A stretch of DNA of 64,000 nucleotides from a virus. The position numbers and the translations under genes are program-made. Of this stretch, positions 1-64,000 are shown in pieces. The notes under the pieces were generated by a model. It worked only from the letters and a program-made list of their open reading frames with translations, searched no databases and was not told where the DNA came from. Where the stretch lies: IMG/VR virus record IMGVR_UViG_3300046691_000092, positions 3,541 through 67,540 of that record; one strand, 5' to 3'. The number at the start of each line of letters is the position of its first letter. Position 1 is the stretch's first letter.

Positions 1-334
1 TGCGGGGACGTCCCCGGTCAATCGTCAACTGGTCTTCGCGGTCAATGCCGGTCATGAGCAGCGTTTGAAATGACCGGTCGGCTTCGACGGCGGCGGTCAG
101 CCGGTGTTGCCCGTCAAGCAATTCGCCATTGACACCGAGCCGGATAGCATCGCCGTTCAGCCGCCAATCGTCGGCCATCATGTCACGCACCATTGCAGAC
201 ACGGCATTCTTTGAAAGAGAACGGTTATTAGTGTTGGTCGCCAACAGCTTAGCGGCCCATTCAGGGGTCATCGTAACGATCTGTACGTTGCGGGTTTCTT
301 CGGTAATCTGTTGCTTCTTGACTGCACTGTTCAT
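1..334 (-). CDS. ParB/Srx-like (DGQHR) domain protein, 3'-truncated by window edge
   Basis: Not in the ORF track. Manual translation from ATG 334 (RBS GGAG): MNSAVKKQ...NTNNRSLS...WRLNGDAIRLGVNGELLDGQHRLTAAVE; NR and DGQHR motifs are typical of ParB-N-like domains. Confidence 0.75.
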   Translation of the reverse strand, partial: MNSAVKKQQITEETRNVQIVTMTPEWAAKLLATNTNNRSLSKNAVSAMVRDMMADDWRLNGDAIRLGVNGELLDGQHRLTAAVEADRSFQTLLMTGIDREDQLTIDRGRPR

Positions 335-430
335 TTTTTGTGTCTCCTAGTGGTTTTTGGGGATTGACTTGCATTTTCAATTTATACGGATTGACAGGAA
401 TCGCAAGGCAAAATATTAGCCGTTCCGTTA

Positions 431-658
431 ATGGTTTACAAAAGGGTTAACGGCATTATGACGCCTTGGGATAATCAAATTCTTGGAAAATACCCCCTTC
501 GGCTTACTTCGAAGGTGCGAGTCACCTTCCGGGACGGCAGTACATCGCGCCACGCCGCAACCGTGGGTGATCATCACGGACTCGGTGACGATAGCTCTAA
601 TTGGCTATGCACCGGCGAACCGGAAGATATCATTGCATATGAGGAAATTGCAGCATGA
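431..658 (+). CDS. hypothetical phage protein (V.FRDG...W...DIIAY family)
   Basis: ATGA-coupled to the next gene; motif shared with 57712..58068; true start may be ATG 458. Confidence 0.6.
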   Translation: MVYKRVNGIMTPWDNQILGKYPLRLTSKVRVTFRDGSTSRHAATVGDHHGLGDDSSNWLCTGEPEDIIAYEEIAA

Positions 659-990
659 CAGAGTTGCATCAGCTTCTTGAATCCGGTCCCGTCATCACCG
701 AAACACCCGAACCGGCGAAAGGTTCCGCGTATAATGGATGGATGTCGGATGCGTTGGCGCACGCCGACAAAAAGGCTTCCCCACTATCCCGCGCCCTGAC
801 CACAATCATGTCATGGGACGTTGCCGGACCCCAACCGACATACACCGCGACGGTCATCGTTGAAAATTCGGTGACGATGTATTTCACACCCGGCCCGGAC
901 GAAACGCCCTATGAAGCCCTTCAGCGGGAAATCGACCGCCGAGTCGGTTCAGGTGTCGTCATCCGCCATTCGGACCCGCGCGCCCTATGA
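655..990 (+). CDS. hypothetical protein
   Basis: ATGA overlaps on both sides; GAGGA RBS. Confidence 0.6.
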   Translation: MTELHQLLESGPVITETPEPAKGSAYNGWMSDALAHADKKASPLSRALTTIMSWDVAGPQPTYTATVIVENSVTMYFTPGPDETPYEALQREIDRRVGSGVVIRHSDPRAL

Positions 991-1181
991 TCGCATTCGG
1001 TTCCCCCCAACACAAGGTAGCGGCGGCAACCAACGCCTTAGAAATCGCACGCCACGCGCTCGCGGCAAATCCCGGCAATATAACGTTCGCAATGGACGTT
1101 CAGAAAGCCAAGGCGGTGCGGGATGCGGCAATCATCGAATTGCGCCGGACATTCAGGGTGATCAATGGCACCGCCGATTAA
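987..1181 (+). CDS. hypothetical protein
   Basis: Coupled operon position. Confidence 0.55.
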   Translation: MIAFGSPQHKVAAATNALEIARHALAANPGNITFAMDVQKAKAVRDAAIIELRRTFRVINGTAD

Positions 1182-1404
1182 CCCGTACAAAGCGCCGGTA
1201 AAGACCATGTCCCCGGTGTTGCGCGCGCTGTTCAAACGTGCCAATGAATTGAAGATACCTGTTGCGGAACTCGCGGCGGGAATAGGCACACACGGCAATT
1301 CCCTTCGTAACTGGAAATCCGGGCGATCGGCACCGTCAATTATCGAAGTCGAAAGCTTCGCCGAATTCATCGGAGTGAAAATCTACATGGGGAACCTGCT
1401 ATGA
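1165..1404 (+). CDS. XRE/Cro-type HTH protein
   Basis: VAELAAGIGTHGNSLRNWKSGRSAPSI HTH pattern. Confidence 0.75.
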   Translation: MAPPINPYKAPVKTMSPVLRALFKRANELKIPVAELAAGIGTHGNSLRNWKSGRSAPSIIEVESFAEFIGVKIYMGNLL

Positions 1405-1802
1405 GTCAGGCCGAAATTCTGAATATCCTGAAGGAACCCGACACGCGAATGAACGGGATTGACGTCGACACGCTTTGCGATCGGCTTTACACCGACACGA
1501 ACCGCCCGGCGAACCCGAAAGACGTCGTCCGGGTATGCGTCAACAAGTTGCGGGCGAAGGGGATCAAGATCGTCAATCCCTTCATCGGGCGCGGTAAGAA
1601 AGCCGTGTATCGGCTGGACGACGAACGGGTAGCGCTGAAGGCCGGGTTGAAGTATGCCCGTCAGGCGTATCACCTTGCCGGGATGACGGTCGGTCACCTG
1701 TCGCAACAGCTTGACCCGGTCGCGCTTGAAGAAGCGAAACGCCGTATCGAAGAAATCGCCGCTGACGTGCGGTTGATCGAAACGGAGCTAGTCGCAATAT
1801 GA
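1401..1802 (+). CDS. winged-helix DNA-binding protein
   Basis: LCDRLY...VVRVCVNKLRAKG...GRG..YRL resembles the OmpR-type wHTH; C-terminal coiled coil. Confidence 0.55.
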   Translation: MSQAEILNILKEPDTRMNGIDVDTLCDRLYTDTNRPANPKDVVRVCVNKLRAKGIKIVNPFIGRGKKAVYRLDDERVALKAGLKYARQAYHLAGMTVGHLSQQLDPVALEEAKRRIEEIAADVRLIETELVAI

Positions 1803-2203
1803 CGTACACGCCGGAGGAATTCGCCAAGTTCGACAGGCTGACGCGCAACACGTCAAGCCAGAATGGGGCAATACGTGTCATGTCCCGTATCGACCTGTCG
1901 GGTTTCATTAAGGAACACGGCAAGGAAAAGTGCGATGAAATGTGGGAAGTCATCAAAAAGCGGGACAAACTATGAAGGAACGATTGGTCATCATCACGAC
2001 CGCGAGGGCGGTGGCATTGGCGCACGCGTTGGCCGGGCACGATATAGACGTCATCATTACCGATGAAAATTACTATCCGGAAAAGCCCGACTTGAAGATG
2101 TTGCGTGAAGAACCCGCCGCGCCCGATGATCGCCCCGAACCCCGACGGTCGCGCCTGACGCCACGCGGCGGACGTTCCGACGACTGGAAAGGGAAGTACC
2201 GGT

Positions 2204-2752
2204 TTGGGTAAATATTCCGACATGCCCCGCCGCAAGGCGGATAAATACCTGACGCCCATGAAGCCGGTTATCCCGCTCGTGCCATTCATTCACCACATCG
2301 ATACGTTTGACGAACCGTGCGCCGGTGACGGGCGGCTAGTGAACCATCTGGTCAAGCTAGGCAAGCGCGTGCGCCGGGCGTTCGATACCGAGCCCGATTC
2401 GCTGTTCGTCGCGAAGGGTGACGCGCTGACGACCCATTACGACGGGGTTGATGCAGTGATCACAAACCCGCCTTGGTCGCGTCCGATCCTTCATGACATG
2501 ATCGCGCATTTCGTGGAAACGGCGGCGGAAGCTTGGTTGCTGTTCGATTCGAATTGGGTCAACACCGGGCAATCGGCGTATTTCCTGAAATGGTGCACGG
2601 ATATTGTACCCATCGGACGCGTCAAATGGATCGAAGATTCCGAGCATGACGGCGGCAAGGAAGACGCTTCTTGGTTCCGTTTCAGCGCCGATTCAAACGG
2701 GCAAACAATTCAACATCCGCGAGTGTTGACAGGCGGCAAGAAGCGTTTATAA
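2204..2752 (+). CDS. DNA amino-methyltransferase (N6A/N4C), small orphan
   Basis: Motif I FDEPCAGDG and motif IV ITNPPW. Confidence 0.85.
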   Translation: MGKYSDMPRRKADKYLTPMKPVIPLVPFIHHIDTFDEPCAGDGRLVNHLVKLGKRVRRAFDTEPDSLFVAKGDALTTHYDGVDAVITNPPWSRPILHDMIAHFVETAAEAWLLFDSNWVNTGQSAYFLKWCTDIVPIGRVKWIEDSEHDGGKEDASWFRFSADSNGQTIQHPRVLTGGKKRL

Positions 2753-2773
2753 GTCGGTTCAGTGAAACGGAGA
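2726..2773 (+). promoter_or_regulatory. sigma70-type promoter with inverted copy of the conserved box
   Basis: TTGACA-N16-TATAAG; minus strand of 2744-2760 reads GAACCGACTTATAAACG; AACGGAG RBS. Confidence 0.6.
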
Positions 2774-2782
2774 ACCACGAAC

Positions 2783-5700
2783 ATGACGATGAAAGTTCAT
2801 ATTGACGTCAAGAACCGCGAAGTCATCGCCGAAAATCCTTGCGGGACGATGGGTTTCGTGACGTGGCGACGCCTGACGGAAGAACTGTTCCGCGAGGCGA
2901 ACGAAATCACGGAACGCGAAGAAGTGACCCACGTGACCATTGACAAGGATGGAATCACCTTCAGGATCGGGCGTAAGTGATGACAATGCATCTTCTTAAA
3001 TCAGACTTCGCGAACTTCCAATTTGAACGTCAGATTGCCAGTGACAACGGCGTCAAGACTCTTTCCGTCGTGATTAAGCCGTTCGACGGAACAGCTTATT
3101 ACAGGTTCGAAAACCGTCGTCGCGGGTCGATCAGCCATTTTGCGCTTTTCGAAGACGCGATCGAAGCGTTCAACACCGCGAAAACCGGGGGCTGATCGAT
3201 GAACGCCCAACGCTTCAACGAACTCGCCGACCTTGCCCGCATCTACTTTGAAGACGGGGCACCGGCAACCGCCGCAATGGCACTCCGTAAACTTGCGGAC
3301 GAACTGGACGTCGCGCAACAGAAGAAAAACGCGGAGCTTGACGCGCTTATCCGGGGGTCGCGCCGATGAACAAGGAACGCCTCTTACGCCTTGCCGACCG
3401 CATCGAAACCGCGACTGATTTCAACATGCGCGACTATCATTATTGCTTCGCCGGTCAGACGATCGCCGAATTCAAGCCGGAACCGGTCTATAACCCGATA
3501 ACCGACGCGCTTTCGAGACACAACACGGCCCGGCGCGCGCTGGACCTGACGAAGCGGCAGTCCGAAGACCTGTTCACGCCGTCGGTCCATCTGTGGCGGG
3601 ACCGGGGCATTAACAACGTTCACGCTATCACCAACAAGCAAGGCGCTGCGGTTCTTCGCCACTTCGCCGCAACTGAAAAAGTGGATTTCTCGATATGTCA
3701 ATGACCAAGCGGGAACAGTCGGAATTCGACATGATGCGCGCCCGTATGAGTATGGCGCAAGCGCTCCGTTGGCCGGAAGGTGAAAAGCCCGTACCCATGA
3801 CACGTGCCACGATTCAGGCCGCGTTACTTGGCCCGCACGCCGTCGAAGTACGGAGCGACTACGGCACAATGCGCAAGGCCGTCAAGGGTTGGGACTATCA
3901 CCATTGGAACGGCAACTATTCGGTTCGCGAAATCGTCACGGACGGGAACAGCCATGCCGGTCTATATGATGGTAAGGCGTCAGGATGGGCACAGGGCGGC
4001 GGACGGGTATTCACCACACGCGCGGATGCGTTGCGCGCGCTCCGGTTCGACATGACCGAATCATTCGCGGCGAACCTTGCCGACGTCGACAACATGATAA
4101 AGGCCGCACAATGACCGCATACGCCGAGTTTCACGGGCAAATTCTCCGGGAAGTCACCGGAATCAACATCGACGGCAAGACTTACGCGGCTTCCGCGATC
4201 GAACGCGACCACAACGATTTGCGCGCATTGTGCGGCGCGGTGTTGGAACACTTCGGAATTTCCGGCCTTGACGCGGTGTTGAAAACCGCCCTTGGTGTGC
4301 GTCATCAACCCGCCGAGCCCGCACCGTGCCCGACCTGTGGCGCTGATTGCGCCGGGGCGAACCCGCCCGTCACGTACTGCCCAATGCAGAACATCGAAGA
4401 ACTGAAGCGCGCCGTCGCTCCGCTCGTGGCTATCGCCAACGCATACGACGCGAATGATCTTGACGACGAAGCCCGGAAGCATTGGGGACCGGGACCGGAT
4501 CACAATGCTTTCACGAACGACACACCGCCGCAACAGATCGAACTTTACAGCGGACGCGGCGGCAAGCGCCTTCTGACCCTTGCCGACTGCATCACAGCAC
4601 GGAGCGCGGCGCGATGAGAACCGAACGGAGTATTCACGGTCTTTCCGGCGACGGGCAATATCACGAACGCCAAGCGATCGGCCCGTTCGTCACATACAAG
4701 CGCGTCCGGGTTCAGAAATGGTCGCCGGTCATGTCTGAAATCGAAGTCGAATGCGGCGTTCGTGTCGGGCGTTGGCGCTTCGGCCTGACGTCCAGCAAGT
4801 TGAAGTTCAGCGACGGGCAAGAACCTGCCGTTCAATACAAGAGGTACGGGCTATGAAATATCTAGCGTTATCATTCGCCGCGTGCCTTCGTCACGCATTC
4901 ATGAGCGGTGCCGGGTACGGCGATCTTGAACGGATCAGCGAAACCGATCAGCAACGATGGTCGCATTACAATCCGCCCGACGTCGGCGCGTTCACTCGCA
5001 TGAACGAAGCGATCCTGAAGATTGCCGAGCCCACGCCGTCGAATTGGCAACCGGTCGAAACACTGCCGAAGCAAGGTCGCATTCTCGCGACTTCCCGATA
5101 CACCGGTAACGCATGGGGCGAACCGTACGTGTTCGAATGGAACGCCCGCGCCGAGCTTTTCGACTGCCGCAAACGCGGCATTTGTATCTATCCGCAATTT
5201 GCTGACAAGTGGGTCGGCCTTCCGATTCCAGAGTTTCCCGCATGAAGTACGCCGGGCGCAATGCATGGGGTCAGCACGTCGTTGGGGCGCTTCACCGCGA
5301 ATGGTCGAACGGGATAACGATCGAATACGAAAACGGTGTTCGGGAATTCATCAACACCGCACGCGTCATTGGGCGCGTCGAAGAAACCGAAAGGGACGGC
5401 AATGCTGACTTATTCGGTCCCGTTCGCTGATTACGAAGCGGACATGAAAGAAACCGCCGAACAGGCGGCGGGGATTATCCGGAAGCTTCGCCGGGAAATC
5501 ACGAACCGCGATCAGCTAATCATATGGCTGATCAAGGCGGCGGGCGGTGAAATCCGCGTTCCGATTGAACGGATGCTTGAAACGGACGGAACCTTTCAGG
5601 TGTGGGAAGACCCGGCGAACTTCGCCCGAATTTACAAGGTGGAAAAATGACACACGAACGAATCATCGGCGTCGCGGTGCGACTGAACGGCGAGGTTTAC

Positions 5701-6179
5701 GGATTGCCAGCACCGGCCCGGCACGGTCAGGTTTTGCGCCTGATCGGCGCTTGTATGCCGGACGACCCCGACGCGCCGCACAAGGCGGAACAGGGTTTCA
5801 TTACCGACCGCGCCCGGTTCGTCACGCGTGAGGAAGCGCGCCACGTTGTACAATGGGAAATGGCCCGTACGACCGCGCCGAGACTTGTACACTATCCCCG
5901 GCTGAAGGATCACGGGCGATGGGAACCAAGCCACCACGCGACGCAATTGTTCAGTGAGGATTTATGGTAATGAACGACGATATTCTTGACCTGATCCGCC
6001 GACGCCCGGACATTTCGAGCGCTTACATTGCCGGATATCTGCGGGGCACCTATCCGAAGCTGACAACGGCGGAAGTAACCCGCCGATTGCTCCGCATGGC
6101 AGCGCAAGGTGTCGTGATGCACCAAGCCGGTTCCATTCATGGCGGGGTTCAATACGTATGGCGGTTGGCGCAACAATGA
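2783..6179 (+). other. run of about a dozen small translationally coupled hypothetical genes (e.g. 2783-2980, 2977-3195, 3366-3704, 3695-4114, 4111-4617, 4614-4856, 4853-5245, 5402-5650, 5647-5970, 5964-6179)
   Basis: Tiling + strand ORFs with ATGA/GTGA overlaps; no recognisable domains except a probable wHTH in 5964-6179. Confidence 0.6.
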
Positions 6180-6622
6180 CCTATGTGTATCGCCGGGTCG
6201 AAATCCCCACGAACGCACACCCGCTTGTGTGCTTGCTGTTCGAAACGATGCGGGAACGCCGAATCACCGTTCAGGAAGTCGCCGACCGATCGGGCGTTCA
6301 CCGCGACACACTCCGGGATTGGCGCAAGCGCCATTGCGCGACGGTCGAAAACCTTGAAGCGTGCTTTAACGTCGTCGGCATGACGTTGCAGCCGGTGCCG
6401 TTGACCGACAAGGCACCGCGTCAAAAGCTTGACCGGATCGCCGATATCATGGGCGAATTGCTTGACCGCCCGTCCGCTGCCGCCCAACTCGGAATTAGCG
6501 TCGTGTCGCTTCGCCGGCTGGACATTCCGTATCGAATAATCAATAATCGCTGCTACTATCACCGCGACGACCTGAAAGTATGGGTCGCCGGTCATCCCAA
6601 GATTCGGAGCAACCTGAAATGA
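6158..6622 (+). CDS. two-domain HTH protein (XRE HTH plus excisionase/MerR-like HTH)
   Basis: TVQEVADRSGVHRDTLRDW and AAAQLGISVVSLRRL...YHRDDLKVW. Confidence 0.65.
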   Translation: MAVGATMTYVYRRVEIPTNAHPLVCLLFETMRERRITVQEVADRSGVHRDTLRDWRKRHCATVENLEACFNVVGMTLQPVPLTDKAPRQKLDRIADIMGELLDRPSAAAQLGISVVSLRRLDIPYRIINNRCYYHRDDLKVWVAGHPKIRSNLK

Positions 6623-6948
6623 TCACCCTGAACCCGGCACAAGCCGCCGCCGTCCCGTTCGTCCGGGAAGAACTCGCCAAGGGCGGGGAAATGGTCTTCA
6701 ATGCACCGGTCGGCGTGGGTAAATCAATCGTCCTGATCGAAGCGATTCGAGACGTACCGCGCGTGGCGTACTTGTCGTGCATGGCGCAATTGCGCGAACA
6801 GTTCAAGCACTTGTGCGGCGAAATGAACGTCCACAACGTGACGTTCATTGAACCCCGAACCGGGCTTGTCGGTCATTTTGAATTGGTCGTCGCCGACGAA
6901 TCCGCCCGTGACATAAAAATCAATCACCCGTGCGTCATTCGGTATTGA
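6619..6948 (+). CDS. miniature SF2-helicase-like P-loop domain
   Basis: LNPAQ Q-motif, APVGVGKS Walker A, VVADES Walker B; only ~109 aa. Confidence 0.6.
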   Translation: MITLNPAQAAAVPFVREELAKGGEMVFNAPVGVGKSIVLIEAIRDVPRVAYLSCMAQLREQFKHLCGEMNVHNVTFIEPRTGLVGHFELVVADESARDIKINHPCVIRY

Positions 6949-7006
6949 CCGGTCATCCGAAACGACTTATAAACGTTGGCATTGAAACACCAACGGAGTG
7001 ACCGAC
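6945..7006 (+). promoter_or_regulatory. conserved promoter cassette, copy 1
   Basis: TTGACC-N17-TATAAA containing CGAAACGACT, then CGTTGGC-ATTGAAAC-ACCAACG and GGAG RBS. Confidence 0.85.
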
Positions 7007-7420
7007 ATGGCCCACAAGACACCATTTACCAAGGCAGTTGAAAACGCGATTGAACGTCACGGTTCCCGCGCCGACTGCCGGGAACTTTGCCAGCGTTTGG
7101 AGACGGAAGAAAAGATCGTCAAGAAGCTGATCAAGCGGGCGCTCGACTCCGAATATTACATCACGGTCAACGACGGCGAAGAAGACGTCGTAATCAAGAG
7201 CCGGGATTACCCGAAGATTATCGACGCGGTGTTCAGCACTGACGAAGATTACTTGTCGTTCTACAAGGCCGCCGACGCTGACGACCGGGTCGGAATCGTC
7301 TATCTCGTGTACGGGAACGACGGCTTTGACGTGATCAGCGACTATGCTTCGTCCGATCTTGACGCGTTCGAAGTGTGGATGACGCCAGTTAACGAATACG
7401 CCGACAAATTCGACAAGTAA
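7007..7420 (+). CDS. acidic hypothetical early protein
   Basis: ATG directly after the cassette RBS. Confidence 0.75.
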   Translation: MAHKTPFTKAVENAIERHGSRADCRELCQRLETEEKIVKKLIKRALDSEYYITVNDGEEDVVIKSRDYPKIIDAVFSTDEDYLSFYKAADADDRVGIVYLVYGNDGFDVISDYASSDLDAFEVWMTPVNEYADKFDK

Positions 7421-7444
7421 TTTCACGAGCGGCGCGAATGCCGC

Positions 7445-7506
7445 TTGACCACCCGTCCGAAACGACTTATAAACGTTGGTATTGAAACACCAACGGAGTG
7501 ACGGAC
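7445..7506 (+). promoter_or_regulatory. conserved promoter cassette, copy 2
   Basis: Near-identical to copy 1, exactly 500 bp downstream. Confidence 0.85.
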
Positions 7507-7884
7507 ATGACGAACTTTAAAAAAGGCCAAATCGTAAACCTTGTAAAAGATTGGGACGGTAAGGGTACTGTTTACATCGCACCGGCAATCGTTCACTCTT
7601 GCGGCAAAAAGCAAATGGTTCTGACACACGCCGTTACCGGTGTCGAACTTGGCCGCCATTTTCGCCCGCAACGCGAAGGTTGGGGAAATGCTGAACTTGT
7701 TCTGACGGCTGATGAAGATGCCAATGTGATTGCCCTTGAAATGGCAAAGACCATCCGCGCAGAGTTTATCGCTAAGGAAACGCAGACTATCGCCACGGCG
7801 ACCGGTTCAAAGGAATATTGGGATAAGCGCCGGGCGGTCCTGACGGAAGTTTTGAACGGCGAGGCTTCGGTAATCACCCGCTAA
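7507..7884 (+). CDS. hypothetical early protein
   Basis: ATG after the cassette RBS. Confidence 0.75.
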   Translation: MTNFKKGQIVNLVKDWDGKGTVYIAPAIVHSCGKKQMVLTHAVTGVELGRHFRPQREGWGNAELVLTADEDANVIALEMAKTIRAEFIAKETQTIATATGSKEYWDKRRAVLTEVLNGEASVITR

Positions 7885-8265
7885 CAAAGGAACGGGGCGC
7901 GAATGCCCCGGCAATCACATGACCCTGAAACGAGCGCTTTACGCCTTGTGCGTCGCGATCTTCATCATCAACGCGTTTCAACTTCGCGCCGCCCTGAAGG
8001 CCGAAGAACAGCGCATGGAACAGGCGGCAAGGGTATGACCTACGCACAACACATGATCCATGCTGACGCGGCGGCGCGGTGCAAGAAATGGGACGAAGCC
8101 GCCCGGCACTATACGACGGCGCTTCGCATCCTGCTTTTTCAGGCTACGTTTCCCGTGACGAATACGCAGGTTCAGACCGTTCAGGCGCTCCGATTCGAAT
8201 GCTATCGCCAATCCCGCGCCCGGTCGGTATGATACGGCCCGGACCAACAAGAGGAACTATTCATC

Positions 8266-8694
8266 ATGGGCGTTGAAGCCATTGCAGAACTTGCCGACAA
8301 GCGGCGAGCATTGAAGGCCGACAAGGCAAACGTTGATACTCGCGTTACCGGCCTGACCACGCGTCAGACGGCGCTTGCCGCGTCGATTACCGATATCGAA
8401 GGCGGCATTACCGGAGCGGGCGGCGCTATCCCGGCGAATACGGCTGTTCCGACAGTCACGGGGACGGCGAAGGTCGGTTCAACCCTGACCGGTGTCGACG
8501 GCACGTTTACCGGCACACCGACGCCCACGAAGACGCGTGAATGGCTGATCGGCGGTGTCGTCAAGTCGACGGCGCAAACCTATGTGCCCGTCACGGCGGA
8601 TATCGGCAAGACGGCGGTTTTCCGTGTCACGGCGTCGAACGTCATTGACAAGGTCACGGCGTCCAGCGTGGCGACGTCAGCGATTATCGCTTAG
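8266..8694 (+). CDS. coiled-coil plus Ig-like domain protein
   Basis: PANTAVPTVTGTAKVGSTLT...W...TYVPVTADIGK...VTASN is a typical Ig-like beta-sandwich repeat. Confidence 0.7.
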   Translation: MGVEAIAELADKRRALKADKANVDTRVTGLTTRQTALAASITDIEGGITGAGGAIPANTAVPTVTGTAKVGSTLTGVDGTFTGTPTPTKTREWLIGGVVKSTAQTYVPVTADIGKTAVFRVTASNVIDKVTASSVATSAIIA

Positions 8695-8987
8695 GTCGAT
8701 TCGACCTTCGACCACTCCGCATTCAAGCGGCGGCTAAACATCGTGACGGCACGGAAGCTTTCAAACGTTCTTTCGTGCCGTTCGCCTTCTTCGTCATCCC
8801 ATTTGATTCGCCACTTCCGATCAGGCGGAACATAAGGGCGCGTAAGGATTTCCTTGATCGCGTCTTCATCGACCCCGAATCGTTCGGCGATCAGACAAAT
8901 CTCTATTCGGTATTTCCGGTATAGATCGTGAATTTTACGGACGTCTTGCGCGGTCACGCGTTCGTTGTCCCGTTGATGCTTTGCCAC
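8691..8987 (-). CDS. HTH-like protein
   Basis: AACGGAG RBS on the minus strand; IAERFGVDEDAIKEIL. Confidence 0.55.
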   Translation of the reverse strand: MAKHQRDNERVTAQDVRKIHDLYRKYRIEICLIAERFGVDEDAIKEILTRPYVPPDRKWRIKWDDEEGERHERTFESFRAVTMFSRRLNAEWSKVEST

Positions 8988-9052
8988 GTGGTAAAAGTTC
9001 TCCGTTTCGCGGGTCTTTTAGCGCGTTTTTCGCGTGCGCGCAATATACGCAG

Positions 9053-9112
9053 TTGACAGGTTATCCGAAACGACTTATAAACGGTCATCAACACACAAAC
9101 GGAGTGACCGAA
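9053..9112 (+). promoter_or_regulatory. conserved promoter cassette, copy 3
   Basis: TTGACA-N17-TATAAA with CCGAAACGACT; AACGGAGTGACCGA. Confidence 0.8.
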
Positions 9113-9791
9113 ATGACCGACAGTTTCGCAGCATCTACCGAGATTACCGCCCGCTACATCAATCTGAAGTACGCTGCCGCGACTAAGTCAGATTGGCGTT
9201 CGCTCATGCTTGACGCCGGTTCGGTAATCAAGACGATCAAGTCGGAAAAAGAAGCCGTCTACACGGACGGCCCGAAGGTCCACGGCGCGCGTCAGGCTTC
9301 ACAGCTTGACATTCTGGACGAACGCGAATTCCGCATAAGCGCGGTTTACGATAACGCAATGAACATGATGGTACGGGCTATTTAAGCCCGCCACAACCCA
9401 ACGGAGACAACGACAATGATCAATACTAAACTTACCGCCCGCATGGTCGATGACGGTGTTTACCTGACCGACGTAAACCGCGATATCGTCGCGACGTTTG
9501 TCAGTCTCGCGACCTTCTATATCGTCACCGGCTTCAAGACCGTCGAAGCGTACAACGACTATCAGGACGAACAGCCGGTCAAGTTCCTCGTATGGGAAAG
9601 GAAACACTGAAATGAAGAAGCTACCCGAAATCAAGGTCGGATCGAAAGTCGCATTCAACACGCTCGCGGACGCCGTTTGGTTCGACGTTCTGGAAATCGA
9701 CGGGTTCACACTTGTCATCCGGGAAACCGGCACGAGCTACGCGAAACAGTACATGGATAAGTCGCTTGTGAAGGCGGTGAAATCCGCTTAA
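9113..9791 (+). other. three small hypothetical genes (9113-9385, 9416-9610, 9612-9791)
   Basis: RBS-preceded ATGs downstream of cassette 3. Confidence 0.6.
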
Positions 9792-12271
9792 GCCGCGTAT
9801 CCCTGTGCAATCATGAAAGCCTGTGCCGAAAGGTCCGGGCTTTCTTTCATTTCGCGCTTGATCCAGATCGTCGGGCGGACCGCGCCTTCGGCCATGATCA
9901 GAACCGGCGAGCGACCCCATTCCATGAAGCCGAGCGATTCAAGCGCCATCTTCCGGCGCGTGCGGTTCGTGCGGAGCCGCTTTTGCTCTTCCAGCTTGGT
10001 CAGGGCGACGGATGACAGCCAGCCGCCCCGGAAGCCCTCGCGGCCCTCGCTGATCGCTTCCATGACTTCTTGTTCGTAGTTGCCCATAGACGCGCCGATT
10101 GCTTCACGCGTGCTTGACGTGTCAGGGGCGCGAGCCCGCGCCGCGCCGGTGCCGATCGGGTTGAACTCCGGGTTCAGTTCACGGGTTTGAAGGTAATGCG
10201 TCATGTGAGCAAAGCCGCCGTTGCGAAGCCAGTCCCACAGTTCCGGGAAGTACCCGACCGGAAAGTCACGGTGCACGTCGTCGGCGGACTGTTGGGCGGT
10301 GAAGAACGGCGCATAGCGGCGCGTCCCGGCATCGATCGGAAGGGAATTCTTGAAGTTTGAAAGAATGATCCAATTCGACTTGTTCGGACGCATAGCTTTC
10401 TTGCCGCCCTTGGCCTGCATTTCAACAATGTCCGACGTGACCCACGTTTTCAGATTGTTTTCGACTTCATACCGGCCTTCAAGGGTCAGTTCTTCGACAA
10501 TGATCAGGATGCGATTTTCAAGCCAGTCGTTGAACTTGTTCGCGATGTCGTCACTGAAAGGCTCGTGGACATATTTCGGACCGACCGCCATTTTCAACAT
10601 TGCGCCGATCATGGATTTACCGTTGCCTTGCGCGCCCTGAATGAACGGTGCCCATTGGAACTTTACGCCGGGGTTCTGAACTACCGCCGCGAGATAGGTC
10701 CAGATGATTTCACGATCGCGGGCGTCCGGGAACAGCTTTTCGAAGTGGTGCAGCATCGGCGACACGTCGCCCGGTACGGACCGAACAATCGGGTCGGGCA
10801 TGTAAACGTTGACCATGCGATTTTCGATGTGACCGAACGGCAATTGCGGCTCAAACATTGTCGTTTCGACCTTCGGGAACTGATAGGCGCGGTTCTCGGT
10901 GAAGGCTTCAAACGCGTTCTTCGTCGGGCCGGTCATGTCGGCGGACATAATGAACGTGTGTCCGCCATACATGGACTTGAAGACTTCGGGTTTCATGAGC
11001 GTCCCCGACGGCGTCAACATTTGGTGAAGGCTGGCGACGTACACGCACCCTTTGAACTTTTCAATCTGATCTTGGATCAGCATTAGTTCTTGCGGCGTGC
11101 CGAGCAATTCCCCGTCAACCGCGACGCCCTGCATTCCGACGGGTAACGCGCCGGTGCCGGGAAGGCCGGGAAGCCCCGTGCCCGGTAGCGCCATTCCAGC
11201 CGGGGCGGCGGTGACGCGCGGTTCTTTCACCACGTTGTAGAACGACGACGAACCCTTCAGCGCCTTGCCGATTGTGATCGACCGATACGAATCGCGAAGC
11301 CACTTGTCGCGCTTGCCGAGCGCCGACATTCCGAACAGCCGTTCCATGCGCCGCGCGTCGCGCCCGGTGTAGAACGCCAGATGCGCGAGCAATGCAAGGT
11401 CGGCTTCGGACGCGCCGTATTCGTCGGAGTCGGACGGGAAAAACTTCTTCAGCGCTTCGACGTCACCGTTCCACAGATCGGAGAACGACGCCTTGTTGCC
11501 GAACATCGTTTGCGCACCGCCCCGGCTGGAAAGCATGAGCCGTATCAACGAAGCGTCATCAGCCGGGCCGGTGTATCCTTCGCACGGACCATCCGGCAAT
11601 TCTTCGATATGACTTTCAGCAACCGGTGACGCCGGGAAGGCGGCTAGCAACGCCGTGGGCGCGTAAAACGCACCGTTGAAGGGTTGGGATAGCCCGGACG
11701 TCGCCGGAACGCGCCCTAGTGCCCGCTTCTTGGCGTCAGGGTGGTTGATCGTGCCGGGAAGGCGCAACAGGCGGTCAACGTTCCAACAGTGATCGGCGTT
11801 GAACCGGTCGGCAATGCCCCGATTGATCTGTTCGACGGTTGCGACGTCCGTTTGTTCGTTCAGCCACCATAGCGCTTGCCAACCGTTGCCGCTGTCGATG
11901 ATCACGGACGGCGCACCGCGCGCAATCAGATCGTCATAGGCGGCTTGCTTGTCCCACACCGCGACGCCCTTCGGCGGGTCAATGTCGACATGCGCGCAAC
12001 GAATGCCCACGATATCGGTTTTCTTCGGCTTGTTCTTGCTGAAGCCGGGCGGGACAATATTGACCGTCCAGTAAACGTTGCGACCCTTGGCGTTTTCCGC
12101 CTGAACCCAATTCGAAGCGGATTGCCAGTCATTCGCGAACCACGCGCCGGATACGGCGTGCGCCGGGTCGAATGCGTCCGGAGTGATCGCGACAACATGA
12201 ATTGAGTTAGACGGCGCGAGATAGTCGCGAAGAAACGTTTCAAGCTGACCAGTCACGAATATATCTTTCAT
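9788..12271 (-). CDS. primase-helicase (RepB/AEP-like primase, PriCT-like region, SF3/D5-like helicase)
   Basis: AHVDID, SGNGWQALW, RLLRLPGT primase motifs; SEADLAL; GAQGNGKS Walker A, IIVEEL Walker B. Confidence 0.85.
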   Translation of the reverse strand: MKDIFVTGQLETFLRDYLAPSNSIHVVAITPDAFDPAHAVSGAWFANDWQSASNWVQAENAKGRNVYWTVNIVPPGFSKNKPKKTDIVGIRCAHVDIDPPKGVAVWDKQAAYDDLIARGAPSVIIDSGNGWQALWWLNEQTDVATVEQINRGIADRFNADHCWNVDRLLRLPGTINHPDAKKRALGRVPATSGLSQPFNGAFYAPTALLAAFPASPVAESHIEELPDGPCEGYTGPADDASLIRLMLSSRGGAQTMFGNKASFSDLWNGDVEALKKFFPSDSDEYGASEADLALLAHLAFYTGRDARRMERLFGMSALGKRDKWLRDSYRSITIGKALKGSSSFYNVVKEPRVTAAPAGMALPGTGLPGLPGTGALPVGMQGVAVDGELLGTPQELMLIQDQIEKFKGCVYVASLHQMLTPSGTLMKPEVFKSMYGGHTFIMSADMTGPTKNAFEAFTENRAYQFPKVETTMFEPQLPFGHIENRMVNVYMPDPIVRSVPGDVSPMLHHFEKLFPDARDREIIWTYLAAVVQNPGVKFQWAPFIQGAQGNGKSMIGAMLKMAVGPKYVHEPFSDDIANKFNDWLENRILIIVEELTLEGRYEVENNLKTWVTSDIVEMQAKGGKKAMRPNKSNWIILSNFKNSLPIDAGTRRYAPFFTAQQSADDVHRDFPVGYFPELWDWLRNGGFAHMTHYLQTRELNPEFNPIGTGAARARAPDTSSTREAIGASMGNYEQEVMEAISEGREGFRGGWLSSVALTKLEEQKRLRTNRTRRKMALESLGFMEWGRSPVLIMAEGAVRPTIWIKREMKESPDLSAQAFMIAQGYAA

Positions 12272-12752
12272 AGTCCGACGTCGAACATGCAAACCCGGCG
12301 ATACCGCCAAGGGAAGCAACGTGAGTCAGGCAAGTCATCTGTGCGCGTTCGCGCGTATTCGAAGGCCGGTTCAGGTCGCGCGGGTTCCAATCGGGCTTTT
12401 TCGCTTCGATCATCGTAAAGACGCCGAAGGTTCGCCCGATGTGGTGTGGCTGGACAACGACCCGCGTCACGCCGACATAGTCGCCGGATCGCCAGTCTTT
12501 CCACCATGACGCCGAATCGTTGCCGAGCCCGTAACGAACAGGGCGTTCGGTTTCGTCCGTGGGGGTGGTCGCGCCCGCATTGTTGCGCCACAGTGCGCCA
12601 TGCCCGACGGCGGCAAGACGAAGTTCCGAGCCGACCCGCGATTCGGAACCCTGTTCGTTCTTTCGGACGTCGGGCGGTGTGAGATTGGCGCACCAATCCG
12701 CAACCGCTTCGGCGGGTATTTGCCACTTTGCCGCCCATTCATGGAACATCAT
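12240..12752 (-). CDS. VRR-NUC domain nuclease (Holliday junction resolvase-like)
   Basis: LWRNNAG...YGLG...SGDYVG...IEAKK...Q...GGIAGF. Confidence 0.8.
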   Translation of the reverse strand: MMFHEWAAKWQIPAEAVADWCANLTPPDVRKNEQGSESRVGSELRLAAVGHGALWRNNAGATTPTDETERPVRYGLGNDSASWWKDWRSGDYVGVTRVVVQPHHIGRTFGVFTMIEAKKPDWNPRDLNRPSNTRERAQMTCLTHVASLGGIAGFACSTSDYERYIRDWSA

Positions 12753-12756
12753 GCGG

Positions 12757-12948
12757 TCAGATACCCGCGACGTATGCGGTCAGGAGCGAAAGAACACCAA
12801 AGACGGCGAACATGTAAAGACGAAGGACGGCAGCAAGAACGCCAAGACAGGTACGCCGGAAAGCGCCGATCAGCGACGCGAAAGAGATAACGGCGAAAAG
12901 GATTGTCAGCGCATAGCCGATAACGTGGACTAGCATGATGGGGAACAA
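12757..12948 (-). CDS. small membrane protein
   Basis: Two hydrophobic stretches; AACGGAG RBS. Confidence 0.5.
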   Translation of the reverse strand: MFPIMLVHVIGYALTILFAVISFASLIGAFRRTCLGVLAAVLRLYMFAVFGVLSLLTAYVAGI

Positions 12949-12973
12949 GCTCCGTTGTTAAGCGTTGGATACG

Positions 12974-14686
12974 TCAAGCGGCGACAGGTGTCAACCGCCG
13001 TTGCATGTGTTCACGCACCTTCGTTTCAAGCGCGTCGACTTCGGGCCGGGAATCGATCGATTGCGCCGACATGACGTCAACCCCGAATGTCAGGAAGAAC
13101 CGCCGATACAGTTCCGAATCACTTTCACGGTGAACGTCGCGCCCGACACCCGCCCAAAGCTTTATCGCTTCGGCAAGTTTCCCGTGTGATTCGAGTAGTT
13201 CCCGACGGCGCTTCTTGATCGAATTGACCACGACTTCAGACGCGCCGAGTGGGACGGCGGCGGGTACATCGTGAAGCTTGCGAATCTGACCGTGAAGCCG
13301 GGCCATCAGTTCGTCAGAGAATTCCACAAGATCGCCGTCGACCATGTCAGGCAGTGACCGACCGACCGGTTCCGGCTTGTGTCCGCAATGACTGCATTTC
13401 GTCAGGTTGCGGGGGTAGGGGTTTTTGCACCCCTTGCAGTTCGTCAGCGGAATTTCGTCATCTTTTTCCCGCGTCTTCTTGCCCTTTTCTTCGTTCATCA
13501 GATACCACTTGCGCGGGCTCGCGGGCATGTGGTGCGTTATCCAGTTGTTGACGTGGTCGATGATGACGCCTTTCGGCTTCGGCCCGGCAGCAATCGCAGC
13601 GAGTCGGCCTTCTTGCGTGTTCAGGTCAAACCCCGGAGCGTAAACCGGCCTGATCTGTCGTCCGGCTTGCTGCCTGAACTTGCCGAGCGACATTGTCGGT
13701 CGACCCATCGAAACGACGTCCACGCCGGGGATATCAAGCCCTTCATCGAACAGGTCGACGTTGACAAGCTGAAGCAAGCGCCGTTCGGCGAACTTGTCCA
13801 TTAACCCCATACGGATGTTGTCGGGCGTCTTGCCGTTAACTGCCGCTGCCGGAACGCCGCGACGGTTGAATTCCGCCGCTACCTCAATCGCCGTTTCGAC
13901 GTCGACAACGAAGGTAATCCCGGCAAGCCCCGGCGCATTGTCGAGATAGGTTTGCACGATATCGCCGACGATCTTCGACTCGCGCGACTTGCGCCGGGCG
14001 GCGTCAAGCTTGAATTCGCCGGTCGATTCGCTGATATCTTCCGCCGTCATGTGGATTGACGGATTTTCCGCTATGTATCGGTAGTTCGACAGATAGCCTT
14101 GTTCGATCATCCAAGCCGGTGACGGTCCTTCAATCATTTCGTGGAACACGCCGCCCTGAACCGCCGCGAGTGACCGACGATCACACCGGAGCGGCGTCGC
14201 CGTCGCACCAAGGCCAAGCGCGTCCGGAACCTCTGCCGGTATCTTGCCGAACTGATTGTTTGCAAGGAAGTGGTGTGCTTCGTCGCCGACCCAAAGGCGA
14301 ATCGATTTGATCCACTGTTCAAGTTCCTTGAAGCGTTGCACGAGCGTTTGAATGGACGCGACGCCGACCGGGCTTTGCTGATGCACGAACGACTTGCCGA
14401 ACTTCTTCACGTGCCGCGCGACGCAAAGTCGATAGGTCGATTCGGACCCGATAACGCGGTGCACGATTCCGAGCAACGCCAGCGATTCGGACAATTGCGC
14501 GACAAGCTCGCCGCGATGCACGGTCAAGCATGTCGGAACGCCCATGTCTTGGATGATTGACGCGATCGTGATCGTCTTACCCGATCCGGTCGGCAGCACG
14601 GCAAGAACGTTTCGATTCCCGGCATTCCAAGCGTTAAAGATTTTCTGTTTCGTCTCGATTTGGTAGGATCGAAGATTGACTGTCAT
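12974..14686 (-). CDS. SF2 DEAH-box DNA helicase with C-terminal Zn finger
   Basis: LRSYQ, PTGSGKT, DEAHH, TATP, EGLDIP, QQAGR, CKGC..CSHC. Confidence 0.9.
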   Translation of the reverse strand: MTVNLRSYQIETKQKIFNAWNAGNRNVLAVLPTGSGKTITIASIIQDMGVPTCLTVHRGELVAQLSESLALLGIVHRVIGSESTYRLCVARHVKKFGKSFVHQQSPVGVASIQTLVQRFKELEQWIKSIRLWVGDEAHHFLANNQFGKIPAEVPDALGLGATATPLRCDRRSLAAVQGGVFHEMIEGPSPAWMIEQGYLSNYRYIAENPSIHMTAEDISESTGEFKLDAARRKSRESKIVGDIVQTYLDNAPGLAGITFVVDVETAIEVAAEFNRRGVPAAAVNGKTPDNIRMGLMDKFAERRLLQLVNVDLFDEGLDIPGVDVVSMGRPTMSLGKFRQQAGRQIRPVYAPGFDLNTQEGRLAAIAAGPKPKGVIIDHVNNWITHHMPASPRKWYLMNEEKGKKTREKDDEIPLTNCKGCKNPYPRNLTKCSHCGHKPEPVGRSLPDMVDGDLVEFSDELMARLHGQIRKLHDVPAAVPLGASEVVVNSIKKRRRELLESHGKLAEAIKLWAGVGRDVHRESDSELYRRFFLTFGVDVMSAQSIDSRPEVDALETKVREHMQRRLTPVAA

Positions 14687-14871
14687 TATTTACAGATCGC
14701 CTTGAAGATCAGGAATTGCGCATACGAAAACAGCGACGCGAACCACCATGTCGGGGTGTCAAGCGGGAAGTCCCACATGTAGCGCGCCGCGAAATAAGTC
14801 GCGGCGCAAATGGCGGACGCGACGACAAACCTTCCGATTGCTTCCATGATCAAGCCGCCCACGCCGCGCAT
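14686..14871 (-). CDS. small membrane protein
   Basis: Hydrophobic ORF filling the gap between exonuclease and helicase. Confidence 0.5.
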   Translation of the reverse strand: MRGVGGLIMEAIGRFVVASAICAATYFAARYMWDFPLDTPTWWFASLFSYAQFLIFKAICK

Positions 14872-15371
14872 ACGATTCGCGCTTGGTGTTTCGCGTCGTC
14901 CAACGCGTAATGTTCGACGCCCTTGAACGGAATGGACTTGTCGTCAAAGCCGGTCCAACGAATCACCGTGCGCACACAAAGCGGTTGCCGATGGGTCCAC
15001 GGGACCGGCTGACCGACCATTTGATACGCGCGTTCCGTCAGCGCACAATCGAACGCGGGCGGCTTGGCAAAGATGTTCTTGGATTCCGCAACCCGGCACC
15101 ATTTGCCGAATTCTTCCAACGCGTCAGCAAGCGGTTTCTGATCAGCCTTCAGGTATTTCCGCGCTTCGTCGCGCTCCGGATCGGCCCACCATTTAATAGT
15201 GTCCGCATCCGTGGTCATCCCCTGCAAAATAGACGATAGCGGGTCGATATTGACATAGAATTCATCGTAAAACGTGCCGCTTTTCAGATCGAAACGCACC
15301 GCGCCAATAGATAGCACGACCGCGCCGACCGACGTTCCGAGTGTTTCAATATCAAGGCTGATATCCGACAT
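14850..15371 (-). CDS. DEDDh 3'-5' exonuclease
   Basis: SLDIETLG, AFD, HYALDDA. Confidence 0.85.
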   Translation of the reverse strand: MSDISLDIETLGTSVGAVVLSIGAVRFDLKSGTFYDEFYVNIDPLSSILQGMTTDADTIKWWADPERDEARKYLKADQKPLADALEEFGKWCRVAESKNIFAKPPAFDCALTERAYQMVGQPVPWTHRQPLCVRTVIRWTGFDDKSIPFKGVEHYALDDAKHQARIVCAAWAA

Positions 15372-15461
15372 GCAATTTTCTCCGGGGTGTGTTGACAGGT
15401 GGCTTCAATGCGACTAAACCCCGTCCTTGTCAACAGGCAACAAACGGAGATATTGCCAATC

Positions 15462-16136
15462 ATGACCACCCGCAAATTTACGGTTACGTTCGACGTTTCC
15501 GACTCGGAATTCGAAAACTTCATGGTTCGCCTTGGTGGCGGTGCCGTGCTGAACAAGGAAATTCCGCGCAATACGACGGTCACTTCTGAGGAAGTCGGCG
15601 ACGGCGACGAAGGTGAAGCGATCACCGGCACTACCGACAAGTTCGGCGTGACATGGGACGCCCGTTATCATAGCACCACGAAGAACACGAACAAGGATGG
15701 CTCTTGGAAGCGTGTCAAGGGTCTTTCCGACGCCGCCAAGGCTGAAGCCGACGTCTATGAAGCTGCACAGAAGGCCGCTGCCGTCACTGTTGCCGCTCCT
15801 GTGGTTCCCCTCACACTTCCGGTTGCCGAGACTGCCCCGGTCGTCGCTGAAACCGTCGCCGCCCCGGTCGTCGGCCTTCCCACCGGCCTTCCGACAGGTG
15901 CCGCCCCGATCGGCCTTCCGATGCCCGTCGCACCGGTAACACCGCCGCCTGTCACGTACGAAGAAGTCGTCGCCAAGTATCAGGCCGTTGCCGCCGTCAA
16001 CCCCGGTGCCGTCGCCGACTATGTGGCGCTGTATGCATCCGTCGGTATCACCGACCCGAACGCCCTTCAGACTGACGAAACGCTTCGCCGCAAGCTGTTC
16101 GACAAGCTGACCGAACTGACCCCGGTCGCCGCCTAA
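15462..16136 (+). CDS. conserved phage replication-region protein with Pro/Ala-rich linker
   Basis: AACGGAG RBS; DKFGVTWDARYHS...DGSWKR motif; biased codon use. Confidence 0.7.
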   Translation: MTTRKFTVTFDVSDSEFENFMVRLGGGAVLNKEIPRNTTVTSEEVGDGDEGEAITGTTDKFGVTWDARYHSTTKNTNKDGSWKRVKGLSDAAKAEADVYEAAQKAAAVTVAAPVVPLTLPVAETAPVVAETVAAPVVGLPTGLPTGAAPIGLPMPVAPVTPPPVTYEEVVAKYQAVAAVNPGAVADYVALYASVGITDPNALQTDETLRRKLFDKLTELTPVAA

Positions 16137-16168
16137 ACTGCCGGGCGGGTGAATAGCCCGCCTAACGT

Positions 16169-16243
16169 TGGGGAATAGCCAAGCGGTAAGGCTACGGTTT
16201 TTGGTGCCGTCATTCCTTGGTTCGAATCCAAGTTCCCCAACCA
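16169..16243 (+). tRNA. tRNA-Gln(UUG)
   Basis: Acceptor TGGGGAA/TTCCCCA, D-arm AGCCAAGCGGTAAGGCT, anticodon stem ACGGT/GCCGT with TTG at 16201-16203, GTTCGAATC T-loop, encoded CCA. Confidence 0.95.
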
Positions 16244-16264
16244 CATTCTTTCCCGGAGATACCT

Positions 16265-17356
16265 TTGGCCTACAATCTTCGACCGTCAGCGTCCGGGATA
16301 TGGACGAAGTGCGCGGCAAACCCGCGAATATCAGCGAACGTCAAGCGCGAGCCCGTGACGTCGGACGCGGCCCGTGAAGGCACTTGCGCGGCATGGGTTG
16401 CCGAATGCGTCCTGAAGGGTCAGTTCGCCACGTGCGCCGATATGCTTAACCATGTCCACCCGAACGGATGGGTCGTTGACGATTTCATGACCTATTACAT
16501 TCAAGGGTACGTCGACAAAGTCCGGTCGCGCGGCGGCACGATCAACGCTGAAATGTTCGTTCGTCTGTCGGACACGATCGCCGGAACATATGATTCATCC
16601 GTTGTGTCGTCTGATGCGGAAACGCTGTTCGGCGACGACCTGAAATATGGCTTCGGTATTGTGGACGTCTATGAATGCACGCAACTTATCATTTATCTTT
16701 ACGGCGAATATTTGCGACTCGGTCGCCCGGCTTCGATCAAGCGCGCCACGTTGGGCATTTATCAGCCGCGCGCCTATCATCCGGAAGGCATTCACCGGAC
16801 ATGGACGATCAGTATTCAGGAGCTATATGAACGCGCCTTGGCGATCGTTCAGGCCGGGGCGAAGTGTCAAGAACCGGACGCCGTAGCGACGCCGGGCGGA
16901 CACTGTACCTATTGCAAAGGCGCGCTGGAATGCGCTTCGTCGGCGTGGACGCTTTACAAGGGCTTCGAAGTCATCGAACGCAGCGAACAGGGTGAAATGT
17001 CGGCGGAAGAACTCGCGAACGAAGCGAACTTCTTGAAGCTCATGGACACCATGTTGAAGGGTCGGAAAGCCGCGATCGAAGCGGAGCTTGAAGCCCGTTT
17101 GTCGCAAGACGAATACGTTCGCGGTTGGGGTCTTGAAGATCGTACCGGAAACCGCAAATTTACGGTTGACCCGGTCACGGTGCATCTGTTAACAGGTGTC
17201 AACCCTTTCAAACAAGAGGTTATGTCACCCGCCGAACTGGAAAAGGCCGGTGCGAACAAAAACGTCGTCAAGACAATCACACGCGTCCCGAAGATCGGGA
17301 CGAAGTTGAAACAAACCACAGATAGAGACTTTGGGAGAATGCTTCGTGAACGTTAA
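16265..17356 (+). CDS. DUF2800-type PD-(D/E)XK (Cas4-like) exonuclease
   Basis: RPSASGIW..C, EGTCA, GTYD, DLKYGFG, QLIIY, HCTYC; TTG start after GGAG. Confidence 0.8.
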   Translation: MAYNLRPSASGIWTKCAANPRISANVKREPVTSDAAREGTCAAWVAECVLKGQFATCADMLNHVHPNGWVVDDFMTYYIQGYVDKVRSRGGTINAEMFVRLSDTIAGTYDSSVVSSDAETLFGDDLKYGFGIVDVYECTQLIIYLYGEYLRLGRPASIKRATLGIYQPRAYHPEGIHRTWTISIQELYERALAIVQAGAKCQEPDAVATPGGHCTYCKGALECASSAWTLYKGFEVIERSEQGEMSAEELANEANFLKLMDTMLKGRKAAIEAELEARLSQDEYVRGWGLEDRTGNRKFTVDPVTVHLLTGVNPFKQEVMSPAELEKAGANKNVVKTITRVPKIGTKLKQTTDRDFGRMLRER

Positions 17357-17789
17357 ATCGTGGATCGAATCCGTCCGTGACGGCAAAGTTTTCACTCATG
17401 CGCTTGCCATTGTCGGCCCGCGCGGATCAGGCAAAGGCGTGGCGGTCAAGTTGCTGGAAACGGCATTTCCGTTCATACAATCAATCACCGTCAACGCTTC
17501 GCATTTCGGCGCAAACGGCCTATTCGACCCGCTCGCAATTGCCGTCACGGAAACCGATCTTGTGACCGTGGACGAAGTATTTACGAACGGCCAACTTGAC
17601 GCGGTCAAGAATATCATATCAGAAAGGTTTATCCGGGTTCAGATTCGTGGCAAGGGTGAAGAAGTTCGCACGCCGAAAGCTAACCTGATCGTGACGGCAC
17701 AATACTTCCCGGTCGATACCGATCGGCGTTTCATCGTGACGACGCCGATCGAACTTATCGCTAACCTTATCCCTTTCCTTGCCCGATAA
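17346..17789 (+). CDS. small P-loop NTPase (SF3/AAA+-like)
   Basis: GPRGSGKG Walker A, VTVDEV Walker B, DRRF. Confidence 0.65.
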   Translation: MNVKSWIESVRDGKVFTHALAIVGPRGSGKGVAVKLLETAFPFIQSITVNASHFGANGLFDPLAIAVTETDLVTVDEVFTNGQLDAVKNIISERFIRVQIRGKGEEVRTPKANLIVTAQYFPVDTDRRFIVTTPIELIANLIPFLAR

Positions 17790-17841
17790 CGCGAGAAACG
17801 CGCAAGGTAGCTATTCACTCGCAACAGGAGCATAAACGCGC

Positions 17842-18765
17842 ATGGCGCAAGAATCTATCCACCTTCTTTCTCCGCTTGGTCGTCTTGTTCGCGGTTCGAT
17901 GACGGAACGCCAGACGACCGACTATGACGGCAACCCGTACGAAGACGGCAAGGGTCCGTTTGAACTCGGTTTTGCCGTTCCGAAGGCTGACCCGAAAGTC
18001 GGCGAATTGCTTGTCAAGATTTTCGGTCACGCAAAGGCCGGTTACGCGAGCAAGCCGCACATCGTCCAGAAAATGGAAATCGAGTGGAATTCGGGCTTCA
18101 ACGCCGGTTCGTTCCGCTTCAAGGTCCGCGACGGCGACAAGCCGAACAAGGAAGGTCGCATCAACGAAAACACCATCGGCCATTGGGTGTTTAACCTGTC
18201 GTCGTATCTGCCGTTCAAGACGACCTATGTCACGAACTACGGCTTGCCGAAGTTCAAGAATGCACAGGGCGTTGATATCGAACCGAACACCGAAATTCCG
18301 CCGTCGCTGATCAAGATCGGCGACTATGCACACGTGAACATCGGAACGAAGGTCAACGACAAGGAAGACCACACGGCGGGGATGTTCATGAACATCAATG
18401 CCGTCATCCTCGCCGCGAACGGTCCGGCCATCACTGGCGGCATTGACCTTAAGACCGCCACGAGCGGCATTGAAGGCATGATCGGTCAGCTTCCGCCCGG
18501 CGCATCTGTCGCCCCGGTTGCTGCCGCGTCCGGCCTTCCCGCCCAAACGTCGGCACCGGTACAGTCCACGGGTTTGCCGGGTCCGGGCGGCGCTGCACCC
18601 GTTGCGGGTTCGACCGGCCTTCCGGGTCCGGGCGGTGCGCCGACGGGCGTTCCGGGTGGCTTGCCGACTGCATCCCCTTCTAACGTCGCCCCGCATGAAA
18701 CGTTCCTTCAGGGTCCGGGTGGCGGCGCGGCACCGGGTGGCGTTGGTCTTCCGCTTCCGGCCTGA
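17842..18765 (+). CDS. probable ssDNA-binding protein (DUF2815-like) with Gly/Pro-rich tail
   Basis: Position between DUF2800 and polymerase; GRLV.GS and K.RDGD motifs; AGGAG RBS. Confidence 0.6.
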   Translation: MAQESIHLLSPLGRLVRGSMTERQTTDYDGNPYEDGKGPFELGFAVPKADPKVGELLVKIFGHAKAGYASKPHIVQKMEIEWNSGFNAGSFRFKVRDGDKPNKEGRINENTIGHWVFNLSSYLPFKTTYVTNYGLPKFKNAQGVDIEPNTEIPPSLIKIGDYAHVNIGTKVNDKEDHTAGMFMNINAVILAANGPAITGGIDLKTATSGIEGMIGQLPPGASVAPVAAASGLPAQTSAPVQSTGLPGPGGAAPVAGSTGLPGPGGAPTGVPGGLPTASPSNVAPHETFLQGPGGGAAPGGVGLPLPA

Positions 18766-18946
18766 TCATGAACGATCTTTTCGCCCCGATAGAATGGTTG
18801 CCGCTTTACACGGTCCTGAACTGTTGGGGCGAAATCATCACACGCGAAGCCTTGTGGGTCCGGAGAAATGGCCCATATTCGGCGGTTTTCATCATTCGCG
18901 GACGTCCGGAATGGACCGTTCCCGATGGCCTTTGGAGAAAGAACAC

Positions 18947-19504
18947 ATGAGGGATTTTGAAGCGTTTGCGGCGGATGTTCATTGCCGCAATGCAAAGTGG
19001 TGGTTCGACAAGGACGGCGTGCCGGTTGCTCGTGACTACGGAGAACTGCTCATGCTCGCCGTTTCGGAACTTGCCGAAGCGATGGAAGGCGTGCGCAAGT
19101 CAAAGCCCGGCGCACCACTCATGGACGACAAGCTTCCGTCACGTCCAATGGAAGAAGTCGAGATTGCCGATACGGTCATTCGCCTGACTGATTCGTCGGT
19201 CGGCCTGAAGACCGGTCTTTATCCCGCCCTGATCACCATTCGAAGCGGCATGGAACGCCCGACGAAGGCCGCAAACCTTTTGACGATCGTCAAGACGATC
19301 TGCCTTCTTGACGACGCAATCGCGGACGGCGATGATCAGGGCGCGCGACACTACCTTTCAACGGCCATTGCGTATTGCTACGATTACGCCGAGCAATACG
19401 GGCTGGACCTTGATGGTGCGATTGACGCGAAAATGGCGTACAACGACAACCGCAAGGACCACACCCACGAAGCGCGCGCCGCCGTCGGCGGGAAGTCGTT
19501 CTAA
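18947..19504 (+). CDS. MazG-like nucleotide pyrophosphohydrolase
   Basis: SELAEAMEG.RK...EEVEIADTVIR...DLDGAIDAKMAYN..R. Confidence 0.8.
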   Translation: MRDFEAFAADVHCRNAKWWFDKDGVPVARDYGELLMLAVSELAEAMEGVRKSKPGAPLMDDKLPSRPMEEVEIADTVIRLTDSSVGLKTGLYPALITIRSGMERPTKAANLLTIVKTICLLDDAIADGDDQGARHYLSTAIAYCYDYAEQYGLDLDGAIDAKMAYNDNRKDHTHEARAAVGGKSF

Positions 19505-19672
19505 TGGCGATCCGCATCAGATGGGGCGAAACGCCATGGTGGCTTCGAATCGTAGGGCTTTCGCCCTACCGCCGCCGTGTGGTCATTCCGCACGACACCG
19601 ACCCGTTGCAATCAACCGTTCGTTGGGAATATTGGAACCCGACGATTCACGGCCAAATTCTCCGGTTCTGAC

Positions 19673-20212
19673 ATGGTTATTCGAGTCAACGATATCGTCA
19701 AAATCGTCACACCGGAAATCTTCATTCGGTGTGGTTACCCCTTCGATCAGATAGCGGCGACAGATCATCTTGTTGACCATTACGCCGAAGATGTTCAGGC
19801 GCTGATTACCAAGATCGACCCGAACGCCAAATATCCCCGCCGCTTCGGAAGCGGAAAGGATTTCCGCGATCTTTGCGGGCGTATCGCCCGGATCGTCGCA
19901 ACGCGTGACGGCTTCGGCGGATGGACGCGGTCGCTTCACACGGAGCGGAAAGAAGAATGGACCGGGCTTCGGTGTCAGGTCCGCGCCAAGAAGGTACACA
20001 AGACCGGAAACTATTTTCCGCCGACGGGCGGGGATGAATGGTATGAGCCGGGCGGCTTGGATAACGAAAAGACACACGTCATATTGACCGTCTCGCCGAT
20101 CTGGTTTTATGACAATAACGGTCGGGTAAATCGAACGATATTCCCGGACGGTGCGCCGCCGTCACAGTTTCAAATCGAACGAATTCACGTCGAAAAGGAA
20201 AACACGCCTTGA
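19673..20212 (+). CDS. hypothetical protein
   Basis: Operon-tiling ORF. Confidence 0.55.
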   Translation: MVIRVNDIVKIVTPEIFIRCGYPFDQIAATDHLVDHYAEDVQALITKIDPNAKYPRRFGSGKDFRDLCGRIARIVATRDGFGGWTRSLHTERKEEWTGLRCQVRAKKVHKTGNYFPPTGGDEWYEPGGLDNEKTHVILTVSPIWFYDNNGRVNRTIFPDGAPPSQFQIERIHVEKENTP

Positions 20213-20426
20213 ACGTCCAGAACATGACCGCGAAAATTCTTCGCGAAATCAGCCGTCGCCAGTTTACGCACCAAGAAACGGCAGATATTTTCATCCTCGC
20301 AACGGCAATGCTGTTTTTCCAGATCGCCCACGGTCGACAAGAGGTTCAGTTTATCGGTGTCGACAAGTTCGCCGACGAAGTGAAAAACCTTCTTCGCACC
20401 TTCAACCTTGAAGCCGGTATTCCGAA

Positions 20427-20708
20427 TTGACCGGCCTTCCCGGTGTCAAGCCCGCATTCGTTGCCCCGGAATGGTTTATTCCGGGGTATCACCGGACACA
20501 ACGGAGAACACCGTTGACCCCGGAACACGTCTTCGTCGGCGAAGATTACCAGACGGTTTACACCGCCGAAGAAGTGCTTTCAGCCGTCGAACAGCGGTCG
20601 TTCTGCACAATCGGCCCGCTGCCGGTGATCCTGTTCCGCAAGGGCGTCATCAACGCCGAAGAATTTCTTGAATCGATCCACGCAAGGGATTTCAATATTG
20701 TCGGATGA
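20427..20708 (+). CDS. hypothetical protein (N-terminal GLPGVKP)
   Basis: TTGA-coupled to 20209..20430 and overlapping the polymerase start. Confidence 0.55.
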   Translation: MTGLPGVKPAFVAPEWFIPGYHRTQRRTPLTPEHVFVGEDYQTVYTAEEVLSAVEQRSFCTIGPLPVILFRKGVINAEEFLESIHARDFNIVG

Positions 20709-22776
20709 ACGCACCGAAGCGTACCCGCAAGACGTCGGGTTTGACCTTGAAGTTTACCAAGACGTTTTCACCGCAATTTTCGTCCACATCCTGACCGGGC
20801 ACCGATGGGTTTTCGAGATATCGGACCGGGTCAACCACTCGAAAGAGTTGTTCGAACAACTCTATCATGCCAAGCGCTGCAACATGCGCTTCGTGGGTTT
20901 CAATAACGTCGGGTTTGACTATCCGGTATTGCATGAATTCCTGAATATTTACGCCGCCCAAGGTGTGGTTTACCCGATTCAGCTTTACGCGAAATCGTCG
21001 TCCATTATTCATAGTGGGGACCGGTTCGGGTCGATGATTTGGCCGCGCGATCGGTTGATTCCGCAACTCGATTTGTATCTGATCCACCATTTTGACAATC
21101 CGGCGAAAACCACGAGCCTGAAGGCGCTGGAAATCAACATGCGGTCGCATACGGTCGAAGACTTGCCGTTTGATCCGAACTTCCCGATCGGTGTCGAGAA
21201 CATCCCGAAGCTGATCCAATACAACGCCCACGACGTCGCCGAGACGATCAAGTTCTACATGCATAGTCTTTCGGCGATCGAAACGCGTATGTCGCTCGTG
21301 GAAAAGATCGGCCCGGACGTCATCAACTACAATGACACGAAGATCGGCAAGGAATTCTTCATCGGCGAGCTTGAAAAAGCCCAACCGGGAATTTGCTTCG
21401 ATCGGTCGACGCGTAAGAAGGTGCCGCGACAGACGCCGCGCCCGAACGGAATCGCGCTCCGGGATGTGATCTTCCCATACGTCCAGTTTCAACACCCTGA
21501 ACTGCAACGCGTGCTGGAATACCTGAAGACGGTGACGATCACAAACACCAAGTCGGCGGAAGAACTGAAAGACCTTCACGCGATCATAAACGGGTTCCGG
21601 TTCGACTTCGGCACGGGCGGAATTCACGGATCGATTGAAAAGCGAATTGTGCGGTCGGATGATGATTATATCATCGTTGACGCCGACGTCGCTTCGTTCT
21701 ATCCGAACCTTGCGATCAAGAACCGGGTTTTCCCGGCGCACCTGTCGGAACTGTTTTGCACGGTCTATTCGGACCTATATGACACGCGTCAGAAGTACCC
21801 GAAGAAGTCCGCCACGAACCTTCTATACAAGCTCGCGCTGAACGGCGTCTACGGTGACAGCAACAACGTTTATGGCCCGTTCCTTGACCCGCAATATACC
21901 ATGACGATCACCGTCAACGGTCAGCTACTACTTTGCATGTGTGCGGAGTGGGTCATTGCCGAATGTGACGCCGAAATGATCCAAGCGAACACCGACGGTT
22001 TCACGGTTCGCATCCCCCGGAGCAAGCGCGCCCGGTACGATGAAATTTGCAAGTGGTGGCAAGACCTGACGAAGCTGACGCTTGAATTCGTGGACTATGA
22101 AGCGATGTTCATCCGCGACGTGAATTCGTATATTGCGAAGTCGACGTCCGGCAAGCTGAAGCGGGTAGGCGCATATCAGCATGTAACGCCCGTGGACGGC
22201 GAATCGTTCAAGAAGGCACCGGAACGCGGGTGGCACCAAGACCACGGGGCACTTGTCATTCAGAAGGCGGCGGAAGCGGCAATGTTGGCCGGGGCGGATA
22301 TCGGGCAATTCATCCGATCGCACAAAGACGCCTTTGATTTCATGATGCGAATCAAAGTACCGCGATCGTCCAAATTGTGCGCCGTTTACGCCGCGCCAAA
22401 GTGGGCTTATCCGGTTCACCACGAATGGGCCGGGCCATCGGGGCACGTGATCGGCTGGCAACAGAACGAAGCGCCGGTTCCCTTCATTGGTCCGCCGAAC
22501 GGCGCGATCGTGCAAAACATCTGCCGGTATTATGTAGCGAATACAAACGTTTCGCTTATGAAGATCATGCCGCCAATGCCGAAGAAACCGGACGCTGAAC
22601 GCCACTTCAGCGTTGAATCCGGGTGGAATGTTCATCTGTGCAACACCCTTGACGAATGGGACTGGTCGACGGTGAACTATGATTACTATATCGAAGAAGC
22701 AAAAAAGCTTGTGTTGACAGACGACGTCAAACCGGCATATCAGGGACTATTCGCGCCGGTCAAATTGGCCGCGTAA
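20668..22776 (+). CDS. DNA polymerase, family B-like, with 3'-5' exonuclease
   Basis: Exo motifs FDLEV, FNNVGFD, YNAHDV; pol motifs DADVASFYP, KLALNGVYG, QANTDG; start may be TTG 20698. Confidence 0.9.
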   Translation: MNRSTQGISILSDERTEAYPQDVGFDLEVYQDVFTAIFVHILTGHRWVFEISDRVNHSKELFEQLYHAKRCNMRFVGFNNVGFDYPVLHEFLNIYAAQGVVYPIQLYAKSSSIIHSGDRFGSMIWPRDRLIPQLDLYLIHHFDNPAKTTSLKALEINMRSHTVEDLPFDPNFPIGVENIPKLIQYNAHDVAETIKFYMHSLSAIETRMSLVEKIGPDVINYNDTKIGKEFFIGELEKAQPGICFDRSTRKKVPRQTPRPNGIALRDVIFPYVQFQHPELQRVLEYLKTVTITNTKSAEELKDLHAIINGFRFDFGTGGIHGSIEKRIVRSDDDYIIVDADVASFYPNLAIKNRVFPAHLSELFCTVYSDLYDTRQKYPKKSATNLLYKLALNGVYGDSNNVYGPFLDPQYTMTITVNGQLLLCMCAEWVIAECDAEMIQANTDGFTVRIPRSKRARYDEICKWWQDLTKLTLEFVDYEAMFIRDVNSYIAKSTSGKLKRVGAYQHVTPVDGESFKKAPERGWHQDHGALVIQKAAEAAMLAGADIGQFIRSHKDAFDFMMRIKVPRSSKLCAVYAAPKWAYPVHHEWAGPSGHVIGWQQNEAPVPFIGPPNGAIVQNICRYYVANTNVSLMKIMPPMPKKPDAERHFSVESGWNVHLCNTLDEWDWSTVNYDYYIEEAKKLVLTDDVKPAYQGLFAPVKLAA

Positions 22777-22790
22777 GACGAAACGGAGAA

Positions 22791-23162
22791 ATGCACCACA
22801 TGAGCAAACTTAAAATCTACCTTGCGGGACAAATGAGCGGAATTCCGAAATTCAACTTCCCGGCGTTCCATGCCGCTGCCGCGACGCTTCGCGCGCAAGG
22901 TCATTACGTGTTCAATCCGGCTGAAGCCGATATTGAGCGTTCCGGCGTCGACCCGTCCGTTCTGAACCCGGAAGGTGACCCGAACGGTAGCACCGCCGCA
23001 ATCCCCGGCCTGTCGCGTCGTGAATGCCTTGCTGCTGATCTGGCGTGGATCGCCGCCGAAGGTGAAGCGATCGCGCTTCTTCCCAATTGGGAGAATTCCA
23101 GCGGAGCGCGGGCGGAAAAGGCGCTTGCCGACGCCCTGAACCTTCGGGTGATTTACCTGTGA
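22791..23162 (+). CDS. DUF4406 / nucleoside 2-deoxyribosyltransferase-like protein
   Basis: KIYLAGQMSG...FNFPAF...NPAE...LLPNWENSSGARAE. Confidence 0.8.
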   Translation: MHHMSKLKIYLAGQMSGIPKFNFPAFHAAAATLRAQGHYVFNPAEADIERSGVDPSVLNPEGDPNGSTAAIPGLSRRECLAADLAWIAAEGEAIALLPNWENSSGARAEKALADALNLRVIYL

Positions 23163-23373
23163 GGGAAGCACCGGCACCGGAATACCGGTTCGACCCCGGT
23201 AAGATCAAAATCAAACTTATGTCGATTTTCGTCGCCAAGGGAATCGACGTCATGTCGGCGCTCGAATGTGCGCATGATTGCGTGACTGCCGGGAAGACAA
23301 CCGCGTTTTGGCGCGACCGTATGGCGGTACTTGACGCCGACGCGCTGGATAAAGACCTTGAAAGGATGAAAGC

Positions 23374-23670
23374 ATGAGCAAGGCAGGGGATAACGACACG
23401 GACGCGCACGGTGTCGCACGTGATCAGCTTCGGGCGTTCGTTGAACGTATCGAGCGACTCGAAGAAGAGAAAAAGACGATCGCCGAAGACATTAAGGATG
23501 TTTACGGCGAACTGAAGGGAATGGGCTTCGACGCCAAAATGGTCAAAAAAGTGATCGCACTTCGCAAGAAGGACGAACAAGAGCGCATGGAAGAAGATGC
23601 GATTCTTGAAACGTATATGGTGGCGCTTGGGATGCTCGCCGAAGGCAAGCTTCCGGGAACAACCGAATGA
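23374..23670 (+). CDS. gapR: GapR-family (DUF2312) nucleoid-associated protein
   Basis: [37 protein letters not shown]...YMVALGM matches the DUF2312 consensus. Confidence 0.9.
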
Positions 23671-23975
23671 TGGGAACCCGCGTCTATACGCTCCTGACGC
23701 CCGGTCAGAAAAAGGAACTTGTCGCACTCGCCGCCAAGCAAGACCGGTCCGTTTCCTACCTGATCGCCCGCGCGGTCAAAGATCACATCGGCGCGCGGGG
23801 TTGTGGTCATACGGCGGCGCAAGCAACTGAAAAGGCATTTGCGCGTACCGATCGCGACACCGCCGACTCCGTCAAGGACATGGCGGCTAAAACCGGTTGG
23901 TGTGAATGGCAAGTCGTGAACGCCGCAATCGAAACCTATTTGGAGACACATTCGGATGCGCTTTGTAACGCTTAA
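23667..23975 (+). CDS. tandem ribbon-helix-helix protein
   Basis: RVYTLL...[20 protein letters not shown] and a second similar unit. Confidence 0.6.
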
Positions 23976-24516
23976 CGGACCGCTTCAGTGCGGTAAGTCG
24001 TGGGTCGTGAAGAACCTTCGCGCCCGGTTCCCGGAAACCCGCTTCGAAGCCGTGTCGTTTCAGGATACGCTCGCCGCGTCCGTGCCGATCCTGCTAGGTG
24101 TCGCCGGTGTCGACTATGAGACGTTCAAGAAAACCGACTATTATGGTCGGACCGGGCGCCAGCATATTATCGACGTGGCGACGAAGAAGCGCGAATTTGA
24201 CCCGCTATTCTTTTCACGCGTTCTCGCCGATCGGATGCGCACGATGAACCACACGACACATACGGGGCGGCGGCGCGTGTTCATCGCCGACTCGAACGGT
24301 TTCGCCGACGAACTCGGTTTCATGCGTGGTCAGACGGATATCGATCTGCTACCCTGTTCGATCGAACCGCCCGACACCGTGGCACGTGGCGAGAAATACC
24401 CTGATCCCGATTCGCGCTTCAATCTCGCGCACATGTGCGCCGTCGTCACGCCCGATTCATCGGTGATGCTAGAAAGACTTTCCGAAAGGCTGATTGCACG
24501 CGGTTGGGCGGCTTGA
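23956..24516 (+). CDS. dNMP kinase-like P-loop protein
   Basis: GPLQCGKS, SFQDTL, TGRQ, IADSNGFADE. Confidence 0.7.
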   Translation: MRFVTLNGPLQCGKSWVVKNLRARFPETRFEAVSFQDTLAASVPILLGVAGVDYETFKKTDYYGRTGRQHIIDVATKKREFDPLFFSRVLADRMRTMNHTTHTGRRRVFIADSNGFADELGFMRGQTDIDLLPCSIEPPDTVARGEKYPDPDSRFNLAHMCAVVTPDSSVMLERLSERLIARGWAA

Positions 24517-24544
24517 CGGCCCGGCGAATCGTGCTATCGTAGCT

Positions 24545-24803
24545 GCATTCGGAAGTTATATCTTCCTGCCGAAACAGTATAACGGGGTAAGGTCATGTAG
24601 ATCGCAACGCGGGGCGCGTAGGGACCGGAGACGGACCAATAAACCCTTGATAACGTACAGTGTTTAGATGGAATGTGAAGCGCGAAAGCCAGCGCGGTAA
24701 GAAGGCGTCCGGCCCGACTTTAGGGTGACAAGATCGGCCTTGAAAAGACGGAATTTTAAGATAGTCCTTGCCAAGCCCCGGAACTTCCGGGGCTTTTCTT
24801 TTT
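24545..24803 (+). ncRNA. candidate structured non-coding RNA
   Basis: Upstream TTGACG-N16-TATCGT; no ORF of note; several stems including GNRA loops; ends in an intrinsic terminator. Confidence 0.5.
24773..24803 (+). terminator. Rho-independent terminator
   Basis: AAGCCCCGGA-ACT-TCCGGGGCTT followed by TTCTTTTT. Confidence 0.9.
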
Positions 24804-24807
24804 GCGA

Positions 24808-24868
24808 TTGACGTCTGATCCGAAACGACTTATAAACGACGTCAACAACGCAACACGGAGCGACTCAC
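24808..24868 (+). promoter_or_regulatory. conserved promoter cassette, copy 4
   Basis: TTGACG-N17-TATAAA with CCGAAACGACT; ACGGAG RBS. Confidence 0.8.
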
Positions 24869-25723
24869 ATGGCTTTCATCCCGAAACTTTTCGTCAGTAT
24901 CGGCAAAGATCAGCATTTCTTTACACTTCGTGAAACCTACGAACACACCACATATTTGCCCGGCGCAAACGGCAACGCCGTGGTCAATGGCGTCTATCAG
25001 GGCACGGCGATCAAGGAAACGCGTTCGTTTCACCACTTCAACCTGTCGCAAGACGCGGACGAAGCTTGGCCGAAGGCGCAAGAAGCGTCAGCGCGCTTCG
25101 GGTTGCCGCTCATGGGCTCGCGTGACGAAATCGTTGAAGAAATGCGCGACATCGCACGCGCCACGGCTGAACAGCTTGCGCAGCGCGAAGCGGAGCGGCT
25201 TGAATGGGAAGCTGAACGAAAAGCCATGCGCGAAGCGGAATTTGCCCGCAAGGTCGCAATGATCAATGACGGCCTGTTCGCGTTCGGCCCGTTTGTCGGA
25301 AAGCCCTTCACGGAAGGCGAACCGGGCTATCTGGAATGGTTCGTGGATAAGCGCGATGACTTCGAAGTCGATTCGTTGCCGCGACTGACCGCCGATGCGA
25401 TCTTGAAGTTCGCTGCCGATCGACTGCCGCCCAAGGCTGACCCGAACAAGACGGTCGGCGAAGTGGGCAAGCGGATTGACCTTGACGTGACGGTTGTCCG
25501 GTCGTTCAGCTTCACCCGCGACGCGTTCAGCGGGTACGGTACGGAGACGGTGACAATTACGACTATGGTCACGTCCGACCGGACTTGTGTGGTCGTCAAG
25601 TCGACGGCGTTTTGCGCGGACGTCGGTGCATCGTTCAAGCTCCGGGGCACCGTCAAGGCGCATGAAGAATACAAGGGTCAAATGCAAACCATCCTGCAAC
25701 GTGTAAAGATGCTTGACGCATGA
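24869..25723 (+). CDS. early protein with probable C-terminal OB-fold
   Basis: VGEVGKRIDLDVTV...LRGTVKAHEEYKGQMQTILQRVK; internal FGPFVG...YLEW motif. Confidence 0.65.
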   Translation: MAFIPKLFVSIGKDQHFFTLRETYEHTTYLPGANGNAVVNGVYQGTAIKETRSFHHFNLSQDADEAWPKAQEASARFGLPLMGSRDEIVEEMRDIARATAEQLAQREAERLEWEAERKAMREAEFARKVAMINDGLFAFGPFVGKPFTEGEPGYLEWFVDKRDDFEVDSLPRLTADAILKFAADRLPPKADPNKTVGEVGKRIDLDVTVVRSFSFTRDAFSGYGTETVTITTMVTSDRTCVVVKSTAFCADVGASFKLRGTVKAHEEYKGQMQTILQRVKMLDA

Positions 25724-25769
25724 TACGAAACGACTTATAAACGTTGGTATTGAAACGGAGAAAACGAAA
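25713..25769 (+). promoter_or_regulatory. conserved promoter cassette, copy 5 (right arm deleted)
   Basis: TTGACG-N17-TATAAA-CGTTGGTATTGAAAC-GGAG. Confidence 0.8.
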
Positions 25770-27227
25770 ATGACTATCGCTCTTGTGAACGAAATCGCCG
25801 CTGACGTAATTGCTAACCTGAAGCGTAACCCTAATGGCTTCACGGCTGAAACGCTCGTTAAGAATTGGGAAGATCGTATTGCTTGGCTTGGTTTGAAAGT
25901 CGGCGGTCAGGCATGGGTTCGTGAACTGGTCAAGGTCGCCCGCGCCGGTTGGATCGCCACAACGCAAAAGACGACGGTTTTCATTCCGCCGAGCGAAGAA
26001 ACGCTTTCATGGGGTGGTTTCCTTGGCGGCGAATATGTTTCTACCGAAGAAATGCGCCTGACCGCCGACGAAGCCTTTGAAAAGAGGTTTGCGGCGTGAA
26101 AGAGGACACGTTTAAAGCTGGTGACGCGGTGCGAGTAAGTGCCGCGTTTCTTCGTTCGATATGCCCGTCAGCGGCGAAGGGTTGGCCGACGACTCGCGAT
26201 CCGGGGAAAGGTCAGGTTCTCGCGGTCACCCCTTGCGGTCATACCGATTTAGTGCACGTATGGTTTTTCGACTTATCGATACCGAAAACGTACAATTCCG
26301 CGAACTTGGTGCACGATCGCGATGTTTATCGCGAATCGATGTGTGCCGAACATCGAAACGAATTCAAGGTTATCTGACATGAAACAACTAATTCTGAACT
26401 TCCTATATCCGGACTTCGATTGCGCAGACTGCAACGGCATGTGCCGCATGTACGGCGCTTGCGAATGTGCCTATCATCATGCAGTTGCGCCGGGGGTCGG
26501 CCCGTCGAAGCTGATCCGGTTTCTTCGTCGCGCCTATGCGTTTCTGACGTCACCGGCATGGATGAACGAACCGACGGTCGTCGCCGAGTGGACGCGCACG
26601 ATGCAGGGTCATCCGTACTATCGGGCGTGGGAACTGCCGGACTTTTCCAACGACACTGCCGACACGCTGAAGCTTCGTGACTATTGCTTACGTGACGTCA
26701 TGAACGCCAGTTACGGGCGGTTCAGTGATCGGCGCGACCCCATGCCGGTTTACCGCGAGCTTGCGGCAGTCCGCGACGAAATGCGGGTGCGGAAGGCGCT
26801 GGCATGATCGTGTATCACGGGTTCGACGCGTATCGGCTGACCGGCTGGAAACTGTTCATAGGGCTTTTCAAACGCCCTGACGTCGCTTTCGGCGGGCTCT
26901 TGCACCGCTTCAACATCGCGTTCCACATCAGCCGTCAGTTCGGTTTCATGGTTGCGATCCACACTTACCCGGCTTGGGCGGACGTTCCGAGTGTCAAGGC
27001 CGAATATGAAAGGACTATGAGGCATGTCTGACCGTTATACACTGGAATATAAGCGGGAACGCTCATCTGACGGCAAGCAACTGACGCGGGTCGGGATTAC
27101 CTTTGAGGGGAAATGGTGCGGCTATTACAAATCATTCGCCGGGGCGATGACGTGTCTGACGATCCGCAAGGTCCCACCGGACGAAGCGCGCGCCGCCGTC
27201 GCGAAATATTGGCCGCATAAGGGTTGA
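25770..27227 (+). other. five small hypothetical genes (25770-26099, 26096-26377, 26379-26807, 26804-27031, 27024-27227)
   Basis: Coupled + strand ORFs behind cassette 5. Confidence 0.6.
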
Positions 27228-27369
27228 CGGCGGTCATGATCTATTTCAAGGGTGCGACTGCCTACGAACTTCAAATCGGTAAGGTGTGGGTGATGTGGTG
27301 TCACCTGACCGGAAATTATTGGCGATGGAAGCCTTGGCGGCGGTTCAGTATGGGACTCGAAAGAGACGG

Positions 27370-27431
27370 TTGACGGCACGTCCGAAACGACTTATAAGCG
27401 TTGGTGTTTCAATACCAACGGAGTGACCGAC
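27370..27431 (+). promoter_or_regulatory. conserved promoter cassette, copy 6 (spacer inverted)
   Basis: TTGACG-N17-TATAAG-CGTTGGT-GTTTCAAT-ACCAACG-GAGTGACCGAC. Confidence 0.85.
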
Positions 27432-27767
27432 ATGGCCGGGAAACAGTTTGAAATCTATCAGGCATACAAAGAACGCACGGAGCGGAACAACGTCAAGCCC
27501 GGCCCGTGTATCAAAGGTGACGCGGTGTTCAAGGAACTTCGCGCGAATATCGCGGATTTCGACTTCAACAAGCCTTACAGCACCACGACTCGTTATTGGG
27601 ACAACGGCCCACGCACGAAGGTTTTCAAGTTCGATGACGGTCGTATCGCCGAGTACGCTACGACGAATTCTGCGATCGGCACCGCGCTTCTTGTCGTGTT
27701 CGAAAAACACGATCACTGGCTCAACTACCGGCGTGCAATGGGCATGTTCCATTACCTGAACACTTAA
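27432..27767 (+). CDS. hypothetical early protein
   Basis: ATG after the cassette RBS. Confidence 0.7.
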   Translation: MAGKQFEIYQAYKERTERNNVKPGPCIKGDAVFKELRANIADFDFNKPYSTTTRYWDNGPRTKVFKFDDGRIAEYATTNSAIGTALLVVFEKHDHWLNYRRAMGMFHYLNT

Positions 27768-28993
27768 CCCGACGCGCCGCGTACCATTTCCGGGGAAAGT
27801 GTGAACCGCGACACTTCCCCGAATTCCTTGTGATAGACGATCGCTTTCGCGTCCCGCTTGGTCACATGCCCCATCGACGCGGAATAGGAATCAGCCGGGG
27901 CAAGCGTGCGGTGCCGCTCCGTCTTCATCAGATTGCTATCCTTGGCTTCGTCGTTATGCCAATGCCCGACATGACCGTACGAATGCGGGCAACGACCGAA
28001 GATTTCCCGGAACGTCCCGGCGAATGTGGCGTCAACGTCCTTGACCTGTCGCCGGTGCCCGTGGTGATAGAATAGTGCCGTCTTTCCCCATTCGAAAACG
28101 TAATATTCCGACGGCGTCGTGTCGATCGTGATCCGGGGTTCATCCTCATACAGCGCCGCGAAGCCTTCGCGCATCCATCCCGACGAATAGGGGTCATGGT
28201 TCGCCTTCGCCATGATGACATGAACGTGCATGTGTTTTTCGAGTAGCATTGCAATGATGCGCCGGACGACGCGGATAATCACGCGGATCATCTTTTGCGG
28301 ACGGCTGTCACCGTCGACCACGTGCTTTGACGTCGGCGTGACGGTTTCCATGCTGTCATAATGGGCAAGGTCGCCAAGCTGCGCAAATATGGCGGTGTGC
28401 GCTGCCGGTGCCATTGCAATCGCGGCGGTGAACCAATCCGTCAGGAGCTTTTCGCCGATCTGCAAATCATAGTCAGCGACGCGGGTTTCTTCGGCCCACG
28501 CCAGCATTCCGAAATGCAGGTCCGTCACGGTGTACTGAACGCAAAGCTGACCGTTGACGAAGGTCGGGGCGGCGGTGATCGGAAGTCGCGGCAAGGACGC
28601 CTTGAATTCGTCCAGCGCGAGCCGCCAAGCCGTCGCTGACTGCGTTTCGGTCTTGGTCTTGATCCATTTGACGATTTCGCGTCCGTCTTCGTCCACGAGC
28701 GCCGAGACGCCGCTAAGCGCCTGACCTTCCGGTATGGTGAAGATTTCACCGCGTTCCGGCTTTTGCTGGACAAATGTTCCGTTCGGGGTTTCGGTCGTCT
28801 GACTGACACGGAAGCCCGGCAGCACCGGCTTGAATCCGAGCAAGCCTTTTTCGGCGCAACGCTTCAACCTGTTGTCGAGTGATTGACGTTTGATACCGAG
28901 CGCGGCGGCGGTTTTGGTCTTGTTCTGGTCATTGTCGGCGTACGCCTTGGCGGTCGCTTCAATTTCTTCGTGGGTCAGCGTGAAGTTGGTCAA
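27764..28993 (-). CDS. HTH plus calcineurin-like metallophosphoesterase
   Basis: TDLHFG, LGDLAHYD, ANHD, HHGH, GHWH; N-terminal KTAAALGIKRQSL. Confidence 0.8.
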   Translation of the reverse strand: MTNFTLTHEEIEATAKAYADNDQNKTKTAAALGIKRQSLDNRLKRCAEKGLLGFKPVLPGFRVSQTTETPNGTFVQQKPERGEIFTIPEGQALSGVSALVDEDGREIVKWIKTKTETQSATAWRLALDEFKASLPRLPITAAPTFVNGQLCVQYTVTDLHFGMLAWAEETRVADYDLQIGEKLLTDWFTAAIAMAPAAHTAIFAQLGDLAHYDSMETVTPTSKHVVDGDSRPQKMIRVIIRVVRRIIAMLLEKHMHVHVIMAKANHDPYSSGWMREGFAALYEDEPRITIDTTPSEYYVFEWGKTALFYHHGHRRQVKDVDATFAGTFREIFGRCPHSYGHVGHWHNDEAKDSNLMKTERHRTLAPADSYSASMGHVTKRDAKAIVYHKEFGEVSRFTLSPEMVRGASG

Positions 28994-29256
28994 AGCGGGT
29001 TCCCCATAGCTTTCTCATGGATTTCGCGTGGGACGAAGACGGATTGCACGACGCATCCGTTCGTGTCGATCACCGCCGCGTAAATGTTGACCGCGCCCCG
29101 GATCGTCAGCATTGAAGAAATGTGGGCATCAGCGGGAAGCGGAAGGCCGATCAGGCTGGAATAGGTGCGAACCACGGACGCCGGAACGACCTGTTCGATT
29201 GCGAGCTTGTCACGGTCGGCAAGGCGCACAATGTCCGCGTCAGTAATACACGTCAT
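28990..29256 (-). CDS. hypothetical protein
   Basis: Coupled in the late operon. Confidence 0.55.
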   Translation of the reverse strand: MTCITDADIVRLADRDKLAIEQVVPASVVRTYSSLIGLPLPADAHISSMLTIRGAVNIYAAVIDTNGCVVQSVFVPREIHEKAMGNPL

Positions 29257-29582
29257 GCAAGACCGATCGCGTGCATGAGTTTTTCACGAAGACCGATGAC
29301 CACGCCGCCGAAGATCGCCCCGACGGCAGACACGGCGGCAATCATGCCAATCCCGCGCTGTTCCCATTGCTTCGCTTTGTCGATAAACGGTTTTGCGGAA
29401 TTGACGTCTCTTTCAACAAAAACCGTGCGCAGTTCCAACGCCGATACGGTGCGGGCAAGTTCAACACGTACTGACGCCTCGTGATCAAGCGTCTTTTCGA
29501 TATTTTCGAGTTTTTCAAGTACCGTGCCAAGCGTACGATTAATTTCGTACATCATGGGTGAACTATCAGTCATGCGCGCCAT
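29253..29582 (-). CDS. coiled-coil protein with C-terminal TM (lysis-associated, DUF1515-like)
   Basis: Coiled coil then GIGMIAAVSAVGAIFGGVVIG. Confidence 0.55.
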   Translation of the reverse strand: MARMTDSSPMMYEINRTLGTVLEKLENIEKTLDHEASVRVELARTVSALELRTVFVERDVNSAKPFIDKAKQWEQRGIGMIAAVSAVGAIFGGVVIGLREKLMHAIGLA

Positions 29583-29611
29583 TCCTTTGCTACGGGAAAC
29601 GTAGCGCAAGC

Positions 29612-29944
29612 TTACGGGGTTTGCATACCCCGCGCCGCTTCGACCTGACGTTTCCGATACCATTCGGCGCACCACGTCTTGCGAACATCGTCGGAATCGA
29701 TGGGAAGCTGTTGCCGATCGAACGCATGACGCCACTTTTCGCCGACCTTCGGCGTCACTCGCGCGACATGTTCGGAACAGTACGCCGGATAGTCCGGAAG
29801 GATCGTCGGCGATTCGGCAATGACTTTCTGAACCGTCGGCTTAACGAGCGCCGCGACGTCGCTTTGACAGCCAATCAACATCAGATTGGGTAACAGAAGC
29901 ACCATCGTCAGTGTCTTCCGAAACGGCTTGGTCATAACGGTCAT
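29612..29944 (-). CDS. o-spanin (Rz1-like lipoprotein)
   Basis: Lipobox LIGC; overlaps the 3' end of the i-spanin in another frame; Pro/Cys content. Confidence 0.7.
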   Translation of the reverse strand: MTVMTKPFRKTLTMVLLLPNLMLIGCQSDVAALVKPTVQKVIAESPTILPDYPAYCSEHVARVTPKVGEKWRHAFDRQQLPIDSDDVRKTWCAEWYRKRQVEAARGMQTP

Positions 29945-30272
29945 TGCTTTCCAGTTCCTTCATTCGGGCGGTTTCGACTTGCTGACGGGCTTCGTCGGCA
30001 GCTTCCCGGCTTTGCTGTTCCTCGCGCCGCACCTTGGCCGCGATTGCTTCGGCGGCGGATATCCGGGCGGCAGCTACAAGCTTTTCAGTTGCGACCTTGA
30101 CCTGTTCGTCGGCATAGACGTGTTTTTCACCCGCCGTAAACGACCCGATCACCGGGACGCTTGTCAGGTACGGAATGCGCGCGAAGCCCGGCAGTCCTTC
30201 GTAGTAGAAGATCATCACGAACGCGCCTAGCGCGGCGTATGCGGCGGCTTTGACAGCGGCGATAGGGTTCAT
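29841..30272 (-). CDS. i-spanin (Rz-like)
   Basis: N-terminal TM plus coiled coil, directly after the endolysin. Confidence 0.7.
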   Translation of the reverse strand: MNPIAAVKAAAYAALGAFVMIFYYEGLPGFARIPYLTSVPVIGSFTAGEKHVYADEQVKVATEKLVAAARISAAEAIAAKVRREEQQSREAADEARQQVETARMKELESNDRYDQAVSEDTDDGASVTQSDVDWLSKRRRGAR

Positions 30273-30871
30273 CGTGTCACACACATTTCGCCGTCGCCGA
30301 TACGGGTCGAATCGCCCATGCCGCGACGCTTGACAAGGCCGTCGTAGGTCTTGCCGCCCGACTTGACGTAAAGGGTCGCGAGTTGGCAGCTTGCCTTGTA
30401 ATCCGGAACCTTGCCGAGTCGCTTCGCTTCTTTGATGACGCCGACGGCGCTTGAATTGCACACGCCGCGCGGGCCGATGTTCCACGACAGATCAAGCATT
30501 GATCCACGCCATCCGAGCGGGTGTTTGTCCCAATCAGGGATGCACTTCGGATCAGCCAGCGCCGGACGATAGTCGCGTTCCATCTTGACGGCGACTCGCC
30601 GGTCACAACTTTCATCGGTTTCGCGCTTGCCGGGCGTGACGTCGGTCGTGTCACCGTCGCACACGGTCCAGCGATCCGGGTTCGGCAGCGTGTCGAGATA
30701 GGGCATGTATCGCCGACCTTCCCACGGACCCGTGAGATACTTGATAGCAAGCGCCGTGTCGTCATGGACGACGAAGCCCGACGACAGTGTCACATAACCG
30801 CCGACCGTGGTCGATACGATCACCGCCAACGCGGCAGCGGCGCGAGCGGTGGATTTAAGATTGATCCGCAT
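30269..30871 (-). CDS. endolysin, GH24 lysozyme with probable SAR anchor
   Basis: WEGRRYMPYLD...WTVCDGDT, SWNIG, GLVKRR; Ala/Gly-rich hydrophobic N-terminus. Confidence 0.85.
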   Translation of the reverse strand: MRINLKSTARAAAALAVIVSTTVGGYVTLSSGFVVHDDTALAIKYLTGPWEGRRYMPYLDTLPNPDRWTVCDGDTTDVTPGKRETDESCDRRVAVKMERDYRPALADPKCIPDWDKHPLGWRGSMLDLSWNIGPRGVCNSSAVGVIKEAKRLGKVPDYKASCQLATLYVKSGGKTYDGLVKRRGMGDSTRIGDGEMCVTR

Positions 30872-31097
30872 TCTTCGGAATTCCTCTAACTTGGGCGATC
30901 AGCCGGAAGATATTGGCAAGCAAGGTTGTGACCATCGCCAGCACCGCAAAAGCGCCGGGCGGTATCCACGACGGCAGCGTGTACGGGTTGATCAGTGCGA
31001 ACCATACTTCAAGCGCGCTGAAGATCGCGGCGAGGATGTTCGCCCGAAACTGCCATCCCTTCAGGACGATCCATTTCCAATCTTCGACAAGCCGCAT
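30855..31097 (-). CDS. holin/pinholin
   Basis: MRLVEDWK..., two TMs, RLIAQ end; upstream of the endolysin. Confidence 0.75.
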   Translation of the reverse strand: MRLVEDWKWIVLKGWQFRANILAAIFSALEVWFALINPYTLPSWIPPGAFAVLAMVTTLLANIFRLIAQVRGIPKNADQS

Positions 31098-31102
31098 GGT
31101 GG

Positions 31103-31429
31103 TTAATCCAGTTTCGCGCCATCGCGCCACAGTTGATCAATATCAGCCGGTGACATGTTTTGCATAGCGCCGAAGAAATTCACCGCCCAAAAAGCGCGTT
31201 CGAACGTTTGCGCCGTGAACGACATTTGCGTATTCCACCGAACATCTTCGTCGGGTATCGCTTCGATCATGACCACGAACGCGGCGGGCAGGGTGCCGAG
31301 CGTGACGGCGTCAAGCGCTTCTTGGCGCGTGATCATTTCCCGGTTCGCCAGCACTTGGAAGAACTGGCGACGGCTGATCGACGTGGGTATTTCGACGGGA
31401 AGCGCGCTTCCCCAAAGGCGAGGGGCCAT
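31103..31429 (-). CDS. tail-fibre-associated small protein
   Basis: SISRRQF...IDQLW motif; follows the fibre gene. Confidence 0.55.
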   Translation of the reverse strand: MAPRLWGSALPVEIPTSISRRQFFQVLANREMITRQEALDAVTLGTLPAAFVVMIEAIPDEDVRWNTQMSFTAQTFERAFWAVNFFGAMQNMSPADIDQLWRDGAKLD

Positions 31430-31433
31430 TAGA

Positions 31434-34400
31434 TCAACTCCATTGCAGCGCCACGCCGGAAGCGATGACGTTTTTGTTCGTAAGGGATTTCATACGCCAT
31501 TTCATCGCCGTCCCGGACGGCTGACCGGAAACGCTGACGGCGCCTTCGTACATGCGAATACCGTTATAGTTCATGGTCAACGAAAGCGTTGCAGTCGACC
31601 AAGTCGTACCGCCATCGCGCGACACGTCAACACTGAAGTCGGTGTTCGGGGTAAACGCCACCGCACCGGACAACTGAACGGCGACTCGCGCGGTTCCCGG
31701 CACCGTCGGCGCGGTGTAGTCGATCGACACGAGCGCCATGTTAGAATAATTGGTGGACGCGATTTCCATCATTTCAATTTCGGTCATGCCCCAAACCGCA
31801 CTACCGACGGTCGGGTTGGCGTTCGCAACGATAATCCAATAGCGGTGTGCGCCGACGTCAGGAATGTCAAACGATTGCACGGCTGACCCGAAGGTGATCG
31901 GTAAGGTGACGGCAGTCGTGTATGTGCCGTTGTCGTCGGAATAGCGGACAAGCACGCTCGAAATCGAGTTAGCCGCCGCCAAGTTCTGGACGATATTAAT
32001 TCGCCGGATGGCTCGCGCCGTCCCCAAATCCTGACCGATGTAAGCTTGTAAAGCAACGCCCGTTCCGATCTGTGACGACGCCCACCCGGTGCCGACAGAC
32101 ACGTCACCGTCAAACGCCTTCCCCTTGGCGAACGTCGCACCGCCCCCCGAAGGATCATCACCGCCCGAAATGGCTTGTGCGGAAGACGTCAGATCAGCCG
32201 TGTACACGACCGGAGCAACGTATGGGTTTGTCGGCGGCGTGAAATTGGCAGTCCAGCGTGCGACGTTCGAAATCCGGAATTCATCGAAATAGCCGTTAAA
32301 CCCGCTACTGCCGTCATACCCGGCACCAATGACGCACGCGGCAGCAACGTAGCTGTTAGGGTCGGTGTATGTGGCACCTTCTTGCGTACCGTTGACATAC
32401 ATTCGCAATTGACCGGATGATTTGACAAGTGCCACATGGTTCCACACACCTGCCGCGAAAACAGTCGTACCTGTGATCCGTAGTAACCCGCCCGCGTAAA
32501 CGGTCACGAGCCCGGCCGCGCTCAGTGCGATCAGCGGGTTATTCAAGTTGACGCCGTTTCGACTTTCCCACAAACCCGATATCGCGGTGACCGTGGCAAA
32601 TGGTCGAACCCAAAGATCAACCGTGAAATCTCCGGTTCCGAACGCAAGGTTCGGTGTTGCGGTCGTCAAAATATAGTCGCCGGTTCCGTCGCAATAAAGT
32701 GACGCACCGCCAAATTTTGACTGTGCCGTGCTGATCTGTGCGTTTCCGGTTACCGTCCAAGTTCGGGCCGTTACGGCGTTGGAATCCGTGAAGACGGTTG
32801 AACCGTTCGTTCCGTCCAGATGCAGGATTGCGAGCGTGTTCGCATCAATACCGGTGCCGCTCAAAGCAGGTGCGAAATAATCATTCGCGGCGTCGTAAGT
32901 CGCGTTCACGGTCCCGGCTGGGTCGATGAAATAAGGCGCGGTCGCGGGAACGAAGTTTGCGGGGTATAGCCCGGCCTTGGAAAGTCGGAATTCATCAATA
33001 TAACCGTTCGTGCCGGTTGACGCGTCATATGCGAAACCGACGAAGATTGTCGCGGATGCTCCGATATTCGTCGGGTCCGTGTAACTTACGCCTTCTTGCA
33101 CGCCGTTGATGAACATGCGGGTCGTGCCCGCCACGCGCGAAACAGCGACGTGATACCAAGTCCCGGCAGTGATAACGGTCGTTCCGGTGATTCGAATAGC
33201 GCCGTTCGTGTTGAAGATGAACAGGTTAGCGGAGCTTACGAAAATTACCGGGTTATTCGGCACGGCGGCGGAACGCGGTTCAAATATGACCTGTTGCACG
33301 CCGACGGCGGCGGGGCGATACCAGAAATCGACCGTATAATCACCGGTGCCGACCGCAAATTCACTCGGAAACGGAACCGCGATAGCGTCGCCGGTGCCGT
33401 CCAACAGGAGCGACGCGCCTCCGAATTTTGATTGCGCCGTGCTTATTTGAGCGTTGCCCGCGACGTTCCACGTTTTCGGGCTAAGCGAACTGTCAATGAT
33501 CGCCGTTGAACCGTTCGTTCCGTCCAGATGCAGAATGGAAATCGTCGTTGGGTAAATGCCGCCGTTGCCGTACACCACGCCCGTTTGATCATCGAACGCA
33601 TCGGCAACGCCGCCGTTCATGCCCTGACGCTGACCCTTGATGTCCGCGATTTCTAGCGCGAAGATAGAATCGTTCTTTCCACCGGCTGTTGTGACAGCTT
33701 CAATTGCCGCCTGAACGGTCGCCGGGTTACCGGGAAGGTTCGCAATAGCGTTGTTGAAAGACACGGTCGCGGCAGTCTGACCAAGCCACGTCCGGAATTC
33801 GGAAGGCGTTGCGGCCTTGATCAACTTGCCGGTCGTGGTGTCGAACATTGCAGCGTTACCGTCAGGGACGCCGTTCGGGCCAACGACGTCACCCGTACCC
33901 GTACCGTCAATACCCTTGATAGCCACGAGTTGCCAATATGCGTTTGACGTCGTTGGCAGGGTCGGCGGCGCGTTGCCCGTGGTCGACTGAAGCGCGACGA
34001 AGGTCGAACCATTGTAAAGAACTGCATCAGTCGCGACGTATGCGGTCACTGCCGAGTAAGTGCCGCGCGGGTTCATGCCGGTAAGACCGGTTGCGCCCCG
34101 GCTGACAAGCTGACCCCATGTCGCGCCCGCAACCGGCGTAACGTTCGTGTTGCTCGCCAAGGCGATGAAGGCCGCACCGTTGTAGAAAACTGCATCGTCT
34201 TCATGGTAGGTGGTCGCGCCGCTCCATGTCCCGCGCCACGTCATGCCGCGCGGACCGGTGATAAATGCCGGTGCCGACCAATCGCCGACGGCGACGGAAA
34301 GCTTTGTGAAGACCGCCGATCGACCATCACCCATGTCAGACACGAGAACCACGAACCCGGTAGCTTCGTTGTCGTAATCGTCGCGATCCGACAGGGTGTC

Positions 34401-34826
34401 AACCTGACTATCAAAGTGAACGCCGTTGATCAGGTCTTGCTTTGACAGAAGCCCCATCGCGCCCGGCCCGGTGAAGTACGGCACGGTGTCGGTCGTGGCG
34501 GAAAGCCCGGCGAACGCGTAAAGGTTGCCCGACTGCATCCGTTCAAGAAGTTGACGGGTGGTTTCCTGAACGCGGCCCTGATCCGACTGAAAGCGGATTT
34601 CATACGCGCCGGTCGCTTGCGTCGCGCCCGGCCAATCGTACGCAAGGGTAATGTGGGTATTGTCAACGACCGTGAGAACGCGGACCGATTCGCCCGACGG
34701 TGACCAAAAGAAGTCACCCGGCAGAATGGTGTTCAGCCACATGGTGCCCGTACCGACGACGTCCGGCGAACCGTTCGTGCAAACCGCCGTGCCGTCCGTG
34801 TACGTCGATGGTAGAATAACCGCCAT
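31434..34826 (-). CDS. tail fibre / receptor-binding protein with CBM-like repeats, two LamG/ConA domains and a discoidin-like domain
   Basis: YTDGTA..TNGS..V.GTGT.W N-terminus; RGTW/Y..TTY repeats; two LHLDGTNGST...KFGGASL...DFW/DLW...W.HVA...GY.DEFR units. Confidence 0.85.
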   Translation of the reverse strand: MAVILPSTYTDGTAVCTNGSPDVVGTGTMWLNTILPGDFFWSPSGESVRVLTVVDNTHITLAYDWPGATQATGAYEIRFQSDQGRVQETTRQLLERMQSGNLYAFAGLSATTDTVPYFTGPGAMGLLSKQDLINGVHFDSQVDTLSDRDDYDNEATGFVVLVSDMGDGRSAVFTKLSVAVGDWSAPAFITGPRGMTWRGTWSGATTYHEDDAVFYNGAAFIALASNTNVTPVAGATWGQLVSRGATGLTGMNPRGTYSAVTAYVATDAVLYNGSTFVALQSTTGNAPPTLPTTSNAYWQLVAIKGIDGTGTGDVVGPNGVPDGNAAMFDTTTGKLIKAATPSEFRTWLGQTAATVSFNNAIANLPGNPATVQAAIEAVTTAGGKNDSIFALEIADIKGQRQGMNGGVADAFDDQTGVVYGNGGIYPTTISILHLDGTNGSTAIIDSSLSPKTWNVAGNAQISTAQSKFGGASLLLDGTGDAIAVPFPSEFAVGTGDYTVDFWYRPAAVGVQQVIFEPRSAAVPNNPVIFVSSANLFIFNTNGAIRITGTTVITAGTWYHVAVSRVAGTTRMFINGVQEGVSYTDPTNIGASATIFVGFAYDASTGTNGYIDEFRLSKAGLYPANFVPATAPYFIDPAGTVNATYDAANDYFAPALSGTGIDANTLAILHLDGTNGSTVFTDSNAVTARTWTVTGNAQISTAQSKFGGASLYCDGTGDYILTTATPNLAFGTGDFTVDLWVRPFATVTAISGLWESRNGVNLNNPLIALSAAGLVTVYAGGLLRITGTTVFAAGVWNHVALVKSSGQLRMYVNGTQEGATYTDPNSYVAAACVIGAGYDGSSGFNGYFDEFRISNVARWTANFTPPTNPYVAPVVYTADLTSSAQAISGGDDPSGGGATFAKGKAFDGDVSVGTGWASSQIGTGVALQAYIGQDLGTARAIRRINIVQNLAAANSISSVLVRYSDDNGTYTTAVTLPITFGSAVQSFDIPDVGAHRYWIIVANANPTVGSAVWGMTEIEMMEIASTNYSNMALVSIDYTAPTVPGTARVAVQLSGAVAFTPNTDFSVDVSRDGGTTWSTATLSLTMNYNGIRMYEGAVSVSGQPSGTAMKWRMKSLTNKNVIASGVALQWS

Positions 34827-35062
34827 TACTCTTTGTTCCTTGCGTTGCCGATTTCGGCAAGTTCAATATTGAGGTTCTGAATCTCTTCGCGATCGGCTTT
34901 CGCCGTATTTTCCAGCGCCGTCACCGTCGCGCGCAATTCCGTGATTTCTGCCGTCATATTCACAACCAATTGCGCAAGCACTAAGGCGCGCTGTTGCGTG
35001 AATTGATGAAGCGCTGCCGCTTCACTAAGTCGGACGGTGTCAGAAATCTTGATATCGCTCAT
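34826..35062 (-). CDS. small coiled-coil tail protein
   Basis: Position and heptad pattern. Confidence 0.5.
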   Translation of the reverse strand: MSDIKISDTVRLSEAAALHQFTQQRALVLAQLVVNMTAEITELRATVTALENTAKADREEIQNLNIELAEIGNARNKE

Positions 35063-35100
35063 GCTTCGACAATTATCATGCACTTCCGGGGAATGGATAG

Positions 35101-36624
35101 TTACACCGGAATCCCGAAAATGTAATATCGAATGCCGACGATCGGCGTTTCGTCAAATTCGTTCACAAGCTGATATCCGGGGTTAACTTGCGTCTGTTCA
35201 AGATACCGGCGCGTCGGGGCACCGACGAAAGTGAAAAAGCGTGCTTCGTTGGTGGTCAATCGGCAATAACTGGAATCGCCGCCCGTGTAATAGCTCTTTC
35301 CGGCGCTTGGTGGCTGGACATACCCGAAGCTCGTGTAAGGCATACGGACGCGACGGCTGACCGTCGTGGAACCTAGCGACGTGATAGTTCCGCCCCCGTG
35401 GACCGTCCAATATTTGATGAACGGGAATAGCCCGGAACTATCAAAAGAAACGACGTTCTGAAGCGATCCGGACCCGATACCGATGTAACCTTCCTTGACG
35501 ATCTGAAGCACCGGCAAGCGGCTATCAATCATGATGTCGGAAAGGCGCGGCGGGTTGGCCGCACCGGGGCGGAGAAATTGCACGACGTCCCGCGTACCGT
35601 CGTTGAACTGCCTCAAGACCTTATTCGATCCGCTGGAAATCGAACCGTCGTCTTGAGCGTAAACGATGAACCGCGCCCGACATGTACCGTACGGGTTGGA
35701 GAAAATGATACTGTTGCCCGATACGGTGTAATCAGCGCCATATTGCGTTTCGTCGCTAAGCGGGCTGCTAGGGAAATAGACGGTCGACCCTTGATAGAAA
35801 ATGATGTCAACTACCAGTTCCCCGGAAATGACCACGCCGGGCAAGGAAACCGTGTAAGAACTGCTACCGGACGGAATTAGAATGTCATCCGCCGCGATTA
35901 CCTTTGCGGGTCGTGATGAACTGTCGAATGCCATTTGTGAAGGTGTCGCCACCCGCACGTCATAGCCCGGCTTCGACACCCGGCAAAAGTTCTTGGTGAT
36001 CTGAACGTTCATCTGACCGGGCACCGGCGAAAGCGCCTGATTGATGATCGGCGAGGAGTCGGCGGGAAGATTCCACATGAGCAATTTGATATTGTTCGGC
36101 TGTTCGCTGTTCATGCGGAATTCGCCGCCGTAGCTCATGAAGAACCCGCCGCCGAAGCCTGAAACGCTGGCGTTTTCCATCCACCCGACACTACCGCCTT
36201 GCGGCTGACGGTAAATCCCGGCGCGGTCCTGCCAACCCAAAAAGGCGAGCGACACGCGTCCGCCTACATACCATCCGCTGCTAGGGCTGACATATTTCAC
36301 ATCGAACGCCGGGAAGTTATATTCCAGTCCGGAAAAATGACTATTTCGATAGAAATTGTATTGTTGGCCGTTGTTGCTGACCTTGTTTGAAAAGCGGGTG
36401 AAGTTCGAATTGCCCGCGCCGCCCGGTAAGTATGAGCTTCCGGCACCGCCAAGCTGCGACACGAAGTCGCTTCCCTGATAGCGAAGTTGCGCCGCCCATT
36501 TCGAGTTAAACCGGAATTTCCCGGATTGACTATCGGGCGTGGTCTTCGGATCGTCCGCCGTGCTTTGCATGATCTTAATACACGCGGTCCCCGTGTAATC
36601 AAGGCCGATTAATGTTCTTGGCAT
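35101..36624 (-). CDS. tail tip / baseplate-associated protein
   Basis: Beta-rich; RVSKPGYDV..A...MAFDS motif; IRYYIFGIP end. Confidence 0.65.
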   Translation of the reverse strand: MPRTLIGLDYTGTACIKIMQSTADDPKTTPDSQSGKFRFNSKWAAQLRYQGSDFVSQLGGAGSSYLPGGAGNSNFTRFSNKVSNNGQQYNFYRNSHFSGLEYNFPAFDVKYVSPSSGWYVGGRVSLAFLGWQDRAGIYRQPQGGSVGWMENASVSGFGGGFFMSYGGEFRMNSEQPNNIKLLMWNLPADSSPIINQALSPVPGQMNVQITKNFCRVSKPGYDVRVATPSQMAFDSSSRPAKVIAADDILIPSGSSSYTVSLPGVVISGELVVDIIFYQGSTVYFPSSPLSDETQYGADYTVSGNSIIFSNPYGTCRARFIVYAQDDGSISSGSNKVLRQFNDGTRDVVQFLRPGAANPPRLSDIMIDSRLPVLQIVKEGYIGIGSGSLQNVVSFDSSGLFPFIKYWTVHGGGTITSLGSTTVSRRVRMPYTSFGYVQPPSAGKSYYTGGDSSYCRLTTNEARFFTFVGAPTRRYLEQTQVNPGYQLVNEFDETPIVGIRYYIFGIPV

Positions 36625-39290
36625 TAGCTGTAAATCTCGATTGTTCCGACTTCGATGTTGATCACCATTTTACCGGTCGGGCTCGTGATCAAACCGGCGT
36701 TGACCGTGCCGATGTTGGCGACGTTCAGCGTTAGTTCACTGTCCTGAAAAATCAAAGGACTTTGTTTCGTGACCGGGTCGTCAGGATCGGCAACAACGAA
36801 CTGATCGGCGAGGATGACCACGCGCGACGGATCGGCGGTGTTGACCGGGACGTCAATGAAAAGCCCGGCAGATTTGAACACGCCCGCGCCACCGGCGCGC
36901 GCTTCCATCGCGATACGTGCGGCAACCCCGGCTGACCCGGCGCTAGCCGTCATGCGGAAATTCGCCGTCGCCGTGTCGCCCGCAACGTTCGCGGCAGAAA
37001 GCGCCGTGATCGCCTGTGACAATGCGTTGCCTTGGGCGTCGATTTCAGCCGACAACGATTCGATTGCCGTCGCCACCACGTCGTTTACATAGGTGGTCAA
37101 TTCTTCGATACGGAGCGATAGCGCGGAATTCGGGCCGGTCGCAACGATGATCGAATTCGTATAGCTCGCCGTCACGCCTTGCTGAACGCTGACAAGCTCC
37201 GTACGCAGCTTTTGCCGATCGGTGTAATCCCCGAAGTCCTGATCCATCGTCAGGCGCGCAATGCGCTGTTGTTCAAGGATCGTCTGTCGGACGCCGTCAC
37301 GAACCCACTTCGTCGCGTCGCTGACCAGATCGTTGACGCCGTCAAGGATACCCGGCAAGTAAACATCTTTTTCGCCGATCAGGACGTTAGGTGTACGAAC
37401 GTCCAGCCAATCCGACCATTGCGTTTGACGGTCAGTGAACGGCACGAGAATGCCGCGCGCCTGATAATCGGTGTTCGGTAAAAACTGTCCCTGAAGCACG
37501 ACGGACGGCGCGAGAACAAGCGGGTCATAAGGAACCTCGCCGTCAAACATGATATCAGTCGAGCCATCGAGTCGCACCTGAACGCGGACCCGCGCGACGT
37601 CGGTCAGTTCACCGGCAAAGAATACCTGAATGGACGGGCGGCGGTCGTCGCCGTCGTTGTCCTTGATGATCGCGGGAAGAACCTGCCAACCCTGCATTGG
37701 TTGCGGAGCGGGGAAGCTTGGCAGCAACGGAACCGTTTCATAGGGCAGTTCGTCCGTTTCCGGGTTCCAATCGTAATCGGACGGGTCGTTTTCCCTGATC
37801 GTGGTATCTTGCACGAGCGACGAACCGCCCGTGATCGCTTCAAGGTCAAACGCCTTGTTGATATAGCCGTTGTGTGCCGATGACCACGAAACCACGTCTA
37901 GCGGTTCAAGTAACCATGCTTCGGGCGGCAAGGCATGTTGGTGGCGGCGGAAACGTCGACCGTTCTTCAGTGCCGCCGCGCCGAGACGTTGCGCCGTCGG
38001 GTTGCTCAAAGTCCACGGCAACGAAACCGACATGGGCAGTTCGCGGTTATCGTCGCTGGCGATCATTGTCGCGTCGCGGCGTTCCGGCGATTCCTTGCTT
38101 GTCCATTTTTCATTCGGTTCCGTGTAGGTCAGCCGAATGATGTTGTATGTTTCTTCAAGGCCGGGGAAGGGTGAGTAACCTTGCTCGCGGCTGATGATAA
38201 CGTTATCGTCGGTGAACGCGAAGATCGGCGCACCGGGCGGACCGACACGGACCTTGTAGACGCCGCCGATTTCGGCGATCAGGCCGGACGCGCCGCGCAA
38301 CAGTTCCTCTACCGACTTCGCGGGTTCGACGTCGCATTCAATAATGCCGCCGCCGTGGAATTGCGGTTCGCTGCCGACAATGACGTCACACGCATTCAGC
38401 GCTGCCATCCACGACGCGGCGGGAAGCCGGAACGCGGGCCAATTCTGACCGCCGTAAACCCATTCGTTGCCGTAGTAGATACCGCGCATGACGTTGTACG
38501 CACGCACCATGTTGTTGTTTGACGCTTCCCACGTCGCCGGGTTATTCCAGCGGTGCGCGCCCGATCCGCCGACGGATGAATCCTTGCGGATGTCGTAAAG
38601 CTTGATCGACGGAATTTCGAAGGTCAGGCTAGGGAAGCCACCGGCCCACAAGCCGTTGTTCTGGTAACGCGCGGTGAACGTCGCATAGCACACGCCGCGC
38701 CCGACCATGTCGCCGAGCCAAGGGTAATCGGGGTGCGTGCCGAACTTCGCGGTCAGATACGGGTTGACTGTCGTTTGCGTGCCGTCGAAGAAGTCAACCC
38801 ACGCGTAATCCTGACCGTCCCGACGATATTCAAGGATCGGCCAACCCATCGCCGTTTTAGAATCGCCGAACAGGATCGTAACGCGCTGATCGTTCGCCCA
38901 CAGGACGAAATTGCTAGACGCAACCGGAAGCGCCGACAGTGCTATGACGTCAACGGCGTATTCGTTCGGGGTCTTGCCGTTCGCCCACGAGCCACAATAA
39001 ACACGAACGCCCGATGTCGCGGTGTAACCGGTCGGGAAGAATAGCGAGTTGTCGCCACCCACCTTCAACTGAATGCTTGTGCCGGGGTCTTTCTGACCGG
39101 GTTGTTTCTTGGTGAATAGCCCTTTGAGCAGACTCGCGCCGACGGAAATCGCCATGCCGATCACGGCTTTGACAAGGAAACCGCCGATCGCACTTGATGC
39201 AAACGCACCGACCGCCGCGACGACAGGACCGGCTTGCGCCGTCTCTGTCAATGCCAGAAGCGCGACAATGACCCAAAGGATAAAGTTCAT
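36624..39290 (-). CDS. central tail tip (host-specificity J-like) protein
   Basis: KLYDIRKDSSVGGSGAHRW...SNN; FN3-like region; C-terminal DUF1983-like ADQFVV. Confidence 0.8.
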   Translation of the reverse strand: MNFILWVIVALLALTETAQAGPVVAAVGAFASSAIGGFLVKAVIGMAISVGASLLKGLFTKKQPGQKDPGTSIQLKVGGDNSLFFPTGYTATSGVRVYCGSWANGKTPNEYAVDVIALSALPVASSNFVLWANDQRVTILFGDSKTAMGWPILEYRRDGQDYAWVDFFDGTQTTVNPYLTAKFGTHPDYPWLGDMVGRGVCYATFTARYQNNGLWAGGFPSLTFEIPSIKLYDIRKDSSVGGSGAHRWNNPATWEASNNNMVRAYNVMRGIYYGNEWVYGGQNWPAFRLPAASWMAALNACDVIVGSEPQFHGGGIIECDVEPAKSVEELLRGASGLIAEIGGVYKVRVGPPGAPIFAFTDDNVIISREQGYSPFPGLEETYNIIRLTYTEPNEKWTSKESPERRDATMIASDDNRELPMSVSLPWTLSNPTAQRLGAAALKNGRRFRRHQHALPPEAWLLEPLDVVSWSSAHNGYINKAFDLEAITGGSSLVQDTTIRENDPSDYDWNPETDELPYETVPLLPSFPAPQPMQGWQVLPAIIKDNDGDDRRPSIQVFFAGELTDVARVRVQVRLDGSTDIMFDGEVPYDPLVLAPSVVLQGQFLPNTDYQARGILVPFTDRQTQWSDWLDVRTPNVLIGEKDVYLPGILDGVNDLVSDATKWVRDGVRQTILEQQRIARLTMDQDFGDYTDRQKLRTELVSVQQGVTASYTNSIIVATGPNSALSLRIEELTTYVNDVVATAIESLSAEIDAQGNALSQAITALSAANVAGDTATANFRMTASAGSAGVAARIAMEARAGGAGVFKSAGLFIDVPVNTADPSRVVILADQFVVADPDDPVTKQSPLIFQDSELTLNVANIGTVNAGLITSPTGKMVINIEVGTIEIYS

Positions 39291-39703
39291 ATCTTGAAAA
39301 CCGATTCCGCGTCCAACAAACCGAGCGTTCCGACCCCGTCGGGACGACGGAAAAAGATGCGCTCGCCGTTGACTATACCAAGGGAATACCCCAATGGCGA
39401 GTTGTCCGGAATACAGGCTATGTCACCGGTGTAACCCATTGACGGGTGAACAGGTTCACCGAGAAACGACGCGACGGCTTGCTTCAGATCGGAGAACCCT
39501 AATTCCTTCATCTTCCGGATCGCCCCGGCGCGCGTGGAATAGGTGCCGATGTATTCTTCAACGGGGTTCGGCTCGCCGGTCAAGACCGTGACATTACGCC
39601 CGGCGAACGACGGCCCGCAATCGGAACCCCATTCAAACGGAGCGCGGCGCATTTCTTCAATGAACGCGACGAAACGGGAATGCCAGTCAGGTAAACGTTT
39701 CAT
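39287..39703 (-). CDS. NlpC/P60-like tail assembly protein
   Basis: RLPDW...PFEWGSDC...GDIA. Confidence 0.7.
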   Translation of the reverse strand: MKRLPDWHSRFVAFIEEMRRAPFEWGSDCGPSFAGRNVTVLTGEPNPVEEYIGTYSTRAGAIRKMKELGFSDLKQAVASFLGEPVHPSMGYTGDIACIPDNSPLGYSLGIVNGERIFFRRPDGVGTLGLLDAESVFKI

Positions 39704-40317
39704 TTCGGGTTTGCCCCCCAATAAAGCCGGACGTCACCCATGATGTCGATATATCGCCCGAACCGGTCACCGCTGCGACGGCTAAGCGTGGCGTCCGAAA
39801 ACTTCGCGGGGTTCGTGCGGGTCAGTTCGTTGGTGATTGACGTCGCGGTGATCTGGATTGCGCCTTCGCCACCCACGCGCCCGCGTTGCGGATCAGCCTT
39901 GTTGACTGTGCCCATGAAATGCAGCATGGGCGGGTCCGCGAGTTGACCGGTTGCCGGGTCGATAATTCCCCGGTGGATTTCGATACGCGCGTTCCGGACG
40001 TCATGACCGCGCACCATTTCATTCACCTTCGGGTGAATATTGGAAAGCTTCACGCCGAGCGTGTAGACGTTCAGGCCGACGGAAAGCGTGATTGGATCGA
40101 CACCCCGGAGCGCGCCCGCGCCGAAATATTCGCGGGTAGCGGGAAGCCCTGTTTGACCGCTGATGACCGGCAATGAAACGACCGGATCGATATCGGAAAA
40201 GAACCCGAATTCGAATAGGCCGACGACCGTTTGCACCCACACATAATCGCGAACGGAAATTCCGTTCGCCGGTGCATTGTGCAAGACGTTGTATGTGTTT
40301 GTCGGGACGCTTCTCAT
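39700..40317 (-). CDS. tail hub / minor tail protein
   Basis: Synteny after Dit; ends R.GD.F..Y.....LYWG. Confidence 0.65.
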   Translation of the reverse strand: MRSVPTNTYNVLHNAPANGISVRDYVWVQTVVGLFEFGFFSDIDPVVSLPVISGQTGLPATREYFGAGALRGVDPITLSVGLNVYTLGVKLSNIHPKVNEMVRGHDVRNARIEIHRGIIDPATGQLADPPMLHFMGTVNKADPQRGRVGGEGAIQITATSITNELTRTNPAKFSDATLSRRSGDRFGRYIDIMGDVRLYWGANPK

Positions 40318-40937
40318 AGTTTTTGAATGGCCCTCATGCCGAAACCTGACATTTTCCAGTTTGAGGAGTCCGCGCTACCATAGTCAAGCCCCGATGGGTC
40401 GAACTGGCATTGAATTTTCGGGTCTTTCAACACGACCGCCGTGTTGACTGGCGTTGCTGCCGGAATGGTCGGGAAAACCCGGAACGCGTTGGTAATCCCC
40501 GCGCCGTTTGCGGTCGCGGGCCGACTAGCTTCATAGAACCCGCGCCGCCCGGCGAAGTCGATTTGCATAAAGTCGCCGACGGAAATCTTGTAACCGGTCG
40601 GCAACCCCTTCAGCGTGAGCGTGCCGTCACTGCCGACCGAATCGACTTGCACCGTGGCGCTTCCTAGAATCGACCCGTCCGGATCGGCGCGAGGAAAGCG
40701 CGCGATAGGGTCATAGATGTCAAACACCTGACCGGGCCGGTTCAGATCGTTCAGCGTGGCGCGGATGTATCGCCCGTCATCGAATGTTGACAAGGGCGTT
40801 TCGATGTCCACGGCCCATAGTGGCGTTGCAAGTTCAGCCGTCAGGATTTGACCGCCGCCGTTGCCTTCGACTTCGTCGTTCCGTTGCGGGCGGATTGTGA
40901 TCCGGGTAATCTCGAAAACGTCGTTCAGTACCGTCAT
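40314..40937 (-). CDS. distal tail protein (Dit-like)
   Basis: Follows the tape measure; PLW, YDP..RFP.ADP.G, GY.ISVGD. Confidence 0.7.
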   Translation of the reverse strand: MTVLNDVFEITRITIRPQRNDEVEGNGGGQILTAELATPLWAVDIETPLSTFDDGRYIRATLNDLNRPGQVFDIYDPIARFPRADPDGSILGSATVQVDSVGSDGTLTLKGLPTGYKISVGDFMQIDFAGRRGFYEASRPATANGAGITNAFRVFPTIPAATPVNTAVVLKDPKIQCQFDPSGLDYGSADSSNWKMSGFGMRAIQKL

Positions 40938-40938
40938 T

Positions 40939-43134
40939 CTATCGCATCCGTGGGTTTGACGCTACGCGGTCAATGCTTTGCGGTAGCTGATGGGTGTCGT
41001 ATTGGTCAAGGGCGTCGCGCGTCGCGTCATAGGCGATCTTCTTAATCGACTCATCGCCATTCGCGTGCAAGTGCTGAACGATCGTCACACCACCGTTGTT
41101 CTGGTTGGCGGCACCGGCGAATGTCGGCGTGCCCGGCGCGCTGATACGGTTGTTCGGGATGACTTGCGAGCCGCCCGGCACGCGCATCAGTTCCGGGCCT
41201 TTCTCGCCGACCATCTTCCAACCGCCCGACGAATACGCCGTGCCCGTTGCGTGACCGCCGAACAGACTCATGAACCCGCTAAGAACGCCGCTTCCGCCGC
41301 CCTTCCAAAGACTGTCAAAGATACCGTCCAGCGCGGAGTCAAGAATCTTGTCGCCGATCCTGCCGAGCGCATCAACTGCCGAGTCACCGAATGATTTCCA
41401 CAAGCCTTCGCCGTCTGCAAGATTGGTCTTCAGATCGGTAAAGAAGCCCTTGAACGTGTCCTTGCCGAAGTCGTAAGCCTCGCGCAAATTCTTCATCTGC
41501 ACTTCGGCGTTTGCCATCTGATCGGCAAGCCCCTGCAATTGCGTCGTCTGTTCGGGGGTTAGCTTGATACCCTTCGATTGTGCGTCGTTGAACAGCTTTT
41601 GACTTGCGGTCAGCTTCGCGGCCTGAAGGTCTGTCATGCCGAGCGTTTGCGCGAGCAATTGCTGTTTCTCAATATATTGCTGCGTTGACGTGATTAGCGC
41701 CTTATAGTCCTTGGCCTGACGTGCGGCGTCACGTTCGCCCTTCGATACGCCCGACTTTTTCGGCTTGTTCCACGTGCCGCCCGCATACATGCTTTCGGTC
41801 GACGGGCGATCTTCGGGGGTCGGAATGTCACCGTACGGGACAACCGCGCCTTGCGAATAGGTCTTGCCGTCCGCGCCCCGGAACGTACTGTTGCCTACGA
41901 TATCCTGAACGTTGTCGCCGCCCGCGAGTGCCGTCACAAGCTGTTTCTGACCTTCGGCGGCAGTTTCAGCGGCGTTGCGAATGCGATCCGCCAACGCGTC
42001 AAAGGCGTCACCGAACTTTTCAAGCGACGGTACGCCAAATTGCGCAATTGCGGACGCGAGCGCGTTTTGCACTTCAAGCATGGCTTCCGCGTCAACGCGA
42101 CCTTGCTTCGTGGCGTCCGTGACCTTTTCCCACGCGTTTTGAAGCTTGCCGATCTGTTCACTTGACCCGTCAAGCATTCCGAGCGTTGCGATAGTGTCGG
42201 CGAACTGAACGTTCAGGTCTTCTAGTTCTTTGCGGACCGGTGCGAAATTGATGTTCGTGAAATCATTCGCAGCGGTGATTGCATCACTTACCGTCTTGAC
42301 CCTGTCGAGTTGGTCAACGTAAGCCTGAAGCGCCGGGACGGCAGCACCCCATGCGCCCGCAACATCGCGAATAAGCTCTTCCTGTTCCTTCAGCGTCCGA
42401 ACAGCTTCCTGACTGCCGAAAGCAAGGTCCATGAAATACTGAAGCGCATAACCGCCTAGCGCGATCGTTGCGATGATAAGCAAATCGACGGGTGACGCGA
42501 GTGACGCGAACGCTTCGCCGAGCCCTTCAATCACACCGGTCAAGCCTTGGCCGGAAAAGATTTGACTTAGCTGCGTGCCCTGTTGCAAAGCGATCTGGAA
42601 AGGCGATTGACCGCCCGCAAGCTGCACCGCGATATCGTTGAACTGTGCGGTGATGTTACCAAGCTGACCTTGAAGACCCTTACCGGTTTGGGTAAGTTTC
42701 CCGGCGTCGCCGTTCGTGTCCTTCAGGTGGTCCCCGGCCTTATCCGCCGCGTTGCCGAGTTGATCGACACCGCCAGCGGCGGTTGCGGTCGCGCCTGCAA
42801 GTGCCGTCGTTTGAGCCGTCGCGGCGTCGACTGTCGCGGATAGCTGCGCAACACCTGACCACGCCTTTGACAGCGAACCGGTTGCGGCACCGCTCATGGA
42901 CGTAAAGGACTTTTGGAGTTGTTCGACGTTGTCGTTTGCGGACACAAGAGTCCGCTGAAGCTTTTCGACTTCAGCGCCTGCATCACCGCCGCCCGAACCG
43001 GACGACGCGGAATTCACCGAACCGCTGAACGCTTCAAGCGCGCGGCGCGCTTCGGCAAGATCGGCCATAAGCGGCCCAAGGTCACCACGTACCGGAACGG
43101 TAAGTTCTGCGATAGCTGTACCCTGAGCCGCCAT
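40939..43134 (-). CDS. tape measure protein
   Basis: QFNDIAVQLAGGQSPFQIALQQGTQ lambda-type TMP N motif; VGEKGPEL C motif; Ala-rich helical. Confidence 0.9.
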   Translation of the reverse strand: MAAQGTAIAELTVPVRGDLGPLMADLAEARRALEAFSGSVNSASSGSGGGDAGAEVEKLQRTLVSANDNVEQLQKSFTSMSGAATGSLSKAWSGVAQLSATVDAATAQTTALAGATATAAGGVDQLGNAADKAGDHLKDTNGDAGKLTQTGKGLQGQLGNITAQFNDIAVQLAGGQSPFQIALQQGTQLSQIFSGQGLTGVIEGLGEAFASLASPVDLLIIATIALGGYALQYFMDLAFGSQEAVRTLKEQEELIRDVAGAWGAAVPALQAYVDQLDRVKTVSDAITAANDFTNINFAPVRKELEDLNVQFADTIATLGMLDGSSEQIGKLQNAWEKVTDATKQGRVDAEAMLEVQNALASAIAQFGVPSLEKFGDAFDALADRIRNAAETAAEGQKQLVTALAGGDNVQDIVGNSTFRGADGKTYSQGAVVPYGDIPTPEDRPSTESMYAGGTWNKPKKSGVSKGERDAARQAKDYKALITSTQQYIEKQQLLAQTLGMTDLQAAKLTASQKLFNDAQSKGIKLTPEQTTQLQGLADQMANAEVQMKNLREAYDFGKDTFKGFFTDLKTNLADGEGLWKSFGDSAVDALGRIGDKILDSALDGIFDSLWKGGGSGVLSGFMSLFGGHATGTAYSSGGWKMVGEKGPELMRVPGGSQVIPNNRISAPGTPTFAGAANQNNGGVTIVQHLHANGDESIKKIAYDATRDALDQYDTHQLPQSIDRVASNPRMR

Positions 43135-43391
43135 TATGATTTCTTCCGTGCTTTCGTTACTGCGTTATGTGTCCGGGCAAAATCACGAATTGCGTTCGGC
43201 GTTGGTTTTGGGCTTGGGCGGTCCGATTTTTCGGAACCGAATACCGCCCGGAGCATATCAACTTTACCTTCGTATCCCATGACGATATGATTCATATTCA
43301 TCGTCATGACGTCTTCTTCGGATAATCCGAGCCACCCGACTCCCACCTTGAATAACCAATCAAGGTATTGTTCGGGTGTTAGGAGTTTCCC
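43134..43391 (-). CDS. tail assembly chaperone, -1 frameshift extension (gpGT-like)
   Basis: The -1 frame is open from the slippery site (KLLTPEQYLDWLFKVGVGWLG...) to the stop at 43134. Confidence 0.75.
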   Translation of the reverse strand, partial: GKLLTPEQYLDWLFKVGVGWLGLSEEDVMTMNMNHIVMGYEGKVDMLRAVFGSEKSDRPSPKPTPNAIRDFARTHNAVTKARKKS

Positions 43392-43747
43392 CCGGATTCA
43401 CCCTTTTCGGTGTTGTCGTCGTTCGGGTCTTTCGGCGGCTTGCCGCCATTTGCCAGAATATGCACGAAGCGCACGAGCGGGGCGGCAAGGTCAGTCAGGC
43501 CGGTTTCGTAAACGCGTTGGTCAAGACCTTCGCGGCCCTTGTCGGTCAGGCCGATTCCGTGGTCGATGACGTATTGGATCATGTCGAAGTCGAGCGATCC
43601 GAGCGCGTTTGCAACGGCGAGGTAACCGCCCTTCGAACGCGAAATCATCTTTGCCGCACGAAGCGTTGGTTTCAGTGTGTAGGCCGTAAGCTCGCCGCCC
43701 GGTTTGTCGACAAGCTTGATTTCAATTTCTCCGAGTCCAAGGCTCAT
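43379..43747 (-). CDS. tail assembly chaperone (gpG-like)
   Basis: Between tail tube and TMP; ends GGG GGA AAC TCC TAA. Confidence 0.8.
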   Translation of the reverse strand: MSLGLGEIEIKLVDKPGGELTAYTLKPTLRAAKMISRSKGGYLAVANALGSLDFDMIQYVIDHGIGLTDKGREGLDQRVYETGLTDLAAPLVRFVHILANGGKPPKDPNDDNTEKGESGGNS

Positions 43748-43769
43748 TTCAGTTTCTCCGTTTGAAATG

Positions 43770-44273
43770 TCAGGTAGCAGCGTCTTCAACGATCAGCGAA
43801 TTGATACCGATCGGGAAGTTCTGGCGAACGACGTTTTCGACGTTGCCGATGTTGCGGCGCTTCGACATGACCTTACCGATAAAGTAAAGCGTGGTCGGGG
43901 TGCCGGTGATTGTAAGCTGATCGTTCAGCGTGACTTTGAAGGGGAAGTCCAGATCGGACGCGAACGCGTCAATCATGGCCTGTTGACCCGCGTCGGTCGG
44001 ATCGGAACCGACGGTGCACGTGATCGTACCGGCGTTGAAGGTGCCCTTGAACTTGCGCACGCGGCGGTTCTTCAGGGCGGTAAAGGTGATTTCGGAAGCT
44101 TCGTCGCCGAATTCGCCAAGGTCTTCGGCTTCGCCGACTTCGACCCATGCAAGCGCTTCGGCGGCGGTGATGATCGCGGCGGCGGTCGACGCTTCGTTTT
44201 CGATCAGGGTAACGAAAGAAGGTGTTTGCGGAGCAATGTAAATTGCTGAACCGGCAGCGGTATTGACGCCCAT
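43770..44273 (-). CDS. major tail (tube) protein
   Basis: W.EVGE.EDLGEFGD...RKFKGT.NAG...D.GQ. Confidence 0.85.
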   Translation of the reverse strand: MGVNTAAGSAIYIAPQTPSFVTLIENEASTAAAIITAAEALAWVEVGEAEDLGEFGDEASEITFTALKNRRVRKFKGTFNAGTITCTVGSDPTDAGQQAMIDAFASDLDFPFKVTLNDQLTITGTPTTLYFIGKVMSKRRNIGNVENVVRQNFPIGINSLIVEDAAT

Positions 44274-44275
44274 GT

Positions 44276-44713
44276 TTATTCCGTCCTTACGACTAGTGTG
44301 ACGACCCGTCCGACAATCGAATCTGTATCAGTCGGCGCGGCAATCGGTCCTGTTACATTGATGGATACCACGTGGTAATCTGGATTGGCTAGCACGCGGG
44401 GTTGACGGTGAAAGACTTCCCGGAGCAAGCGCGCGATTCCGTCGACACGGCGCGTATGATCTTCCGGCGTTCCGGGTGCGGCGACCCGGCCAAAAATGAA
44501 CACATCCTTCGTGATGACTTCGCGACGCGCCTTGAGCCCGTCAAAGTCGCCGTGCGCGACGTCAAAGGGAATGACGATCAGCGGATACGTTGCGTCTTCC
44601 GGCAGCGGGCGGCGCGTGAACACGGCGGGTTCCCCTTGCCATTGCGACAAGACGTTTGTGATTTCAGGTTCGGCGAGGATCGCGGCCCGGACGTCCTTGG
44701 TGATGTCGGTCAC
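44276..44713 (-). CDS. tail terminator (DUF3168-like)
   Basis: Synteny; PEDATYPLIV...LREVFHRQ. Confidence 0.65.
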   Translation of the reverse strand: MTDITKDVRAAILAEPEITNVLSQWQGEPAVFTRRPLPEDATYPLIVIPFDVAHGDFDGLKARREVITKDVFIFGRVAAPGTPEDHTRRVDGIARLLREVFHRQPRVLANPDYHVVSINVTGPIAAPTDTDSIVGRVVTLVVRTE

Positions 44714-45147
44714 TTGCTCAATTCCTTTACGATTTCGTCAACTATTCCTTGACGGATTTCGGCGGTTTTGTCTTGAAGCGCGGGTCGGGCGAACGGGCGG
44801 GGTGCAACGTCATAGGTGCGACCGTCGGCGTCCTGACCGACGAAGCCGTATTCCAGCCGTCGACCGTATCCCGTACCCACATTGACCGTTCCTTCAAGTT
44901 TTCCGTCGTCGTACTTCGTGGTAATGTTCCGGGCAAGATTGCCGGTGTCATTCGCCGGGGACTCGCCAGCGGCGGAAGCTTGGTGCATCCGACCTTTGCC
45001 GCGCTTGTAAAGCCTACCGGACTTGGGCGGGTTCATGATGCGCGCAACCATGTCGGTACGAAGAAGCTCCGTACCCTTCACGACGCCGCGCATGACCGCG
45101 CGTTCAAGGCTCGCAACGACAGGATCACCAAACCACCGGAGACTCAT
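44710..45147 (-). CDS. HK97 gp10-like neck protein
   Basis: HQASAAGESPANDTGNL...LEYG...APRPFARPA. Confidence 0.8.
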   Translation of the reverse strand: MSLRWFGDPVVASLERAVMRGVVKGTELLRTDMVARIMNPPKSGRLYKRGKGRMHQASAAGESPANDTGNLARNITTKYDDGKLEGTVNVGTGYGRRLEYGFVGQDADGRTYDVAPRPFARPALQDKTAEIRQGIVDEIVKELSK

Positions 45148-45509
45148 ACGACGTAACCCGCCCATCGGTAAGTTGCGTTGGCCGGGTCTTGTTCGACCTG
45201 TTGCCGAAGCTGATAGACCGCGCCCCGAATGGTTACACGATCGTCCTTCGTCGGGACGGTCTTGACAGATTGGGCAAGGATCAGGATAGACACATCGCCA
45301 TCGGGGATACCGGCGTTTGCGCGGTAGAACGCGGTGAAGTTTTCGGCGAAGCCTTCGAACGCAAACGTCTGTGCCGACGAAGCGACCGGATCACCAAAGG
45401 CGTCAAGCGTGCCGCCCGGAACATTCCGGGTCAGCACGCCTTTCAGGAGCTTGCCCTTAAAGCCTTTGTAGATCGCCTTGGCAATCTGACTTTCAAGCGG
45501 ACTCGCCAT
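45144..45509 (-). CDS. head closure / head-tail joining protein
   Basis: Synteny; GIPDGD...P...D.V...DPANATY. Confidence 0.6.
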   Translation of the reverse strand: MASPLESQIAKAIYKGFKGKLLKGVLTRNVPGGTLDAFGDPVASSAQTFAFEGFAENFTAFYRANAGIPDGDVSILILAQSVKTVPTKDDRVTIRGAVYQLRQQVEQDPANATYRWAGYVV

Positions 45510-45987
45510 TTGTAGCTTTCGCCTTTTCGATTTCCGCTTGCAGGCGCTTCACGCCCCAACGACCATCGAAGTCAACGTTCAGGGCTTTTGCTTCAGCGCG
45601 AAGCACGTCGATGTCAGGTTCCGACTCCGGTGCGACGACCGGGGCAGTGTTTTCAGGAGCGGCACCCGGTAGGCCGGGAAGTCCCGGAGCATTCGCCGGT
45701 GTGGCGGTTTCCGGCTCACCGGCGACAGGTTCGGCGACAGGTTCGGCGACTTCAGCCGGGGCGAACGGATCGGTTTCAAACCGCGAAATGCCTTCGTTCA
45801 GTGCATCCCATGTCACGCGATGCACGATGTGACGCATTTCGAATAGTTGCCGGAGTCGGCGCGGAGAAAACGCCGACTCCGGTACTGCGTCCCCCGGAGA
45901 AAGGGACGTGTCACCCGCGAGCAATTCGCGGCGGGTGACAAAATCCGTGCTGGCGTCGAAAGGTAACGACCAGACACTTTTACGCAT
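45493..45987 (-). CDS. post-capsid protein with C-terminal HeH-like domain
   Basis: LRAEAKALNVDFDGRWGVKRLQAEI; EPVA repeats. Confidence 0.6.
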   Translation of the reverse strand: MRKSVWSLPFDASTDFVTRRELLAGDTSLSPGDAVPESAFSPRRLRQLFEMRHIVHRVTWDALNEGISRFETDPFAPAEVAEPVAEPVAGEPETATPANAPGLPGLPGAAPENTAPVVAPESEPDIDVLRAEAKALNVDFDGRWGVKRLQAEIEKAKATNGESA

Positions 45988-47014
45988 CGGCGGCAACCGC
46001 GTTGCTGAAGAACACGCCGAGCGATTCGCCGATCAGGCGGGAATCCCATGCACCTTCGATTTCGATGCGGTCCGCGTTCAGGTGTTCCATGCGGAATTTC
46101 TTCACACGGAAGCCCTGACGGGAAGCACCAATCCAGCCGTTCCACGAGAACGTCAGACCGGCAGCGGGCATCATCGTGGATGCTACGCGCGGGGTGTAGA
46201 CCAGAAGCGCGCCCGTGGCGAAAATGAAGTTCGTGTTCGCATCGGTGCCGGGAATAGCGCCGACGGTGTTGCTGTTGACGACGGCTTCGGCGACAAGGAT
46301 TTCATCGACTTCGAGCAGCGCGGCCATTGCCTGACGGTTGACCTGTGCGGCACCGTTCGGAGTCTGACCGTACTTGACGCGGTCAACAAGGTCCGGGTGG
46401 TCGACAAGGTCATCATAGGTCTTCTTGCCGAGAACAAGCTTGTTCGGCTTGAAGCCGGTGCGGGCCTGAACGCGGCGCTTGGCTTCGCGGATGTCTTCGA
46501 TCGGGGTCGAAGCGGCCTGATCCCACTGGACGAACTGACCGGCGGTCGGGCCGGAAGCGACGCCCGCAAGATCGGTTGCCCACTTGCCGGTTGTCAGGAA
46601 CTTCGTGACGAAGTCGTTTTCTTTGCGGATCAGCGAAGCGTTCGTCAGAATGTCCGTCGCCTGACTGTCGAGCGAGAACACGGAGTCGGCGTTGCCGCGC
46701 GTGTTGTCCGAAATGTCGTGGTGCAGCGCCCAAACGTACGCGAAGTACGATTCTTGCGACTGGACCATGCCGATACCTGCCGACTCGGTGCCCGGCGCGC
46801 GCTGGCGCATGACGTCCTTGTTGAACTGTTCCGGATTGAAATTCCAGATCAGGTCAGCCTGTTTCGCAACCGGCACGATCGGAAAGACCTTGTCGGCAAT
46901 GAAGTTGTCGGCGGATTGCATGTAGGCAACCGACACGTTCGTCAGTGCGGCCTTGACATGCACGTCGCCCGGCATGGTGATAACACCGGCCTTTAGAATA
47001 TTCTGTTCGCTCAT
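45980..47014 (-). CDS. major capsid protein
   Basis: LTNVSVAY.Q...FIADKVFP.VPV; PNKLVLG...L.DHP; follows scaffold and decoration genes. Confidence 0.9.
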   Translation of the reverse strand: MSEQNILKAGVITMPGDVHVKAALTNVSVAYMQSADNFIADKVFPIVPVAKQADLIWNFNPEQFNKDVMRQRAPGTESAGIGMVQSQESYFAYVWALHHDISDNTRGNADSVFSLDSQATDILTNASLIRKENDFVTKFLTTGKWATDLAGVASGPTAGQFVQWDQAASTPIEDIREAKRRVQARTGFKPNKLVLGKKTYDDLVDHPDLVDRVKYGQTPNGAAQVNRQAMAALLEVDEILVAEAVVNSNTVGAIPGTDANTNFIFATGALLVYTPRVASTMMPAAGLTFSWNGWIGASRQGFRVKKFRMEHLNADRIEIEGAWDSRLIGESLGVFFSNAVAADA

Positions 47015-47037
47015 GATGCGTTTCTGCCCTTGTGTTA

Positions 47038-47409
47038 TTACGATGCGGGAATGGAGAGCTTGACCGGGACGACGTCGCCGACAGCACCGGCGAGAACGGC
47101 GGTGCCGACTGCCTTCGTACCACCGTTAACGATCGTGCCGTTTGCGCCGACATGAACGACAGAACCCTTGGTCACGCCGCCCGCGCCGACAAAGACCGGG
47201 ACGATACCGCGCACGGCAATACGACCGGCTTCGCCCTGTTCGAAGTTGCCCGTCAGAACGCCGTAAGGTGCAGCGTTCACACCGGCGAGCGTAACGCCAC
47301 CGGCACCGAAAACCACGAAGCGGTTTGCGCCGGGGGTAGTAGCATCGGAAGAAGCGTCGAAGCCGACGATTTCCGAGATTGCGTCAACATTTTCTTCAAA
47401 GTACGACAT
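47038..47409 (-). CDS. capsid cement/decoration protein (DUF2190-like)
   Basis: Gly/Ala/Val-rich; GIVPVFVG...AVGTAV.AGAVGDVV. Confidence 0.7.
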   Translation of the reverse strand: MSYFEENVDAISEIVGFDASSDATTPGANRFVVFGAGGVTLAGVNAAPYGVLTGNFEQGEAGRIAVRGIVPVFVGAGGVTKGSVVHVGANGTIVNGGTKAVGTAVLAGAVGDVVPVKLSIPAS

Positions 47410-47423
47410 TGGTCAGTCGCTCC

Positions 47424-48515
47424 TTATTCGTAAAGATCGGGATTGGCGTTGATCACGGCAGTCTTGGCGACTTCAATCGAAGTGCCGGGGTGCTGCTCCT
47501 GATACGCCTTGGCGAGCGTTTCGATTTTTGCCGACTTGGCAATGTCGACGCCGATCGCGGAAGTGCCGCGTTCGTTGAACGCACCGGAAAGACCGGTTTG
47601 CGCTGCCTTCAGCATGGCGGTAAGGGTGCCGCGTTCGGCTTCGCCCATCTTGCCCATTGCCTTCAGAACGGCGACCTTTTCAACCGACGTGCCCGGCAGA
47701 TTGCCGTAGTCGGTTTCGGCGACCTTCGTCAGTTCGACGGTGCGGGTGGCTTCGTGAGCCTTGGCAAGTTCTTCGTTTGCCTTGGCGAGTCGGGCGTCCT
47801 GTGCCTTCAGGATATCGAACATTGGAGCGCCGATAGCGGACTTGCGAATTTCGATCCCGTCGACAGACTTGAAGACGTCGTCTTCGGAAGCGGCCTTTTC
47901 AAGCGTCTTCTTGCGTTCGTCTTCGGAAGCGGCCTTGAACTTGTCGGCGGCTTCCTTGTCGGCCTTGGCGAGATATGCCTTTTCGGCGTCGGAAAACTTC
48001 GCCAGCGTTTCGGCTTCGTCAAGCTTCTTGGTCAGTTCAGCGACTTGCGCGGTGGATGCGTCAAGTGCCTTCTTGAGTTCTTCACTCATGTCGTTGTGTT
48101 CCTTTGCGATAACTGTGGTGAACAGCTTTTCGATATCGTCAGTGTTACCATCGATATCAGGGGATTGCATAGCGACAACGAATTGTGCTACGCTTTCCGC
48201 TATTTTACCCTGTCGATCGTCGCCCGAAAGTGATTCATCCGCGACGATAGAGCAGACAGAATCGCGCAACGCGTCCAGAAGCGGCCAAACCGCCTCTTTT
48301 GCTTCCCACTTGCGACGGCACTCTTCGTCATCGGCCATGAAGTCGTTGAACGAAGCCGCGCCGTCATCGGTGGAAAGGTATTTCGTGATCGTCTCAATTG
48401 TCGGTGAATCGTCGGATTTCATAATGGTCACGAGCGCGCCGGATTGTGCCGGAACGGTCACGCCGCTGATTTCCTTCAGGTGCAACGTTTTGATGATCTT
48501 GCGTTCTTTGGTCAT
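47424..48515 (-). CDS. scaffolding protein
   Basis: LKEISGVTVPAQSGA N-terminus; K/E/A-rich coiled coil; NPDLYE end. Confidence 0.7.
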   Translation of the reverse strand: MTKERKIIKTLHLKEISGVTVPAQSGALVTIMKSDDSPTIETITKYLSTDDGAASFNDFMADDEECRRKWEAKEAVWPLLDALRDSVCSIVADESLSGDDRQGKIAESVAQFVVAMQSPDIDGNTDDIEKLFTTVIAKEHNDMSEELKKALDASTAQVAELTKKLDEAETLAKFSDAEKAYLAKADKEAADKFKAASEDERKKTLEKAASEDDVFKSVDGIEIRKSAIGAPMFDILKAQDARLAKANEELAKAHEATRTVELTKVAETDYGNLPGTSVEKVAVLKAMGKMGEAERGTLTAMLKAAQTGLSGAFNERGTSAIGVDIAKSAKIETLAKAYQEQHPGTSIEVAKTAVINANPDLYE

Positions 48516-49249
48516 GCGGGTATCAACTCCCCTGAACCGCCGATAGAAAAGCCACTGTAAGTCCCGTCGCGGAACTTCTGAAGCATCGGTTCATTGTCCG
48601 GTTTCATAGCGATCATGAGCCCCGTTTGATCGGAGCGAATGCCCATCGCTTCGGCGATATCTTCCGTCACCGGAAACGCGAACACGACTTTGCCTTTTTC
48701 GCCGCCCACATGCATTTCTTTCGCGATGCGATCGTTTTGCATGTATTCGGATGTACCCTTCAACATAACATCTTCGGGGATGTGGTGACCTTGCGTGTCG
48801 AAGTGCGCGACGCCGTCAATCTTGGAAATGATCGCCCATCCGAACACGAGCCCAAGCGAATCATTGACCTTCGTCAGCTTGACTTGGTTCGTCACCGGGG
48901 AAATGTCGGCGAAGTGGGCGTCAAGCGTTTCCGCGCCGTCCAGCCAATGCGCAACCGCCCGGTGATGACCGTCGGCGATGTAAGATTTGCCGTTGTGGAT
49001 AACCACGAGCGGCTTTTTGCCGGACTTGTCGGCGCTTGCCCGGATCGCTTCAACCTTGCCGGTCGACACGCGGTTTTGCATGGCGGTCAAGGCGCTGATC
49101 GCGAAAGGCATGGTCGGCAGTGACTGCGTGTCCGTCAGCGCGCCGAAGAAACGCGGAACCTGATCTTCCCGGAGCGATCCGAGAATCTGACCGTCATAAT
49201 TGAACGGAATAGCCGAATGTTCGTTGTCGATCGGTGTAAGTGTGCGCAT
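48512..49249 (-). CDS. XkdF-like prohead protease with N-terminal ParB-like domain
   Basis: LVFGWA...DTQG...MH...G.YSGFSIGG; N-terminal PLVV.HNGKSYIADGHHRAV. Confidence 0.75.
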   Translation of the reverse strand: MRTLTPIDNEHSAIPFNYDGQILGSLREDQVPRFFGALTDTQSLPTMPFAISALTAMQNRVSTGKVEAIRASADKSGKKPLVVIHNGKSYIADGHHRAVAHWLDGAETLDAHFADISPVTNQVKLTKVNDSLGLVFGWAIISKIDGVAHFDTQGHHIPEDVMLKGTSEYMQNDRIAKEMHVGGEKGKVVFAFPVTEDIAEAMGIRSDQTGLMIAMKPDNEPMLQKFRDGTYSGFSIGGSGELIPA

Positions 49250-49337
49250 TGTTTTTCATTATCATGCGAAACGGGGGATTGACTAACGCGCATGATCGGT
49301 TACACGTGTTGACACATGACAACGGAGAGCCGATCAA

Positions 49338-49679
49338 TTGAAGTCCTACGAAGAATGTCGAGATATCGCGCGACACTACACTTCGCGAACGCCGTTCAAC
49401 GCGCTTGATAAGACTGCATACGACACCGCCCGTCGTAATGGGTGGCTTGACGAAATTTGCGCGCACATGACGGGGATATCGGGCAAAAACACCGGGGCAA
49501 TCGCGAACTATTCGGATAAAGACTTGATTGACGAAGCGAAAAAGTTCAGCACCCGTAAGGAAATGCGAGCAATCGCCGTGTCGGCTTATTCGGAAATTTA
49601 TGAACGGCGAATCAACGCCGTCGCATTTGCCCATATGCCCCTGTTGGTTCGGGGTGCAAAGAAAAGGAACGCAGCATGA
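49338..49679 (+). CDS. protein of two homing-endonuclease-associated-type repeats
   Basis: YEEC..IA.HYTSR..F....AY..ARRNGWLDEICAHM plus a second unit; AACGGAG RBS, TTG start. Confidence 0.6.
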   Translation: MKSYEECRDIARHYTSRTPFNALDKTAYDTARRNGWLDEICAHMTGISGKNTGAIANYSDKDLIDEAKKFSTRKEMRAIAVSAYSEIYERRINAVAFAHMPLLVRGAKKRNAA

Positions 49680-51195
49680 TCTATCATTTTTCATTCATCA
49701 TCACGAACGGCGTCGAATACATCGACAGCGACGGCAAGCGCACCGACGACCGGAAGCGCGCGCATCATTACCCCTATCGGGGCGAAGCGTCCGCCGCTGC
49801 CGAAAAGTTCGGCCCGTCGTTCAAGGTCAGGGAATTGGACTAATGTTCGAAGTTGGAAAACAGTATCAGCACAGTGTAAGCAAGCGAACCATTGAAGTTC
49901 TTTTCGTCGGCGAGCGTAGCGCCTTCGTGAAAACCCGGTCTTCCGGGGCAAGCATCGTCAGCGCTTCGTCGGAGACAGTCGAAGAATGGGGCGGCCAATG
50001 GGAACCGTATCTTCCGCCGACGAAGATCGGTCAGGAATACACCGTTCTTGTCACGGTCGGCGGCGGTATGACGTTACTGGAATGGACCCCGGAACCGTTC
50101 GCAATGCCCCCCGGTCAGAAATGTATCGGTCATATTCGGGTGGTGTACATTGACCACCACGACGGCACCGAATCGTTCGACGTGGTGACGGTATGACCGC
50201 GAACCCCCTAATCATCGGCGAAGGCGCGTTTGCGCTCCTGATTATCTTCCTGTGGCTTTACTCGGTATATTGGGCGATCCGTTGAACACTATCGAAAAAC
50301 TGACCCAATACAGTCAGCACGTTCAGGATGAAGCGACGACAACCGCCGACCTGTTGAACGACGCGTCGGCACTACTGACGGACGCGTGCGCCGTGATTGA
50401 CCAACTCATATCGGCGCAACAATCGCTCTTGCGCCGTCACGGCTATGAACCGTATAGCGAATCCTGTAACGCGGGGTACGCACTGCAAAAGCGGATCAGG
50501 GGATATTGATGACCAAGCGATACATTACGACGGAACCGTTTCAGGATTGGGACGGTCAGCACATCCGCGCCGGGGAAATCGGCGAACTTGCCATGCAAGG
50601 CGCGAGCAAGGGCGGTCGGTTCTTTTGGAACCTGATACGTGACGGTGCGGTGATCGCGGTCACGCTTGGGCGTCCGCCTGTCAAGGTTCACCGGCTATGA
50701 AAATCACCGTTTCGTTTGACGATGTTCATTGTTCCCGAATACCCGTCGGTCAATGGCTCGCAATGGACTCGTACTTTCACGATGCCTTGCGGTCACCGGT
50801 TACTATCGACACGCCGCCTTTTCTTCGCGACATGACCGATGTGCAAAGGTCACTGTATTCGTCAACTATGGGCATTTTTCGCGAAATTTGGGCGGCGCAA
50901 GACAGGCTGGAAAACAATGAATGAAAAGATGCGGCAAGCATTCGAGAAAGCCGGTTTCAAGCTTGGTCGCGTCACCCATACCGGCGAGCCGTTGTTTCTC
51001 CGCAAATGGGAAACGCAAGACGTTCTTCCGCTGGACCTAAGCATTGAAGCGTGTTTGAAAACTATGGAAGAATTTCAACGCGCGTACGATAAGATTATGC
51101 TGACGCGCCGCGAAGCGCGTCAAGCTCTATTCACGCGGCAAGAAGCTGCTGATAGCCAAGACGATCGCGTTCGTAAACCTGACTATAGCTCATGA
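49676..51195 (+). other. island of small + strand genes inside the head module (incl. 49843-50196, ~50280-50509, 50506-50700, 50697-50924, 50917-51195)
   Basis: Coupled ORFs on the strand opposite the structural genes. Confidence 0.6.
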
Positions 51196-52732
51196 ACTTG
51201 AAGCCAAGTTGCTTTGCATACGAAAGCCAGTCGTAAAAGTCTTGGGTCGCGATGTCGATCGAACCGCCAGCCGGGGTTATGTTGTGGATGTACGGGAATA
51301 GCGTGCCGCCGACCGCCGCGACTTTTTCAAGGTCCAGCTTCATGTTGGCGAGCGGGGTTAGCGTGTAACCCTGACCCGGAATCATCTGTGCTTGATCGCC
51401 GAACCCAAAGCGAGTGAAGAACGGACGATAAGCCGCCGCGCCTGACGTACCGCCGCCCGTCGTGGTTGACCACAGGCCGCAACCGGCAGCTTTCAACGCG
51501 GCGGGAAGACCCGGCAACGTGAACGGGCTGGAAAGATCGATGAACGCCAGTCGCGTTACAGCGGCGTTGATGACCGTGCCCGGCGTAAAGGTGATCGTCG
51601 TTCCGGTGATGTCGATAATGGTCGCACCGGACACTTTGTTTGCACCGAAACCGCCGAACGCCTTCATCCCGATAGCCGGGACCGTTCCGGTAGGCGACGC
51701 CGACAGGAGTGTACTATAGGTGATGACGTTCGACCCGGTCGCAACAACGTCGTTGGACCTGACGGATATGTTCGGAACGCCGCCGTGTGCACCACTCGGA
51801 ACGGTGTCCGTTGCCATGAAATGGCCTTCAGGGTAACACCCGTGGATAGCACCGCGAGGCATTCCGTTGCTGACCAGATAGTCACGGACGGTAAGCATGG
51901 CTGCAACGGCACCTGCCGGGTCGTCCCAAAAGAAGTATGAGAAATCCGACGGACTGTCGCAGCAAACATCGTGCCCATAGGCGTAAAGGATGTTTTGAAG
52001 GCTTGACAAAGTGTATTTGTTCGGCTGACCGACATTGACCGGGTCGCACATGACACTAAAGAAAGCGCCCGGTCCCAAGACGTCACGATAGAACGGATGT
52101 GCAACCGAGACGGCGGAATTGTGGTCGTCGTCCATGCGCAAGCAAAGCGTTGGTTCACCACGGCAGTTCGCAACAGCGGCGTGATAGGTGACTTCGGCGT
52201 TGCTTGGTGTGCGCGTGCTGTAACGGGGACGAATCTTGATATCACCCACGCCGACCGGCAGCGCCGTAAACGCGGACTTCGGGAATGCTACCCATTGCGC
52301 ACCGGGCGGGACGGTGTCGGAATTGACGTTGATCGATACGCCAGTATAGGACGACGCGCGCCCGATTTCCAACTGTACCGTATTGCCCGCATAGCGATCC
52401 CACGAAACAAGAAACGCGATAGTGTCGCCGAAGTCCGTTGCAGGATCGTATTGCGTGGCAAGTGTCTTCGGTCCGGCAATACCCTGACCGGTGCCGACCG
52501 CCGTCGTCGTGAACTTGACGCTGTTCGCCACTCCGGGAATCGAAGACGTGTCAAGCGACGCGGTGCAATTCGACGCGCTTGTACTGTATCCGGTAAGGCT
52601 CGTGAACAGGTCAAGAACCAACGGCTTAGGCAGCGACGGACCGCCGCCACCATTTGCACCACGAGCGCGCAAGCCAAGGCGCAAGCCAAGACCCATCGCG
52701 CCGATATCGAACGGCAGCGAACGAACCGTCAT
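51131..52732 (-). CDS. head spike/fibre protein with polysaccharide deacetylase (CE4/NodB-like) domain
   Basis: N-terminal MGLGLRLGL..GGG; TLCLRMDDD, HGCYPEG, LFPYIH. Confidence 0.7.
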   Translation of the reverse strand: MTVRSLPFDIGAMGLGLRLGLRARGANGGGGPSLPKPLVLDLFTSLTGYSTSASNCTASLDTSSIPGVANSVKFTTTAVGTGQGIAGPKTLATQYDPATDFGDTIAFLVSWDRYAGNTVQLEIGRASSYTGVSINVNSDTVPPGAQWVAFPKSAFTALPVGVGDIKIRPRYSTRTPSNAEVTYHAAVANCRGEPTLCLRMDDDHNSAVSVAHPFYRDVLGPGAFFSVMCDPVNVGQPNKYTLSSLQNILYAYGHDVCCDSPSDFSYFFWDDPAGAVAAMLTVRDYLVSNGMPRGAIHGCYPEGHFMATDTVPSGAHGGVPNISVRSNDVVATGSNVITYSTLLSASPTGTVPAIGMKAFGGFGANKVSGATIIDITGTTITFTPGTVINAAVTRLAFIDLSSPFTLPGLPAALKAAGCGLWSTTTGGGTSGAAAYRPFFTRFGFGDQAQMIPGQGYTLTPLANMKLDLEKVAAVGGTLFPYIHNITPAGGSIDIATQDFYDWLSYAKQLGFKFMSYSQVYERDRLGYQQLLAA

Positions 52733-53038
52733 TTAGATAAAACCCTTGATACCGGTAATGGTAGCGGTTCCGGTCACGTTGATACGAACAATCTTGCCGG
52801 TGTACTGAACGCCCGGCTGACATGACGGATAGATATCGGAAGAACCGTCCGCCATGAGAACGGAGACGTTGCCCGCCGTCGTCACCATGAAGGCACGAAT
52901 CGGCTTGGCAAAATTGACAGTGTCGGACGGGGTAACGGCAACGATACCTTGCGGAACCAACGCTTCCTTTTGGTTCTTTACCTGTTCGGCGAGAATACCC
53001 ATGTGATCAAAATCCCGGTTTAAGTCAGGATCAGTCAT
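52733..53038 (-). CDS. head spike base protein (RcGTA rcc01079-like)
   Basis: AVTPSD...RAF.V..AGNVSV..ADG...RINVTGTAT..I. Confidence 0.75.
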   Translation of the reverse strand: MTDPDLNRDFDHMGILAEQVKNQKEALVPQGIVAVTPSDTVNFAKPIRAFMVTTAGNVSVLMADGSSDIYPSCQPGVQYTGKIVRINVTGTATITGIKGFI

Positions 53039-53060
53039 AACGCGCGAATAGGGGGATTGC

Positions 53061-54662
53061 CTACATGATGCGGTATGAACACACGCAGCGGCAGCGGATA
53101 CGGTCTTCAGCCGGGGCGGATAGATCGCCGGGGAACATCAAACGGTTGCCGAGCCCGGACATAAACAAGCCGTCCATTCCGATCACGACTTGACCGCCGC
53201 GTGCACCAAGATAGACATGCGACGGACGCGTTCGACCGTCCAACGTGGAATTCCATTTCTTTTCGACGTCGCCCGGATCGATACCCGCCATGTCGATCGT
53301 TTGCAACATCGCTTCGTGGTTCGCCATGCTTGTTGCCGTGGTCGACTCCGTCAACGCGATCGTGTCGGCCCGGAATGCAACGAACCGTTCCCGATAACGA
53401 TCAACCATCCGGTCAATCTGTTCCGGGGTCAAAGGCGTGTCGGTCTTCTGTGCACGTTGAACGGTGCGATCGAAACGCGCGTCGCGCAATGCACGGTCAA
53501 GCGCATCCGCTGAATTCGTTTCGAGTGCCCGGCGATAGTTCTTCACCGCTTCGTTCTGTTTGCGGGTCAGGCCGATGGATTCGCGAATGTCACGCGCCGC
53601 CGTCTTCGGGTGTTTGCCTTCCTGCAACGCTTCGGTGACCGCCTGACGCACCACGTCGCGTTGTTCGTCACTCACTTGCCGGATGAACTGATATGCCAAG
53701 TCGTTCGCGCTCGCGGCGGCGCGCGGGTTAGTCGGATCGAACGATATCCCAACCGACGGGCGAAGACCACGGGCGAAGTTTTCCAGATCAAGCGCCGTCT
53801 GTTTCGTCGCGGCGACTTCTTCGGCAGCTTGTCGTGCGGCGTTCGCAGCGCTCGCGGCGGCTTGTGCGGCTTGTTCGGGCGCGGACCCTGCCATTGCCTG
53901 TGCACGATCGGCGAGCTTCGCAGCGTCTTCCGCCGCTTGGATCGCGGCGCGGGCGCTGTTCGATATTGCACCGGTGACGTCGTCGGGCAGTTCCCGGATT
54001 TGCGCGGCGGACCGTAGCGCCGCCTGAATGGATGTCATCGCACGTTCGGCGGATAGGCGCGCTTCACGGGCGTCACTGATCGCGGCTTGTGACGCAACGC
54101 GGGACACGCTGACCACATCGTCAACCGCCTTGACCTGATCGGCGACGTCTCGAATCGTATAGACGGAATGGGTCGCGGCAGCTTCAGCGGCGCGCGCTTC
54201 GTTGGCGACGTTCCCGAACGTGACCGTCAGGTTCGAAGGTCGCATTCCTTCAATTGCGGCGCTGAAGTCGCGCGCCATTTCCTTACCCGCGACGGAATAC
54301 CCATCTTTCAGGGTTGCGACCAGACGGGCAAGCGGAGCGTCGACAAGCGCGACCACTTCGTCAACCGAGTTCCGGGCAAGCAAGGACTGTATCAGGTTCA
54401 ACGTCTGTTCGGAGCGCATGACCTGAACGTACTGGACGAACGACGAACGCAGCGCCACACCCAACGCGAGTGCCACGACGGCAAGCCGGTTGTCGCCGAT
54501 GGATCGCAACGCGGCGGTGATCGCGCCACCTTCGACAAGGTCGGCAACTGATCCGATGATGCTATCTTCCGGGCCGGAATCGAGAAAGCGCGCGAATGTC
54601 GGTTGATACCGCTTCGGAACCTTCGTTGCGATCAGTTCGGCGAGTCGTTCAGTGTTCGTCAA
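53061..54662 (-). CDS. MuF/SPP1 gp7-like minor head protein, extended
   Basis: IGLT..Q, RADTIALTE, KKWNSTLDGRTRPSH, LMFPGD, IRCRC. Confidence 0.85.
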   Translation of the reverse strand: MTNTERLAELIATKVPKRYQPTFARFLDSGPEDSIIGSVADLVEGGAITAALRSIGDNRLAVVALALGVALRSSFVQYVQVMRSEQTLNLIQSLLARNSVDEVVALVDAPLARLVATLKDGYSVAGKEMARDFSAAIEGMRPSNLTVTFGNVANEARAAEAAATHSVYTIRDVADQVKAVDDVVSVSRVASQAAISDAREARLSAERAMTSIQAALRSAAQIRELPDDVTGAISNSARAAIQAAEDAAKLADRAQAMAGSAPEQAAQAAASAANAARQAAEEVAATKQTALDLENFARGLRPSVGISFDPTNPRAAASANDLAYQFIRQVSDEQRDVVRQAVTEALQEGKHPKTAARDIRESIGLTRKQNEAVKNYRRALETNSADALDRALRDARFDRTVQRAQKTDTPLTPEQIDRMVDRYRERFVAFRADTIALTESTTATSMANHEAMLQTIDMAGIDPGDVEKKWNSTLDGRTRPSHVYLGARGGQVVIGMDGLFMSGLGNRLMFPGDLSAPAEDRIRCRCVCSYRIM

Positions 54663-54675
54663 GTTTCATCGTCCA

Positions 54676-55263
54676 TCAGAACCCCCGGTTCACGCCCCAA
54701 CGTCCGCGCACGCCGACGACGGACTCTTTGCACGTCCCATACGACGAAGAACCGGCGTTGCCAAGCCCCGCGCCGAGCGCCGAACAAAGAAACGCACCTA
54801 GCAGGTTCATGACGGATTTCGGGAACGGGGAAACCGAGCCATTGCCCGACACGATGAACGACAGGTTCCGGAAGTATTCGATTTCCACGGACCCGGCCTT
54901 CAGCCGCTTGGTGCCGCCGTCTGCCGATGCTTCGACGTTGCCGGTCATCTGATCGGGAAGTTCCGGATTTGCCGCCGTCAGCACCGCGAGCAAGATTGCG
55001 GCGGCTTCGTATTTGCTCGCCGGAACAGTCACGCCATCGATAACGCGCGGCCATTCAAGCGGCTGATCCGCGACGGACTTTTCACCCTGCCAGCACTGCG
55101 AATCAATCCAGCGCGTCGCGCTGACGATCGCCCGACCCCTGTCGTCGTCAAGCAATGCTTCCCACGCGGCAGCGTTCAGCGATCCGTTCGCGTATGTATC
55201 AACCTGATCGACCGATACATACGCGTCGTAATTCTTGCCGCCGATTGTGATCGTCACGGACAT
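54676..55263 (-). CDS. head-tail adaptor (DnaT-like family)
   Basis: YVSV...ATRWID...WQGEK...QPLEWPR...KAGSVEIEY. Confidence 0.75.
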   Translation of the reverse strand: MSVTITIGGKNYDAYVSVDQVDTYANGSLNAAAWEALLDDDRGRAIVSATRWIDSQCWQGEKSVADQPLEWPRVIDGVTVPASKYEAAAILLAVLTAANPELPDQMTGNVEASADGGTKRLKAGSVEIEYFRNLSFIVSGNGSVSPFPKSVMNLLGAFLCSALGAGLGNAGSSSYGTCKESVVGVRGRWGVNRGF

Positions 55264-55272
55264 GGTTGTTCC

Positions 55273-55479
55273 TTACGAAATGATACCGGCGTTCCGGAGC
55301 GACGTCAGCAACGCGAGGTATTCGGCGGCGGTCGGGTTTGCACCGGCAGCGTTCGCCACGGCAACGCCCTTCTTCACGACACCGGCGACCGTGGTCGTGG
55401 CAACTGCGAATGCGTCCGAACCGTCCGCCTTACGAAAGCCCGGTGCCATGACCGGACGCTTTGATTTATCGACGCCCAT
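55273..55479 (-). CDS. head fibre protein
   Basis: ATTTVAGVVKKG..VA...EY.ALL.SLRNAGII. Confidence 0.7.
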   Translation of the reverse strand: MGVDKSKRPVMAPGFRKADGSDAFAVATTTVAGVVKKGVAVANAAGANPTAAEYLALLTSLRNAGIIS

Positions 55480-56848
55480 TTTTCTTTATTCCTTTTCCGG
55501 TTGTGTCCGTGGATAGATCATCCATTGGGACATATTCTTCAGCCTCACTAACGCCGAGTAGCGTACGCACGTCATTGATAACCGGATCAGTAGGCGACAG
55601 GATCGCGCCCGCCGTCGCCAAGTCCTTCAACGCGGCGGTGATTTCTTCGACGCTCTTGAAGCTGACGTCTTCCGGCTGAAGCGACGGCTTCAACTTGTCG
55701 TCAAGCCCGTTCAGTTTCCAGAGCGGGCCGAAAAAGTCCTTGTCGAACGCTTCGCCGATATCCTTGGTGCAGGAATTGACCGTCAGGTACAGATTGCGCG
55801 ACTTGTCTTCCGACAGGGCACGCGAACCGCTATCCTTGCCAACAAGCAACCCTTCGACGCCAAGGATCAGCGCCATATCGTACATTTCGCGTTCAATCGC
55901 CTTGCCGACTGCCTCAATACCCGAAGCGTCGCCGGTCAGGAGTTCGATACCCCAACGCTTCGTTGCGGAAGGCGTCGCGCCCGTGTCGGTTTGACTCATG
56001 TAAACCGAGCTATCAAGCAACAGGCCGGTGTTCGAAGACTTGGCACGCATAGACACGAATTGCGAAAGCCCGTTGATCATCGAATCAGCGACGCCGCGTT
56101 CGATCTGACCGGCTGCAACGGCGGCTTCGATTTCAGCGCGCGGAGCATAGCCGATCGGAACGCCCCGGAAGTCCCGTTCAAAGCCGGAACCTTCGATGCG
56201 CTTGTATTCGGCGTATCGGTCAGCCGGTTCAGCCAAGTGACGCACAAGGCCGAAGCCTTCCGGGCTATCCGTTAGCGAATCATCGACAAGATACACGAGC
56301 TTCGCACGCGGCAAGTACAACTGTTGAAACGTCAGCGGCGAGAACTGAACAACGCCCTTGACGTCGCCGTTGTCATCAATATCCCACTGATGAATTGTGT
56401 GTTGCGGGCGGGGCGCGAGACGCTTGATACCGATTCGCCCGTCGTCGCGCTTCTTGGCGGTCCATTCCTGAATTCCGAAACCATAGAAACGGAACATCGC
56501 GGCACGGCGAATAGCCTTGTGCCAAGATTGATCCATATCATACATGCATTCTTCCGCGAAGTCGGCGGCGGCTTTTGCCTCGCTCGAATCATCGGCGGGT
56601 TCGACCTTCCATTCAGGGGAAGCGACAAGGTTCAGGAAATAGTGAACGCCAGCCGCAACGATGGACACATTCGCGAGAATGTCAGAAGCGGTAATCCACT
56701 TCTGTTCGCCGATCAGTTTCGGGTTTCGTTCTTCGGGGGTGTTGACATATCCGCCTACGACCTGAAAACCCGGCACGCCCATATTGCGCATGGGTTTGAC
56801 GGGTTCAGGTTTAACGCCAACAGGAGTAACGCCGGGTAAATCTGCCAT
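55466..56848 (-). CDS. portal protein (DUF935-like)
   Basis: FYGFGIQEW..KR, PRPQ.TI..W, SPEG.GL, GS.ALS. Confidence 0.85.
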   Translation of the reverse strand: MADLPGVTPVGVKPEPVKPMRNMGVPGFQVVGGYVNTPEERNPKLIGEQKWITASDILANVSIVAAGVHYFLNLVASPEWKVEPADDSSEAKAAADFAEECMYDMDQSWHKAIRRAAMFRFYGFGIQEWTAKKRDDGRIGIKRLAPRPQHTIHQWDIDDNGDVKGVVQFSPLTFQQLYLPRAKLVYLVDDSLTDSPEGFGLVRHLAEPADRYAEYKRIEGSGFERDFRGVPIGYAPRAEIEAAVAAGQIERGVADSMINGLSQFVSMRAKSSNTGLLLDSSVYMSQTDTGATPSATKRWGIELLTGDASGIEAVGKAIEREMYDMALILGVEGLLVGKDSGSRALSEDKSRNLYLTVNSCTKDIGEAFDKDFFGPLWKLNGLDDKLKPSLQPEDVSFKSVEEITAALKDLATAGAILSPTDPVINDVRTLLGVSEAEEYVPMDDLSTDTTGKGIKKNGRR

Positions 56849-56882
56849 AGCGTGACACTTATCACGCAGCGCCGGGGAATGG

Positions 56883-58068
56883 CTAGGCGGCGGTCAGCAC
56901 CGACCGAATGCGCGTTTCGAAATGCTCTTGTGCGCAAGCCTTGGCCGGTTCAGCTTCCGGGAAGAACCGTTCGTTGATCGGCACCAAGGAGTTGTTGAAG
57001 AACAGTTCCCATTTGCCGGGGCGAAGCTGGAAAACGTCGTAAACGAACCCGATTGACCGGGCGGTAAAGTCCCCTTCCCGGTCTTCTTTCCATTCCAGTT
57101 GCTTGATTTTCATGCTGCGTTCTTGCGTCCTTGCCGCTTCGTCAAAGGCTCGCCGACGTGGAAAAACCCACAGTGACGGCAATGATATGGAACGGATACT
57201 TCGTTATATTTCCGACGGATGTCACGCGAATCGTATTCAGCGTGCTTGAACGTCTGATACGGTTTCTTGTTGCCGCACATTTCCTTTGACATGATCTTTC
57301 ATCCTGACGTTGATCCGATAGAGAACGCGTGTCGTCCGGGCTTTTGCCGTCCGAACTGCCGCTTCTTTCGTGGGGTGTGGAAAACCGGTCATGTGCGTAA
57401 ACAGAACGTTGCCTTGATAGATGTTCAGGACCGCATCGCGCACATGTTCCGGAGATTGGAAAATCCGACAAGAATAGCTCATGGTCCGACCATCCTTGCA
57501 AAATCTTCGATCGTGACGCAATCGGCGAATGGTTCGGCGCACCGGGGAAACGACCGGTAAAGCTCCGCTTCGAATAGATCGCGTTCGCCGTTGCGAATGC
57601 CCCAATCCGGGCCGATTTCGTCTTTCCGGTCGACGCGATCCGGCGCAATGCCGAACAGGTCTTGCAGGATGTAACGGATGTTGTCGATGATTGCGAGTTC
57701 GCGCGTGATGCTCATCGTGCGACCACCTTATAGCAAAGAATGTCGCCACCATTACCGGCATGATCCCATTCGAAATTGCGAGCAATGCTGGAATTTTTTC
57801 TTCCGTCGCGTAGGATCGCGCACACCATCGCATCACCGCGAACGGGGCATTTACCGCCGCCCCATACGAACCATACGCCTTCCGGGATAAACATCGTTGT
57901 CGGCGCGTATGTCCCGTCATCCGGGTTGATCTTGATCGCGCAAGGTGGTTCGGCGGAAATCTCCGGTGCCGCCAAATGCTCGTGAATGGCGATTACGTCT
58001 TCTACTGAAGGCGCTTCGATGTGAAAGAAGTGACTGCCTTCAATGCCCCATTTCAATACAACTGTCAT
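56883..58068 (-). other. island of small minus-strand genes (56883-57113, 57110-57292, 57289-57482, 57479-57715, 57712-58068)
   Basis: ATGA-coupled ORFs; 57110-57292 has C..K.....YHCRHCGFFH. Confidence 0.6.
57479..57715 (-). CDS. acyl carrier protein-like protein lacking the conserved Ser
   Basis: Pattern IRYILQDLFGIAPDRV...DWGIRNGE...F...TIEDF parallels ACP V.KIV..HLGV..D.V...DLGADSLD...F...TVGD. Confidence 0.5.
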   Translation of the reverse strand: MSITRELAIIDNIRYILQDLFGIAPDRVDRKDEIGPDWGIRNGERDLFEAELYRSFPRCAEPFADCVTIEDFARMVGP

Positions 58069-58099
58069 GTCATGCGATTCCCCGTTTGAAACTGTCGCG

Positions 58100-58162
58100 A
58101 CGATAAGGGCGGGTGTTGTCAGGTGTCAAGGTGTTGACAAGTGGCAAGAGTTGAAATATTAT
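58100..58162. promoter_or_regulatory. divergent sigma70 promoters
   Basis: Plus strand TTGACA(58134)-N17-TATTAT; minus strand TTGACA(58129)-N18-TATCGT. Confidence 0.6.
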
Positions 58163-58205
58163 TCGAAACAGTCGAAGCACTTAACCTTGATGGGGACATG
58201 AACTT

Positions 58206-59375
58206 ATGAGCGACGTTATTATCACGGGTCCGGGCGCGTATCGGACAATCGACGGTCGGAAAGTTACGATCGGGCGAAAAGAACCGGATGGGGTTTGGGA
58301 CGCTACCGACCTGAAAATGATGAGCAGTAGCGGTGTGCGTTACAACTCGTGCGACTCATCGTGGCAACGCTACCTTGACGACGGATCGGTTTATTCGGAA
58401 CGCGACGGCGAAGAGAATGACCGGATTGTCGGACCGTGGGTTGAACGGGTGATGTCACCCGTTCAGGAAGTGACGGAACGCCGCATTGTGCCGGGTGTGT
58501 ATGGCGTTATCGCCGTCGCGAAGCGTGGTGATAAGTTCAATTTCGGCTTGCCTGTCGACAGTTACACACCCGCCGAGCTTCGCGACGCCGCCCGCGTCCT
58601 GACCGAAATCGCGGAGTTCATCGACAATGGTTCTTGATTTCCTCCTGAACAATCAATGGGTCACCGCGACACTGTTTGTCGGCGCGGTCGTCGCAATCAT
58701 CCACGTAACGAACAGGTCACCGAATGACGGATACAAAGAATGAACGCCGCGAATGGTTCATCAAGCATGTAGCGCAAATGAGCGCTGACCGGCTGAAACG
58801 CGAACTTGTCGATGAACGTCGATTGCTCGCCGATGCACGGCGCGAAGTGGCGCGACACGAAAACAATGTTCGCGGATCGCTGGACGTGATCAACGAAATC
58901 AAGCGCCGGGCATATGCGGAAGGAATAGACCTGTCATGAAATATTTTGTCTACACCGGACACACGGTCATTCGACAGCATGTCGTTGATGCGGAAAACGA
59001 GGAACAGGCGCGCAAACTGGTAATGGCCGGGAAAGTGAAGCCCGACAGTGAGGAAGCGAAGAAGATCGACATTCGCTTTTCGTACCCGCTCGCCGATCAG
59101 ACCTTGCCAGCGGGGAACGTCGAATGATCGGCACACCCGAATCGGTTCGCCTATCGCTTGGTTATGACGAATGGGGCAATCATGCCGGATTGCTTCACCC
59201 TGACGACAAGCAACGCATTGACGGCGAAACGCCGAACGGTCGATACGGCAACACGGGCGTTCCGCGCGCCGGGGGTGAAGCCGTGTGCAAATGTGGGTTC
59301 ATCTTCTATCTTCACCCGCCCGTTCAGGGTGCGCTCTATTTCACCCGGACATGTGAAGGGATTGTCAAACTCTAA
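58206..59375 (+). other. island of small + strand genes (58206-58637, 58724-58939, 58936-59127, 59124-59375)
   Basis: Coupled ORFs between portal and TerL. Confidence 0.6.
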
Positions 59376-60850
59376 CCCGACACGATCGGAACAACCAACG
59401 GCGCGGCAAGCATGAGATTAGGTGTCGGTGTTTCAACAAAGACACGGTGCGCATTCGACACCGCGTCGACTTGGTCTTTCCACTTGCCGCCCGGAAACAT
59501 GCACAGTTCTTCAACGAACGATGCGTTCCAATCACCTTCAATCAGGTCAACGTTGCCCGCCTCGCACTGTGCGGCGAACGGTTGGGCGCGTTCTTCCTTG
59601 TCGCCCATTTCCTTACGGTAACGGATGTTGAAGCCGTCCAGATGTGCGACGATATCCTTCGCTTGATACTTGCCGCCCGCTCCGGGGTCCAACGGAACGA
59701 AGATTTCGACGTTCTTTCCTGACGCCTTGTCCGCTTCGGCTTGCAACTTGATGTTCGTGCGTACCGTTGCCGATTCCTCTTGGAACTTGTTGACATGCGC
59801 GACGATGTAGCGACCGCCAAGCGTCTTGCCGAGCAGCACGCCAGCCGTACGCGCCGCGTTCACATCCTTCGTCGCTGCCAAGTCCCACCAACGGACCCAC
59901 CGGACGCCATGAGGGATTTCGTTGACGTAATGGCCGTCAAACCATGCGAGCTTGAACATACCGCCTTCACGCGGCACCGGACGTTGCTGAAGCTGACCGG
60001 CTGTTGCGTATGCGCCCAAGATACGTTCAAGCGCTTGAACGGCCTTTTCGCTGTAACGCTCCGGGAACAGCAATTCCCCGTCGGTCGTTCGCCAGTCGCG
60101 CGGGTCGGCGCGCTCCGGATCGAAACGCATAGGCAGGATGACGACTTTATACCCGAAATGTTCTTCATCGGCGAGGATGACGCCCGACGGGTCGCGCTCA
60201 TTCAAGCGCTGCATAATCATGATGATCGCCGACTCGTCGTTGTTGATACGGGTCGGTAGCGTCTCGCGGAAGATGCGATCAGCTTCTAACAGATGCGCCG
60301 GACTGTTCGCATGTTCAGCGGATAGCGGATCATCGATAATCACGAAGTCCGAACGTCGACCGGTCAGCGATCCGAACGGCATAGCCTGACGGAAACCGCG
60401 ATACTCATTTTCGAATAGTGTCTTGGCGTTGGCGTCGATCGCCAGTTTCAGCGGCCAACGTTCTTGATACCACTCCGATTCGACAATGATACGCATCTTG
60501 CGCGCGTCACGGATGGCTAGTCCTTGCTCGTGCGCGGCACCGGTGAAGGACTTCGACGGGTTCAGCGTCCAAACCCAAGCCGGGAACATGACCGACGTCA
60601 GGATTGATTTCATTGTGCCGGGCGGAACGTTCATCAGCAAGCGCGGCTGGAAACCCGGATTGAAATACATCTGTTCAAGCTCATGGCACATCACGTCAAG
60701 CACGTGACCCCATACAAGCTTAGTCGACGGTTCGATGATGTGCCATGCACGCTTGACGAATTCAGCTAGGGACGTGCGACAGGCTCGCCGATCGCGTTCA
60801 ATGCGAATGGCGTGCAATGCGTTGGGTATGTTCTCCGGTATTCTGAACAT
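59372..60850 (-). CDS. terL: terminase large subunit
   Basis: NVPPGTMKS, LTGRRSD.VIIDDP, IMQR, QLQQRP, WDLA, FPGG..KDQVDA. Confidence 0.92.
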   Translation of the reverse strand: MFRIPENIPNALHAIRIERDRRACRTSLAEFVKRAWHIIEPSTKLVWGHVLDVMCHELEQMYFNPGFQPRLLMNVPPGTMKSILTSVMFPAWVWTLNPSKSFTGAAHEQGLAIRDARKMRIIVESEWYQERWPLKLAIDANAKTLFENEYRGFRQAMPFGSLTGRRSDFVIIDDPLSAEHANSPAHLLEADRIFRETLPTRINNDESAIIMIMQRLNERDPSGVILADEEHFGYKVVILPMRFDPERADPRDWRTTDGELLFPERYSEKAVQALERILGAYATAGQLQQRPVPREGGMFKLAWFDGHYVNEIPHGVRWVRWWDLAATKDVNAARTAGVLLGKTLGGRYIVAHVNKFQEESATVRTNIKLQAEADKASGKNVEIFVPLDPGAGGKYQAKDIVAHLDGFNIRYRKEMGDKEERAQPFAAQCEAGNVDLIEGDWNASFVEELCMFPGGKWKDQVDAVSNAHRVFVETPTPNLMLAAPLVVPIVSG

Positions 60851-60890
60851 GCTGCGTTGATAAATAGCGATGGATCAGGGGATTGCACAG

Positions 60891-60948
60891 TTGACAGGTG
60901 ACGACGAAACGACTTATAAGCGAACCACCTTCAACGGAGTGACTGACT
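60891..60948 (+). promoter_or_regulatory. conserved promoter cassette, copy 7
   Basis: TTGACA-N18-TATAAG with CGAAACGACT; AACGGAGTGAC. Confidence 0.8.
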
Positions 60949-62530
60949 ATGAAAATCGATTTTGTTCTAACCGCATCCGGTAATGTCGCCCTGCCCCGTA
61001 TCCAACACGCCATGTTCGCCGGAAAGCCTGACGATGGTACGGCAACAGGTGAGGGCGAACAGCTTAACCGCGTGAAGAACGCGGCGACCGAAATAGCGGC
61101 GGCGCTGTCGAAGGCCGGATACTCAAATTTCACCCTGTACGATGTGCAAGGCGACACGCATCATACAGTTGGTCACATTCGCGTTGAAGTGCTTGACCCT
61201 GTCGCAACATACAGGGGCGAATGATCATGATCGACCGCAACACCATTCACGCAACGCTAAGCAGCTTCGGCGTATCGCTGAAATATCCGGAAGCTGACGA
61301 ACTTGTAACCACGTTGGCGGCACTGTTCGAACCGCAACCCGCACCCGCCCCGGAATTTCATCACGTCTATCGTGAATGCGGCGTCAACTACCTGACCCGG
61401 ACACTTGACGACCTGAAGCCCGAAGAAACGGTCATTGCGATCATTTCCGGCCCGTATGGTGATGGCACGTGGCGCGATCCGGTGAAAGGATATGTGCGCC
61501 ATGACGGCTATCGCATCGTCATTCGCACGACGGCGTGCAATCACCAATGGCGTGAAGGTTGGGGCTTCGGTGCGCCTACCCGGACATGCACGAAATGCGG
61601 GAAGTTCGAAAATGACTGACATCAACAAGGTGTATCCGTCGATCGTGACGGATTACGCGCCCGGTAAAACGACAACGATCGTTCACCGTGCCGAACTGAT
61701 CCGACAATCACCGTTCAAGCGTTGGGACATGTGCGGCGACGCGCGCGTTCGCCCGGAACATCGCAACATCAATCAGGATTACGGGTCGATGTATTGGGCA
61801 TTACCGTCGTTCGACCCGAAGCTTACCGAAGCGATCACCCGCACCGCGCAAGTATGGACGCAACGGATCGGGCGCGCACTCCGCAACCGTGACGGATTTC
61901 ACCAAGGCACCGGCGACGGAAAGCTTTATCAGGTGTACCGCAAGGGCAAGAAATGGGTCACCGCCCATTACTCGCGCGATTCGCACTTCCTGAAGACGTC
62001 AAAGAGCAAGCGCCGGGCGCTGGCAATCGCGAAGGGTGAAGCATGGTTGATGTCTTGAGATATCGCCGGGTGAAACAGGCGCGCAAGCGTGGGTGCCCGA
62101 ACTGTGGTCATCACGGGTTCAAGCGCATCACTACGGATTACCTGAACCGCCCGGTGTTTCAATGCCATGGGTGCTATGAAACGTGGACGACCGAACGCGG
62201 TCCAACGGAAGGAACGAAACGGAAATGACGCTTCTTCTGACCGCCTCTTACGGACATGACAGTTGGTCAGGCGCGTGGCTATCGCTTCGCGCTGAAGGTG
62301 CGATCCTTGAAGATTGGTTGCGTACCGCGCTCGGTGCGTTCGGTTGCGAGCATTCCCGGCATGACAAGATTATCGGCCTTCTTCGGACGTCAGGCCGATA
62401 TGATTGCATGGTTCAAACGCAATGGTTTCAGCGCCAATTTCAAGAAGTGTCGGCGATGTTCGACGCGGCGGGGGTCCGATTGTTGATTGATCAGTCGTAC
62501 AAATCGCCATTCCGCCGCGTCGGTACGTAA
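60949..62530 (+). other. island of small + strand genes between TerL and TerS (60949-61224, 61221-61619, 61612-62058, 62043-62228, 62225-62530)
   Basis: Coupled ORFs behind cassette 7; two have Zn-ribbon CxxC pairs. Confidence 0.65.
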
Positions 62531-62591
62531 ACCAACCTTCCGACGATACAAGACACCGGGGCGCGCTTCACGCGCGTCCTGAACGCTGCAT

Positions 62592-63263
62592 TTAACCATC
62601 TGGTTTATTGCGTTCCGCTTCGGCCTTGGCACGCGCTTCAAGCAGCTTTTCCCAATGAACTAGCTCTTCGTCGCTCATGCTGGCGATATCCGGACCCGAT
62701 ACGACCGTTTCGACCTTGCCACTATGGTCGATTTTTTCGGTGACCATGCCGAGTATCTTCGCGATGCTATCCAGCGCGGCGCGCTTGTCACCAATCTTGA
62801 ACTTTACGCCGTCCTTGCCTTGGCTGATTTCGGTAATCGCATAGGTGACATGCTTCGGCAGTTCGATGGACGGCACGAGCCGGACGCCGTTGGATACTTC
62901 AAGAACGCCCTTCTTGTTCACCCGTTCGGTCAAGTCCGGTCCCCACTCCGCAACGTCAGCAACGTTCGCTTGGGCAATCCACAGGAGACGAGCAAGAACC
63001 CATTCCTTGGTGATCGGTTCGGACGACTGTTCATCGACAAACTTTGCCTTGGCTTTCCTGACGGCAGAGCGGACCACAGGAAGGCGAAGAAGCTCATAGG
63101 CGATCTGTGACGCACTGTCAGGCGAAAAGCCCGCGTCGCGCGCCGCTCGTGAACCGTTGAAGTCCTTCACGTATTCATCAACGAACCGCTGACGACGCGG
63201 TGAAAGATCGTCTTCGTCTTCTTCGGGTGACGGTGCGGGCGTAACACCCGGCAGATTCATCAT
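62592..63263 (-). CDS. terS: terminase small subunit
   Basis: LSPRRQRFVDEY..DFNGSRAARDAGFS...A.ELL; DKRAALD.IAK.LGM. Confidence 0.88.
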   Translation of the reverse strand: MMNLPGVTPAPSPEEDEDDLSPRRQRFVDEYVKDFNGSRAARDAGFSPDSASQIAYELLRLPVVRSAVRKAKAKFVDEQSSEPITKEWVLARLLWIAQANVADVAEWGPDLTERVNKKGVLEVSNGVRLVPSIELPKHVTYAITEISQGKDGVKFKIGDKRAALDSIAKILGMVTEKIDHSGKVETVVSGPDIASMSDEELVHWEKLLEARAKAEAERNKPDG

Positions 63264-63331
63264 GCTATATCTTTTCCGTTATGCGGTTTTCTACGGACGA
63301 AAATAATCACGAACAGCCCCTTTGACAAGTC

Positions 63332-63621
63332 ACGTCGCAATGACGGAATGCCGTCAGAGTCTCGTGTCATTGCGTCGTCGTTGTTTTTATTGGATTTTCA
63401 CACGCCAAGAGGCAGGTCGTCCCGCAAGTGCCTACTACCCCACTTATAATAATATATACTCTTATAGCGTACGACGTACATTCTCTATACATGTATATAT
63501 TATTCTATTCTCATCAGTAGACACTTTTGGAGACGATAGTATAAGAATGACAAATTATCCAATAAAAACAACGACGACGCAACGTCACGAACATTCCGTC
63601 GGCTCAATGTCATTGCGACGT
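63332..63621. repeat. nested inverted repeats around an AT-rich core (ori or pac/terminus candidate)
   Basis: Perfect 26-bp IR at 63370-63395/63557-63582, 13-bp IR at 63332-63344/63609-63621, 9-bp IR at 63342-63350/63592-63600. Confidence 0.8.
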
Positions 63622-63660
63622 CATTGACAAATATCGAAACTGTATGCTAAGGGCTTTGAA

Positions 63661-64000
63661 ATGATTAAGAATTCCACGACCGGAGCGGTTTACAAACACG
63701 CGGCAGAAGCCGCCAGAGCCCTTTCCGTAACGAAAAAAGATATACACCTGCACCTGAACGGATCGGTTCGTTCCATCCGGGGAAACAAATTAGTATATAT
63801 TATTTCAAAGAGTATATGTTTTCGTAGACCGCATTTCAGGAAACCCGTTCGTTGCATCGACACCGGAAAGGTATATGTTTCGGTTGAATCGGCAGCAAGA
63901 GCGCACAAGATTTCAATTGACCAACTATCCCGGCTGCTTAATGGTCGTCGGGTTTCCAGCACCATCAACGGATTTCGTTTTGAATGGCACACCATGAGCA
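63661..64000 (+). CDS. tandem NUMOD1-like DNA-binding domain protein, runs off window
   Basis: Not in the ORF track; manual translation MIKNSTTGAVYKHAAEAARAL...KPVRCIDTGKVYVSVESAARAHKI...GFRFEW. Confidence 0.7.
   Translation, partial: MIKNSTTGAVYKHAAEAARALSVTKKDIHLHLNGSVRSIRGNKLVYIISKSICFRRPHFRKPVRCIDTGKVYVSVESAARAHKISIDQLSRLLNGRRVSSTINGFRFEWHTMS

Follow-up and report, generated by a model that had tools for sequence, protein, structure and literature searches.

In the genome of a Rhizobium-type phage, a 352-nt gap without open reading frames forms a conserved non-coding transcription unit, with a predicted transcript and with a promoter and a terminator at its bounds. The best-conserved block of this unit consists of a Shine-Dalgarno (SD) sequence, the start-stop pair AUG-UAG, a 6-nt spacer and a 5-bp GC hairpin. 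Pattern scans recovered the block (SD, AUG-UAR and hairpin) from about 95 distinct sequences of phages and prophages, the flanks of which are not alignable. The element is previously undescribed: a literature search with the core strings returned no relevant paper, the sole match being an unrelated plant paper, and a term-level search of the paper on phiLM21-like prophages found none of the terms GapR, DUF2312, ncRNA, 'non-coding' and 'small RNA'. All coordinates refer to the window, the whole stretch of 64,000 nucleotides from the virus record IMGVR_UViG_3300046691_000092 that was analysed.

The non-coding unit and its boundaries

The gap (24517-24868) lies between a dNMP-kinase-like ORF (23956-24516) and an ORF of 284 amino acids (24869-25723). 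Nine related Rhizobium phage records match it with gap length and sequence blocks kept (351-352 nt in the three records whose annotation was read), and one further phage contig matches with a longer gap; a search for related loci with the 284-aa downstream neighbour returned none. BLAST alignments show blocks of 100% identity within an overall identity of about 66%, and the indels among the relatives are 21-22 nt long, break the reading frames and are not all multiples of three. A comparison across four lineages found stops in all six frames and no conserved ORF, as the initial sequence-only reading of the gap had it; it also found no SD-led ORF of at least 12 codons common to the four lineages, as would be expected of a small-protein gene, and no SD-led start common to the relatives besides AUG-UAG. 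The one ATG ORF noticed in that reading, ten codons long (24669-24701), lacks its ATG in the relatives, and the SD-led AUG-UAG at 24595-24600 had been overlooked.

The putative promoter P1 (24513-24540, + strand) has a -35 box TTGACG (24513-18) that overlaps the stop codon of the upstream gene, a spacer of 16 nt and a -10 box TATCGT (24535-40); the promoter scan counts 9 of 12 consensus matches plus an extended -10 TG at 24532-33. Its spacer contains the invariant CGAATCGTG (GANTC at 24526-30), and all four relatives retain it together with the -35 box and TA..(G/C)T. The 5' end of the RNA is predicted near 24547. At the other end, an intrinsic terminator (24773-24803, + strand) is formed by AAGCCCCGG-AAC-UUCCGGGGCUU followed by UUCUUUUU: the stem (24773-24795), listed as a perfect inverted repeat of 11 nt (I1), consists of 10 pairs with 7 GC among them, and the T tract runs to 24803. 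As expected of an intrinsic terminator, a GC-rich hairpin is followed by a U tract and the stem is kept across relatives, while loop length and sequence vary by lineage. It ranks first among the terminators listed for 20000-30000, so that its description as the clearest one was right. On their own, P1 and the terminator are not above chance: the 10-kb stretch 20000-30000 has 6 promoter-like and 20 terminator-like sites, with 4.7 +/- 2.2 and 14.1 +/- 3.8 in shuffles. The promoter-like site that had been proposed is present, and its support, like that of the terminator, is its conservation in relatives.

A second promoter, P2 (24808-24845, + strand; TTGACG-N17-TATAAA), lies outside the RNA, serves the next operon and marks the 3' boundary of the unit. 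It belongs to a class of phage promoters with the invariant string TCCGAAACGACTTATAAACG, five copies of which are on the + strand of the window (6945, 7445, 9053, 24808 and 25713), and is flanked on both sides by the palindrome TTGACGTC/GACGTCAA.

No known RNA family was recognised. With Rfam 15 at the gathering threshold, nothing in the window matches except a tRNA at 16169; at E values up to 10, six sub-threshold matches were found in 24400-24950, all over the terminator or P2, the best being sroD with 20.4 bits (threshold 50). The same search on 12 member loci found two tRNAs and nothing else. ARAGORN detects no tRNA or tmRNA in the unit, its only hit being tRNA-Gln(UUG) at 16169-16243, and the earlier impression that the RNA is not a tRNA, tmRNA or RNase P RNA holds. 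Two of the functions suggested then found no support: there is no sign of a ribozyme in the Rfam search, which includes ribozymes, and none of the tandem antitoxin-like repeats of an antitoxin mimic between 24300 and 25000, where Tandem Repeats Finder (minimum score 30) returned no direct repeats.

Several of the stems that had been proposed for the transcript are not kept in the relatives. The 5'-proximal hairpin GGAAG-UUAUAU-CUUCC (24551-24566, + strand) is present in the window and in a longer form, GGGAAAG/CUUUCCC, in the Y21 group, but TM3_3_9 and L013 have different hairpins at this position. The tetraloop hairpin CCG-GAGA-CGG (24625-34), part of a variable region (24620-24679, + strand), has a CCG-GAAA-CGG version in L013 but is replaced in three of the four aligned relatives, the variable region of the Y21, Y5A and TM3_3_9 lineages having another stem, CGGCGG...C(U/C)GCCG. 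The supposed CATTC/GAATG pairing is missing from the consensus fold and its partners are non-complementary in relatives, and CCGA-CTT/AAG-A-TCGG falls within a 22-nt stretch that three of the four aligned relatives lack.

The conserved 3' domain (24680-24772, + strand) begins with a stem GCGC (24680-83)/GCGC (24692-95), which is what had been described as 'GC-GAAA-GC' and which reads GCGUG/CACGC in L013. It continues with a predicted three-way junction (GGUAAG 24696-701 with CUUGCC 24767-72, AAGGC 24702-06 with GCCUU 24737-41 and GAC 24747-49 with GUC 24764-66) and contains the invariant strings CGCGGUAAGAAGG, AAAGACGGA and GAUAGUCCUU. This fold, an RNAalifold consensus of five sequences, is plausible rather than proven because the changes are one-sided or G-U only; across the whole unit 1 of 52 predicted pairs is compensatory, and the unit does not fold in excess of shuffles (z = -0.40 for the + strand, -0.87 for the - strand).

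The start-stop core and its family

The core of the window unit (+ strand) starts with an SD-like GGGG (24584-87), followed after a 7-nt spacer by AUG (24595-97) and UAG (24598-24600), so that 24584-24600 reads GGGG-N7-AUG-UAG as a start-stop site does. The spacer AUCGCA (24601-06) and the hairpin ACGCG-GGG-CGCGU (24607-19) follow, the hairpin beginning 13 nt past the A of AUG. Alignments A1 and A3 show no variation in AUG or UAG. The window has the weakest SD of the family (GGGG, not GGAG), and the predicted accessibility of the SD region is low (mean unpaired probability 0.22). A stop 4 nt upstream of the element closes the coding frame. Covariance model R1 scores 53.1 bits at this site, its sole strong match in the window, and the core pattern with up to three mismatches has one match in the window versus none in shuffles.

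Of the stems proposed at the outset, the core hairpin is the one supported by covariation: the observed score was reached by none of 500 shuffles. Its pair positions are paired in 99.3% of cases across the family and two of the five pairs have compensatory changes (pair 1 is G-C, A-U or G-U; pair 3 is G-C, A-U or U-A), the single G-U pair being that of L018. The loop is always NNG, and GCA ends the spacer in most members. Because what is conserved at its core is a Shine-Dalgarno site followed by an 'ORF' of a single codon, AUG-UAG, the RNA is probably ribosome-bound. The unit is probably a functional RNA, as the sequence-only reading proposed; that it probably binds ribosomes is an outcome which the same reading had listed as speaking against a non-coding RNA.

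Most family members were retrieved with exact patterns in which GGAG, ATGTAR and the stem GCGCG were prescribed, and the invariance of these letters is therefore partly by design. Scans that required neither the SD nor ATGTAG gave 13 distinct hairpin-bearing sequences, all 13 of which have an SD-like run 5-9 nt upstream of ATG-TAG; the seven distinct matches without ATGTAG in the same scans are also without SD and resemble chance matches. A relaxed scan returned 95 stretches (83 distinct sequences) with 14 loop types, every one NNG, and with the stop codon TAG in 73 and TAA in 10 of the distinct sequences; UGA was excluded by the search patterns and its apparent rarity rests on the protein data described below. 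Across 96 distinct family sequences the SD is 5-9 nt before AUG, in 58 of them as full AGGAGG. In the pooled 94 distinct sequences, ungapped identity is 0.31-0.32 in the flanks versus 0.72 in the core. The exact-pattern scan also returned 52 distinct GGAG...ATGTAGATYGCA strings that have no hairpin, which indicates that strings of this kind turn up by chance when the collection is large.

All six complete phage genomes with the element (the window phage and five others) have one copy, and the element is always on the sense strand. About two thirds of the members lie out of frame within linkers of mosaic GapR/ParB-Cys4 genes and about one quarter are non-coding, usually 35-55 nt downstream of a TTGAC-type promoter. 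Such a promoter was found for 17 of 32 non-coding members, with its -35 box 65-128 nt upstream of AUG, versus 2 of 67 ORF-embedded ones. Non-coding copies retain ATG-TAG although the coding frame is closed. The element is placed early in early-operon transcripts, downstream of repressor genes, and some stand-alone units (L018, L019, L091 and L099) are at prophage ends beside tRNA or integrase genes.

The contexts argue against several simple explanations. A gene-specific leader is ruled out because the downstream genes are unrelated: the first downstream ORFs of 22 non-coding members show no relationship save for the window group and one weak pair, and the nearest gene start is 57-274 nt from the element or there is none. 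A host chromosomal element is ruled out as well: the pattern with the GGGG loop has only two chance matches among 185,579 species genomes, and one S. meliloti replicon of 3.72 Mb has a single match, which lies in the early region of a prophage. Bacterial genomes do contain prophage-borne copies whose loops differ. The functional tie to the GapR, RHH and kinase neighbours that the first reading suggested, and with it any dependence on GapR, is not upheld because GapR is encoded by only one of the five other complete phage genomes with the element; autoregulation by a Cys4 domain is ruled out by the window phage, which has no such domain.

Copies within genes and their protein homologues

In genes, the element sits at a mosaic boundary, around which N-terminal (GapR, ParB and other) and C-terminal (Cys4, ParB-like) modules are swapped, and all 66 of 66 ORF-embedded copies are in one fixed frame. 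Two thirds of the members are in ORFs and share this frame, so that some of the conservation could be due to a motif in the protein or to common descent. In a test that used no DNA pattern, 94 of the 120 listed protein homologues of a host ORF have the motif and 26 are without it. Before Val stands D in 76 of them, Y in 10, N in 6 and H in 2 and nothing else, precisely the residues of the NAT codons; after Val stands D in 65, E in 24, N in 3 and K in 2 and again nothing else, all of them residues of RAN codons. Both sets are chemically mixed and have nucleotides in common, not properties; this restriction is what a nucleotide constraint ATG-TAR-A would produce. At the DNA level, SD-ATG-TAR is present in four of four homologous genes that cover the site in tblastn searches, and two of these four, those of RHph_TM3_3_3 and N28_2, have ATG-TAA without the GC hairpin. 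Close relatives differ in whether they have the element.

Two ways of reading through or into the start-stop pair were rejected. A dnaX- or prfB-like frameshift from the host ORF into the AUG-UAG frame is contradicted by the lack of a conserved slippery sequence ahead of AUG and by the variable preceding codon (both by eye), and for read-through of UAG by a suppressor tRNA or stop-codon recoding the only tRNA found is Gln(UUG).

Proposed ribosome docking and competing explanations

Individual sites of this kind are known from bacteria. Out-of-frame start-stop sites of E. coli, a set of 14, bind ribosomes and mildly lower expression of their host genes (by about 16% for yecJ; Meydan et al., Ribo-RET, 10.1101/520783). 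The phage element resembles these sites in its SD-like sequence, in the AUG with an immediate stop and in its ability to be out of frame within genes; the E. coli sites are individual ones and not reported as a conserved sequence family (10.1101/520783). In S. meliloti, upstream ribosome binding sites are occupied by ribosomes, give no detectable product and modulate the neighbouring binding site (PMC13285730). They share the host order and the combination of SD and start codon with the phage element; they occlude a main binding site 3-25 nt away (PMC13285730), whereas the next gene start after the phage element is 57-274 nt off or there is none. Unlike the E. coli sites, the phage element belongs to a block of some 48 nt in which the spacer is fixed and the hairpin covaries, occurs in about 100 phages, is known from sequence and is also found outside genes, as a leader or small RNA.

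A phage-borne parallel is provided by the lambda bar minigenes (Hernandez-Sanchez et al. 1998), which reportedly contain two sense codons and exert their effect through drop-off of peptidyl-tRNA. Like them, the element is an SD-led mini-ORF that makes no useful product and may act via the translation machinery, and the one bar copy near attP may be compared with the prophage-end units L018, L019 and L099. Unlike bar, AUG-UAG allows no peptidyl-tRNA besides fMet-tRNA, AUG being the sole sense codon where a bar-type minigene has at least two, and the sequences are dissimilar.

We consider the chances about even that the element is a ribosome-docking start-stop RNA module, an estimate that does not include any downstream effect. 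The window unit would then be a stand-alone non-coding RNA gene of about 257 nt (from about 24547 to 24803) that displays the module, probably transcribed from P1 by the host sigma-70 RNA polymerase and ended by the intrinsic terminator. A 30S subunit would bind the SD, AUG would pair with initiator tRNA and, because the next codon is UAG, release factor 1 (RF1) would end the cycle before elongation. The hairpin, 6 nt beyond the stop codon, would be at what we take from ribosome geometry to be the position of the mRNA entry channel. With no peptide produced, the RNA would work by holding or cycling a ribosome. The module is spread among phages and prophages of Rhizobiales-type hosts, in early-operon leaders, in stand-alone RNAs and, out of frame, in gene linkers. 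The anatomy, conservation, hairpin covariation, ATG-TAR constraint at the nucleotide level, copy number and position relative to predicted promoters are observed; transcription, ribosome binding and later effects are inferred.

As for the downstream effect, we prefer, with considerable doubt, that the parked ribosome and the flanking hairpins protect or insulate the carrier transcript. The polypurine stabiliser of Bacillus phage SP82 works in such a way: it is of SD type, and a ribosome near the 5' end protects the downstream RNA without translating it. Stabilisers of this type are Gram-positive and depend on the 5' position, unlike the phage family, two thirds of which lie far from the 5' end; members hundreds of nucleotides within genes do not fit a 5'-protection role.

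About as likely as protection of the carrier transcript, and similarly doubtful, is a decoy or sponge acting in trans, in which the AUG/UAG complex would tie up RF1, a ribosome-dependent mRNA-cleaving toxin of RelE/YoeB type triggered by infection, or ribosomes; the carrier transcript would be irrelevant if abundant and early. This is the sole reading that treats stand-alone small RNAs without anything downstream (the window unit, L018, L019, L091 and L099), leaders of unrelated genes and gene-internal copies alike, and presence or absence among close relatives, as in the 26 of 120 homologues without the element, is expected of an accessory. It would also suit the strong preference for UAG (73 of 83 sequences and at least 89 of 94 homologues): UAG is read by RF1 only and RelE prefers UAG. 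Against a decoy, neither a target nor a co-occurring protein was found, stoichiometric titration of ribosomes by one RNA species is unlikely, and the conserved 3' domain of the window RNA would be superfluous for a simple decoy.

It is unlikely, if conceivable, that the element is a dedicated parked-ribosome module of Rhizobiales phages, serving solely to load a ribosome capable of initiation but not of elongation, with the ribosome itself as effector, an RF1-specific stop and a hairpin at the mRNA entrance, portable among leaders, stand-alone small RNAs and linkers of protein genes. In one version it would act as a decoy, soaking up RF1 or a host defence that depends on the ribosome; in the other, the ribosome would be tethered to RNA polymerase via NusG-S10 and keep Rho off untranslated early transcripts.

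Control of transcriptional read-through in cis seems less likely again. A ribosome or factor at the element would decide whether polymerase passes a terminator and thereby set downstream expression, as in nut/put-like antitermination or a minimal leader-peptide attenuator. The window, L130 and L016 have the order promoter, element, terminator and gene, in L130 and L016 with no promoter between terminator and gene (in L016 the gene is the small terminase subunit), and the position of the element early in early-operon transcripts, downstream of repressor genes, would fit. Like lambda nut and HK022 put, the element has a short conserved single-stranded stretch and a small hairpin and is found in early transcripts close downstream of early promoters, sometimes with terminators after it. 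However, nut and put sites are typically present twice per genome, one per early operon, whereas the element has one copy. It also includes an SD and a start codon, whereas nut is disturbed by passing ribosomes, and no N-like protein was identified. Short complementarities between the core hairpin and a terminator arm, seen by eye in L019, L091, L130 and the window, are expected by chance in GC-rich sequence. When a ribosome footprint (nucleotides -15 to +15 around AUG) was masked in seven RNAs, the terminator hairpin was still in the minimum-energy fold of six, the exception being L018, in what is an equilibrium fold only. Finally, the next operon in the window has its own promoter P2, and many leaders have no terminator after the element, as judged by a crude detector.

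An improbable reading is that of a DNA-level or selfish element, be it a junction for recombination, a mobile cassette or a palindrome (GCGCG-N3-CGCGC) to which a protein binds; the SD/ATG/TAG appearance would then be incidental, a coding linker (GG-[DNHY]-V-[DE]) being the ancestor. The element does sit where modules are swapped, embedded copies do share one frame, presence differs between close relatives, and the stem is a perfect inverted repeat in a single copy per genome. Direct repeats of 22 nt flank the cassette in L014 and L032, and perhaps of 11 nt in L177, but target-site duplications are absent from 26 of 29 non-coding members tested and were rejected as a general mark of mobility. 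The sense orientation without exception, an SD that is kept although its distance to AUG varies (5-9 nt), the G-U pair and the A-U for G-C exchange that fit RNA pairing, residue sets (D/Y/N/H and D/E/N/K) that share nucleotides rather than chemical properties, and non-coding copies that hold ATG-TAG with the coding frame closed all argue against a DNA-level element.

That the unit has no function of its own, being no more than the untranslated 3' end of the DNA-polymerase/GapR/kinase operon and its terminator, with P1 a chance match, is very improbable: P1 has just 9 of 12 matches, promoter-like sites are as frequent as in shuffles and the folding energy is not in excess of them, but blocks of full identity inside an otherwise diverged, indel-rich gap, a core common to unrelated phages and invariant P1 spacer letters that coding constraint cannot explain speak against it.

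Start-stop sites have until now been isolated curiosities of unknown purpose, and the phage element is a conserved, portable sequence family of them. It occurs once per genome in about 100 phages and prophages of agriculturally important rhizobia, in coding and non-coding settings, and it shows for the GapR/ParB-Cys4 genes of prophages that an element of the nucleic acid can determine 16 residues of a protein linker. The family is a tractable natural system for asking what use a ribosome that starts and stops may have. If it is truly a decoy or an anti-Rho device, phages and hosts would be shown to interact at the ribosome in a new class of ways; should stabilising RNA be its only role, it would still be an unannotated, widespread phage RNA element that belongs in RNA family libraries.

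The gap and its boundaries

The 67.5-kb phage record, most of which is covered by the window, has direct terminal repeats and is most closely related, among cultured phages, to nine Rhizobium phage records (RHph_Y21, Y52, Y5A, Y2_4, TM3_3_9, Y60, TM3_3_13, TM3_3_10 and RHEph19). The ORF-free gap (24517-24868) is situated within a replication block, all on the + strand: DNA polymerase (20668-22776), a DUF4406 protein, GapR (23374-23670; Pfam E 6.4e-32), a weak RHH protein and a dNMP-kinase-like protein (23956-24516) precede it, the last of these directly, and a 284-aa protein of unknown function (24869-25723) directly follows. The gap measures 352 nt in the window, 351-352 nt and without annotation in all three relatives whose records were opened; in L012/L013, an IMG/VR relative, it is longer. 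The sole tRNA of the window is a tRNA-Gln(UUG) at 16169-16243.

The sequence-only reading had proposed an ORF-less structured RNA at 24513-24803 with its own promoter and terminator, and a scan of a 10-kb stretch located both a promoter-like site (P1, 24513-24540) and a terminator (24773-24803) at these positions. The same stretch contains 6 promoter-like sites versus 4.7 +/- 2.2 in shuffles, which alone is not above chance; P1 and the terminator are supported because they are conserved in relatives. In four other lineages P1 retains both its -35 and -10 boxes and the TG, with an unchanged CGAATCGTG in its spacer, and across relatives the terminator preserves its stem around a loop that varies in length and sequence. 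The fully conserved CGAATCGTG includes GAATC (24526-24530), a GANTC site found in the same place in the related loci L009, L010, L011 and L013; this is the CcrM methylation motif, and P1 may be coupled to DNA methylation or GcrA-type control.

A second promoter (P2, 24808-24836) starts immediately past the T tract of the terminator, so that the unit lies enclosed between one operon and the next. P2, but not P1, belongs to a phage-specific promoter class, TTGAC-N6-T(C/A)CGAAACGACTTATAAACG, with five + strand copies in the window (6945, 7445, 9053, 24808 and 25713); as spacer and -10 region are invariant, the class suggests recognition by more than plain sigma-70, for example by a phage factor or in one temporal class. 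More copies are present at ~27367 of the window and in the genome upstream of it. An 8-nt perfect inverted repeat (TTGACGTC, 24808-24815; GACGTCAA, 24838-24845) flanks P2; it resembles an operator and is peculiar to the copy in this phage.

No ORF of the unit is conserved among relatives, consistent with the proposal; the ATG of the 10-codon ORF seen earlier is missing in them. Folding energy is no better than that of shuffled sequence (z = -0.40), no Rfam family matched even with E up to 10, and the unit has no tandem repeats. Among the stems proposed, the 5' hairpin, ACGCG/CGCGT and GCGC were recovered, and the others are restricted to a single lineage or have no support. In the consensus fold of five sequences from three lineages, the 5' hairpin and the core hairpin are followed by a middle region that is lineage-specific, then by a conserved three-way junction built of GGUAAG/CUUGCC, AAGGC/GCCUU and GAC/GUC, and last by the terminator; this predicted fold is plausible but unproven, because only one of its 52 predicted pairs is compensatory.

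A start-stop element with a covarying hairpin

The best-conserved block of the gap had been overlooked: AACGG(G/A)G-N7-ATG-TAG-AT(C/T)GCA-(A/G)CGCGGGGCGCG(T/C) comprises a Shine-Dalgarno (SD) site (24584-24587), a start codon followed at once by a stop codon and, after a spacer of 6 nt, a GC hairpin of 5 bp (24607-24619). Exact-pattern scans requiring neither SD nor ATG-TAG found the hairpin-bearing block also in phage contigs with wholly different flanks: in each of the 13 distinct hairpin-bearing sequences an SD-like run precedes ATG-TAG by 5-9 nt, and the seven distinct matches without ATG-TAG are also without SD and look like chance matches. A scan fixing only SD and ATGTAGATYGCA returned 102 stretches, with 28 bona fide hairpin-bearing sequences and 52 distinct hairpin-less strings, so the short string alone arises by chance. 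The final scan, with spacer and loop freed, yielded 95 stretches (83 distinct), of which 73 have TAG and 10 TAA as stop, UGA stops and other spacer lengths being excluded by the exact patterns from which most family members come; the spacer reads A/C-N-N-GCA and all 14 loop types end in G. Ungapped identity among 94 distinct sequences is 0.72 in the core and 0.31-0.32 in the flanks, which cannot be aligned.

Covariation was examined in 28 sequences from scans that left the stem unconstrained. Pair positions are paired in 99.3%, one G-U pair occurs, and double changes affect two of the five pairs. At one of these, A-U replaces G-C in the window and in L013; at the other, G-C gives way to A-U in L030 and U-A in L032. 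A second shared module marks these last two, both leaders, as family members on independent grounds. None of 500 shuffles reached the observed covariation score. A covariance model built from these sequences has one strong site in the window (53.1 bits; next best 13.3 bits).

Copies inside genes and in non-coding settings

The 94 distinct sequences divide into 66 within a long ORF, 23 that are clearly non-coding (window included) and 5 intermediates. In ORF-embedded copies the frame is always offset by +2 from the AUG; in the window a stop closes this frame 4 nt upstream. The ORFs that host the element are prophage early genes of mosaic build, among them gp22 of the cultured Sinorhizobium phage phiLM21. 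They encode an N-terminal domain of GapR, ParB-like or other type, then a long low-complexity linker, in which the element is read as ..GANAGGEDVDRSAERA.., and finally a Cys4 or ParB-like C-terminal domain. Such proteins form a large family in Sinorhizobium, Ensifer and relatives (L040, which is phiLM21 gp22, L103, L156, L068, L200, L176 and ~60 other loci; homologues P0001-P0120), with GapR (DUF2312), ParB-like or other N-termini, linkers of 100-200 aa and, C-terminally, either a ParB-like nuclease domain or an RPxCxNPxxCGGYGxxHCxxC...EEVA module; for this Cys4 module the precomputed domain annotation of the homologues lists no Pfam domain. At L217 (CP090106.1 1171355-1172254, in a record titled pSymB though 3.72 Mb long) an intact element-bearing GapR-Cys4 gene is not entered as a CDS in the PLSDB gene table, itself incomplete; the gene may have been called a pseudogene or been missed in annotation.

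As the DNA patterns had fixed many letters, protein and tblastn evidence was sought. One host ORF has 177 protein matches, and 94 of the 120 listed carry the motif. In these 94 motifs among the matches listed, the residue before an invariant Val is D (76), Y (10), N (6) or H (2), the four NAT codons, and never E; the residue after it is only D, E, N or K, all RAN codons. These sets are chemically mixed yet share nucleotides, and therefore point to A-T-G-T-A-R-A, not the peptide, as the object of constraint. Among the stops, UAG, which RF1 alone reads, is strongly preferred (at least 89 of the 94 motif-bearing homologues). All four homologous genes found by tblastn instead of a DNA pattern have SD-ATG-TAR at the element position; RHph_TM3_3_3 and N28_2 have AGGAGG-N5-ATG-TAA without the GC hairpin. 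For the protein the element is optional, since 26 of the 120 listed homologues are without it and close relatives have a shorter alternative segment instead.

A TTGAC-N16-18 promoter with its -35 box 65-128 nt upstream of the AUG is found in 17 of 32 non-coding versus 2 of 67 ORF-class members. Some non-coding members are early-operon leaders downstream of repressor genes; others are short promoter-element-terminator units at prophage ends, adjoining a tRNA or integrase gene (L018, L019, L091, L099). Prophage extremities are the typical place of lysogen-expressed 'moron' genes; the units located there include L018 5390-5448 (-), L099 1562-1633 (+) and L019, the last with an integrase-like ORF opposite. 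First downstream genes are unrelated across 22 non-coding members, apart from the window group and one weak pair.

Nine leaders (L014, L015, L030, L032, L035, L059, L177, L192, L211) share a second conserved module, YUCCUGRGCAWGA...AAA(G/C)(G/U)GCYC, 30-77 nt past the core hairpin and just upstream of the first early gene. Its stem alternates between GAGC/GCUC and GGGC/GCCC, a compensatory change, and five of these leaders (L014, L030, L059, L177, L211) had no Rfam match at gathering threshold. In the window, GAUAGUCCUUGCCAAG may be a distant counterpart. Direct repeats flank the element-plus-3'-module cassette in L014 (22 nt; -63/+136 from the AUG), L032 (22 nt; -80/+115) and L177 (11 nt; -43/+138), the second copy lying just before the RBS of the first gene. 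They may have been left behind by an insertion or a duplication, and were not seen in 26 of 29 non-coding members tested.

Possible functions

Whatever its action, no particular partner gene is implied: GapR, a neighbour of the unit, is present in only one of five other element-bearing phages, and the window phage lacks a Cys4 protein. Across 185,579 species genomes the GGGG-loop form gave just two matches, both by chance.

Protection of the carrier transcript in cis by a docked ribosome is a tentative reading of low probability: it suits leaders and sRNAs with the element 35-55 nt from the predicted 5' end, whereas copies inside genes do not fit it. A decoy acting in trans would suit every context, yet no co-occurring protein was found; we consider it about as likely as protection in cis. 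Control of terminator read-through would fit the window layout and L016 and L130, where a terminator stands immediately upstream of the next gene; masked folding gave no support, six of seven RNAs retained the terminator, and the reading, which we regard as unlikely, is at odds with the single copy per genome (one in all six complete phage genomes; a single match, within a prophage early region, in one 3.72-Mb S. meliloti replicon). A DNA-level or mobile-cassette element is improbable, accounting for mosaic junctions and the 22-nt repeats but leaving strict sense orientation, variable SD spacing and the G-U pair unexplained.

We give about an even chance to a putative RNA-level ribosome-docking module. 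A ribosome would initiate at the element AUG and then immediately terminate at the adjacent stop. Two sources document working start-stops that bind ribosomes in E. coli (10.1101/520783) and silent upstream RBSs occupied by ribosomes in S. meliloti (PMC13285730).
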